A stretch of 63,871 nucleotides of DNA, filler included, from Reclinomonas americana ATCC 50394 (GCA_048213135.1; 8 parts of 3 records of this genome joined end to end with filler, not necessarily neighbours in it), one strand, 5' to 3'; shown: positions 1-63,871, counted from the first letter of the whole stretch. Notes: generated by a model not told the origin, from the sequence alone. A program made the numbers and translations.

Positions 1-19
1 CGGCACGCCGCAAGTCGAA

Positions 20-4770
<4,751 letters not shown>

Positions 4771-5052
4771 TTTTTCTGGCGTTGTGTGTGTGCGTGTTGC
4801 GTGCTGCCTCCCTCCCTCTGTCCCTCCTCTAGCCAGTTAGTGTTTCTTTCTCACGTTTCCACCTTTTTTTCGCTCTCAACGCCACCCAACCGCCTCATGT
4901 CCATAAACAAACGAAAAGATTTTCACACGTTTGTTGTTTAAACAATAACAGGTTTACACACTAATTGTAGCAACATAACACCACCACAGCACGCCAGGCC
5001 GACCGATCCTGCGGTTGCTGTCCTATGTTGTTCTTTTTTCTTCTTTTCATCA

Positions 5053-8000
5053 TCATGCAACATTAACTGTTGGTGCACGGCTGATTCCGTGCAGTGACTT
5101 GCCAGCCGCGAATGCCTGCTCCAGCTCCCGCAGCTGCGAGATGAAGCCGTGGTTCGGCAGAATGCATGAACGGGCTCGCTTGACCAACTGCAAAAGAGAG
5201 AGGCGCGTCAGCATCGTGTGGTCAACGGAGTGGGTTGGCGTGACATGAATGCGCGCACCTGGAATGCGTCGTTGAGAGACATGCCCTCTGCCTGCATGAG
5301 ATAGGCGAGTACAACAGACACGCTGCGAGAGACACCTTGCGCACTGTGGTGGTGGAGAGTGAGCACACACAGCACACAGAAAGGAGAACAATGGGAGCGC
5401 GCACCAGTGCACAAGAATAACAGGCTTGCGGCGCTTGGTGTCGGCCACTGAACTCGACGACAGCACGCCACCCAGCGATGGTCTTCGAATCGGCGACGAC
5501 AGCGGCGACTGCGATGGGCCGGCGGCAACACCTTCGATCGCTGCTGCTGACTCGCCACTGCTGCCGCCAGCGACAATGGCGGCACCATGTGACACCGCCG
5601 ACGGCATCGCCGCCGCTCCCCCTGCAGCTGCAGAGGGCGACGCTGACAATGTCGCCGTGGCGGCCGTCGTGGCCGCGACTTCGTCCTGGTCCAGTGCGCC
5701 GCCAGCGTCATCATCGTCATCATCATTATCACTAATGTCGCGCTCCTCATCCGAACTGCCGACCAGCGAGCTCGCCGAACTGACGTCGTCCAGTGTGTTG
5801 CGATCGCCGGCCACCAATGCGCCCAAGTCGAACACCAGGCCGCCAGAGCCACCCGACATTGATGACTTGCCAGAGCCCGCCACCGACAGCACGAGATGGT
5901 GCCGCTGCACGGCACTACCGTGTCGCAACAGCGATTGCATATCCGCTCCGTGCTGCTGTGGTTGTTGTGGCTGTGGTGAGTACTGCGGTTGTTGCTGAGA
6001 CGGGCCTGGGCTGTGCAGCTGTGGATGATACAACTGCGGTGTCGACTGGAAGTAGCCGGAACGCGCTCTCCGCAAGCCCGTGGCCGGGCACACATCCGAA
6101 TCGTCCGGCGTGCCGCTGGCACCGGCAGACGAAACGCCACCACCCGCCGGCGACGGCGTCTCCGACAGCATAGTTGCCGACATGGAGCTGTAGAGGCGTG
6201 CCACGTCTTCTGCCAGCGACTGCTGGCCAGCACCAACGACCACATCCGCTGAAAGACTCGGCGCCAGCGCCTTGAATGCGCTCGGCACGGCGGGTGACAC
6301 GGGACTGGCGGCCGAGGAAGCGGCCGACGATGACGATGTCAGCGACGAGGCAAGCGCACCGGCTCCCACGTCGGCGTCGTCGCTGCTCGACAGCGAGGAG
6401 GCGGCAGTCGAGGGACCTGCAGCTGCTTCCACGTACACCTGCGGACGGATGCCCAGCACACTCTCGTAGACGCCCGAGATGGCCATCGACTCCGAGTTGA
6501 TGATCGACTCACGCTCAGCGGGATTGAGGAGGAGCTCGGCCAGGTCGGCCTGGTTGTGGAATCGGTCGCCCTCTTCACGAAGTCTGTCCAGTTCCTGCTT
6601 GAGCACCGCCGCCGATCCTGTACCAACAGCACACAGCGTGAGCATTAAGGTGGGGTGCAGAAAAATCAAACAGTACTCAACGACTGCGATGCAACGTGGC
6701 CTCGCCGACCGTCTCCATGGCTCTCCGCTCGTCCATTGCCTCGTGAATGAAGCGCAGGCAGCCGGGCAAGCACTCGAACAGATTCTGCGTCGGCGTATCA
6801 TCCAAGCTGGCCTTGTAGTACTTGACCGAGTCCGGGAAGCGCGGTTCGAGTTGACGCGCACAAATCAAAATGTGCGTCACACCCAACTGATCCAACAGAC
6901 CCTTGTTCTCCGCCGAGAACATGGAGCCGACGTAGAGTCCCGGCATGACCTCGCCGGGGAAATCCTGCAACGTGAAAAACTTGAGACTCTCGTCATCTCA
7001 GGTGCGCAATCAATCAAAAGAGACGAACCCACAACGACGACGTGGCGATCACACGACCGGAGTGAGCGCGTAATCTGCGCGGCAAACGGTGAATTTGATC
7101 CGCCACACGTGCATGATCCTGCTCCGCGACGGCCGCTGCATACTGCTGGCCTTGCTGCACGCAGTCCTCAGAGAGACGGTTGTTGTCGATTGTAAACGTC
7201 TCCAGCGACTCCATGCTCAGCAGCGCGTTCCACGGCAGCTCCGAGATGAGATTCGAGTCGAAATGACAGGCCTTCAGCGAGTGCAACTCGGCAATGCGCG
7301 GCGACAACGACTCGAGCAGATTGCGTCGCAGATCCAGTGTGCGCAGATTGTGCAGGCGGAAGAGCCCGTCCTGCGACATCAGCAATCGAGGTGAGAGAGG
7401 AAGGAGAAGGGGGGGAAGAAAGGGGACACCGCGACATTTCCGTGCCCACTCTTCACCGCTGCTGCGTATCTACCTCTTCTTGTTTCACTCACCACTGACA
7501 GCAATGAGAGGAGCAAGGCTTGCATACCCAGGTGTTTCTCTTCAAAGAAAGAAGAGAGGGATGAAGAGAGAGGGATGAGCTGAGAGTCAGAAAGATGGAG
7601 GAAAAGAGTTCTCTTCACTCCCCTCTTCATTCCTTCCTCTCACTTCCCCCTTCCTCAATTGACTCAAATCTTCTATCCCCCCGTCTGTCTTTCAGCGCAT
7701 CCCACTTCTCTTCACTCCTCTCTTCCTTCCTGCCACTCCACCTTCTCTTGTGCCCTTCACTTTCCTCGCTTGACTCACATCTCATCTCCCACCCTCCCTC
7801 CCTTCCTTCTTCTCCTCCCTTCTCCTTTCCCCCTCTTCTCCTTTCCCCCACTCAACTGGCAAATCGCGCAACGCATTGGAACGCGCATCCAGATGCGTGA
7901 GGGTGGCACTCAATCGCATCAGCGACGTGGGAAGCGCGCGCAGCACATTGTCGCCAAGCAGAAGCGAGTTGAGCGACCGCAGCGCACTCAACGGGAACGT

Positions 8001-11000
8001 CAATGTGTTGAGCTTGTTGGAGGAAATGTCGAGCGAGCGCAGCTCGCCAAAGAAGCCGACGCAGTTGTCGACGCCCGTAAAATCGCACCAGCCGAGGCTC
8101 AACGTCTGCAACGATGACCTCCAGATCGAGTCGTACCCCGACGGGAGCACGCGGAGCGGATTGTGTGAGACGTCGAAAAACATGAGCTTGCCGAGACACC
8201 GCATGGCGCTGGCGTTCGGCAGCCGCTCGATCTTGTTGCCGGAGATGTTGAGTGCGGTAAGCGACACCAAATCGCCGAGTGTGCCATCGGGGCCCTCCAG
8301 TCGCACCAGCCGATTGGCCGACACGTCCAAGTGCCGCAGTTTTTGCAGCTCGTACACCCTGCACGCGTTATTTCGTGTGAGTCGGGGAGGAGGAGAGAAA
8401 CACAGTGAGGGGTAGTCTCGCACCAGTGCGGAATCTCGTGGAACTGGTTGTTGGCCAAATTCAACACCTCCAGCTTGGGGAACATGTCGGCCACGCTCTC
8501 CAGACTCAGCTCGTCCAGACCCTTGGCCAAGTGCGGAAATCGCGCGTCCAGTGTGCCGCCGTCGGTTGGCGAGCTTGGCGCCGACAGTGAGCGCTGCTCA
8601 AGCGCATTACGTCAGAAAGAGAGGAATTCCAAACAGCTCTCATTGCGGTTGTCTCACCTCGCGACTCACAGCATCACCACCGGGCACATGCAATCCCTTG
8701 CCAGCGCCGCCGGCCGCCGACGCTGCAGCGGTAGCGGTTGCCACTGTTGTTCGGAAAAAGAGACCACTGGAGCCTGGGCGATTGCTCTCCTCCGCCAAGT
8801 TGGAGGAGCTTGTCGACCGCGGAGCCGACGCCCTCCCATTCGCTTCGGAGGGAGGCGAAGGCGTTGTCGAGCGCGAGTGGTGACGAATAATGGAGGCCGC
8901 CGATTCGGTGGATGTCGTGTCAAAGCCAATCAACTGCAGAGGCGATGCCGATCCACTTCGTCGGCCACCCTCACTGCGCTTGTGACTGTGCGCGAGAGAG
9001 AAAGAGAGAGAAAACGTGAGTACCACGATGCCACACTTGAATAACAAATTAAGTACCTTCGTCCGCTTCCGCTGCGTGAATGACTGCTGCTGCTGCTGCT
9101 GCCACCACCGCCTCGGGCCGCCTGCGAGGCCAGAGACACTCGACCCGCAGCTCCGCCACCACCAGCAACAGCCACCGCAGTTGCAGTTGCACCATTGGCG
9201 GCATCGGTTGCTGCCCCAGCACCCGTTGCTGTTGCGGCGTTTGAGGGAGCGCCAGTAACGGCAGCGGCAGCAGCCGCCACGGCTGCCATGGTGGCAACGC
9301 CAGTGCTGTGCCCGCCTCCATGTGCAAAACTGGACTTGACGCCAATCACTTGCGAGGTGAGCTGCGGCTCCGGTCGCGACGATGCCGACGCTGCCGATAA
9401 TGACGCGGCAAAATGCACACTGGCGGGTCCTTGTAGTGATTCGGTGAGCAGTGAGCGCTTCTGGCCGGGTGCCGGTGCCCCCGATCGGCTTGCATCGCCC
9501 TTCTTGTCGTTCTGCGAATAATGAATGAATGGACAAGAATGTTGGGTATGCTTTTGAAGGGGAAACGGCGACGAACCACAGCAAAGAATGAAGGCGGTGG
9601 TGGTGGTGGTGCTGCTGCAGGTGCATCGGGCGCTGCTGCGGTCTCTGTTGTTGGTGTGGTGCCACCACGCGCCGCCTGCGACGCCAGCGACTGCCGCGGA
9701 AGGGACGACGGCGAAGCACCGCGCGCGGCCAGCGCGGCAATGGATGGCGAGGTGCCACTGGTGCCACGCGCCGCCAGTGAGGCCAGTGACATGTTGCCGG
9801 AGGTGGGTGCCGTAGTCGACAGTACGCGACGTGGTGACGAGCCGGGTCCGAGACTGACAATCGCACCCAAGTGCATGTCGTCGTCGGACTCGGACTCGTT
9901 CTCCGACGACGACGGCGACGAGCTGCGATCCGACGGCGTCGACCCGGACATGGAATCGAGTGGCGACTGCAGCGGCGAAGAGAACGGCGAGTTGGCGCGG
10001 TAGGCACCGCCGCCGCCGCCACTACCACTGCCNNNNNNNNNNNNNNNNNNNNNNNNNNNNNNNNNNNNNNNNNNNNNNNNNNNNNNNNNNNNNNNNNNNN
10101 NNNNNNNNNNNNNNNNNNNNNNNNNNNNNNNNNNNNNNNNNNNNNNNNNNNNNNNNNNNNNNNNNNNNNNNNNNNNNNNNNNNNNNNNNNNNNNNNNNNN
10201 NNNNNNNNNNNNNNNNNNNNNNNNNNNNNNNNNNNNNNNNNNNNNNNNNNNNNNNNNNNNNNNNNNNNNNNNNNNNNNNNNNNNNNNNNNNNNNNNNNNN
10301 NNNNNNNNNNNNNNNNNNNNNNNNNNNNNNNNNNNNNNNNNNNNNNNNNNNNNNNNNNNNNNNNNNNNNNNNNNNNNNNNNNNNNNNNNNNNNNNGTGCC
10401 GCCCTCACTGGAGCGCTTGGCGCACTCGCTGACGCACTTGGACATGAGTCGGTGCGGACTGCGACATCTCGACCTCACCGTGTTCACACAGCTGCGCGAG
10501 CTCAAGGTGCTCTCGTTGAGCGGCAATCAGCTCTCCGAGAACCTGCTGTTCTCGCGCGGTGTGGATGCACTGAGTGACGACCAAGTGCACGGTGCGTTGT
10601 GGATTTTTTTCGCACCAGTGCGTGTGCTCGTGCTCATTCCTCCCTCCCCGCATCGCAGAGTTGCTGAACGCACGCGTGCCAGAGCCACTCGCCAAGCAGG
10701 GACGTCGTGGCTCGCGCTCGTCACTCTCCAAGGCTCGAGCGGCATTTGCGGCCGCCACGGGCGGTGCTGGCGGCCTCGGCAGCATCATGGCCGGTGCGGG
10801 GTTTGGTGGTGCGAGCGGCAGCACCAGCAGTCACGACGGCAGTNNNNNNNNNNNNNNNNNNNNNNNNNNNNNNNNNNNNNNNNNNNNNNNNNNNNNNNNN
10901 NNNNNNNNNNNNNNNNNNNNNNNNNNNNNNNNNNNNNNNNNNNNNNNNNNNNNNNNNNNNNNNNNNNNNNNNNNNNNNNNNNNNNNNNNNNNNNNNNNNN

Positions 11001-13065
11001 NNNNNNNNNNNNNNNNNNNNNNNNNNNNNNNNNNNNNNNNNNNNNNNNNNNNNNNNNNNNNNNNNNNNNNNNNNNNNNNNNNNNNNNNNNNNNNNNNNNN
11101 NNNNNNNNNNNNNNNNNNNNNNNNNNNNNNNNNNNNNNNNNNNNNNNNNNNNNNNNNNNNNNNNNNNNNNNNNNNNNNNNNNNNNNNNNNNNNNNNNNNN
11201 NNNNNNNNNNNNNNNNNNNNNNNNNNNNNNNNNNNNNNNNNNNNNNNNNNNNNNNNNNNNNNNNNNNNNNNNNNNNNNNNNNNNNNNNNNNNNNNNNNNN
11301 NNNNNNNNNNNNNNNNNNNNNNNNNNNNNNNNNNNNNNNNNNNNNNNNNNNNNNNNNNNNNNNGGCACCGAGTTGTTCGTTGCCCTTCAGCACAAGCACC
11401 ACGAGGCCGTGCGGAGAGAGGCCCTCGGGTAGATTTTCCACCAAGAACAGACGACGACGACTGGCCGGTTCACCCTTGCCCGCCGCCGACGCCGATGCCG
11501 TCGTCGCTGCCACCGCGCCACTGTCCGACACTGGCAACATTTTCTGCACCTCCATCATGCGACCGTGCTTGCGCACACCGCCGCCGTCCATTGCCGCGGC
11601 CGCCGATGCCGGTGGCGACGAGTCGCTGCTACCCGAGGGCCCGTATCGTGGCACCTCGAGCCTCCGGAGGCGATTGTCGGCCAGATTCAGCACACGCAGA
11701 CTGCGCAGTGTGCCGAGGTCCTCGGCGGTGATTTGTTCCAGGTGATTGTGTGACAGATCGAGCGCCTCCAGGTTCTCCAGTGATGCTGCGCAACGTGGGT
11801 CAGCATAGAGAGGAGAGGAGAAGAGAGGAGAGGAGAAGAGAGGAATGGAGGCGGCGACAAGTAAGCGTACCAATTTGATTGGGATACGCCCGCAGCGCGC
11901 ACTCGGCCATCGACAGCACGCTCATTTGTGGCATGCGGTCAAACACGAAGCTTGGCGGGAGGTCGGAGGGGCGTGTGCGGGAGACGTCGAGGAAGACGAC
12001 TTGGGACCAGCGGTCGCGCTGTGGGGGGGAAAGGGGAAGGGGGGAGAAGGGGGGGAGAAGGGGGAGAAGGGGGAGAAGGGGGAAGGAGGAAAAGTGAGGC
12101 GGGTGGATTTTCGATCTTGAGCACTCAGAGATGAAGAAAGAGCGAGGACTAGAAGGCAAGGAAACGCAGAGCTTGAACTATAGGAAGTGAGATAGTGAAC
12201 GAAGCAGTAGACAGCGTTCCCAATACAGAGAGAAAGAAAGATCCAGGGAGTACAACGACTGAAGGAAACGCAGAACTCAGGCAACGGAAGGAAGGATGGA
12301 GAGCGACGCAGCAGTGGAAAATGGACAGCGTTTAAAACACAGAGAGAGAGAGAGAGATCGAGTGAGATTGACGATGACGGAAAGAAGCGTAGCTCTTGGG
12401 CAATGGAAGGAAGGATGGAGAGCGATGTAGCAGTGGAAAATGGACAGCGCTCAACAAGAGAGAGAGAGAGAGAGAGAGAGCAAGAGATCCAGGAAAAGAA
12501 ACGCAGAACTTAGGCGATGGAAAGAACAATGATGAACGAGCGTTCCACTGGACGAATGAGCAGCAATCCACACAATGAGCTAAGAGTGCCAGCAAGCAAG
12601 TGCACACAGACTCTGAGAAACAGACGGTCACCTCAAGCACAGAAGAAGACTCCACACACAGATGTGATCGCACTTCAACAATAACCAGCGAGTGAGAAAG
12701 AGAAAGAGTTCCAAACGACGCTTCTCTCCTTGTTCGGCAGACGCACGCACGAACACAGAGAGAGAGAAAGTGGAACCATGGATGTGCCAAAGGAGGAAGA
12801 GACTGCAAGCGCACACAGAGACGACGAGGTGCACACTCCACGTCAATTCACAACGAGACACACACAGTGAGAGAGTGAGAGAGTGAGAGAGAGGGAAAGA
12901 CGTCGGCGAGCAAATATCGCCGATTCTGCTGTGGACTCCACACAGAGACGAGGAGTAAACTCCACGTCACACGCGCATATAGAGGGAGAGGGAGAGGGAA
13001 AGAGTGTCGGTGAGCAAAAGGCGGTCGCCGATTCTGCAGTGGACTNNNNNNNNNNNNNNNNNNNN

Positions 13066-13102
<37 letters not shown>

Positions 13103-13836
13103 TAGCAGTGAGAAAATGGAACTGTGCAAGTGGAAGAATAGACAGCGCCAGCGACCGAAACTGTACGCTCTCCTTCTCTTACACAGCAGCAGCAGCAGTA
13201 TTCGCGATGCTACACAACGAGACACGCATTGGAGGCGATCGCTTGTACATAACAGACACTCAAGCCTCACTCTTCTCAACAAACGCACAAACGAACGCAT
13301 AGAGCGTACGTGTGAGAGAGAGCGTGTGAGTGAGAGAGCGATTACTCATCTCCCTGACCGACGAGACACACGGAAATGCTCGTGCTCACACTACTCTCCC
13401 CTCGCGATTGACGCACACACACGCACGCACGCTCTCCCTCTCATCTCTCTCGCCTCACACACACCACACACACAAACAAAGCTCATCTTCACATGCACAT
13501 GACCTCACTGCTGCACAAATCTCTCACTGTGTCTCGCCCTCTCTCACACACACACATCATCCACGCAACATGCGCATACAGTTGATTGCTATTCGGCCCT
13601 GAGCACTCCAGGCACAATCCCGCTGAAGACGACGACGATTGAGGCTCTTGACTACTGGCTCCCGCGTGCTTCTCCTCCACCTCATCATCATCATCACAAT
13701 GATCCACATTATCACTAGCAGTTAACATACTGCCTTGTTGCGCTGTTGGTGCTGTGGTGGTTGTCGCGGGTGATAAAAGTGGGGCGGGGGGCGACTGTGG
13801 CGATGGCCACTGTGACAGTGCGTCACTCGCGGCCAT
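5053..13836 (-). CDS. Leucine-rich-repeat protein with C-terminal dual-specificity (MAPK-type) phosphatase domain; multi-exon; 10396-10843 is an inverted piece of this gene; first exon uncertain
   Basis: Many LxxLxxLDLSxNxL repeats (11700-11780, 10396-10540, 7860-8500, 7190-7380); DSP N-half EVMPGLYVGS...GVTHIL...LDD (6970-6790); spliced catalytic motif VHCAQGVSRS, then AYLM and PNHGFISQL (5410-5130). Same architecture as Dictyostelium Mpl phosphatases. Confidence 0.88.
12130..12560 (+). repeat. Degenerate direct repeats in a long intron (~119 bp spacing)
   Basis: ggcaa(c/t)ggaaggaaggatggagagcga...agcagtggaaaatggacagcg at ~12280 and ~12399; gaaacgcagaact at ~12265 and ~12498. Confidence 0.75.
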
Positions 13837-14624
13837 TATTTCCCCACTTTTCTTGCGCGTTTGTTGTTGTTGGTGTTNNNNNNNNNNNNNNNNNNNNGGT
13901 GTTGCTTCCGTTGTATGCTGCACCCGCACTGCTCGTGTGTGTGAGAAGGTGGGTGGCGATGCGTGCGTTGCGTGCGTTGTCGAGAAGATTCTGCGTGGAA
14001 ATTTCGGCAATGTCGAGCCTGCTGGTTTTGGGAATCTTGGAACGAAGCAATGCAAGCAGCCACACAGCTGCATCATGATCATCATCGTGAGTGAGCGCCG
14101 GAAACTGTGCGAGAGAAAGTTGACGTGTTACGCGCTGGCGTTTCGAAATCTGCAAGAGAAGCAACGGCCAGCTGTGCAGCCTCGGAAACAGCTGGCCAAC
14201 GCTCCTAGGACCCTGATCGAGGTCCAGTCACGCTTCATGCGGTGCAGATCGCAGTTCTCGACTTGCTCGAAGCTCCAATTAATTGCAAGAGCGAACGTTC
14301 GAACACGTGCGAGAGATTGCCTCCTACTGCCACGATTTGGGTCGACATCTTGGATTTGGTTGCGTGGACATAAAGGAACCTGTTGAATGAATTGTTGTAG
14401 CGATACAAGACACTGCTGTCAGACTCTCTCTAAGATTACTCCAACACTCTGATGCCACAAGCACGTACCTCGCGATGTCCAGCAACAACAATTGTAACCA
14501 ATCACAGCAACTGAGGTACAGATATTGCTAAGGATCTTGTCGGATACAACCTCCTGCACCAACAACCGTGAAGCAACCCCCTCGTGTGCCACCATACTTA
14601 TATTTACCTGCCACCTCTCATCCT

Positions 14625-17600
14625 TCACTCCACCACCAACCCCGCCAATCTCTGCAAAAACGCCATCTTCCTCCTCTCAATCATTCGCCTCCTCACCGAC
14701 GGCGCATTGTGAATGTTCAACTCGGGCGACTCCACAAACACCGTCAGGCGCGCCGCGTGCGTCGTATCTCCTCGCAGTGTATACAGGTCTGCATTTCCCT
14801 CTGGTGAGACGAAAAAACGACTGCGCGTGCGCACACCACTCGCGACGCAACGAATGAGGATCTCCAAGATCGGCATCTCCCACACATACTCGAAAAACTC
14901 CACATCGAGCAGCTGCACGCCACCCATTGTCAGTGTTCATCCTCTCCAGACACCACAGGCAACACCCCTCACCTCCAACGCGCGGTGGCACATGGCGAAC
15001 GCCGCCGAAAAGTCGGGCGGCTCATCAAACTGGCACAGCACAATGGCAGGCATCATGCCTTTGCGGCGATTTTGTGAGACAGGAGGAGAGAAGACGGAGA
15101 GAGCAATACAGATCCGCGTACCTCGCAGTTGCACAAGAGAGTCGATCAACTGACGCACGGCGCGGGGTTCGAGCTTGAGGGCGCCGGCATCCGTGAAATT
15201 GACAGTGGACAACTCCAGCGATTGCAAGTGGTACCTGTCGCACGGGCCGCCGTGAGGCAATGAATAAAAACGAACAAACGCAACGCCTGTGTCAATCACA
15301 CAGCGCACCTGAGGCACTCACGGTGCTGCTTGGCCTCGAACGACACGTCGGCCACCAGACGACACACGGCGGGCGACACGGGCTCCAAATCCAGCCATCG
15401 CAGCGCCACAAAGCGCAACATGGAGAGCACAAATGCATCGCGTGCCGGATCCCTGTCTCCAGCCGACACCACCTCGCCCATTTGCAGTGCGGCATCGACC
15501 TGTTCCGCCGTCGGTCTGCGAGCGCGGACAACCGGGGACAGAAGGTGAGCTAATGACAATGGAGACAGGTGGAGGGAGGATAGCAGAGGTGGCGACAGTG
15601 ATGGAAAGTGCAAGAGATGGAGTCCAGCAAAAAAACAGGTTCATCGACACACCACCAACAACGGAACAACAGACGTACCGCACAGACATGGCACTCAGAT
15701 CGACGGCGTCGAGTCGCAAGCACCGCGACGCACGAGGCATGCTCTCCAACTGAATCGGAGTCCCCGGCATCGACACGTCGTTCCGCCGCGAGACACAGTA
15801 CGGAGCCGCCAGCGTCATGGCCAGCATCTCCATCGACGGTCTGTCGGTCCACGAGCGCAGCAATCGAGTCCACGACTGCTCAAACAGGTCCGCATTCTGC
15901 GCGGAAAAGAAGCAGATCATGAGCAAATATGCCGTTCCTGCTGCCCTTGACCGTCCACGACGAACCTCATCCGCAAAGTACAAGAACGCCGGTGGAATGG
16001 CACGGAAAAAGTCATGCAGTGCGGCAACACACGGTTGCGTTACCACACCATCGCCGCCTGTCGATAGATTATCGCAGGTCAGACGGCATCATCGCTGCGA
16101 CGAGTGTGCGACGAGACTCACCAAGTGCACTGCGCATGACCTCGCACCACAGACCCAGACTGGACATCAGCGGGCCCAGCAGCCGCACGAACTGCATGCA
16201 GCCCTCCAGTTTCCACACTTCACCTGCGCGGTACAGGAAAGAGGTGAGAGCACAATCAGGGGAAGAGAGAGCAAGTCGCCTATCTTTTCTCTCTCTCTCT
16301 CAATGGAGAAGTGGATAAACCAGGGAAACCGGGTTGCAGACTGCCACACAGCAGAAGAACAACCACTAAGCAGCCTCTTCTCTCTCTCTTGCCTTCCCAA
16401 GAATAAGTGGGTTCAACGGCGACGCCTCCTATGCCTCCTCTTCCCCCCACGCAACTGTGTGATTCGCCCGACATCCCGCGAAGCATGGGGAGACGGCGTT
16501 GTGCCCACATGTGCGTGGCCTCGCACAACTGACGAGCATGACCGAATTCACCCATATTGACGAGCGCAGAGGCCGTTTCCAGCTGCCGGCGGCGCACAGT
16601 GAGATGCAAACGCGAGAGAACAAGCATAGCGAGACGACGGACGTAATACTCGAGTGCCGGCGTTTCCGGATGCTCCAGCAGCGTAAACAGTGCCACGACC
16701 ACGTCGTTCAGGGACGATGCAGAACGTTGCTGGGCGGGGAGGGATGAGAAATGTGAGCACAAAGCAAACAGCAGGCAAGCACAGCGCCGCCCTCACCTCT
16801 GCCATTTGCAGCTGTTGCAGCGAGGTAACGACCAGGCGCAGTTGCGTGGCGCGATCGCTTGCCCGCGCTTCATCACTCAGCACGGCTTTGAAGACATCGT
16901 TGGCGGCATCGAATCGTCCCTGGCAAGCACAGCCACAATCAATATGAAGAAAAGGAGAAGGGGCGAGAGCACCAGCAACTCCGTACCATTTGACTCAGCA
17001 TGTCGCCCGAGTGCACGACAGATGGGTAAATCGCCGCGATTCGTGGACCCTGTAACAAGAGAAAATCATGAGAACGCAGTTGACACAAAAATCTTCCACC
17101 TTTGTTTGCGTGGCTCACGCACCGGTGACGCATCGCACTGTCGCACGTGTTGCAGCGCGGCCGAGATGGCCCCAGCATCACCGAAACGCGACAATAGCGT
17201 ATCCTCCACAAATCGCTGTACGCCATTCGGTGAGCAACCAACGAATACCACAATAATAAATCAAGGTCGCACACCCGACGCAACTCTCACAGTGGCATCG
17301 TGCAACACCGAGTGCGACATCAGTAGTGGGGCCCAGTGCTCCGGCTGCGATGCCTCCGACGATGGCACACACTCGGCCAGCAGTGCCATGGTGTACTGCG
17401 TGGCGTCTTCGTCGACACGCCGAAAGTCGCTGTTGGTCAGCAGCGTCTCCCACACTGCCACCGAGTTGATGCGCGACGCCTGCGCGCACATGAAGCGTCG
17501 CAAGTCGGCCACCAGCGACGCCTCGGTGTGCGACGTTGCCGTGCCGAGTAACCTCCTGTGTCACAGTGGTGAGCATGATGGCAGGTCGCCACTCGAGAGA

Positions 17601-20600
17601 GAACCATACGGTTGGTCACCTGCGCAAATCGTCGCCGCTCCGGAAGTGTGCGAGGATGGCACTGCCGACAGACAGGCAAGTGGACATGAAGGCGTCGGTG
17701 CTCGGCAGAGTGGCGGCGTAGGCCACTGAGGAGTGCTCTGGATGGGGGGAAGAAGAGGGGAGGAAAGGGGAGGAAAGGGGAGGAAAGGGTGAATGTTGGG
17801 AAGAGGAGGAAAGCGTTAACGGACAAAGGGGAGGAATGCTGAAGGAGGAGGAAGGCGTGGATGCAGGAAGGAGGAAGGAAAGGGTGAGTGCAGGAAAGAG
17901 AGGAATGCGTGAATTCGAGAAAGGAGGAAAGGGTTAACGCCGGGAAGACGAGGAACACGAGGATGCAGGAATGAGATGGGCAGTGTGAATGCAGGAAAGA
18001 GGACGGCAGCGTGGATGCAGGAAAGAGGAAAGCGCGGACGCCAGAGAAGGAGAATGCTTGAACGCAGGGAAAGAGGAGGAATGCTCTGCGGGGGAAGGAA
18101 AGAAGAAAGGCAAGAATGTAAGACAGAGGAATACTCTGCGGGGGAAGGAAAGAGGAAAAAGCATGAATGTAAAAAGAAGAGAATAAAATGTGTGAATGCA
18201 AGACAGCCAAGAAAGGCGTGGATGCAGATAAGTGGACAACCGCTATGTTCAGGAAGAGGAGGAGGAAACCTGCATGCAGAAAACAGAAGGAAAGCGTGAA
18301 TGGCGGGAAGAAGAAGAAAGCGTGGATGCAGGAATGAGTAGATATGCTTGCGGGGGAAGGTAACAGGAGAAGGCATGAAGGCAGGTAAGAGAAGAATACG
18401 TGAATGCGGGAAAGAGAAGGAAACGAATGCAGAATAGAGGAAAGCGTGGATGCAAGGAAGGAGAATGCGTAAATGTTGGAAAGAGGAGGAACGGGAGAAC
18501 GCAGCAAGAGGAGGACGGCATGGTTGCAGGGAAGAGAAGAATGCAGGAAAAGAGGAGGAAAGGAAGAATGCAAGTAAGCGGAGGACAGCATGGATGTAGG
18601 GAAAAGAAGAATGCAACAACGAGGAGAATGCGTGAATGCAAGAAAGACGAGGATGGCGTGGATGCAGGAAAAGAGGAGGAAAGGAAGAATGCAGGAAAGA
18701 CGAGCACAGCACCGATGCAGAAGAGAGTAAATGAAGTGTCGTACGACATCCAACCAGAACAAAGATGACTGGCGCATCAGAGCAGACCACAGGCGAAAAG
18801 TGTGCCAAAGGAGACCAGATAGATGCAAGAGGAATGCACGAAACTGCTGCTTGAGAGTCTCTGGAGCATTGCGTGCAGGAAGAGGGGCGAAGCACGCGAG
18901 ATGATTGAGACCACGAGAAGAGCGGTGTGACGAAAAGAAGAACAGAAATCACGGGAGACCACAGTTGAGAGGTGCATCACAGAAGAGCAGTCACAGGCAC
19001 AGCAAGGTGCGATGATAACAAAGCCCATCCCATCTCTACCCACATTCCCTCTCCCCCCCTTACCAGGACACAAATGCACGCGCAGCGCAACAGCCACCAA
19101 CAGTTGCTCATACGCCGGATCCGTGCGCATCAGCGACGGATCGTTGACCAGCGACACGCAGAGTGCAAAGGGCAACACGGCAAATACCGCATCCACGCTC
19201 AGCAACGAGGCGACTGCCGCCCACTGTGACCCGGAGCGCACCAGTCGCTGCAGCAGCACCACGAAATCCGACAAGCTCTGCGGAAGCGCACACGCATGAG
19301 CAGTCAGCCTCCTGGCACCCTATTCATCTTCACTCTATCTCTCTTTCACACACAGCGCACACACGCCATCTTGCACAGCGCACTGAGGACCTTCTTCTAC
19401 TCGCGGCATTCGACAACACACGCATGAGCAGCCAGCCCCTGTTTTCTATTCCTGGCAACTCTGCGTCGACGAATATTCGCCTGCACTCTGTCTCTCTTTC
19501 ACACACGACGACTGTGAAACAACCAAATCTCCCCCGAATGTCTTGCACTGCGCACTGAATACTTTCTTCTACTCGGCGGCATTCGACAACACACGCATGA
19601 GCAGCCAGCCCCTGCGTCGACTAACAATCGCCTTCACTCTGTCTCTCTTTCACACACAACGACTGTGAAACAACCAAATCTCCCCAAATGTCTTGCACTT
19701 GCGCACTGAGTACTTTCTTCAACTCGGCGGCATTCGACAACTAATCCACTGGCACTGTGTGAGAATATCTCTTTGTGCCATACTCAACCTCTCAGCACTC
19801 AACACCGATACCAGCCGATAAAAAAGCGCCCTCCTCCACTCTTTCCCTTTTCCTCCTCCCCTTTCCCCTTCTCCGCCCCACTCACCTCCACCCCCCGCAA
19901 GCAATCGACGACACTGAACGACGACTGATCCTCCGGTACTGCCTGGGCGACACGCTTGGTAGCCTCGCACACCTGCAGCACACTCTCCACGCGGCCGCGC
20001 TCGACACCCAGCTTGGCGGCCTGCTCCTCACACTTGGCCAGCATGGCGTGCACCATGCCAAAGTACGCCGCCGTCTTCTCCATGTCCTCGCAGAAAAAAT
20101 GGTACTCGCCGAGATCGGCACACAGTGCGCAGGCGTCGACCAGTGTCACCCCGTACGAGTCCAGGTTCTCCACGACTTGCGCGAGAAAGTGCGCCGACTG
20201 CTCGCTCTGCTGGCGCACCATCAGCTGCTCCGCCTCCAGCGTGCTGCCGGTGAGCGCCGCCACGCCGCCGGTCAGTAGCGACGAGCTGTGCTCGCGTGCC
20301 AGCGGGAAGAACGTGAGGTAGCCGCGCTCGTTCCGTTGCCCTGCCATCGACAGCCGGTACTCGTCGTAGGATGGTGGTCGGTGTCCGGCCGACGATGACG
20401 AGGTCGCGTGTACACCCGGATGCGACGGGAACAACATCATCGGCGCCGGTCTCTCCCCGGCCACACTGCGCACGAGCCACTGATGCAGCATGACCAAGCG
20501 ACGCCTGTATGCGCGTTGAGCAAGGGGGGGAAACGAAGAGTAGGCTTCTGCGTGCACGCAACGGAAAGTTGGTGACGTCGTGCCAGGCGCACTCCAGCAG

Positions 20601-20992
20601 CAGCACCTTGTGGAAGCGAGGGGGAAAGGCTTCCACGTCCAGGAGCGAGAAGGAGCAGCCGACCACCGCCTGTGGGTGAGGGTGAGTGGAGGGAATGGAG
20701 GAAGGAATAACAGGACTGCATCAAACGAGACAACTGAGACTCGCACTCTACTCTTCGCGCACCTTCGCAGCGACCTCCAACAACGCCAACGCCCTCTTGT
20801 CGGCCAACTCGGGCTCCGCACGCCGCTCCACGACCTTGCGCATCGTGCCCTCGCAGTCCAGCAACAGTCGCGACACCAGCTGCGCACTGCGTGCTCGAGC
20901 CATTGAATCGCCACCAATCGACAGCCATTGTGCGATCTGCATGCACGAGTGAGTGAGAATGCAAGGGTCTGCACCCAGAAGGAGCTCTGCAT
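14625..20992 (-). CDS. INTS8: Integrator complex subunit 8-like; multi-exon
   Basis: C-terminus FFEYVWEMPILEILI/HLYTLRGD...ESPELNIHNAPSVRRRMIERRKMAFLQRLA resembles the INTS8 C-terminus as I recall it (YIWDVTILEYL...ELNASNP...RKKKFLQAMA); AIVLCQFDEPPDFSAAF and LCADLGEYHF also match INTS8 motifs. Confidence 0.78.
17730..18960 (+). repeat. Degenerate ~25 bp purine-rich minisatellite (GCGTGGATGCAGGAAAGAGGAGGAA-like) in an INTS8 intron
   Basis: gcgtg(g/a)atgca(g/a)g recurs at ~25 bp intervals, e.g. ~17854, 18008, 18216, 18320, 18444, 18630, 18656. Confidence 0.85.
19290..19740 (+). repeat. About three tandem imperfect copies of a 130-175 bp unit inside INTS8
   Basis: cggcattcgacaac at ~19404, 19577, 19728; cacgcatgagcag at ~19291, 19419, 19592; gactgtgaaacaaccaaatctcccc twice. 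Confidence 0.85.
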
Positions 20993-20996
20993 GCCA

Positions 20997-21028
<32 letters not shown>

Positions 21029-21158
21029 CTACGTCTACGTCGACCGAACCGAACCGTAAACGGTACGGTACCGTCCCTTACCCCTACCTACTTCCCTAAC
21101 CCAACCCTTACCCTNNNNNNNNNNNNNNNNNNNNNNNNNNNNNNNNNNNNNNNNNNNN

Positions 21159-21170
21159 TTAATTAATTAA
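21159..21170. other. Artificial contig linker TTAATTAATTAA (also at 35281, 41486, 50412, 54246, 57974, 60622)
   Basis: Identical palindromic 12-mer with stops in all six frames, always flanked by 44 N on each side. Confidence 0.97.
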
Positions 21171-21213
21171 NNNNNNNNNNNNNNNNNNNNNNNNNNNNNN
21201 NNNNNNNNNNNNN

Positions 21214-24200
21214 NGCGACCGCCGAATGCCAACGGGTACTCGGCAGCGCCTAACGGCGCTGCGCCAGCCGACTCGAGAGCTTCGCGCAGTGATGACTTTT
21301 CGCCGATTCTGCCGGCACCGCAGCAGCTGCCGGCCGTCGATCCCTTTGCGTGGTCGCAAGCTGCCGGCGTTGACGACGACGAGAGCGAGCGACGACCGAC
21401 GGCCGACGATGAAATTCTCAATCTGTTTGCCGGTGCGTGTGCAGTGTGCATTGCGTTTCTCTCTCGCAGCCGCTCAAGCAGCATCTGTGTGTTGTTTGGC
21501 GTGCAGGTCGCGATCTGCAGTTGCCAGCGCTCGCTCGTCGCAATCGCTCCATGCACACCACACGGCTCGTGTATCAGATCCTCCGTGTCGCCGAGGCCAA
21601 GGTTGTGCACGCCTACAATGTGGCGCGCATCCTGCATGCACTGGCCGATCACGGAATCCAGGGTCGGTCACTCTCTTGTGTGTGCTGCTGGTGTCGTCAC
21701 CGTTGTTCATCGCCTCGTTGCAGATCGGACGTGCTGTGCTGGGTTCTCGCGGATTTTCTGTTGCGGCCACCGGCGTGAGGTGCGTGCGATGCGATGCGTG
21801 CTCATGGCTGTGGTGTCACTATACTCACCGCTGTCTGGTTGCGCAGGATGAGAAGCGCGTGGAGGTGTATCGCAGTCTGTTTTTGAAAGGTCTGCATTTG
21901 TCATATTCGCTCACCGACCATGATGATCACAAAGGCTCACCACTTGCGCGTGCATCCCAGACATGGATAGCCTGAGCCACGTGACTCGTGTGCTGCAAGG
22001 AGTGATTCAGGCGGCCTCCATCAGCATTCATGTTGCGCATCGCGTGTGCTCGCCTTGTCGGCTGTAATGTAATCGCGAGTCTCATGATCTTTGAACACAC
22101 CAGATGGAGCAAGTGGAGAACGCTGTGGATCTCACGCTATCGCTTGGATTGCGCGAGGCGCGTGAATTCTGGCGATCGCGGTTCGGTGCACAGACCGGCA
22201 AGGTCGTGTTGAGTGAGTTTGCCGAGGTGCGTAACCGGCATTCCGCCTTTTCTTTCCCCTCCTTCTCCCCTGACTCGTTGTGGCGCCTGATCCAGGGTTT
22301 CTTCCGCCACGTGGAAGAGGTGACTTTAACATCGCCCATCTGTTGTTGAGTTCTACCAGCGCGTGTATTTACGCGTGTGCATGCAGAGGTATCCGGGCAA
22401 TCGATTTGTTCGCATGCTGTCCACTGGCCCCGAGTGCATCCAGAGTGTGGACCCGACGCGACAGCGCTCGCGAGACACGGCACTGGCAGAGGCCTGGAAA
22501 CCGTCGTGTACGACGCCACGCATTCTCATGCATCGCCTGATTGCACAGTGCGTCTGTCATCCTCGTCCTCTCACTCTGCCGCCGCAGTCGGTGCTGATTC
22601 GTGTCGATTGCGCAGCGCTCTCGGCGTGTCGTCGCTGGACGGCACAGTGTCCCTGAATGAGTTCCGACAGCGACTGCAGCAGTGGAGAGTGGACGCGGCC
22701 ATTGTGCAGGCCTTTTTGCACCCGACGGTGAGTCCGCGTGATCACACTCACACGCGCTCGTTCGTCCGCCTTCGCTTACCGCCCTACCCCAGGCCGCGCT
22801 TGTCAACGACTTTGGTCCCATAGCCCCCGGTTCGGTAGTTACTTTGTCGCCGATTCCCGCCGAGGAGCAGCATCGGTTGACGGCGTCGCGACGTCTCGTG
22901 GAGCGTGTGCCGTTTGCCGAAATCGTGCACCACCTCTCCGGCGCACAGCAAGTGTTTATTGGGTCCACGTCGACTCACCTGTGGTTGGCGCTGCCGGGTG
23001 AGAAGCAGCTCGCCATGCACGCACGGGACGGCATGAAGAGAGTTGAGTGGTCTCGTCTGTCGTGTTGGATGCGCCTGTGCTGTTGGTCGCCGACACCGCC
23101 CTTGCTCCCGCAGATACCGCTGGTGGAGTTGCTGTTCTGGCGACCACGACCTCTACCGGCAGCTGCACAGGAGCACAGCAGTCGTGCCTCGCTTCGTGAC
23201 TGGCCGGGTGATGTGGTGGAGGCCGACTCGCTCAGCGGGCGTGGCGTGGTGGATGCACTGACGATTCTCTTGCGGCGTCTGCTCGTTGGTTTGTTGTGCC
23301 GCAGTCTGTCACGTGTCACATTGGTTTTCCCACACGCGCGTGCGTGCAGATACGTTCCAATTTGCTCAGTCGTACGTCTGTGTGAGCTTGAGCGAGGACC
23401 ACGAACGCGTCGTCAGTTCGCACCTCTTTGCAAGGGTGTGTGATCAGCGTTTCTTGACTTCCTCGTGTCGCATTGCGCGCACTCAATATCTCCTTTTTGT
23501 TTCTCTGTTGACAGGACGGCTCGCTGAACCGCGACTTCTTTTCGCGTCTCAGTCCCGCCGCGTTCATCTGGCTGGTCAAGGAGTTTCTTGCAAAGGTCTG
23601 TCCTGCGTTTTGTATTCTGTTTCCGTCGCGTCTGCTCATGCCACTCGTGTGCAGCTGCCGGAAGATCGTGCCGCTCTGGATGCGTTCGCCGCCCGCTGGA
23701 ATGCACAGTCGGGACTGGGAGATCGAGGTGCTGCAGGCGGCTGATGTTTTCTTCCTGCTCTTCCCATACTTACCTGTCTGGGGCGTGCGCAGAGCTGCTG
23801 TCGTCGGAGATGCTGGGTTCGATTGAGGCGCTTCTGCACGAGCTTCGTGTGTTTGCCGTGGGCCTCGGTATCGATCGCCTCGATCAGTTGGCGCACCCGG
23901 AGCTGGTGGATCGTGCCACCGCCGACCTGATGTTGGCCACGCACCGACCCGCTTTGCGTCCCTCACCCTCGCGCATGTCTCCATCACGTGCCAGTCGCTC
24001 GTCTCTCGCCGAGCCACCATTTGAATCGCCAGTAGCGCGCATGTTTTACGATTGTTGCGTGAGGGCTGCGCACTTGCATGTATGTGTGTGTGCGTGTGTG
24101 TGTGTGCTGGTGTTCACTATTGTTGCGTTACAGACATTTTTGGGCGAACTGTCACGGCTGGCTGGCCCGGCCAGTTGCGCGCCGAGGTGCGTCGGCGGCA

Positions 24201-27200
24201 GACGGACGAGCGCGACTATCTGCGACACCTCATGGACAAGCCGCTGCCGTCGGAGGAGGAGCTGTGGGCGGATGGTGTGCATCTTTGTGTTCCTTTCGCA
24301 GTACATGTAGGTAACACGGCTTACGAGACTCACGCTGCGTTTCTGTGTGTTCATGCAGTGGTGGACAAGCTGCTGTTTGTGATTGCCAGTTCACCGTGGT
24401 CCTCGTTTGCCGCCATGTCGTCGCCGCAGTTTGCCGAACTCGTTCTGTCCAAGGCGGTGCGTGTGTGGTGACCGCGAGTCGTCATCTGCCACACCTCCTC
24501 ACTCGCATGTCGCTGCGTCTGCAGGACTCGTTGTCAGGACGCTCGCACAGCGCCGCCGCCAAGTCTGCGCCGAACGCTCTCACTGCCCATCTGCTGCGCG
24601 CAACGTGCAGTCGACGCGAGACGACCTCGATGGTGTTGCTCTTCTCCGTGCCTGGTACGCTCACCATTTGGATGTTGTGAAAGTGAGAGACTCGCTGTCT
24701 CACGAGAGTGCATGCAACAGGCAAGGTACCGATATTCGACGTGCAAGACCGTGTCGTGCTGCGCGGCAAGCACGGGGAAGAGATCTTGTCGGTGCCGCTC
24801 AGCAAGCACCACTGCGTCGCTTTGTCGAACGACGGCTACGGTCAAGTGCTGGCCGTGCATGTTCCTTTCGACGTGTCCGGTCGCGACAAGATCTCCATGT
24901 ACCGTCTGGAGCTGGAGCTGTGTGGGTGAGTGCCTGACCGTGTCTCGTGGTCGCGCCTTTTATCCCTCCGCTCACACGTCCATCTGGGTAGATTCGATGG
25001 TGCAAGCAACCGCGACACCACCTCGGCTCGCGCTGTGCTTCCGCTGCTGCTGCCGCGCTTCGAAGACAATGCGTCGCTGCTGCCGTCGCCCGAGTCGCCG
25101 ATGCGATCGCTCGAGTTTGTGCACGTACGCCTCGACCATGATCTGATCCTGACCGATTTGTGCATCTCGGTGCGTTGCCATTTCTGTCGCCAACCGTCGC
25201 CAACACGTGTATCTCACACACTTCTGTGCAGGAGGCCGTTGTCCGTGACTCACGGTCGCTGACAGTGTGGGTCGGAGAGCAGCCGGTGCCGTGGAACAGT
25301 GTGTCGTCGTCGACTGAGGCCACCGCCATTCACCTGGTTGGTGCGCCGATTCCTATCGGACGCCCGATCGTGTCTGCAACTGGAGTGGTGAGTTTCTCTA
25401 GCCACGCCATTCTGATGATGGGTTGTCTCACTCTTCCATGCGCCATGCAGGGTTCGCTTGCTTTCCGAGTCAACCAACGCGGCAACACTCTCGTGTTTCA
25501 GTTGCTGTCGGACCACGGGGTCTTGCAGCGCGACGACGGCAGTGGGATTGCGTGGGAGGCCGCCATTAGTATCGGAGACGTGCGAGATCCATCGAGCATT
25601 CGAGGTTTGTGCATGGTTCTTGGTGTGTGTGTGTGAAAGAGAGAGAGGTTTTCAGTCTCACCCGATCTCTGTTTTATTGCAGGTTACTTGTATCTGGCCC
25701 TCACGGATCGCATCGTGTCGGCAGCGGCGGAAGACGCCTGGTCGAAAATGGAGCACCACCGACTGCGTCAGCAGGGCGACGACAGCGGTCGTGTGTTGCG
25801 ACTCGTCGACATTACGTCGGGGCGGGCGCCTCAGGTGCGGAGCCTCCTTGATCATGGTCGTTATCGTTGCGCCGCTGACCTGCTCCTTGTTTGCAGTTGA
25901 TGACTCGGAGTCGCGTGGGCGTACTCGATCTGCGTCACATCATGTCTGCGCTGTCGACGACTGCCGACACGGTGATTGAGCACTTTGTGGGTGCCATTGA
26001 TGCCGACGGCTGGAAGGAGGTTTGTGTGCTGCGTGGGATGCTCGCGCGTAATGCTTGTCTCACCAAGACGCGCAACACAGGCGGCAGGCTACCAGCATGT
26101 GGAGGTCTCGCAGCAGCCTGCCCACTCACGATCTGTGTCCGAGGACTCTGCCATGTCGAGCTCCGAAGCTGTCATGCCGGTGGCCGACCTGGCATCCATC
26201 CCCTCATCGCTTCCAGCGGTGCGCCGATTCGTTTCCCCCATGTGCACTTGGTAGAGAGAGCTCACTGTGTTACGCAGGATTTCTACCTGGCCTACCGCGT
26301 ACAACCTGGCGGCTACGAAGCCGAATCCGTGGAGGCATCGTGGGGGTCGCGCATTGTCCTCAATGTGCACCCGAAGCGTGTGCACCACAAGTTCGGTGTG
26401 GTTCCGCTGGAAAAGTGCGCGTTGAAGTCCGACGGGCCGAACGGACGCAAGAGAAACGAGCGCGCCGTTGTGCTCGGCATTGCGCCCGTGTCAGCCGCCT
26501 CCAGCACTGTCGGCTTGTGGGGCCAGTGGGCCGGTGTGTATTGTCGAGTCTGATCTCTTTCTAGTCAACAGTCGTGCTCATCAGTGGTTGTTTGCGCGCT
26601 AGGCGACGATGGGTGCTCGCTTCTGGCCAGCGACGTGGTGCAATTCGAGACTCTGTTCCATGTGAGTGTGCCAGCTGGACTTGGGTTTCGTGTTCCTCTC
26701 ACTGAACCCGTCGCCACAGATTCTGGTCCACGAGGGCGTCACTGACGTTTCTTCGTTCCCTCGCTCGCGCGCCTCGCGCATCTGGTACAACGTCGACAGT
26801 CGGTCCGCACCGTGCGCCATCAGCACCGTGTACCCGGCACACAAGACGTGGGCGCGTCTGCCATACTTGCAGACGGGCTCCGTGCTTCCGGTACGCAGCA
26901 GTGCAAGAACAGCTTGTTGGGGTTTATGCGGCAACTGACAACGCTTGTGCTGTGTGCTTGATACGCAGCTGCCGGGCGAGGAGTACGTTTTGATTATTGG
27001 CTTGCTTGTCGATTCGCCAGTGCTGTCACTGGTAACGCATCGGTTGCGCACTTCACTCACTCGTTGCGTGCTGCAAAGTCACATCATTTGCTTGTTGTTT
27101 TTCGCCTGACGACTGTACACGACTTGCGCAGGCGACCCGAGGAGTTATGAAGTCGCGGGCGCATTGTGGGCCGGCTATCCGAACTCGGAGGACTTTTTGG

Positions 27201-30200
27201 CGATTGCCCGCGATATTGCATGGTTAGATGCCGTTGACGACGACGCCACTTGTGATTCGATAACCAATTCTCACGGCTCCCCACCTCCTCGTTCCCCTGC
27301 CTTGTCCTTTGTACATGTTCCATTGTGATTTGCCTGCCATTTGCATGTGTTTGTATGTGCACTTGTGTGTTATTTGTTTATGTGTTGCCCTTGTCAATAC
27401 ACTTGCCTGTTAATGTTTTTTGTGTGTGGCTCTTGCCTCGGTGGATTTTCTTTTGTGTGCCTCGCGCAGTGTGCTATACGTGCCGCAGCGGACAAAGACG
27501 AAGCGTGGATCGTGGCGAACGTGGCGTGGTGAGCTTCTCTCTTACTGCTGCTGCCGACCACACAAGCACACACTCATCATTGTTGCCGCGACAGATGAGC
27601 ACACGACTGTCGACTTGGACTTTGAGGTGAGAAGCCAGCGTCGCCGCCGCACACCCACGGTAACGCTCACTTGTGCGCCTCTGCGCGATGACAGCTCGAT
27701 GCCGCATCGATGACGACGGAAATGTCGAGTGTGGTGCGTGTTCATCTGTGTGTGTGCATGTCCACAAGCATGTTGGCGAGTTTTGAAGCAGAAGTGTCGT
27801 GCAGGAATCGTCACCCCGGAATGTACCACCACCAGCAGCCGCCAAGTCGGCGTTCCGGACACCGGTAAGTGTCGTCCATGTCATCATTCGTATGTATTTG
27901 TGCGTGCATGGCGTGTGACACTCTGCTTCGCGCAGTCGGGCCGCCCACCAGAGCCCACTGTCGATTACATTCCAAAGGCCGCCTCACCAGTCCCTGTTAT
28001 GGCCGAGGACGTGCGCAGGCGGCTATCGGATCGTGAGCGCGAACTCGCGCTCTCGGCCACGCTGTTGCGAGTTGCGTAGTGTGCAGTCGCCCCTCTTTTT
28101 CGCCTGGTCGACTCGTTGTCTGAGTGCGCGACAGGCACGAGACCTGGAGGTTGCGGAGCTGCGAGCAACGCTGGCAGACCAGGTATTCACAGTCTCGTCG
28201 CCGCTCTTGCGGGCTCTCACGTGTCCTCACTGTGGTTCTGCGCAGTCACGCTCGCAAGCCGAGAAGGCTGTGCGTATCGCGCAGCTGGAGAAGGTGGCGG
28301 AGAGGAGCCGTTCGCGAGAGGCAAGTTTATGCGTCGTGGTGGTGGCGCTGGTGATCCGTCAGTGATACTTACATTGTCGAAACGCAGAGTCAACTGGAGG
28401 TCGCAGCCGGTCATCTGGTCTGCCACTGTGTTATGGGCATGTGTGATGTCCTGTATGTAGGCTGACATTTTGTATGTGTGTGTGTGTTTTCGAAGCGATC
28501 GGAGGTCGTGCGCCTCGGCGAGGAGAATGCGGTATGTGGTGGCAAGAATTGACTTGCTATCCTTCTTCCAGGTGGTGTTGTCCTCACGACGAGCTACAGA
28601 CTCAATTGCAGCAACTGGAGCAGCTTCGCGAACACCGAAAGGTGTGTGCGCACCGCGTATTGGCATTTATCTACTCACGTCTCTCACGCATGCCTCTTAC
28701 AATCTATGAAGTCGCTGGAGGAGAACGCCGTGCGCGTGGAGGGCGAGCTGGCTGTTGCGTTCTCACCTTGATTATCACTGCCGGACTCCAGTGGGATTCA
28801 CTTTGTTTCTTGCAGGCCCGTGATGCCACCATTGCCGATCTCAACGCCAGACTGGAAGAGATGCAGCAAGTGAGTGTCCTCCCTAATTTGTTGATCGCGA
28901 GGTGTGTATTCGAACTCATCACCGCGCATGGCAATCGTCAGGCACAGCAAGCGCCAGCGTCTGAGGTGTGTTGATGGTCGTCGCTACCCTTGTTGTCTTT
29001 TCGTGTCCTCACCAACCTGTCGCAGGCTGGCTCGGTGGAGGTACCCACGAAACGCAGACGCTAGTTTGCACGATGACAGCGCTCACTCACACCTTTGCAT
29101 ACAGTCGCGAGCCAAGGAGCTGGATGACGCTCGTGCTCAAGCTCGTGTCTCGGTGTGTGCTTTCACTCTTCCTCCCTGCGTCAGGTGCTTGCACTGCGTT
29201 GCTGAACCCCCGTCGGCATAGGTCGTTCGTGTCGCGCAGTTGGAGAAGATGTTGGAGACTCGTGCGCGACTGGTGCGTTGTTGTTGCTCTCACATCAGTC
29301 GTGCTCGCAGTTGGCTGACCTTGTTGTCGCTTCTCCCTGCAGCAACAAGAATCCGACAAGGTACCTGCCGCGAGTTGACGTGCTGTGTTGTCACATCATC
29401 TGCTCACCTTTGCTTCCCGCAGAGCCACGCGGATGAAGTCCAACGCCTCACTGCTGTTTCGTGACTCTGTTGTTGATCAATGACACAGCGGCATTCTCTT
29501 TCTCAACACCACTGTGGCAGGAAATCGCTGGCGCAAGGCGCGAGAACGAGGTCATGTTGGCGCAGCTGACCGATCAGATCGACCAGCGCGATCGTCTCAT
29601 CACCGAGCTCCGCTCCGGTACTGCCGAAGTCACTTCGCGCACCGAGGTCAGTGGGTTCGCATCGCGCCGTACTGAGCTCTCTGCTGAACTGGGATCTCTC
29701 GGCGCGCAGACGACATTGTCCGAGCTGCAGCGTGAACTGGATGACCGCGAGAAACGGCGGTTAATCGCCAGCAAGCAGCTGGAGGTGGGTCCTTTGTTCC
29801 CCGTCTCCTGTCACTATATTACTTCTCCACTCATTAACACGATCACAGGAACGGTCTGCGGAGTTGCGCCACTCGCAGGAGCAGTGCCTGATCCTGCAAG
29901 ATCGGTTACGTGAGGCCACTGAACGCCGTGTGGCCGCTGAAGGTCGCATCGACTCGGTGCACGACGAGCTGAGGGCCACCAAGGTGCGCGATGATCACAC
30001 ATGCTTGCCAACTCACGTGCGAATCACTGACCGAGAGCACCACGCAGCTGCTAATCAAGCAACTCGAGTTCACCGCACAGGCCTACAGAGACCAGGAGAG
30101 TGCGCTGAAGGACCAGGCGGATCAGGTCGGTTGCTTGTTGTCTCGTCGCACTGCTGCGAGGTGCTCATTCAGTTGAAAAACGCATCGTATAGGCCACCAA

Positions 30201-31387
30201 GCGCTTTGGCGAGCTGGAAAACACCTTCAAGACACGCGACGAAGCACTCAAGGCTGCGCACCAGGAGCTGGCCACAGCACGCGAACAGCTGGCGGCCACC
30301 GTGGACGAGTTGACGCGCACCCGTGCCGAGCGCGATCAGCTTTCATCTCTGGTGCACGAGGTACGCGCATGCATCTCACTCCACTCGCACCGCGCTGCTT
30401 TCGTATTGACACACTCGCAGTCCGACATGCTGCTGACGGACATTCGGCAAACCACGTCGGAAGCCGAGTCGGCCCGCGACAGCGCGCTTGCCGAGGTCAA
30501 GGCTCTGCGCGAAAGAACGTTGCGTGTGTGTGCATGTGTGAAGAGAGCAACTGTGGATGGTGCTGACCGTACGTACTGCAGAGTCGCGCTGGAGCTGCAG
30601 TACGGCGTCGTAACGAAGGAACTGCAAGCGGCACAGAGTACTGTGCGCCGTCTCTTCCAGGTGCGACGCGCGCTCGCATGTATTTGCGTCGGCTAGTAGC
30701 TGACATTTGTGCAGGAGGTGAATGCTCAAATGTCGACCATGTCGCCTGGCGCCGCTCCGCTGTCCGCCGGCAAGGCGCAGTCGCCACCTACCTCCACCGG
30801 AGGCGCCACATCAGGTCGCACGCAGTCGTCGCCTCCGTCGGTGCAGCGCGTGATGGCCGCCGAAGGCAACGGAGCGTCGCCCGTCAGTGATCCCGACACG
30901 CGACCCACCGCTCCTGCCGTCCTGTCGCCACCCACGCGCTTCTCACCGCCGTCACCACACTCGCCACCAAGGTTGTACCAGGCTGTGGACCCGTCCGATC
31001 CGCTGGACGTGGCCGTGTCAGAGGTGTGTGTGCGGTGGCCGCGGGGTGGTTTCGTGAATAGCTGCTAACGTGCGTCGATTCCCTGTTCTTGTTAGGTGGT
31101 GCGCACGCTCCAGCCGACGCGACTACAGTTTACACGGTTGCGCCCGGGTGTCTACATGGGCGACCGAGAGCTGAAGCTGCGCCTGATCGACGGCGAGCCC
31201 ATGATTGTTGCGTGTTGCTGTCTACTTGTCTGATTTGTCTGTTTCTCTCTCTCACACATGTTGAGTGCACTCGCAGCGCAAGAAGAGTGGACAGGAGCCA
31301 CTCGCTTCCTACATTATGCGACGCGAGCTTGGCACACCCGCCGATGCGCTCTCCATGCTGGTTTGTCTGTTTCTTGGGCAGTCAGTA
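21214..31387 (+). CDS. Large many-exon protein: N-terminal Cbl/EF-hand-like segment, unknown middle, long coiled coil, Pro/Ser-rich linker, C-terminal GAS2-related (GAR)-like domain; may be more than one gene
   Basis: Regular ~60-80 nt GT-AG introns; AREFWRSRFG...VVLSEF and DGTVSLNEF (22150-22670); heptad-rich exons 28000-30660; DPSDPLDVAVSEV/VRTLQPTRLQFTRLRPGVY...LKLRLIDGEPMI...GQEPLASYI (30985-31320) resembles a GAR domain. Confidence 0.6.
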
Positions 31388-32078
31388 GCCAATGCGATAT
31401 CCACAACCAATCGTGCTGAACTCGCTGTGTTCGTTTGTGCAGTCGCAGTCGTCGCCCACATGAGATTCACGCGCATTCAGCCGTTTCTCCTCCTCCATCT
31501 TCTGTAGATTAGCTTCAACTGTAACAAAAAAGAAGTGAAAAAGCATGCATTCCGGAAATCTGTCTGTTCGTCGGTGAGACACACTTTTACTTCATTGTGG
31601 GAGAGGAAGAGAGTGAGAGATTGTCATCATGAGCTCACTTCATCGACAGGTGAGTGGCACGTGCCTCCACACACACCGAGAGAGAGTGGGAGGGTGCAAA
31701 TATTCGACGCACACAACACACACGCGAGACACACGACACCATCCTTCCTGTATCTCCGCGAAAAGACACTCTCGCACACACACGCGCGAACACACACCAC
31801 TCATACACACAGCGACACCCATCCGTCAGTGAGCATTCTCGCACTCACTCTCTCGCTCACTCTCTGTCGTCCGCACACACAGCTGGTACGCAAGAACTCT
31901 GGTGAGTTGTGTTTTTTCCATTTATGACAACACGGCCGCGTATTAACCCGCACACACACACTCACTCACTCACTCACACAATCACACGTGTCATCACATC
32001 CTCCCCCCGCACAGAGCAACAAGAAGACAGTTGCGGGCATGCTTGTTTTGTGTTGTTGTTTCTGCTGGTGTGCCACAG

Positions 32079-33059
32079 TCACTCACGATCACGCGCATTC
32101 TCAAAGTGCACGCGCAATTCGCCGCCATTGCCAGTGGGCAAGTCGACCTTGCGGGGGGCGATGATGGACCTGCGGAGGCTGTTATGGAGATTGTCGCCAT
32201 GGGTGATGAAAGCGACTGTGAATGTATGCAAGAGGATGATTCGCCGACGGCGGCGGCGGCGGCATCGGGCGCGCTCATGCGATCACGACGAGCACACGGA
32301 CACTCGCTGTCGTCGGATGGGCCGTCGCGAGGCATGCGGACGTCCACCTCGAACCCAGAGCTGGATAACGCGATAGGAGGCAAGCTCGGCATGGCGGGCT
32401 CGTCGTCGGGTGCGGCAACCGCGGGGGGTGGTGGAGGAGGAGTGCGTGCGTTCAAGAGAGGCCCGCCCGCGGCCAACACGGAGTCCTCGACGGCCGGTGC
32501 CGGTGCCAGTGGCTACAGCGTGCTTTTGTCGGCGGGCGACAGTGACATGTGTGGTTTCCAGACAGGGATCGGGGCGGCGGCAGCCGCAGGCACCGGCACC
32601 ACAACGCCCACGCCGTCGACGGAGCTCAACACCGACGCGGTGTCGTCGCAGGGCTCGTTTGATCGCAGCACACCGCGCCTGAGTGGCATGAATACACCAC
32701 CGTCGACTCCGGGACTGAATGGTGCGTCGCGATCACTGCCCGCTGTGCTATCATCGACTGCCATATACAGTATACTGAGTGTCTGGGGCGCACAGGATAC
32801 CCCGATCGCTCCTCCGGTGGTGCGTGGACTGCCGTGCCAATGCAGTACGTGGCCGGGCAAGCAGCGGCGGCGCGCGCGGCGGCCGAGGGCGGTGGCACTG
32901 TGGTGAGTGTGTGTTGTTGTACTCCTGTTCGGATTGATACACTATGGTGGTCGTCATCACTGAACACCGCTGCGCCGTGTGTAGCACGTGTCCGCCGACG
33001 CCATGATGAGGATGCTGGAGCAGATTGCACAGGAGCAAACCAACAGCTCGGTGCCTTGA
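32079..33059 (+). CDS. Hypothetical low-complexity Ser/Gly/Ala-rich protein; start uncertain
   Basis: GC-rich ORF (32031-32906 frame) with apparent introns near 32722-32795 and 32903-32983; no recognisable domain. Confidence 0.4.
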
Positions 33060-33746
33060 TCGGCTGGAAATGATACGGTGGTGGTGGTGATGGGGTGGTG
33101 GTGGGACGGAGCGGTGTACAGTACCTCTGATATATTTTTGTGCTTTCCTTTTGCCTCCCGCTCCCTTGGCGCAGCGTGTGTCTGCTCTGTGGCCACGAGA
33201 TTTCTCGCGCTTGCGATTGTTGTGTTAGTGTTTGTAAAGTGTCTGTGTACAAGTGTTGTGAGTTTTTCCTCTGTAATCATTTCAGCCTCTGCTGCGGGTC
33301 CTGCCGCTCTGTTTTTTGGTCGTCTTTGTATATGTGTTGTAGGTGTTCTTGGTGTACGTGTGTGTGTATGAAAGAGGGAGAGCGTGGGGAAGGACCGCTG
33401 GCGAATGTAGCGCGCGGAAGTGTACGATTGTAAGATCGATATCGTCGACACCTGTTTGCCAGCGACTTGTTGCAGCCAGCAGTGCACAGCACGCAGATCG
33501 ACCTTCACGATTGCCCGACAGTCAGAGATGGTGCTTCGCAGCTGCGGGCCTGAGGAGATGCAATAAAAACCAACGCATTCGTCAGAAGTGCGTTCTTATC
33601 CTTCTGCTACTGCTCTTCTGTGTTGTGTGGTCAAGTTGCAAGGGAGATTTCTCACCTTCTCGCCGAGACAGTGCAGCATGCAAGAGACGTGCGACAGACT
33701 GACTTCGAGTCCTGCTTGTCATCTCTTTCCTCTTCTGTTGACCGCC

Positions 33747-35557
33747 ATGTCATCAGCACCACCTCTCTTCCTCTGCAAGCGCCTCCAAGGCCACACGAAT
33801 GTGGCTCACGCAGTCGCCGTCTCCCCCGATGGCGCATACATTGTGAGCGGTGGTGGCGGAGACAACACGATTTTCGTGTGGTCGCTGGCGGCAAGTGGAA
33901 CGCCTGTGCGTCGTTTGCAGTCGCACGGGTGTGCGGTGTGGACTGTCGCCATAACTCCCNNNNNNNNNNNNNNNNNNNNNNNNNNNNNNNNNNNNNNNNN
34001 NNNNNNNNNNNNNNNNNNNNNNNNNNNNNNNNNNNNNNNNNNNNNNNNNNNNNNNNNNNNNNNNNNNNNNNNNNNNNNNNNNNNNNNNNNNNNNNNNNNN
34101 NNNNNNNNNNNNNNNNNNNNNNNNNNNNNNNNNNNNNNNNNNNNNNNNNNNNNNNNNNNNNNNNNNNNNNNNNNNNNNNNNNNNNNNNNNNNNNNNNNNN
34201 NNNNNNNNNNNNNNNNNNNNNNNNNNNNNNNNNNNNNNNNNNNNNNNNNNNNNNNNNNNNNNNNNNNNNNNNNNNNNNNNNNNNNNNNNNNNNNNNNNNN
34301 NNNNNNNNNNNNNNNNNNNNNNNNNNNNNNNNNNNNNNNNNNNNNNNNNNNNNNNNNNNNNNNNNNNNNNNNNNNNNNNNNNNNNNNNNNNNNNNNNNNN
34401 NNNNNNNNNNNNNNNNNNNNNNNNNNNNNNNNNNNNNNNNNNNNNNNNNNNNNNNNNNNNNNNNNNNNNNNNNNNNNNNNNNNNNNNNNNNNNNNNNNNN
34501 NNNNNNNNNNNNNNNNNNNNNNNNNNNNNNNNNNNNNNNNNNNNNNNNNNNNNNNNNNNNNNNNNNNNNNNNNNNNNNNNNNCAACAATGCGCTGGCCGT
34601 CGGGCGAGATGGCGACAGATCGCACCTCACCAAGCACGTTGTCCTCTAGCTGCAACACTTGCTCCCCGCTCGCCACGGACCACAACCGCACCGTCTTGTC
34701 CAAACTCCGCTCACAACATGGCGTCCATCGGGAGTGACAGTGACCGACGTCACCGCGCCCGTGTGGCCACGCATTTCCCGCACCTCCTTGCCAGTCGCCA
34801 GAGACCACACACGCACTGTTGCGTCCCAGCTCCCACTGACAACGTGAAGACCGTCGGGTGCAATGGCAACGCTGAACACGTGGCTGGTATGGCCCTCCAG
34901 CAGACGCACTTGTTGCCCGGTGGCCAGAGACCACACTCGCACCGCTCTATCTCGACCGCAACTCACGACAAGCTGACTGTCGGGCGTGGCAGCCACTTGC
35001 ATCACGTCGCCAGTGTGTCCAGCAAGCTGTCGAACCTCTTCTCCAGTGGCAAACAACCACACTCGCACCAACTTGTGGCTACCGCCACTCAGGATGTGTT
35101 GCCCGTCGGCCGTCACAGTCACAGTGAGCACCGTGTCTTCAGCGTCGCCCGTCCAGCACCGCACCTGTTCCCCGCTCGCCATCGACCACACTCTTATCGT
35201 CTGTATGCGATCGCAGCTCACAATGTGCTGACTGTCNNNNNNNNNNNNNNNNNNNNNNNNNNNNNNNNNNNNNNNNNNNNTTAATTAATTAANNNNNNNN
35301 NNNNNNNNNNNNNNNNNNNNNNNNNNNNNNNNNNNNCCGGCAGCTGGGATGCGATTGTGCGGGTGTGGTCCACGCCCGCTGGGCTCGCGCACGCAGAGCT
35401 TTATTGCGCACAGCAAGCCATGCATGCTGTACAAGAGGTGGCAGGGGACTTGCATGATTCGCGGTGTCTGCCAGAGCTCGTGCTCCGCTGTTTCATCGTG
35501 GAGGAGGCCGAGGTCGTGCTGCATCGGTGCTTCCCTGGCTCCGGCTTGCACCTGTGA
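33747..35557 (+). CDS. WD40-repeat protein rebuilt from 33747-33959(+), 35236-34583(-, inverted contig) and 35337-35557(+)
   Basis: GH...WS/WD repeats; in-frame joins AITP|DSQHIVS and SPDGQRIV|AGSWDAIVRVWS; one probable homopolymer frameshift near 34705 (SG/SLDKTVRLW). Confidence 0.85.
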
Positions 35558-35727
35558 ATCGCTTCCTGGCCCGCTCGACATCCACCTCCAACTGACGTGG
35601 TGCATTTCACAACGTCGACATGGGAGTTGGTTTTGTCCCCGGACCACTTGCTTTCTTCGTCGTTGTCACGCCAAGTGCGTGAGTGAGTGTGCACGTGCGA
35701 GCGTGTGCGTGTGTGTGGGCTTGCGTC

Positions 35728-37189
35728 ATGACATTCGCCAGTGCACGTGACCGTGCGAGCGTTCCGTTCGATATTGGTGCGTCCGTGCGCCTGTCCACTG
35801 CCAGCAACGCGGCCATGCACCTGGTTGGCGAACTGCTGGCCTCGGCTTCGCTCCCGTCGCAGCATCACCTCCTTGGCCATGCCCCCGACGAGATGTGTCG
35901 ACTGGAGGTGTCGGCGCCGGTGTCGCCAATGGCCCGTTCGCGGCAGTGCAGCATCGCATGCAGTGCCGACTGTCGACTGGCGGCTGTCGGTGCCGGCAAC
36001 GGCACAATTGTGCTGTGCGACACGCGCTCCGGCAAACCGCTGCCGCTGTTGCACCAGCAGCAACAACAACTGCGTGGTCATTCGCGCGACGTGACCAGTG
36101 TTGTGTTCAGCTCGTGTTCGCGCTTCCTGTGGAGTGCCTCGAGCGACTGCACCATTTGCAAGTGGGATGTGGCCAGTGGCAGCCAGCTGTGGCGTGCGTT
36201 CGGGCACACGGCGGCTGTCAGTGCGTTGGCGCTGTCCAGCGACGGGGCCGTGCTGGTGAGCGGCTCGGTCGACGAAACCGTGTGTCTGTGGCTGGCCGAC
36301 GGAGGCGCCCTCGTGCGATCGCTGCACGGACACCAGCGAATGGTGAGCACCGTGGCCACATCGCCAGCTGACCCACACGTGTTTGTCAGCGGTTCATTCG
36401 ACCACACGGTGCGCGTGTGGCACATGGGATGTGGCGACGGTGCGCCGCTCATGGAACTGCGAGGGCACGACGAAGCCGTCGCGACTGTGGCGGTGTGTCC
36501 CAGTGGCGAGCTGGTGGCCAGTGGAGCGCGTGACGGCATTCTCCGTCTGTGGTCGATGGCTGACGGCGGAGTGTCGCTGGCGTGCATTCGCGTGTGCGGT
36601 GGTTCGCTCCAGACCGTCGCCTGGTCGGGCTTCGATTTCGGTCGCCATCTAGTGTGCGCGTCAGCCGGTTTGTATCGATGTAATCAGTCGTCTTGCTTCG
36701 TGGTCCCAGTATCAGCCGGCTCACCGCCAAGAACACACAGATCTCTCCTTGCGGGTGCTGGCACTACGCTCAATGGCCACGGGAAACGCAGTGGCGGCGG
36801 TGACGGCGAGGGAAGTGGCGCGAGTGCGTGGGCACACCGCGTCAGTGAACGATTTGGTGGTGGCCAACGACGGCCGACTGCTGAGTGCCTCCTCCGACGG
36901 CACCGCCCGTCTGTGGTGCCTGCGGCTGCCGTCGTGGGGCGCACTGCTCGAGTGTCGCGCAGTGGCAGAGGCGGTCGACGCCGTCGAAGAGTTGCGGGAA
37001 GAAGAAGAGGAGGAGGAGGAGGATGCCGACTTTGACGATGAGTGCTGCGGCGGCAACAGGATGCCGCCCCTGGTGACCATTGTGCTGCGCTGCTTTCTGC
37101 TCGAGGACGCCTGCGTGCGCCAATTCCACCGACAGATGGACGAGGAGGAGGAACAGAAGAGGGAAGAGCGGGGGGAAGGACAGGAGTAA
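35728..37189 (+). CDS. WD40-repeat protein with acidic C-terminal region; one intron ~36668-36740
   Basis: LRGHSRDVTSV...SASSDCTICKWD, GHTAAVSAL...SGSVDETVCLW, SGSFDHTVRVW, GHTASVNDL...SASSDGTARLW. Confidence 0.88.
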
Positions 37190-37365
37190 AATGAGTGAGG
37201 AAAAGAGACAGACGAGGGATGCACTGCGTGCTGCGTGGTGGGGGTTTCTGTGAATTTCCTGTTCATTTGCGTGGAACAAGCGCAGCTGTACTCTCACTTC
37301 CCTCTTCAGCAAACACTGACACGCGCATCAGAGCACCGACACACATGCCAGAATCAGCAGTAGTT

Positions 37366-38434
<1,069 letters not shown>

Positions 38435-38512
38435 TGCTGAAACCACGCAGAAGTTTAAGTGAGAGCGACTTCCGTCGACCGAAGCAGGCGGTGGAATCCA
38501 ACCAAATCACAC

Positions 38513-39381
38513 ATGGCTTCCTCGGCGCCCGCGTTGGCCTATGATGGCACAGAGCAAGAGGCACGTGAGCGCATCTGCGAGCTGTGCCGCATCTTCTACG
38601 ACAAGGCACGTGTCTCTGTGTGAGCGTGTGTTGCAAGTTGTCACTGCTCAACTCTCTGCATGTGCAAACAGGGATGGGCCTCGGGGACTGGCGGAGGCAT
38701 GAGCATTCGATTGGCAGAGCAGCGCATCTTGGTGGCACCGTCGGGTGTGCAAAAGGAGCGCATTGAGCCGCAGGATATGTTTGAGGTAACAACAAATGCG
38801 CGCGGGAAAGCCACTGCTGCAGTTAGTTGTATGCTGAGTTGCGGCGCGCAGGTGAACCCTGCGGGTGACGTGCTGGCTGCGCCTGCCGGTAACCCGTGTC
38901 TGCGACCATCGGCGTGCACACCGCTCTTCCTGCACGCGTACAACAAGCGTGGCGCAGGTGCGGTGGTGCACTCGCACTCGCTGAACGCGGTGCTGGCCAC
39001 GCTGCTGTTTGAGGACGAGTTCCGCGTGACGCACTTGGAGATGATCAAGGGCATTGCGGGGCACGGCTATCACGACACGCTTGTGGTGCCGATTATCGAG
39101 AACACGGCGTATGAGCATGAGCTGGCGGACTCGCTGGGCGCGGCCATTGACAAGTACCCGCAGTCGTATGCGGTGCTGGTGAGGCGGCATGGTGTGTACA
39201 TTTGGGGCAAGGACTGGATCCAGGTGCGCAAGCGTGGCAAGCGAGCGAGGACGGCGTGTTGTTGCGACTCATTGTGTGAATGCAGGCCAAGACGCACGCC
39301 GAGTGCTACGATTACCTGTTCGAGGCCGCTGTGCGCATGCGACAATTGGGATTCGACGCCTCGCAGAAGCCGGCCGAGTGA
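38513..39381 (+). CDS. mtnB: Methylthioribulose-1-phosphate dehydratase (APIP/MDE1; methionine salvage); four exons
   Basis: [82 protein letters not shown]. Confidence 0.96.
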
Positions 39382-39457
39382 TGGCGTGGTGTACGTCGCA
39401 CACACACATTACAGTGATTCATGGTGGGCTTCTCCTTCTTCTGCTTCATCTCTGTCT

Positions 39458-40588
39458 CTATTCCATCAACACCACATCGCGCATACGCGTCGGCAGCATG
39501 GCCAGCTGGCCGTACTCCTCCGTGAGACGAATGAGCGTGCCGCGGAGCTGCCGATCGGCGCGATCCACCATAAAGTACGCCGCCTGCAAATCGCCGGCCT
39601 TGCCCACCATGTCGTACACCGCCGTCGTGTTGCCGGGTGTGTCGAGGCGACTCTCCTCCGGGCCCTCTGGCGCACGCAGCGCCACCTCCGAGTCGCGCAG
39701 CACACGGCGCACCGTTAGCAGCGGCGTCATCACCGCCAGCACCCTGCATTCAACAACACTGATCAGCATTGCCGGAGCTGCTTGTGCCACGTGGAGAACT
39801 AGACGCACTGGTACAGCGGCATGAAGACGGCCATCATCGGCGGATGGTGATGCGCGTGCCCATGTGCACACGCATGATCGTCGTGCTCATACGCCGACGG
39901 CGGCAGCACCTTCTCCTCTCCGTTCTTGAAGCGCACCACGACCTCGACCTTATCGTCCGGATCCTCCTCCTCGTGATGGCAATGCTCGCCGTGCACATGC
40001 TCCCCCTCGTGCTCATGCTCGTGCTCGTGGTCACAGTGCTCTCCATGCTCGTGGTCGTGATGATGGTGATGGTGGTGGTGGTGGTGGTGTCCATCGTCCT
40101 CTCCCGGAACCTTGAACTTGCTCATAAAGTGCGTCACACGCACCGACTCGGGCGCACTCACGTCGTCGCCACTCACAGTCTTCGGGTCCAACTCCACCGA
40201 CTGGCACACCGCCTGCCACTTGACTGCGCGCACACACATTGTCAGAGAGACACCACTATGGACGCGTGTCTCTCACACACACAGAGACACACACACCTGC
40301 TGCCTGCATGCGCTGCATGGCAGTGGGATCGTTCATCAGCTCCTCTGACGGCCTCTCACCCGCCTGCAAGCGCTGGAGGAGCGCAAGGTCGGCCTCTGCG
40401 GGGGCGGACACTGACTCGATCAGTGTGAGCTCCTTGACTCGGTCGCCGTCGCGCAGGCGCAGCTGGCCCTCGACGCGCACCACTCCCGGCACACCAGTCG
40501 TCACGTGCGCAGTGAAACCGGGAGCGCGCGCCCACCGCGACACCACTGCGTTGCACTCGTCCACAGGCACCTCAACCTCTGCGCTCAT
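39458..40588 (-). CDS. Hypothetical protein with a His/Glu/Asp/Cys-rich tract; probably three exons
   Basis: Linked ORFs 40588-40297, 40224-39808, ~39775-39458; tract GHHHHHHHHHHDHEHGEHCDHEHEHEHEGEHVHGEHCHHEEED and HDDHACAHGHAHHH. Confidence 0.7.
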
Positions 40589-40668
40589 TGCTTCGTGTTG
40601 TGACTCAAATAGTCGATTTGACGACTCGGAGTATTCATTACATAGTACTCTCTTATGCACAGGCGCTC

Positions 40669-43600
40669 TTACATCAGGCCGGGCACAATGCCGACGCTTG
40701 GTCTCCGCACAGGCGATGCAGGTCCCGCAGCATCGGTGCGGCTGTAGTCGTACGGAGGCGGCGAGGCTGTGTATGGCAGCGGACCGCCGGTGACGGGGTT
40801 GAAATCGCGACCGCGCGTCTGCAGCGACACCAGCTTGGCCTCGCGACGCGGGTTGTGTACGCGCTCGGAGAAGGCATCGACGGCCATTTGCTGCAGTGTG
40901 AACGTGGAGGGCGGTGGTGGCAGTGACGGTCGTCGCCGCGACTGGAACAGCTTGAACCCGGCATCGTAGAGGTTGTGCGGGTTGGCGTCGGCGGGTGGCG
41001 CGCCCAGCGGCGACGACGGACCCTCATCCGCAATGTTACGCGTCAGCGTCAACGTGCCCTGCACCGAGGAGCGATTGCGCGCAATGAATTCCCGTCGCAC
41101 ACCCGCACGCGCCGCCAGCATTGCCTGCTCCTGCACTCGCCGCTCGGCCTCGTCGCGGTACAACGGCGCCTGCGCTGCATCCTCCACGGGAGCCTCGCCC
41201 GCTGCGTTGTGGCACAAAAGTCAGGTGCGCTGTGTGTGTCCATGTGTAGAGCAGTACGGCTGCGCAACTGAGCACGCCCTCGGGATGCCGTCCGCGGAGA
41301 ATACGCTCCAGCTTCTGCTTCTTTCCATACGCTCGCCGCACCGTGGCCACCGCACGATTGTGCGTGATCTCATCCTCCACTTGCCGCCTCCACTCCGACG
41401 GCGACATGAGACGCACCTCGCCGGCACCAGCAGGTGACGACNNNNNNNNNNNNNNNNNNNNNNNNNNNNNNNNNNNNNNNNNNNNTTAATTAATTAANNN
41501 NNNNNNNNNNNNNNNNNNNNNNNNNNNNNNNNNNNNNNNNNGCTCCGGCGCCTGTGTGTTGACGAGTACGCCCTTGGCCAGCTGCGAGACAGCGTCAGTG
41601 ACCGCCAACACGAGACAGACACATTTCTATCGTAACCTCTGCTCGGATGCTCTTGGCCTGCACGTACAGCCGGACAGCCGCCGAGTACTTGCGTTGCGCA
41701 AGAAGAATGTGCGCCATGTTAGCCAGCGCCGTGGCAGTCCTGCAGGGAAAGCATTCGTTAGAGAGGGAGAGAGGGAGCGACAAGGACGGCAAGGCACTCA
41801 CGTGGCATGGTTGAGGCCGTAGGCGTGCTCAAAGATGGAGCGCGCCTTTTCGTACATTTCCAGTGCCTCTCCTAGGCGTCCCTGCTGCCGAAGCACGTTG
41901 CCAATGTTGTTGTAGATTGTGCCGAGAGAGGGATGATGCTGCGCGCACGCGTCAGCACGGAAGAGATGGATAGCGCACGGTAATCTCCACCAAGCGCACC
42001 TGCCCAAGTGTGTCTAGTCTCAGTCGCGCAAGCCGAAGGAAAATGGCCAGCGCCTCGTGGGTGGCGCCACTGAGCAAGTACACATTGGCAATGTCACACT
42101 CGCGCTGTTGTGCTTCGGGGTGGTCGTCGCCGAAAATCTATACAACAGGATAGGTAAGGACGTGGACGCACAACAACACAGAATACAGGATACAAAGCGC
42201 CTGTCACCTCTCGGCAAATGCGATGAGCCGTCTCAAACACGGCCAACGCCGGCTCCCACAACTCGCCATGAATAAACACCTCTCCAATCGCCTGCGAGGA
42301 AGTCAACGAGAATGAGAAGATGGCTGGCTGACCGACTGGTGCGTACACACCGTGTAGCACGCGGCCGTCTCCACGTGGTACGGGCCGTGAACTTTTAGCC
42401 GAATGTCCAGCGCCTTTTCGAAATTCAGCGTCGCCTCTTCCGGCTGGTTGGCGGCCAAGTACGTGTTGCCGAGAAGAATGTAACACGCCGCCACCGCCGT
42501 GTCGTTGTGTCCATGCAGCCGAATGCGCAAATCGAGTGCCTTGCGCTGCATCTCCAGCGCCTCGTCGTACATGCGCATGTGCTTGTACACAGTTCCCATG
42601 TTGTTGTAGCAGGTGGCCAGATCGGGGTGCTCCGTGTAGCCAGCGCACTCCAACAAACTGGCGCCGTGCTGGTAATGCTGCAGCGCCTTCTCCAACTCGC
42701 CCTGTTGCAGCAGACTGCCGGCGCGAGTGCACGATCAGCACGCGGAGGGGGTAAAATGAGGGAGGGGAGGGGGGGAGGCGAGGCGGGGGGGGCGACGCAA
42801 CATATTGCCGACATTGTTGTACAGAGTGGCCTGATCGAGATCGTTCAGCTCGTTTGTGGCCTGACTGGCCTCCAAGGAGCGCTCAAAAGAGCGCAATGAT
42901 CGCTGGTATAGACCCAAGCTACCGCAAACCATGCCTGCCAACAAGGGCAATGGTGAATCACACGGTTTTTATGGCGTGTGACTGGGAGCACGCACCTAGA
43001 TTGTTGAGGGCAGCAGCCGACTGCACGGAATCTTCACCAAATGCCCGCGTGCTGACCTCCACCAGTTTCTCGTACTCGGTGCGCGCCTGGTCGAGATTGC
43101 CGAGCAGTCGATGCAGGTACCCCGAATCGTTGTAGTACACCGACCACAGTGTCTCCCGCTCCGTGCACTGCGGACTGCGCTCGAGAATCACCTTGGCAGC
43201 GGCCAGCTGCGACTCTCTATTGACAAGGGGGTGTGAGCAAGGCACAGCAGAAGCAGCAGCAGCTACTGCATACAAGGACGCAACGCTTCACCCAGCTGAC
43301 CCATGNNNNNNNNNNNNNNNNNNNNNNNNNNNNNNNNNNNNNNNNNNNNNNNNNNNNNNNNNNNNNNNNNNNNNNNNNNNNNNNNNNNNNNNNNNNNNNN
43401 NNNNNNNNNNNNNNNNNNNNNNNNNNNNNNNNNNNNNNNNNNNNNNNNNNNNNNNNNNNNNNNNNNNNNNNNNNNNNNNNNNNNNNNNNNNNNNNNNNNN
43501 NNNNNNNNNNNNNNNNNNNNNNNNNNNNNNNNNNNNNNNNNNNNNNNNNNNNNNNNNNNNNNNNNNNNNNNNNNNNNNNNNNNNNNNNNNNNNNNNNNNN

Positions 43601-44947
43601 NNNNNNNNNNNNNNNNNNNNNNNNNNNNNNNNNNNNNNNNNNNNNNNNNNNNNNNNNNNNNNNNNNNNNNNNNNNNNNNNNNNNNNNNNNNNNNNNNNNN
43701 NNNNNNNNNNNNNNNNNNNNNNNNNNNNNNNNNNNNNNNNNNNNNNNNNNNNNNNNNNNNNNNNNNNNNNNNNNNNNNNNNNNNNNNNNNNNNNNNNNNN
43801 NNNNNNNNNNNNNNNNNNNNNNNNNNNNNNNNNNNNNNNNNNNNNNNNNNNNNNNNNNNNNNNNNNNNNNNNNNNNNNNNNNNNNNNNNNNNNNNNNNNN
43901 NNNNNNNNNNNNNNNNNNNNNNNNNNNNNNNNNNNNNNNNNNNNNNNNNNNNNNNNNNNNNNNNNNNNNNNNNNNNNNNNNNNNNNNNNNNNNNNNNNNN
44001 NNNNNNNNNNNNNNNNNNNNNNNNNNNNNNNNNNNNNNNNNNNNNNNNNNNNNNNNNNNNNNNNNNNNNNNNNNNNNNNNNNNNNNNNNNNNNNNNNNNN
44101 NNNNNNNNNNNNNNNNNNNNNNNNNNNNNNNNNNNNNNNNNNNNNNNNNNNNNNNNNNNNNNNNNNNNNNNNNNNNNNNNNNNNNNNNNNNNNNNNNNNN
44201 NNNNNNNNTGCGTGTACGCCTCGGCCATGACGAGGTGCAAGTAGGCCGCATTCAGCGTCTCCGCACCGTGCTTACCACGCACCAGCGACAAGCACCGACT
44301 GGCCTCATCCACCGCCTCCGCATACTTGTGATCATGCAGCAAATCGACCGCGCGCTTCTTCAGCCGCGACTCCTCGCTGTGCACCTCGCCTCTGCCCAAC
44401 AGCTCCTCCTCCGCCTCACGATACACAATGCTATCCTTGGGCGTGGATTTCCTGCACACGAAAAGCGACGCCATCAGCCTTCGCCGTCGACTATACCATA
44501 TGAGCGAGAGAGAGACACACACAAAGAGCACCATTCATCCAGCAGCGACGAGCGGCTTCGTCGCGGCGACACTGGATTGACGCCCGAGTCGTGAAAGCGC
44601 ACGTGACTGCTCCCATACAGCTCATAGTCCCCATCGACCTGCTCCTCCTCGTCTCCCTCGCGCAGCAGTGACCGTCGCCGCGAATAGTGACGCGCACGCT
44701 GTGCCGGCGACCGCGCACGCACATAGTGCATCAACGACGCGTCCAACTCGTGCACGGAAAACGGAGGCGAGTCGGCCGGCTTGATGACATGCGCAGGCGA
44801 CGCCTGAGTGATTTCCGCATACGATGCGCCCGCCGATAGCATGCTCTTTAGCGGTGACACGCGTGAGGCCGACATCCATGCGCGTTCGTCCACGTGCAGG
44901 CCCGACGCGGCAGGCACAGTGCCCGCAGAGGCGACGGGCATGGACAT
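40669..44947 (-). CDS. Tetratricopeptide-repeat protein (kinesin-light-chain-type long TPRs); multi-exon, gapped, probably continues across the 41486 linker
   Basis: HPDLATCYNNMGTVYKHMRMYDEALEMQRKAL, HPSLGTIYNNIGNVLRQQGRLGEALEMYEKA, FGEDSVQSAAALNNLG; C-terminal exons 41441-40669 on the same strand. Confidence 0.8.
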
Positions 44948-45890
44948 GGAGAGAGGGGTGGCGCGAGTGGCGGCGGGCGTGGGTGTGGGCGAGAAGCGCA
45001 CAGAGCGTGTGCGNNNNNNNNNNNNNNNNNNNNNNNNNNNNNNNNNNNNNNNNNNNNNNNNNNNNNNNNNNNNNNNNNNNNNNNNNNNNNNNNNNNNNNN
45101 NNNNNNNNNNNNNNNNNNNNNNNNNNNNNNNNNNNNNNNNNNNNNNNNNNNNNNNNNNNNNNNNNNNNNNNNNNNNNNNNNNNNNNNNNNNNNNNNNNNN
45201 NNNNNNNNNNNNNNNNNNNNNNNNNNNNNNNNNNNNNNNNNNNNNNNNNNNNNNNNNNNNNNNNNNNNNNNNNNNNNNNNNNNNNNNNNNNNNNNNNNNN
45301 NNNNNNNNNNNNNNNNNNNNNNNNNNNNNNNNNNNNNNNNNNNNNNNNNNNNNNNNNNNNNNNNNNNNNNNNNNNNNNNNNNNNNNNNNNNNNNNNNNNN
45401 NNNNNNNNNNNNNNNNNNNNNNNNNNNNNNNNNNNNNNNNNNNNNNNNNNNNNNNNNNNNNNNNNNNNNNNNNNNNNNNNNNNNNNNNNTGAGGAGGAGG
45501 AGAAGGAGGAGGAGGAGGGCGTTGCGGGCGTGCGGTGGTAGAGTGGGAGCGAGGCGGATGAGCCGCTGCGTGACTGTGTGGAGGAGAGTGAGTGAGTGAG
45601 AGTGGGAGTGCAGGCTCTGCGTGTGTGTGTGTGTGCGCGCGCGCAACATGCAGGAGAGTGGGCCCGTCGGATTTGGGCGCGAGGCTCCACCCGCTGCCGC
45701 CGCCTTCGCTCATTGGACACAAATAACAAGCACGAAATGCACGCGCCCGCAATCGATGCTGAATGAATTTTTGATGCATTTGTCGTGCAATCGGGGACAG
45801 CGACAAGGCGAAGAGATGAAGGAAACGAGAGACGCGAGAGAGGCGCGCTCTGTTTTGGTTGTTGGTGTTGTTGTTGGTCGACCGTGAGGG

Positions 45891-48800
45891 TTATTGTGCG
45901 CGGTTGTATGCATCCATCTCGGCATCGAGCGCCTCCGATGTGACAAAGCCGAACAGCGGACCGCCGAGACGACTGCGGTGAGTGAGGGGTGGTGAGTCAT
46001 GAGTGAAAGGGAGGGAAGGAGGAAGGGAGGTGAGTGGGTGGGTGACTCACGCTGCAGCTCCTCCGCGGCTGTGTGGAAGCATTCATTGTGTGAGAGTGAG
46101 CAAAGACATTTCGCGCAGTTGAAAGAAATAACAGTGCTCACCCGCCACCACGAGAACCTCCACGAGAGCCTCCACGCGAGCCTCCCCGCGAGCCGCGAGC
46201 ATCGCCCGCAGCAGCACCGCCGTGCTTCTTCAGCTTGACCACCACTCGATCGCGTGAGCCTGCGCAAATAAATGAAAACCACAGCGAGGTGGGTGGGCAT
46301 GCGACGAGCATCACGCCAGGGGTCGACTGCCATTGCGCGCACCAGCTCCATTCCTGCGGCCACCGGCCTCCTCCTCCTCGTCGTCGTCGTCGCCACCGAC
46401 CAGTGTCACAGTCACCTCCTTGTCATTGATTTCGGCGTGGTTGAGCTCGTTGGCGGCGGCCGCTGCGGCCTTGCCCGTCATGAACTCGGCGGTGGCGTGG
46501 CCAGTGGAGCGGCCTGCGCGGTGGAAGAGATATAAGGGGAAAGGGAAAAGGAGGGAGGGAAAGGGAGGGAGGGAGGGAGGGAGGAAAGGGAGGGAGACAG
46601 GAAAAGGGGGGAGAGTGAGAGAGGGAAAGGGGGAGAGCGAGTGAGAGAGAGAGGGAGGGAGGGAGGAAGAAAAAGGGCACTTGCTCGAAACGCTCACCTT
46701 GACGATCGTATGAAATAGTCACTGCCTTGACGCGGCCGTACGGGGCCAGCACCTCCTCCAACTCCGCCTCAGTGATGTCAAAGTCCAAATTCTCAATGGC
46801 GATGACAGTCGAGGCCGGCGCTGCCGCCGCACCGCGATTCACACGCACCACCGGCGCACCGCCAGCACGCCTGCGCATCAGGAAAAAAGAATGCATCGTT
46901 CAGACACCATCTCGACAGCCACAAGACGACGACATTTGAGGGGCGCAACTTGGCAGGTGGGCCCTCGTACAAATCGTGCTTCCACTTGCCATCGACGTTG
47001 CCACGCGGCTGAGGGNNNNNNNNNNNNNNNNNNNNNNNNNNNNNNNNNNNNNNNNNNNNNNNNNNNNNNNNNNNNNNNNNNNNNNNNNNNNNNNNNNNNN
47101 NNNNNNNNNNNNNNNNNNNNNNNNNNNNNNNNNNNNNNNNNNNNNNNNNNNNNNNNNNNNNNNNNNNNNNNNNNNNNNNNNNNNNNNNNNNNNNNNNNNN
47201 NNNNNNNNNNNNNNNNNNNNNNNNNNNNNNNNNNNNNNNNNNNNNNNNNNNNNNNNNNNNNNNNNNNNNNNNNNNNNNNNNNNNNNNNNNNNNNNNNNNN
47301 NNNNNNNNNNNNNNNNNNNNNNNNNNNNAGAAGAGTGAGCGGAAATGGGAAAGGAGCGATCGTTCTTCGGGAGAGGATGAGGAAAGGAAGTAAGGGGAAA
47401 AGAGCCGAGTCATCCAGGCAGGCGAGTGAGAAGCACAACAAGATGTACGGTGACACGACGCGGCACAACATGAAGAGAGCATCTTGGAGAAGCACGCGAG
47501 AACCGAGCCGCTCGGGAAAGCAATGAGAAGCGCAATCGGGCAATGAAACGACACGGCATTACATCTAGAGTGAGCTATTCGAAGAGACAACAAGAACCGA
47601 GACACCCAGGCACGCTAACGAGAAGCACAACAAGATGTACGGTGACAAGACGCGGCAACACACGAAGAGTGAGCGATTCAAAGAGAGAATATAAGCCGAG
47701 CAATTCAGTCAGCGAATGAGAACAACAACAGGATGCACGGTGACTCGACATGGCACAACAAGAAGAGAGCATCTTGGAGAAGCACGCGAGAACCGAGCTG
47801 CTCAGGAAGGCAAACGAACACCACAACAGGATGCGCAGTGAAACGACACGACATTACACGAAGAGTGAGACTCGAAGCAGCAACAACAACCGAGCCGCTC
47901 AGTCAGCGAATGAGAAACACAACAGGAAGTGTAATGAAACAAGGTGGCATTACACGAAGAGAGCGACTCGACGAGGGAACAAGTCACTCAGTCAGCGAAT
48001 GAGAAGCACAACAGGATACACGGTGACAAGACGCGCAACACACGAAGCGTGAGCGACTCGACGAGGGAACAATAACCGAGCCACTCAGGCAGCCGAATGA
48101 GGATGCATGGCGACACAACCGTGTTGCAATGTAAACATCAACACGACGTGACACAAATGAAGAACACCACTCGCAGCGAAGCATCCCAACAAGTCACGAC
48201 ACCAAAGAACAACGATCGCAGTGCAACACAACAAGGCGTGCACAACAACGAAAAGACATGGTCCATGAGCTGTGAGGCCCACCACACCCACTCGTGCCTC
48301 CACACAAGAGACACGAACAGCATTCTCCTCCCTGTGCTTCTCACCGGTCGTGGCGGTGGCGGACTGTACTGCTCCTGCTCCCGCATCGACGCTTTCCGAA
48401 TGGTCGTGGTGCGCTGTGCACGCCCACCACGCTGCTCAGAGGGCGATGATGCAGCACGCGGTGTCCTCTTCGCACGATCGCCACCATCGCGATTGCCGCC
48501 TGCGTGTGATGCAGACGAACCACCTGCTCTCCCACTACGCAATGCACGCACACAATGCATGCACAACAAAATTGAGAAATCACTCGTGCGGCAATGCAGA
48601 CACACAAAGAGAGAGACACGCGCTCTCTTATGCACAGAGAGACAGAGAGAGAGAGAGGGCGCACGTGCGTGAGTGAGATGTCCAGACTACTCACCCGCGA
48701 CCAAGACGGCTTCCACCTCGACCGCCACCGCGACTGCTGCCACCACTGCCTCCACCGCGCTTCTCGCCACTGCCGCGCTTCACCAGCTCTGCATGCGCGT

Positions 48801-48949
48801 GTGTGTGCGTGTGAGAGAGTGAGTGGAAATGGGCATGGCCACAAAGCAAACGAGAGGTGCGCAGAGAGAGAGAGTGCGTGTGTGTGGATGCATGCAGCGT
48901 GCAGCGAAGGAGTTGACTGACCATCGAGAGGCACGTCCAACTTGTCCAT
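45891..48949 (-). CDS. ALYREF/THOC4/Yra1-like mRNA export adaptor (RRM); multi-exon
   Basis: N-terminal MDKLDVPLDE, RGG tracts, GKWKHDLY motif, RRM IAIENLDFDITEAELEEVL...ISYDRQ/GRSTGHATAEF, C-terminal TSEALDAEMDAY. Confidence 0.88.
47400..48110 (+). repeat. Degenerate ~95 bp tandem array (7-8 units) in an intron of the ALYREF-like gene
   Basis: gagaa(g)cacaaca-type anchors at ~47428, 47525, 47620, 47717, 47815, 47912, 48001; gagcatcttggagaagcacgcgagaaccgagc exact at ~47477 and ~47767. Confidence 0.85.
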
Positions 48950-49666
48950 GACTGTGTGTGGTAAATGAGAAGTGATCGAAATGGCGGGAATCGAGGGGGG
49001 GGACATGCAATATGCGTTATCGAAGTGCCCGGCAGCACATCGTTCAGCGAAGAGCGCCTACATGACGGTCTGCTAATCATGAGGAGATACTGTGAAACGA
49101 AACATTTTGGCTTCGCAGCAAGAGCGAATACAATTGCAAACTTCAGAACCCCGACGCTGCACAAGTGGTTTCTCTGTCGGTGTTTGTATATGGTTGAACT
49201 TGGCCGTCAAGGCAGCTGTTGCTACTCGACGTGCTCCCTTGCACTGAGTATGGCCACGTGCTTCTCTGTTTTTTATTCAATTGCAATACCGGGAGGGGGC
49301 ACAGAGGGATACCACGACGNNNNNNNNNNNNNNNNNNNNNNNNNNNNNNNNNNNNNNNNNNNNNNNNNNNNNNNNNNNNNNNNNNNNNNNNNNNNNNNNN
49401 NNNNNNNNNNNNNNNNNNNNNNNNNNNNNNNNNNNNNNNNNNNNNNNNNNNNNNNNNNNNNNNNNNNNNNNNNNNNNNNNNNNNNNNNNNNNNNNNNNNN
49501 NNNNNNNNNNNNNNNNNNNNNNNNNNNNNNNNNNNNNNNNNNNNNNNNNNNNNNNNNNNNNNNNNNNNNNNNNNNNNNNNNNNNNNNNNNNNNNNNNNNN
49601 NNNNNNNNNNNNNNNNNNNNNNNNNNNNNNNNNNNNNNNNNNNNNNNNNNNNNNNNNNNNNNNNNN

Positions 49667-50651
49667 TGTGCCATTGACACATGTCACGTGCTGTGGCGCA
49701 AGAGAGAGAGAGAAGGAGAGAGAAGGAGAAGGCAGGTGAGTTTGGCGTGCCCTTCAACAGGATTGCATCGCGGCGCCAGTGTACCTTCGGATTCACGTCG
49801 TATGGAATGAGACTGCACGACAGCATCAAGTGTTTAGTGGCAACAACAGGAGACGATAGGCGAAGACTGGCAACGAGTGGCGGGACGCACCACAACTCGT
49901 ACGTGTTCTGGATCAGCCGATTCAGTCCAGACACCATGTACTGCATGCGATTATCCATGTCTCCCAGGTAGATGTTGTAGTTCTTCAAGTCTGCAGACAG
50001 GAAGACGCGCGGAGGGGTGAGCGGAGGGACACATGACCGTGAAATCACGAGACGAAGATTACAATGGCGAATACAGCGCACGCACGCATTCACACACACG
50101 TGTTTGGCAAGGGGAGACAACGTGCACAAAGAAACACACACGCGCAGGGAGAGACAGCGTGCACAGAGGGAAAAATGCACGGAACAAGGAAAGCACAACT
50201 CCTCTCCACTCCGCACACACAAGCACACATCGCGACGCACTCTCGCGCATGCCCTGCTCAGCTCAAACTCACACAACTCACACACACGCGCACTCACACA
50301 GCTCACACACAAGCACAAGACACACACCGAACACGACACATCATGACTCGCAGCGCACGAATCAACANNNNNNNNNNNNNNNNNNNNNNNNNNNNNNNNN
50401 NNNNNNNNNNNTTAATTAATTAANNNNNNNNNNNNNNNNNNNNNNNNNNNNNNNNNNNNNNNNNNNNACTCAATCACTCTATGAATCACACAAACACACT
50501 TGCACACACACAGTCGACTCACACTTGGAGCTGGCAAAGAGCGCGAGGAAGAGCAGTGTGTTAAGAATGACCAGCATCACCACACACGTGATCAGCAAGC
50601 CCACTGCACGCAATGAGAGACACACACACACGGAATCAGCGCACATTCGCA

Positions 50652-50682
<31 letters not shown>

Positions 50683-50902
50683 CCAAGCAGCCGAGTCTCC
50701 TCTTGACTGGATCCTTTGGTCGCTTGCCCAGCAACACGTCGGTCTCATAGTAGGAGGAGGGTGAGTGTGAGATGCGCGGAGGTGCGCCTCCTCCGTTGAC
50801 AGAGGTGGCGGCGACAGGTGGAGGCACGCCACTGCCGCCGTTGAGCGCGCCACTGCTGGCGTTGCGAATGTGGAAGCGCGTCACTGGCGCGTCGTCGCTC
50901 AT
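49667..50902 (-). CDS. Hypothetical type II single-pass membrane protein; fragmented, 3' end unresolved
   Basis: MSDDAPVTRF...KRRLGCL exon, then hydrophobic GLLITCVVMLVILNTLLFLALFASS (50600-50525), then DLKNYNIYLGDMDNRMQYMVSGLNRL (49990-49895); the link across the 50412 linker is assumed. Confidence 0.45.
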
Positions 50903-52263
50903 GGTGGGAGTGAATGATGGGACGCACGCAATGGAGCGACGGATTTGGATTGATGAGTGTTTCATGCAAGAATGAGGCAGCATGGAATTCTCAGGTGGAA
51001 CAATTACCATCAAGGCATGTACGCGGGGGATCAGAAGTCTTGAAGGCTTTTTCATTTGCCACTGACCCTGTATCTCACGAAACTGCGCGCGATCGCGATA
51101 TCGATATCGAAATATATCGGGCAAAAGCCAGCATCAACGACGATCAAAACCTTACCAATCCAAACATCGATGCAGGTGCACGATAATCACCATCGTGAGC
51201 GAGCACCAGAAACAGAAATATCTGTGGAAAACTGAAACTTCGCGATCGGCAACTGGCGTTCTTGAGGGAGAAAGCACGGCTGCAGATATCGATTGACGCA
51301 GCAACACGTCGGCTGCTGCACGGGAAGAGAAAGACAGAGTTTGCTATACTGTTGAACTTGGTCATCAAGACAGCTGTTGCTTGTTTGTTGGTGAATGAAT
51401 TGTTGTTGTTGTTCCCTGCAGGTCTCGGTGAATATCCGCCTCGGTTGAAGGCAGCAAAGAATCGTAGACGAATTGCGAGGACAGCTGCAGGGTCAAAATG
51501 CACAGTGCCGGCCTTTGCAGCAGTTCTCGGCAGTGCTCAACACAAGCAGAATGCGGTAACAGACGTGCACAAGCTCGTCGGATCCGGACCTGCTTTCCTG
51601 ACATGCCCCGATCTAGATTTTGCGGAACTTGGAAGGTGGCACGATAGTCACGACATCTGACATGTTGTCTGTCTTGTCTGCCTTGCAGTTGTCGCAGATG
51701 CCTGCTTTTTGACGACTTGCGCTGGCGTCCGGCGTGAATTAATTCGAACACACTGGCGATCAATTTTATTTTTTCCGATTTCGTGGTGAGCCAAGGCAAG
51801 GTGGGTGGCTACAGCCCTGATCATCTTGACACATCATCTCTCCCTCCCTTCCTCTTCTCTCTCTCTCTCTCTCTCTCTCCGTGTCTGCGTGTCTGCCTCT
51901 CTCCGTCGCATCTTTGCATCGCATCCAGACAATGCATGTGTGCATTCACTCCCTCTCTTCTCGCTCTCACTCTCATCGATCTCATCGCATATTCTCACTG
52001 CATTACCTATTCGCGACGAGCATACTCCTCTGACACGATCCTGCAGTGGGTCGCATTTCTGTCATCTGCCTCTCCCCATCTCTCTCCCTCCTTCTCTCTC
52101 CCTCCTTCTCTCTCCCTCCTTCTCCTTCTCTTTCTCCTTCTCCTCTCTATTTCTCGTTCTCCCTCTCCCTATCCCTCCCTCCCTCTCCTTCTCCCTGCAC
52201 TCGAACATTTGCATGCAGACCCACGTGTTGTCACGACCGAAAATAACCCTCCCTCCTTTCAGG

Positions 52264-54201
52264 ATGCTTCCCTCGTCGTCCCTGTTCGCCTGCAACGGCG
52301 ACCCGCAACGCTTGCCACAACCCCTGCAATCGTGCCCCGGCGACGATGCATGCATACTGGAGGAGCAAAAACTGCTGGCCGCCGCCATCTCCACCCAGTT
52401 GCCTCACACCAATCCGGCGTACAGCGCCTCACTGGCCGCAGTCTCCGCCATGCCCGTGCTGGTGCATCCGGCGGTGCTGGCGCGCATGGCCGAGGTGCAC
52501 GATGCGGTGGTGGCCGGTGTGAGTGCCGCCGTACAGCAGTGGTATTCGACGCCGCACATGCTGCCGCTGAGTGAGCGAGCCGTGCGAGTGATGGAGGCGC
52601 ACCGCGGTGTGCCGTACCTCGCACCGGGTACGCTGCGACCGGACTTGTTGCAATGCCGCCGCACGGGCCAGCTGCTGGTGTGCGAGATCAATGCGCGCTT
52701 CCCGCTGAACGCCTTTGTGGTGTCGGCGGTGGCCGCCCAGCACTTGCATCGACGGTCGCTCACCAGTGGCTCCGTGCTGGCGCGCATGGGAGTCACTGCG
52801 TGTGGTGCTACGCTGGCGCTATTGGACGCATTGCGAGCGCGCTTTGACGCCTCACAGCCGGTGTTTGTGTTGCATGAACGAGAAACGCCGCACGATGTGG
52901 GACTGATGGAGCACGTGCTGCGTGGCATGCGGGTGGTACACTGCCCTCCGTCGGCGCTGACGGCCGGCCGCGGTGGCGATGACTCGTCACTGTGGTGCAC
53001 GGCGACTAACGAACCGGTGACGCAGGCCATTGTGGAGTTGACGCAGGGTGAAATTCTGGCGCTCGACGACGCCACCCTCGACGCCTTGGCGCAACTGTCG
53101 GCCGCCGGTCGAACGCTGAACGACCTGCGCACGATTTTCGTGGCCCACGACAAGCGTCTCCTGGCCGTACTTCGCAATGCGAGGCACTGGCTGCCGTCGC
53201 TGGACGCCACCGNNNNNNNNNNNNNNNNNNNNNNNNNNNNNNNNNNNNNNNNNNNNNNNNNNNNNNNNNNNNNNNNNNNNNNNNNNNNNNNNNNNNNNNN
53301 NNNNNNNNNNNNNNNNNNNNNNNNNNNNNNNNNNNNNNNNNNNNNNNNNNNNNNNNNNNNNNNNNNNNNNNNNNNNNNNNNNNNNNNNNNNNNNNNNNNN
53401 NNNNNNNNNNNNNNNNNNNNNNNNNNNNNNNNNNNNNNNNNNNNNNNNNNNNNNNNNNNNNNNNNNNNNNNNNNNNNNNNNNNNNNNNNNNNNNNNNNNN
53501 NNNNNNNNNNNNNNNNNNNNNNNNNNNNNNNNNNNNNNNNNNNNNNNNNNNNNNNNNNNNNNNNNNNNNNNNNNNNNNNNNNNNNNNNNNNNNNNNNNNN
53601 NNNNNNNNNNNNNNNNNNNNNNNNNNNNNNNNNNNNNNNNNNNNNNNNNNNNNNNNNNNNNNNNNNNNNNNNNNNNNNNNNNNNNNNNNNNNNNNNNNNN
53701 NNNNNNNNNNNNNNNNNNNNNNNNNNNCCGCACGCACTGCAGCGCCGTCCACCGTGGCCATCGACGACGCAAACAGGCGAGCGGTTGCGGGTACACCGGC
53801 CATCGGCATCACGGGGAAGAGAGGCAAGCCGTCGCGACTCAGTGCCACCAGCTCACCGGGCGACGCACGAAACACGCCAGGGCCGTAAAACACGCCATCC
53901 AACGACAGCAGGGTGCTCACCAGGTGCAGGCCGTCGCGGCGAGAGCCGTCGGCATGCGTCACCGACACGCGCTGCTGCTCAATGTACGGCTGCACCACTG
54001 CACTGTCGGTGACGGCCGCCTCACGCACCGCCTCCTCAAACTCGCCATCCGACGCACACTCGTGCTGCATGCAAATCCCGACGCCCTTGCCGAGGGAGCA
54101 CGGCTTCAGCACAGCGGTGCCCGACAGCGCCGAGAACGTAGCTGGTGCGTAGTCACGCGCCGCAATGGTCGGCACCACGCACTCACGCAGCGCGGCCTGA
54201 G
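52264..54201 (+). CDS. Circularly permuted ATP-grasp amide ligase domain: 52264-53212(+) continued by inverted contig 54201-53728(-)
   Basis: LRPDLL...LLVCEINARFPLNAF, NDLRTIFVAHDKRLLAVL, VLKPCSLGKGVGI, VVQPYIEQ, GPGVFRAS; exact in-frame join acc g|ct cag gcc (LDAT-A-QAALRECVVPTI). Confidence 0.8.
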
Positions 54202-54301
54202 NNNNNNNNNNNNNNNNNNNNNNNNNNNNNNNNNNNNNNNNNNNNTTAATTAATTAANNNNNNNNNNNNNNNNNNNNNNNNNNNNNNNNNNNNNNNNNNN
54301 N

Positions 54302-56404
54302 CTGGCCGAGCACGGAGTGGCAGTGGTTGGCTTGGGCGATGCGCTGGACTCGGTGGATGCGCTGCAGACGAATGACACGCGGCTCCAGTTCCAGTCGCTG
54401 GTGCTCGACGGCCTCGGCGCACACGCCAGGCATCACAACGAGAAGGCTCACGATTTTGTGTGGGAGGTGGCCCCCGCGCCCCCGTCGTTACCGACTGCTT
54501 CCGAGTCGACCGCTGTGCCACTGGCGCGTTCACAGACTGCCGAGCCGTTTGACGTGCACACTGACGCCAGCTTTGAAGAGCCGCCGCCGCGCTTCATGGT
54601 GCTGGCGTCGGTGCGTGCTGATCGTTGCGGTGGCGGGCTGTCGTCCTTTGCCTCGGTCGCCGACGCCGTGTCACGACTCGACGGCGAGGATGTGGCCGTG
54701 CTGCTGCGCACGGTGGTGCAGTGGCAAGTTCCGCCAGAGTTTCGCCACTCCAGCGACGACGGCGATGAGCCGTCGCTAATGGCGCCGGTGTTGATGAGCG
54801 AGTCGCGCGCTCGTTTGCGTCGCGATATTATCCGCACCGCGCATCTGAGTGTCGACGAGGCCGCGGCGTTTTGGCGTGCCTTTGACCGCTTTGAGGAGCT
54901 GCTGCATCGTGCCTGCGATGCCAACACCTTTCTGCTGCCGGAGCGGTGCCTGCTGTTCCTCGATAACCAGCGCATGGTGCACTCGCGCACCGAGGTCCGC
55001 GACAAGCGCCGCATGTTATGGCGCATTCGCTACGATCCGGCGCAGCGACCCGAGCTCGATCGCGTGCTGCTCGCCGCTTCATCGCATCCACTCTATCAGC
55101 AACAGCCGCAGCCGCAGCCGCAGCCGCAACCTCCACCGACGTGGCTCTCGCTTGCCACGTGGCCCGTGCAGAACAAGCGGCAATTGCTCGACCGCGTCTC
55201 TGCCGTGTTCGCCAACACGTACTCTGGTCGAGGTGGGGTGTACTGGAGCCCGTCCGGTGGCACCACAGCGACGCCCGGCACGCCGGCACACTGCTCGGCA
55301 ATGCCGTCGTCACTGGCCGACAACGCACTGATGCGTTCGATGCTGCGCAACCTGCAACGCTCACGCGGTGTGATTGGTCCCGACACGGTGTGCGTGAGTC
55401 TGTTTGGCTGTGGCAATCTGGTGCGCTCCATGGAGGTGCAGGGTGAGATTCTGGTGGGTGCCGGTGCCACTCACCTGCCCATGAGTTCGTTGGCCACCGA
55501 TGCCGACACGGTGGCCTGCTGCACGCACTTCCAGGCCAACATGCTGTGCGGGTGGGGTTCTCGTCTCCTCCAGCTGGCCGCGTATTGCGCGCGTCACCAC
55601 GGCACAGAGCACTACTTGCGCTCGGTGCGGACAGTGTTGCACGGAGGGGAGCCACTGAGTGCAAGTCAACGCACGGCGCTCCGCAAAATGTGCCATCCCG
55701 AGTGCAGGCTAATGGCGATTTACGGCAGCGCCGAGGCCGGCGTGTTTGCGCTGGGCGAGGAGGTCAACAACGGCGCCGAGGTGTATCGCGTGCTCACGGA
55801 TGCGGTCCACCTAGAGGTGCTGCCGGTCGATGCCGATCCGGATTCTGGCGAGCTGGTGCCCGACGGCGAGTTTGGGCGCTTGGTGGTGACGAATCTGGTG
55901 CGCCGCTCGCACCCACTGGTGCGCTTCGACACTGGCGACTATGTGAGGTTCACCTCGGCAGCACGCGATACGATTGAGGTGCGTGGTCGCGTGCCGACCA
56001 CCACAGCAACGCCCTTTGGCAGTGTGTTTGTCAAGTGGAGCGAGGTGGTGGACGCGGTGACGCCGGCCCTCGCGGACGGCAGTGTCGGTGCGCTCTATCA
56101 GTTGTGGATACACCCGCCACGAGCAAGTCCGTCTCCACGAGTGTCGAGTGATGGCGTGCCGTACTTTACCGAGGTCGACTTGATGGTGTGCCCCGTCACC
56201 GACGGCGGAGCAGCGTGGCCGACAATCGTGCGCGAGATCGAGCACCGCCTGCGCCAGTTGTTTGATCCCGCTGCCACACTGGTGCAGCAAGTGCGCGTGG
56301 TGTCGGTGGACGACGCAACGCAGCTGCGCCGGTCGCCACGCAGCAACAAATTGTTGCACTTTGTGGACTTGCGGGCTCGGCCAGAGGTGTCGGCGTCGAA
56401 ATAG
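54302..56404 (+). CDS. TauD/TfdA Fe(II)/2-oxoglutarate dioxygenase domain fused to a PaaK/F390-synthetase-like adenylate-forming ligase; open at the 5' end
   Basis: LAEHGVAVV, FDVHTDASF (HxD), GGGLS, LDNQRMVHSR (distal His), KRRMLWRIR; QPQP linker; SPSGGTT, HGGEPL, YGSAEAG, GRLVVTNL...PLVRFDTGD, VRGR, RSNKL; 700 codons with no intron. Confidence 0.9.
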   Translation: MAEHGVAVVGLGDALDSVDALQTNDTRLQFQSLVLDGLGAHARHHNEKAHDFVWEVAPAPPSLPTASESTAVPLARSQTAEPFDVHTDASFEEPPPRFMVLASVRADRCGGGLSSFASVADAVSRLDGEDVAVLLRTVVQWQVPPEFRHSSDDGDEPSLMAPVLMSESRARLRRDIIRTAHLSVDEAAAFWRAFDRFEELLHRACDANTFLLPERCLLFLDNQRMVHSRTEVRDKRRMLWRIRYDPAQRPELDRVLLAASSHPLYQQQPQPQPQPQPPPTWLSLATWPVQNKRQLLDRVSAVFANTYSGRGGVYWSPSGGTTATPGTPAHCSAMPSSLADNALMRSMLRNLQRSRGVIGPDTVCVSLFGCGNLVRSMEVQGEILVGAGATHLPMSSLATDADTVACCTHFQANMLCGWGSRLLQLAAYCARHHGTEHYLRSVRTVLHGGEPLSASQRTALRKMCHPECRLMAIYGSAEAGVFALGEEVNNGAEVYRVLTDAVHLEVLPVDADPDSGELVPDGEFGRLVVTNLVRRSHPLVRFDTGDYVRFTSAARDTIEVRGRVPTTTATPFGSVFVKWSEVVDAVTPALADGSVGALYQLWIHPPRASPSPRVSSDGVPYFTEVDLMVCPVTDGGAAWPTIVREIEHRLRQLFDPAATLVQQVRVVSVDDATQLRRSPRSNKLLHFVDLRARPEVSASK

Positions 56405-56520
56405 CTAGAGTAATTCTAATGATTAAGTAGCACTAATGAAAGAATAGTGAGTGAGTGACTCGTGTATCATTTCGCTTCCTTGATTCACTTCCGTCCTACA
56501 CGCACAGCACTCACTGTTCC

Positions 56521-57903
56521 TCACTCGTACACTGGATAGCCGGTGTACACGAGATCCGAGACGCCGCACTGGTCGACACCGATCTTGAAGTAGCCTGCAC
56601 GAGAGAACATCAAGAGTCAATCCAACGCAAACGCAACAAAGAAGTAAGCACATCGGAGACACCGCCAAACCGTTCATGCCAAAGTTGGTTCCCCACGAGT
56701 TTTGAGCTGAGAGTGCAGTGAGTACACCCGAGGTCGCCGTCGCAGTCGCAAAATAACACACAAAATATACAACTCACCCAACCAGTACGCGACGCCATTC
56801 TCTGTGCCGTACCCAAAGACCTTGACCGAGTGCAGGCCCTCGTAGCCACCATGCTGGTGCACTGCACATGAAACAAATCAGTGGATATTCCTACGCATGC
56901 ACATATACGATGCGTCACGTCGGACTCACCGTACACGCCACTAGAGTACGAGTAGAAATCGCCTGTGAGAGGGCGAGGGAGGAGTCAGTCTCGATGGAGC
57001 ATGTGCCAAGAGGGGGCTGCTTGAGCGACGCACTGTACACGTTAAAGTCGACGCTGACGGGTCCATCGAGGAGAGCCTGGCGAATCTCATCCAGGTGCTT
57101 CTTCGGATCCAGCAGGCTGCCGACGTGCGTCACATTCTGCGCGTGGTACAGCTTGTAGTTGCCGCCGTCCTCGCACTGCTTCGGGCAGCTGGGCACGTGG
57201 CCTGTGTGCGTCAGTCGAGGTGAGTATGTGCGAGGAGAAGATCGAGGCCATCTCTTCGCGCGTGACGAACCATCACCGCTGACGTACGGCACGCAGTCGA
57301 GCGTGGTGACGCCACGACTGGCCAAAAAGTCCCACGCAAAGTTCGGCAGCGAGCCCATGGTGCAGTGCAGGCTGCGAGCAGGTGTGAAAGAGGGACAACA
57401 CACCGACAGCAAACATCGTGGAATGCATCGCAACTTGATGTGCTCGCAGCTCAGCAAATCCTGCGGCGAGAGCGTCACATTGACGGTGCCGTTCGAGTGG
57501 ATGCAGAAACGATCGGAGAGCGCCTCGGTGGATCCAAACGCCTGTGAATGTGGTGTCAGCAGTCCTGATTTCGTGTAGCACGGAATGCCAAGCGAGTCGA
57601 GTCGTCATGACACACGATTGCTAACTGCTGACACAACGCTTCGTTCTTCTTGCAAGACAAGAGCTCTTCTTGTGCTCCAACTCACCCAGCACGATCCGCA
57701 GTCTCCCTGATTCAGCACCTGGCGCGGATAGCACTCTGGCCGCACACGATAAGGCCCTTCCTTCTTCCATCCTGAGAACACCAACACACATCATACACAA
57801 CACACCTGGCCACGCCGTCGCCGCATCAAACTCGGCCGGCAGCCCCGAATCCTCCGAAAACGTCGACGGAACGTGCATCTCCTCCAGTGGCGAGCGACCG
57901 CCC
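56521..57903 (-). CDS. Cathepsin B-like papain-family cysteine protease; multi-exon, 5' end missing
   Basis: LPAEFDAATAWP, NQGDCGSCW/AFGSTEALSDRFCI, LSPQDLLSC, GPVSVDFNVY, GLHSVKVFGYG...YW, NSWGTNFGMNG/YFKI. Confidence 0.95.
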
Positions 57904-58029
57904 TGCGCACACACACACACTCAAGTAAGNNNNNNNNNNNNNNNNNNNNNNNNNNNNNNNNNNNNNNNNNNNNTTAATTAATTAANNNNNNNNNNNNNNN
58001 NNNNNNNNNNNNNNNNNNNNNNNNNNNNN

Positions 58030-58143
58030 GTACTTCTTGGCGGCTGGAGCTGTGGCAGCGGAGAAGGCGACTGTGGTGGCGGCGCAGGTGGTTGCCACCA
58101 GTGGCGAGGCGCGAGAGAAGAGCTTGGCTGCGCGCGCAAACAT
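58030..58143 (-). CDS. 5' fragment of a probable mitochondrially targeted protein
   Basis: MFARAAKLFSRASPLVATTCAATTVAFSAATAPAAKKY: rich in Arg/Ala/Ser, no acidic residues; runs into a gap. Confidence 0.5.
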
Positions 58144-58693
58144 GTCGATTTGAAAATAAAAAAAATGATCGGAACAAAGACTCCGATGGACAAAGTGAAG
58201 CCCGAAAACCAAGCGGGCCCATACACAGCAAATGCATGGTCCGCGCAACTCCGATCATTGTACGGCAGCGGTGATGGTGGTGGTGGCAACTTCATCAGAC
58301 CGGCGGTGAGCTTCGAATTCGTTCCCAGCCGCGCGCAGCGAAGCGAATTCGAATTCGAATCACAGGTGCAACTGGGATACAGCTATGCTTATTGTGCGTG
58401 AACGCGAAATCGAGACAACTGCAGCTGCAGCTTCAAGTGCCTTGCGCATGCATATGCATGCATATGCCGAATTCGAATAATATTTCGAATTTGCAATTGA
58501 ATGCAGGCGCTACTGCACGAGGAAACCCGTTGCAAAGACCGTCACTGGAGCGCCTCGCCTGTAGCGCGCATCCCCACCGTCGCCGCGAAGAGGGCACCTT
58601 TGGAAACAGCTTCGTTTACAGTTTGTCCGACCGCGAGCACTCCCGGTTTGTCACCGCAAACCCCCGTATTTTGACCTTTTTTTAGAGAGAAGA

Positions 58694-59214
58694 ATGGAGT
58701 TGATGGTGAAGCGTCTGTCGGCAACCGCCACCCTGCCCACTCGTGCCTCAGAGCTCGCAGCTGGCTACGATCTGTCAAGGTGTGCACAATCTCTCTCTCT
58801 CACACACTTTCATCACTCACCTCTCTCTCACACACACTCAGCGCGGAGGAGTCTGTGGTCCCCGCGCGCGGTCGCGCACTGATCAAGACCGACTTGGCGA
58901 TCGCCGTGCCTCTGGGCCACTACGGGCGAGTGGCACCGCGCTCGGGCTTGACATGGAAGAATGGACTCGACACGGGCGCTGGCGTCATCGACGCCGACTA
59001 CCGTGGCAATGTCGGTGTGATCCTGTTCAACCACTCGGATCAGGATTTCGCAGTGCATGTGGGCGATCGCATCGCGCAGTTGATCATTGAGCGAATTTCC
59101 ACGCCGCAAGTGCTGGAGACTCTCGGCGATCTGCCAGACACGGTGCGCGGGGAGGGCGGCTTTGGATCGACGGGAGTTGGCTCGTCGTCGTCTGCTGCTG
59201 CTGGCGTGCAGTGA
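58694..59214 (+). CDS. dut: Trimeric dUTP diphosphatase; one intron ~58780-58841
   Basis: [47 protein letters not shown]. Confidence 0.97.
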
Positions 59215-59305
59215 GTTGTGGAGGGATAGATGGATGGTTATTGATTGAGGATTGTTGTTACTTGTACATCTGTGACGCGCGATTTGCTACTCCCACGCAT
59301 CATCA

Positions 59306-60577
59306 TCACTTGGCAGTCGCTTCTGCAGGGGCGCGCGCTCGCCGTGGCGAGTGGCGCCGTTTCAACAGGAATACACCGTCGGGCCGCGAGAAGATGCCGT
59401 GACGGTCGGCACACTCAAAGTACTGCACGCCATTCACCGAGCCGTCATTGCGGCCGTCTGTGATGGGAGGGTGTGGGTGAGAAAAAGACACAAGACTGCC
59501 ATCAGCATCTCGCAAAGCCATTCGCTTTGTTGTTACATAGACAGATATCCACCCACCACAGAGCCACTGTCTCCTTTCTTCTCCTCCAATGCGTGAACCA
59601 GCTGAACACTTAACCGCAAGCCTCTCCCCTCCCACTATCTCCTTTCTTCTCCTCCACTGTGTGAATACAGAAACCCATCCAAACCGCGCACAGTCTCTTT
59701 CCGCCCACAAGCTCATCCCTCTCCCCCTTGCTCCTTCCCCACTTTCCGCACTCACCGGGGTGCACCAACTCGATTCCAATCCACAGACCCTCCGAAAACG
59801 CCGGCTCTCCCACGTAGCGCACCGTGCCAGGCAAACGCATAGTGGTCACCTCCACACGCTCGCCAATCTCGGGCAAGCGCTTCGGCTTTGGCGGCGACTG
59901 CGGCGACGGCGGTGACGCAGCTTGCTCGGCATCCTTTCGATGAATGTCAGCGGGCATATACACACACTAAACGACTCTCCCTTTGCTCCGCACGCAACGA
60001 CTTGCTGTACGGGATCGTACGGCTGCAACACACGAGCCAGCTTCTCGTATTGGTGAGTCCGTGCCAAGACGGCGAGTTGCGCGAGTGCATTCTCCTGCCA
60101 CCCACCCTTCTGTGAGACAAATGCCCACCCTCACACAATAAGCACNNNNNNNNNNNNNNNNNNNNNNNNNNNNNNNNACTTTGTGATACACACCAGTTCC
60201 CTGGCCTTGCGCTCGTTCTGTAGCCGCTTCTCCGACTTGACGCGCTCTCGAGGCGGTGGCGACGGTGGTCCCGTCTCATGCTCCTGCTCCTGCTGCTGCT
60301 CCGCCTCTGCATCATGCACGTGGCCGTTCTGCTGCGGTTGCCGAGCGTCGGTCCGCTGCGGCGACGACGGCGCGCTCATTCTCGCCAGCTGCGTCAGGTC
60401 CTCAGCCGACGGCAGCGTTGTGTCCACGCTCAGCGCCGCCTGACACCTGGCCAGCGTGTCCTCGAGCGCCGACAGCTTTTCGCTGGCGCGTGTCAGGTGC
60501 ACGCGACGGGCGGCGAGCGCCTGCCGGATCTTGCCCTGCAGGTACACGCCACGAATCCAAGCACACACACCAGCCGC
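59306..60577 (-). CDS. Protein with a C-terminal CAP-Gly domain preceded by coiled-coil/Pro-rich segments; 5' truncated
   Basis: IGERVEV...GTVRYVGEPAFSEGLWIGIEL/DGRNDGSVNGVQYFEC...HGIFSRP. Confidence 0.88.
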
Positions 60578-60679
60578 NNNNNNNNNNNNNNNNNNNNNNN
60601 NNNNNNNNNNNNNNNNNNNNNTTAATTAATTAANNNNNNNNNNNNNNNNNNNNNNNNNNNNNNNNNNNNNNNNNNNNCC

Positions 60680-61192
60680 TATGAGCACTATGGTGTCGCG
60701 CCCGACATCATGTCGATCGCCAAGGGCATCGGCGGCGGCTTCCCGATGGGCGCCTGCCTCGCCACCGAGGAGGCGGCTTCCGGCATGACGCTCGGCACCC
60801 ACGGCACCACCTTCGGCGGCAATCCGCTCGCCATGGCGGTCGGCAACGCCGTGCTCGACGTCATCCTGGCGCCGGGCTTCCTCGACCATGTCCAGAAGAC
60901 GGCGCTGCGTCTGCGCCAGTCGCTGGCCCAGCTCAAGGACCAGCACCCGCAGGTGATCGAGGAGATCCGCGGCGAGGGGCTGATGCTCGGCCTCAAGCTC
61001 AAGACCCCCAACACCGATTTCGTCGCCCAGGCCCGCGCCGCCGGCCTGCTGGTGGTCGCTGCCGGCGACAATGTCGTGCGCCTGCTTCCGCCCTTGATCA
61101 TCGGCGAGAGCGAAGTGGCTGAAGGGGTGGCGCGGCTCGACAAGGCGGCGGGCGCGGTCGAGGCGGAACTCGCCCGGCCGGCAGCGGAGTGA
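60680..61192 (+). CDS. argD: Acetylornithine aminotransferase, 3' part (bacterial)
   Basis: [15 protein letters not shown] (PLP lysine), [28 protein letters not shown]; directly upstream of argF. Confidence 0.95.
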
Positions 61193-62123
61193 GCATGATG
61201 TCTGCGACGCGTCATTTTCTCGATCTCTCGGATTTCTCCGCCGGCGAGCTCAGGTCCATCCTCAAGACTGGCGAGGAGATCAAGGCCCGCCGGCGCACGC
61301 CGGCAGCTGCCGGCGACCGCCTGCTCGAGGGCAAGGTCATCGCCATGATCTTCGAGCAGCCCTCGCTGCGGACCCGCGTCTCCTTCGACGTCGGCATCCG
61401 CGAGCTCGGCGGCTCGCCGATGATGGTGACCGGTCAGGAGATCGAGCTCGGCGAGCGCGAGACCATCGCCGACACCGCCCGCGTGCTGTCGCGCTATGTC
61501 GACGCGATCATGATCCGCATGCTCGACCATGATTCCGTGGTCGAGATGGCGAAATACGCCACCGTGCCGGTGATCAACGGCCTGACCAAGCGCCAGCATC
61601 CCTGCCAGGTCATGGCCGACGTCATGACCTTCGAGGAGCGCAAGGGCCCGATCAAGGGCAAGCGCATCGCCTGGACCGGCGACACCAACAATGTCCTGAC
61701 CTCCTGGGTCCATGCTGCCGGAAGGCTCGATTTCGAGCTCGCCATCGCGACGCCCGAGGAGTTGGCCCCCCGCCGGCCCTGCTCGACTGGGCCCGCAAGC
61801 AGGGCGCCAAGCTGCAGCTCACCAGCCGGCCCGAGGCAGCGGTCGAGGGCGCCGACTGCGTCATCACCGATTGCTGGGTCTCGATGGGCGACGAGGAAGG
61901 CACGCGCCACAACCTGCTGCGGCCCTACCAGGTCGACGAGCGTCTGCTCGGCCGCGCCGAGAAGGATGCGATCTTCATGCACTGCCTCCCGGCTTCGCGT
62001 GGCGAGGAAGTGACCGATCAGGTCATGGATGGCCCGCAATCGGCTGTCTTCGACGAGGCCGAGAACCGGCTGCATGCCCAGAAGGGCATCCTGGCCTGGT
62101 GCTTCGGCGGAGTGGCGGCCTGA
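61189..62123 (+). CDS. argF: Ornithine carbamoyltransferase; apparent 1-nt frameshift at C-run 61766-61771
   Basis: [28 protein letters not shown], then in the shifted frame [32 protein letters not shown]. Confidence 0.96.
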
Positions 62124-62232
62124 TGGCGGACGCCTCGCCCACGGGCGCACCCGACGATCGGGTGCTGCCTTTCGCCGTGCCGGATCTGGACCTGCGCGGC
62201 CGGGTCGTCAGGCTCGGCCCCTCGCTCGACCA
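62123..62232 (+). CDS. hslO: Hsp33 redox chaperone, 5' fragment
   Basis: DDRVLPFAVPDLDLRGRVVRLGPSLD; TGATG coupling to argF; argD-argF-hslO is a familiar alphaproteobacterial order. Confidence 0.85.
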
Positions 62233-62281
62233 NNNNNNNNNNNNNNNNNNNNNNNNNNNNNNNNNNNNNNNNNNNNNNNNN

Positions 62282-62930
62282 CGGCGGCGAGGCGGGTGCC
62301 GGCATGGACGGCGCTGGCGCCGAGATGCGGCTTGGAGGAATGCGCGGCGAAGCCGGTGATCGCGGTGAAGAAGGTGCGAATGCCCTTGTGCGCGTCAGCG
62401 AGTTCGAGCGAGGTCGGCTCGCCGACGATGACGGCCCGCGGCTTCGGCAGGCTCCTGCCCATCGCGGCGATGCCGTCGACGACGCCGAGGCAGGTCACCT
62501 CCTCGTCATAGGAGAAGAACAGGTGGATCGGGGTCTTCAGGTCAGCCGCGAGGAAATCCGGCACCAGCGCCAGCGCGAGGGCGACGAAGCCCTTCATGTC
62601 GACCGAGCCGCGGCCATAGGCCTTGCCGTCTTCGACATGCAGGGTGAACGGATCGCGCGACCAGGCCTGGCCCTCGACCGGCACGACATCGGTATGGCCG
62701 GAGAGGACGATGCCGCCCTTATCCTGCGGGCCGATCGTGGCGAAGAGCGCCGCCTTGTCGCCGGCCGCATTGGGAAAGCGTACGGACGGCACGCCCCAGC
62801 CGGTGAGATAGTCCTCGACGAAGGCGATCAGGTCGAGATTGGATTTGTGGCTCACCGTGTCGAAGGCGACGAGGCGGGCGAGCATGTCGAGCGGCTGGTA
62901 GCGCTGCCCGGTCGGGGTTGCGGTCGTCAA
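62282..62930 (-). CDS. argE: Acetylornithine deacetylase (M20 family), 3' truncated by a gap
   Basis: LVAFDTVS, LSGHTDVVP, YGRGSVDMKGF, SYDEEV, VIVGEPT, AHKG, AAHSS. Confidence 0.93.
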
Positions 62931-63319
62931 TGCAGAACCTTCTTTACATAGGGCGAGTCGAGCGGGAACAGCGGCACCTCGACATCGAAGCGCGCGCCGT
63001 CCTCGCCGAGCATGGCATAGACGCCGCGCATGCTGCCGTCGGGCGTCATCAGCGGGCAGCCGGAGGTGTAGCTGAAGCGCTCGCCGGGCTGCAGCACCGG
63101 CTGCTGGCCGATCACGCCGTCGCCACGGACCTCGTGCACCTCGCCACGCCCGTCAGTGATGACCCAATGCCGCGTCATCAACTGCATGGTGCGCGACGAC
63201 AGGTTCTCGATCTCGATCGTATAGGCCCAGAAATAGCGGCCTTGATCGGGGGTGGATTCGCTGTCCATGAACTTGGGCGAGGCGGTGACGCGCACGCCAT
63301 GCGTTTCGGCCTGGTACAT
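62927..63319 (-). CDS. apaG: ApaG protein
   Basis: YFWAYTIEIEN...QLMTRHWVITD...VRGDGVIGQQPVLQPGERFSYTSGCPL.TPDGSMRG. Confidence 0.96.
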   Translation of the reverse strand: MYQAETHGVRVTASPKFMDSESTPDQGRYFWAYTIEIENLSSRTMQLMTRHWVITDGRGEVHEVRGDGVIGQQPVLQPGERFSYTSGCPLMTPDGSMRGVYAMLGEDGARFDVEVPLFPLDSPYVKKVLH

Positions 63320-63697
63320 GATCGCAGCTCCGTGCCGTCTGCGCGCGGGGCGCGCCGGGGCGGCGGGAAGGCCTTGTTATGACCTCGGGCGGCGCAGCGT
63401 CAATGCTGCCGATCGGCTGTAGACCCGATGATCCGCGGTTCCGGCATGTGGACAACCTGATGCCGGACTCGCCAGCGCCATCCCGGTGCGGCAGGAAGGA
63501 CGATCAATCTCGCGGCGGGCCGCCTTTGCGCTGCGCTTCACAAAATGGTCTCGGATCAGAGCCTTTCGAATGCAAGGCCTTCCATGCCTCAGCAGAGGCC
63601 TGATAGGGGAAAGGCGCTGTGGATGACGAGGACAATGGCGGCTCGAGCATACCGTTGTATGTAGACTATCAGCCAGACCCATCCGGTGTGAGAAACG

Positions 63698-63871
63698 ATG
63701 ACTTTTGGAATTTGGCCGTCGCAGTGGATCCGGCGAGCTATTGAAGCGGGCGTCATCTACTCCGGTACGCCGATCAATGAAGCCGCGATCCAGCCGGCGA
63801 GCCTGGATCTTCGATTGGGCGACCGAGCTTATCGTGTTCCCACCAGTTTTCTGCCGGGCAAAGGAAATTCC
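63698..63871 (+). CDS. dcd: dCTP deaminase (alphaproteobacterial long type), 5' part
   Basis: MTFGIWPSQWIRRAIEAGVI...IQPASLDLRLGDRAYRVPTSFLPG; not in the ORF track because it runs off the window end. Confidence 0.85.
   Translation, partial: MTFGIWPSQWIRRAIEAGVIYSGTPINEAAIQPASLDLRLGDRAYRVPTSFLPGKGNS

Follow-up and report, generated by a model that had tools for sequence, protein, structure and literature searches.

A putative single-gene fusion of the three E-64 cassette enzyme types, reassembled from three scaffold pieces of a Reclinomonas americana assembly

Laboratories use E-64 as a standard inhibitor, and drug candidates have been derived from it. Only in 2025 was its biosynthesis worked out, in the form of three separate fungal enzymes (PMC12568646). 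As described in the main text of that report, an Fe/2OG oxygenase provides trans-epoxysuccinate (t-ES), to which the ATP-grasp enzyme Cp1B attaches an amino acid, an amine being supplied by an ANL amide-bond synthetase; these three enzymes are enough to obtain E-64 analogues (PMC12568646). [quoted passage not shown] Alanine at Cp1B residues R139, D141, E163 and N165 abolished or significantly attenuated activity (PMC12568646). The cassette is known from cyanobacteria too, at around 20% identity to the fungal enzymes, and a cyanobacterial oxygenase made t-ES, as stated for MfaA, the oxygenase of the Microcoleus 'mfa' cluster (PMC12568646). AnkG, which is around 30% identical to Cp1B, is proposed there to join other substrates, so that membership of this family does not set the acid substrate (PMC12568646). 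The term TauD has no occurrences in the main text of this source, where Cp1A is never assigned to that family.

The locus reported here lies in a stretch of 63,871 nucleotides, filler included, from R. americana ATCC 50394 (GCA_048213135.1), hereafter the window, whose scaffold carries 26 N-runs, many of them contig linkers of the form N44-TTAATTAATTAA-N44. Comparison with homologues confirmed that three scaffold pieces make up one continuous gene, predicted to encode a protein of 1175 residues (316+1+157+1+700 aa; Table 1), in agreement with a first-pass annotation that had joined three fragments into a single frame of about this length. Piece 1 (52264-53211, plus strand) begins with ATG and provides 316 aa, with the base g at 53212 left over; piece 2, read on the minus strand from 54199 to 53729, provides 157 aa, with 'ct' (54201-54200) before it and a spare 'g' (53728) after it; and piece 3 (54302-56404, plus strand) provides 700 aa and the stop codon. 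Using P0005, an intact homologue of 1157 aa, as the BLASTP reference for collinearity, residues 16-314 of piece 1 aligned with P0005 residues 9-316 (51% identity, 2e-83), residues 4-157 of piece 2 with 323-477 (56% identity, 6e-43), and residues 1-691 of piece 3 with 479-1156 (50% identity, E 0.0). The three pieces are also collinear and non-overlapping on intact proteins of 1119-1186 aa that come from metagenomes or from assemblies of chytrids and diatoms, and eight of the ten matches of piece 3 are 1033-1186 aa long.

The two joins could be examined by counting residues on P0005. At the first, one codon is needed and g plus ct (GCT) gives it, hence the coding sequence is complete at this point in spite of the 515 N, as expected from the exact join between 53212 and 54201 that had been proposed. 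At the second, one codon is needed and only 'g' is there, so that 2 nt are missing, which equals the shortfall estimated beforehand. Tblastx against an uninterrupted ORF of metagenome contigs L033/L034 (L034, 6421-9885) recovered the pieces in this order as well, the middle block aligning in the opposite orientation. The spacing between tblastx blocks at join 1 is 12 nt in both the window and L034, and at join 2 it is 3 nt versus 1 nt, respectively. Judged by its homologues, the scaffold simply carries the middle contig in reverse orientation, and the locus would correspond to an intronless eukaryotic gene of around 3.5 kb, which the scaffolder split into three contigs with the middle one placed backwards. 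Scaffold gaps in this assembly can thus conceal intact genes, as in this case of a 515-N gap without a missing base and one inverted contig.

Table 1. Features of the reassembled gene, in window coordinates.
Feature	Coordinates	Strand	Basis
Piece 1, ATP-grasp (Cp1B-like) residues 1-316 and first base of codon 317	52264..53212	+	BLASTP, phmmer
LRPD (R125, D127)	52633-52644	+	aligns to Cp1B R139, D141
CEINARF (E141, N143)	52681-52701	+	aligns to Cp1B E163, N165
515-N run, spurious as a gap	53213..53727	.	no coding base missing by homologues
Piece 2, inverted 474-nt contig: bases 2-3 of codon 317, codons 318-474 and base 1 of codon 475	53728..54201	-	
Content of piece 2: C-terminal half of ATP-grasp domain	53728..54201	-	
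LKPCSLGKGVGI in ATP-grasp C-terminal half	54109-54074	-	
GPGVFRAS in ATP-grasp C-terminal half	53884-53861	-	
Contig linker N44-TTAATTAATTAA-N44; 2 coding bases (rest of codon 475) missing	54202..54301	.	
TauD/TfdA Fe(II)/2-oxoglutarate oxygenase domain (residues 476-737 of the joined protein)	54302..55087	+	PF02668
HTD of oxygenase	54557-54565	+	
Distal His in MVHSR, oxygenase	54974-54988	+	
RIRYD of oxygenase	55022-55036	+	
Gln/Pro-rich low-complexity linker, ...YQQQPQPQPQPQPPPTW..., boundaries approximate	55088..55147	+	length varies among homologues
PaaK-like ANL domain and stop codon	55148..56404	+	PF00501, motifs, fold of homologue
SPSGGTT of ANL	55247-55267	+	
YGSAE of ANL	55721-55735	+	
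FDTGD of ANL	55925-55939	+	
VRGR of ANL	55979-55990	+	
SPRSNK with terminal Lys, ANL	56333-56350	+	

Residues ~1-475 were identified from sequence comparisons as a predicted Cp1B-type, glutathione-synthetase-like ATP-grasp ligase. The family profile A1 matched Cp1B (9cjn_A) with 5.4e-53, profile positions 14-443 covering chain residues 51-515, and the single pieces matched 9cjn on their own (phmmer, 2.2e-11 for piece 1; 4.1e-4 for piece 2). A profile of the bacterial standalone relatives retrieved Cp1B with 2e-75 and then homoglutathione and glutathione synthetases at around 1e-4; the ATP-grasp half of the window protein is itself nearer to these bacterial proteins (e.g. 4.8e-24) than to Cp1B. 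The four residues that are sensitive to alanine in Cp1B correspond to R125, D127, E141 and N143 in the phmmer alignment; they are invariant in all eight full-length fused proteins (R122, D124, E138 and N140 in P0005), and among 30 standalone proteins the R, D and E positions never vary and the Asn hardly does. Structure prediction, done on the intact homologue P0005 rather than on the window protein, gave an AlphaFold model (pLDDT 71.6, pTM 0.72) with a three-domain ATP-grasp fold whose top PDB match is 9cjn (E 2.7e-21, TM 0.65 on target, 26% identity in the fold alignment), followed by human, soybean and yeast glutathione synthetases (2hgs, 3kal and 1m0w; Foldseek 1.8e-13 to 8.4e-13). Profile, residues and fold of the homologue therefore agree with the glutathione-synthetase-type ATP-grasp originally proposed for this part. 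Pfam, in a set without PF28486, had no match for the N-terminal pieces, PF03917 (GSH_synth_ATP) included; PF28486, which names the Cp1B-type family, comes from precomputed Pfam on the homologues. One member of this ATP-grasp family, P0146, is fused to IucA/IucC instead.

The following residues, ~476-737, were identified, again by similarity, as a putative TauD-type Fe(II)/2-oxoglutarate oxygenase, with PF02668 scoring 58.1 bits against a cut-off of 27 (piece 3 residues 15-242 on profile positions 22-266 of 267). The HxD...H motif that had been recognized here was located in piece 3 as H86-T-D88 and H227, which we take to be the iron-binding triad, together with R241, presumably the downstream Arg of the family. 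Among 29 subfamily sequences, in which fused and clustered TauD parts have a common signature of 14 invariant columns, H227 is invariant and D88 nearly so; three arginines (R173, R229 and R237) are likewise invariant, with two more (R171 and R241) nearly so. The nearest solved relatives by sequence are asparagine oxygenase (AsnO, 1.1e-8), clavaminate synthase (4.3e-5) and lysine 3-hydroxylase (4.1e-4), and such solved relatives act on free amino acids. Among standalone relatives of the oxygenase part sought by word-index searches, none was a named fungal protein. The one lead towards a relationship with Cp1A or MfaA is an Atlas look-alike cluster, scoring 0.88, in which Ascomycota are represented.

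Residues ~760-1175 were identified as a likely PaaK-like ANL amide-bond synthetase. AMP-binding (PF00501) scored 37.4 bits against a cut-off of 29.9; SPSGGTT, YGSAE, TGD, GR and a C-terminal Lys, which we take to be the ANL core motifs, are all present in this part; and the top fold matches of the equivalent part of the P0005 model are PaaK-family structures. Phenylacetate-CoA ligase PaaK proper (TIGR02155) was rejected, at 51.3 bits against an equivalog cut-off of 646.3, the domain being PaaK-like without being PaaK itself. With this domain, the ATP-grasp, TauD and ANL motifs named in the first-pass annotation were all located in the joined protein.

Separate genes for the same enzymes are clustered in bacteria, as that annotation had suggested should be looked for. 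In 32 bacterial loci with a standalone Cp1B-like gene, tblastn with the window domains found a relative of the TauD part in 21 loci and one of the ANL part in 22, in every case adjoining the Cp1B-like gene, with identities to the window of 27-36% and 25-33%, respectively. With P0005 probes, all three genes are adjacent in 16 of the 32 loci, the rest having ATP-grasp plus ANL (6), ATP-grasp plus TauD (5) or ATP-grasp alone (5); several of these incomplete loci end at a contig end. In five whole genomes out of five, TauD had a single match (E 4e-16 to 1e-23), which lies inside the cluster, as does the best match for ANL (1e-15 to 5e-32); the second ANL match listed was near 1e-7 in three of the five. 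These searches show that each window domain is, at the level of sequence, specifically related to genes of the bacterial three-gene cassette. The bacterial cassettes are presumably equivalent in kind to the 'mfa' cluster of Microcoleus, although none of the fetched loci is named Microcoleus. In a 401-genome sample of the phylum of locus L014, the only strong ATP-grasp match was in the L014 genome itself. Fused homologues, for their part, occur in metagenomes and in assemblies of chytrids and diatoms, and all 13 tri-domain rows form one clade in the tree of the N-terminal domain (SH-like support 99), the nearest cluster, P0004, having 20 members from metagenomes only.

Based on the analogy with these systems, the protein is probably a natural fusion, in the order B (ATP-grasp), A (oxygenase) and D (ANL), of the enzyme types of the minimal E-64 cassette, whose product would be an epoxysuccinyl-peptide amide; homology of its oxygenase and ANL domains to Cp1A, Cp1D and MfaA is inferred from shared context and enzyme class. 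By analogy with Cp1A, the oxygenase domain would form trans-epoxysuccinate from a small dicarboxylate, with fumarate as the most likely substrate. The ATP-grasp domain, like Cp1B, would activate one carboxylate as acyl phosphate (ATP to ADP) and join it to an L-amino acid, and the ANL domain, like Cp1D, would adenylate the amino-acid carboxylate (ATP to AMP and PPi) and join an amine. Synthesis would proceed without carrier protein or CoA, and the resulting epoxysuccinyl-peptide amide would be a covalent inhibitor of papain-family cysteine proteases. The first-pass annotation had envisaged a carrier-independent amide assembly line with a tailoring oxygenase. Since E-64 chemistry uses the same three enzyme types, that mechanism is essentially right and follows published three-enzyme logic; rather than tailoring, the oxygenase more probably carries out the initial, warhead-forming step. 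As for the architecture having been uncharacterized, the fusion does appear to be undescribed, being absent from the literature searched, but its chemistry is already known from separate enzymes, the three-enzyme system having been characterized in 2025.

A different outcome of the same fused logic would have the TauD domain act on a free amino acid or some other small acid, by hydroxylation or desaturation, with the two ligases building a pseudo-tripeptide without epoxysuccinyl warhead. That amino-acid oxygenases such as AsnO are the nearest solved relatives favors this alternative, as do the substrates proposed for AnkG within the Cp1B family (PMC12568646) and the IucA/IucC fusion of P0146. 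However, the triad of enzyme classes is exactly that of the minimal E-64 cassette, the oxygenase of the cyanobacterial cassette, whose enzymes are around 20% identical to the fungal ones, still made t-ES (PMC12568646), and the invariant and nearly invariant arginines mentioned above would suit acidic substrates, which leaves the alternative chemistry unlikely, if still worth bearing in mind.

The integrity and the origin of the gene can be questioned as well. Were the 474-bp segment truly inverted in the genome, as its strand in the deposited scaffold has it, the gene would be a pseudogene; yet assembly gaps flank both ends of the segment, and its orientation was therefore the scaffolder's choice, while all three pieces have open frames without a stop, they are 50-56% identical to intact proteins, and the fit at join 1 is perfect to the base, making a true inversion very improbable. 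We also regard it as rather improbable that the gene, although real, comes from a contaminant or co-cultured eukaryote instead of the bulk organism. Bacterial-type contigs do occur in the scaffold at 60.68-63.87 kb (GC 0.65-0.68, with uninterrupted ArgD/OTCase/M20/ApaG-type ORFs), the closest named relatives, which come from a chytrid assembly, are flagged UNVERIFIED_CONTAM by NCBI, and P0004 is purely metagenomic. Against this, piece 3 shares contig 54302-57929 with a papain-family gene that has several GT-AG introns, and the GC content of the locus (0.59-0.65) falls within the values found elsewhere in the window; contamination would, moreover, alter the host and not the identity of the gene.

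Going back to the E-64-type fusion, it may allow this eukaryote to produce an inhibitor of the E-64 type from just one gene. A more tentative reading, to which we give slightly less than even weight, is that the 1175-aa polypeptide represents a complete carrier-free factory for epoxysuccinyl inhibitors, the first studied of a protist fusion clade that originated from a three-gene cassette of bacterial type. On that reading, covalent protease inhibitors would belong to the chemical ecology of these microbial eukaryotes, and the neighboring cathepsin-B-like gene, which is convergently transcribed, might even represent a linked target or a copy that gives resistance. Having the three activities fused in nature would provide Rosetta-stone confirmation that the three enzymes act as a unit, would add early-diverging fungi, diatoms and other protists, for which no E-64-type metabolite is reported in the literature searched, to the Dikarya and cyanobacteria as likely producers, and would offer a one-gene biocatalyst for warhead-bearing pseudopeptides.

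Among known sequences, the tri-domain proteins of Obelidium, Nowakowskiella, Cyclotella, Stephanocyclus and metagenomes, which are annotated as hypothetical only and are unstudied in the literature searched, share the B-A-D order, a length of 1062-1281 aa and 35-58% identity with the window protein. The bacterial cassettes (Obscuribacterales, Vibrio, Rickettsiales, cyanobacterial MAGs and others) have the same TauD, Cp1B-like and ANL set, but as separate genes in the orders A-B-D or B-D-A. Eukaryotic glutathione and homoglutathione synthetases share the N-terminal fold, as seen in the P0005 model, and weak profile similarity (~1e-4), but neither full-length sequence similarity nor the acyl substrate. 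Likewise, PaaK-family ANL enzymes, including NatL2, AjiA1 and ClxA, have the C-terminal fold and core motifs in common with the window protein, which nevertheless scores 51 bits where the equivalog cut-off is 646; these three ligases work without CoA.

Dapdiamide biosynthesis offers a parallel in which an ATP-grasp and an ANL-type amide ligase (DdaF/DdaG) and the Fe/2OG epoxidase DdaC lead to a warhead-bearing pseudopeptide, as described in PMC12568646. These are, however, separate proteins, and DdaG matches the window ANL domain with E 0.12 only. Epoxidation in this pathway takes place at another stage than in the E-64 route. With respect to the Aspergillus flavus cassette (Cp1A/Cp1B/Cp1D), the window differs in having one polypeptide in the order B-A-D instead of separate genes, in its low similarity to Cp1B (26% identity for P0005), and in lacking a nearby PLP decarboxylase gene, for which Pfam searches were negative in 116 ORFs at 31.5-63.9 kb of the window and in 45 ORFs around seven bacterial clusters; what they have in common are the same three enzyme classes, full-length homology to Cp1B and its four catalytic residues.

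The fused gene is broken up in the window scaffold, which holds 26 N-runs, many of them taking the form of a contig linker (44 N, TTAATTAATTAA, 44 N). Piece 3 of the gene (see table), when used as query, retrieved 10 proteins at E <= 0.001 from 8000 scored candidates, eight of which have 1033-1186 aa and are much longer than the 700-aa query. BLASTP against P0005, an intact 1157-aa tri-domain homolog from a chytrid assembly, aligned piece 1 with residues 9-316, piece 2 with 323-477 and piece 3 with 479-1156, that is, collinearly, without overlap and with 50-56% identity, and the multiple alignment concurs. According to residue counts against this homolog, pieces 1 and 2 are separated by a single codon, provided by the g that follows the former and the ct that precedes the latter, and pieces 2 and 3 are likewise separated by a single codon, whose first base alone is present. 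These counts indicate, at the level of sequence comparison, that no base is missing from the 515-N run at 53213-53727, that the second join (53728/54302) is short of two bases, and that the 474-nt middle contig, after the run, was inverted by the scaffold. An independent comparison at the DNA level was provided by metagenome contigs L033 and L034, whose uninterrupted 1154-codon ORF matches the window (tblastx) at 52387-53202(+), 54199-53729(-) and 54302-56374(+), in that order and with agreeing join spacing. The first-pass annotation, which had placed three pieces in one frame, with an exact join at 53212/54201 and about two nucleotides missing at the second, is thus borne out, and the rebuilt protein has 1175 residues. 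Intact genes may likewise be concealed by other N-runs of the scaffold; one case could be the WD40 gene whose pieces lie at ~33.5-37 kb on both strands.

Coordinates of the pieces of the fused gene and of neighboring features in the window.
Feature	Position	Strand	Remarks
Piece 1	52264-53211	+	ATG start, 316 codons, one spare base after
Piece 2	54199-53729	- (reverse complement)	157 codons; 'ct' before, 'g' after
Piece 3	54302-56404	+	700 codons, then stop
Cathepsin-B-like papain-family gene	56520-57930	-	Pfam Peptidase_C1, 1.3e-11
Trimeric-type dUTPase gene	58697-59214	+	Split by one ~70-nt GT-AG intron rich in CT/CA repeats
Aminotran_3 fragment	60680-61189	+	Bacterial-type ORF
Ornithine/aspartate carbamoyltransferase	61123-62120	+	Bacterial-type ORF, in two frames
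M20 peptidase	62283-63152	-	Bacterial-type ORF
ApaG	62930-63376	-	Bacterial-type ORF

Searched individually, pieces 1 and 2 had no useful match in NCBIfam or in a Pfam copy that does not include PF28486, the precomputed Pfam assignment carried by their homologs. A profile of the family searched against the PDB, in turn, matched 9cjn_A, 'Ligase Cp1B', at 5.4e-53 over nearly all of the N-terminal 475 residues; the same entry is matched by piece 1 alone at 2.2e-11 and by piece 2 alone at 4.1e-4, and a profile of bacterial standalone Cp1B-like proteins finds Cp1B at 2e-75. As described in the text of PMC12568646, Cp1B is the ATP-grasp enzyme of E-64 biosynthesis in Aspergillus flavus, with homoglutathione synthetase and YgiC/YjfC as closest structural relatives, and its nucleotide is surrounded by R139, D141, E163 and N165, the alanine mutant at each of which has abolished or significantly attenuated activity (PMC12568646). 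These residues align with R125, D127, E141 and N143 of the window protein; all four are invariant in eight full-length fused proteins, and 30 standalone relatives show no variation at R, D and E and almost none at Asn. The best PDB fold match (E 2.7e-21) of an AlphaFold model of P0005, built from an 8-sequence alignment (pLDDT 71.6, pTM 0.72), is also 9cjn; after it come PaaK-family ligases, which match the C-terminal part, and the glutathione synthetases of human, soybean and yeast, which match the N-terminal part. Therefore, the glutathione-synthetase-type ATP-grasp proposed in the first-pass annotation was called correctly.

The two domains of piece 3, which that annotation had read as a TauD oxygenase and a PaaK-type ANL enzyme, exceed Pfam's own thresholds, namely, TauD, which scores 58.1 bits where 27 are required (piece-3 residues 15-242), and AMP-binding, which scores 37.4 bits where 29.9 are required (residues 386-529). 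In NCBIfam the ANL part is nearest to PaaK-like families, yet its 51 bits fall far below the equivalog cut-off of 646; PaaK proper was therefore rejected, and we refer to the domain as PaaK-like. An alignment of 29 TauD parts, from fused proteins or clustered genes, revealed a common signature, ARS.T..EF..HTD.SFE...DN.R..HAR, with 14 columns that never vary, the distal His and three arginines among them. Used as query, this alignment retrieved 22 proteins from 8000 candidates, the named ones being bacterial, with no named fungal protein among them. A word-index search with the window TauD part returned one short protein, and an Atlas look-up gave scores of 0.88, which we take as a lead only.

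To go beyond class resemblance, we fetched 32 bacterial loci encoding a standalone Cp1B-like protein, from Obscuribacterales, two Vibrio species, Rickettsiales, Acidimicrobiia, Arenicella, cyanobacterial MAGs and others. Relatives of the window TauD part were detected by tblastn in 21 of the 32 loci and of the ANL part in 22, in each case adjoining the ATP-grasp gene. With P0005 probes, all three genes were found adjacent in 16 loci, ATP-grasp plus ANL in six, ATP-grasp plus TauD in five and ATP-grasp alone in five, several of the incomplete loci stopping at a contig edge; in one two-part locus, L001, Pfam recognized a more distant TauD adjoining. Thus, the clustered separate genes that the first-pass annotation had proposed seeking in bacteria do exist, in the orders A-B-D or B-D-A (A, TauD-type oxygenase; B, Cp1B-like ATP-grasp; D, ANL). 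Five whole genomes were searched, and in all five the sole match to the window TauD part (4e-16 to 1e-23) and the top match to the ANL part (1e-15 to 5e-32) lie inside the cluster, a second ANL match being listed in three of them, near 1e-7. No further conserved gene was found around seven bacterial clusters.

When the Microcoleus 'mfa' cluster was sought in 401 genomes of the phylum of locus L014, the sole strong ATP-grasp match was in L014's own genome. A distant family of 460-610 aa occurs in another 22 genomes of this phylum, and no TauD or ANL of the window subfamily was found within ~8 kb of it in the five loci examined (L074-L078), where its proteins, of 525-609 aa, match the Cp1B-like profile partially (E ~1e-19 to 1e-21). 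In the two of these loci that were scanned, L074 and L078, an 839-aa protein with no Pfam match adjoins the distant-family gene. Separately, one stop-to-stop ORF of 851 aa on a contig of Candidatus Aquarickettsia rohweri (L007, 5857-8409) covers the ATP-grasp match together with the ANL match, and may represent a two-domain B-D fusion, an architecture absent from the 154 proteins scored below.

The E-64 work offers a frame for the chemistry. According to the text of PMC12568646, three genes form the minimal cassette for E-64 analogs: Cp1A, an Fe(II)/2OG oxygenase, converts free fumarate into (2S,3S)-trans-epoxysuccinate; Cp1B joins trans-epoxysuccinate to a hydrophobic L-amino acid with formation of ADP; and Cp1D, an ANL-family amide-bond synthetase, adenylates the Cp1B product and couples it to amines like putrescine, cadaverine or agmatine, the PLP decarboxylase encoded by a fourth gene being dispensable (PMC12568646). 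On the basis of enzyme class, genomic context and the anchor provided by Cp1B, residues 476-737 of the rebuilt protein are a putative fumarate epoxidase, and residues 760-1175 a putative N-acyl-amino-acid amide synthetase. It is possible, if rather unlikely in our judgment, that the same three-enzyme logic operates here on a different acid. This would agree with the nearest solved relatives of the window oxygenase part, which act on amino acids, and with the breadth of the Cp1B family, some members of which, such as AnkG, have been proposed for other substrates. Indeed, in P0146, a metagenomic protein of 1052 aa, the Cp1B-like domain is fused behind IucA/IucC and FhuF domains instead, a pairing that resembles the NK13650 pair of AnkE (siderophore-synthetase-like) and AnkG (ATP-grasp) mentioned in the text of PMC12568646. 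An epoxysuccinate-based product is, on balance, the more probable reading.

As for the host, the contig at 54302-57929 carries both piece 3 and the cathepsin-B-like gene, which is convergent with it, their stop codons ~120 nt apart. In the latter gene the cysteine of CGSCW is present, as are the His and the Asn, and several short GT-AG introns interrupt it; the fused gene itself has none, and RPL14e, WD40 and CAP-Gly genes are found nearby, besides the dUTPase. Given this intron-bearing contig mate and these eukaryotic neighbors, the fused gene is nuclear and eukaryotic. A protease next to a likely protease-inhibitor synthase is striking, and since no Peptidase_C1 match lies beside the relatives in any of 61 related loci, we treat it as coincidence for now. 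The same scaffold bears, at 60678-63871, uninterrupted bacterial-type ORFs with a GC content of 0.65-0.68, on contigs that look like foreign or contaminant DNA put there by the scaffolder.

The spread of the fusion was investigated with an exhaustive HMMER search using piece 1, which gave 203 representative proteins at E <= 0.001. Custom domain HMMs were then applied to 154 proteins, comprising 150 listed of the 203, the other piece-3 matches bearing an N-domain, and piece 1 of the window, which enters the count as 'N alone'. ATP-grasp alone was found in 108, ATP-grasp plus TauD in 28, the full B-A-D order in 15, and TauD plus ATP-grasp in three, although truncated gene models may account for many of the short forms. 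The architecture that the earlier annotation had suggested looking for in eukaryotes is therefore present in 15 of the 154, including proteins from assemblies of the diatoms Cyclotella and Stephanocyclus and the chytrids Obelidium and Nowakowskiella. The two closest named matches, partial proteins of 578 and 569 aa from a Siphonaria assembly, are flagged UNVERIFIED_CONTAM by NCBI; the closest cluster, P0004, has 58% identity to piece 1 and 51% to piece 3, and its 20 members are all metagenomic. In a quick FastTree phylogeny of 132 N-domains, midpoint-rooted for drawing only and in effect unrooted, from which piece 1 and 21 rows with a domain span below 330 aa (two N-truncated tri-domain proteins included) were left out, all 13 tri-domain rows fall within one 22-row clade (SH-like support 99; several long branches flagged). 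This is compatible with a single origin, and the B-A-D fusion may thus have arisen once. On metagenome contigs L051, L052 and L056-L058, we observed ATP-grasp plus TauD genes in which the ATP-grasp match is split as though by introns, with ANL matches a few kb off on the opposite strand in two of the five (L051 and L052); these are probably eukaryotic, perhaps fungal, clusters that are part-way to fusion.

The literature puts these observations in perspective. Searches on epoxysuccinic, ATP-grasp and amide bond synthetase found E-64 biosynthesis treated only in the PMC12568646 work, Cp1A gave nothing more on it among the matches listed, and epoxysuccinyl with chytrid or diatom, as well as PF28486, gave none. 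The word 'fusion' is absent from the main text of PMC12568646 and of its preprint, and 'fused', 'chytrid' and 'diatom' are absent from the text of the article, although its supplements may list fused homologs. The first-pass annotation's statement that no characterized protein of this architecture is known accordingly holds for the fusion, of which we found no description, but not for the chemistry, which is already known (PMC12568646); the fused proteins are present in databases without annotation, and their single-chain form and its distribution in protists appear to be undescribed. Compared with the E-64 cassette, the window ORF combines the same three enzyme classes; however, it does so within one chain, in the order B-A-D, whereas Cp1A, Cp1B and Cp1D are encoded by three genes.
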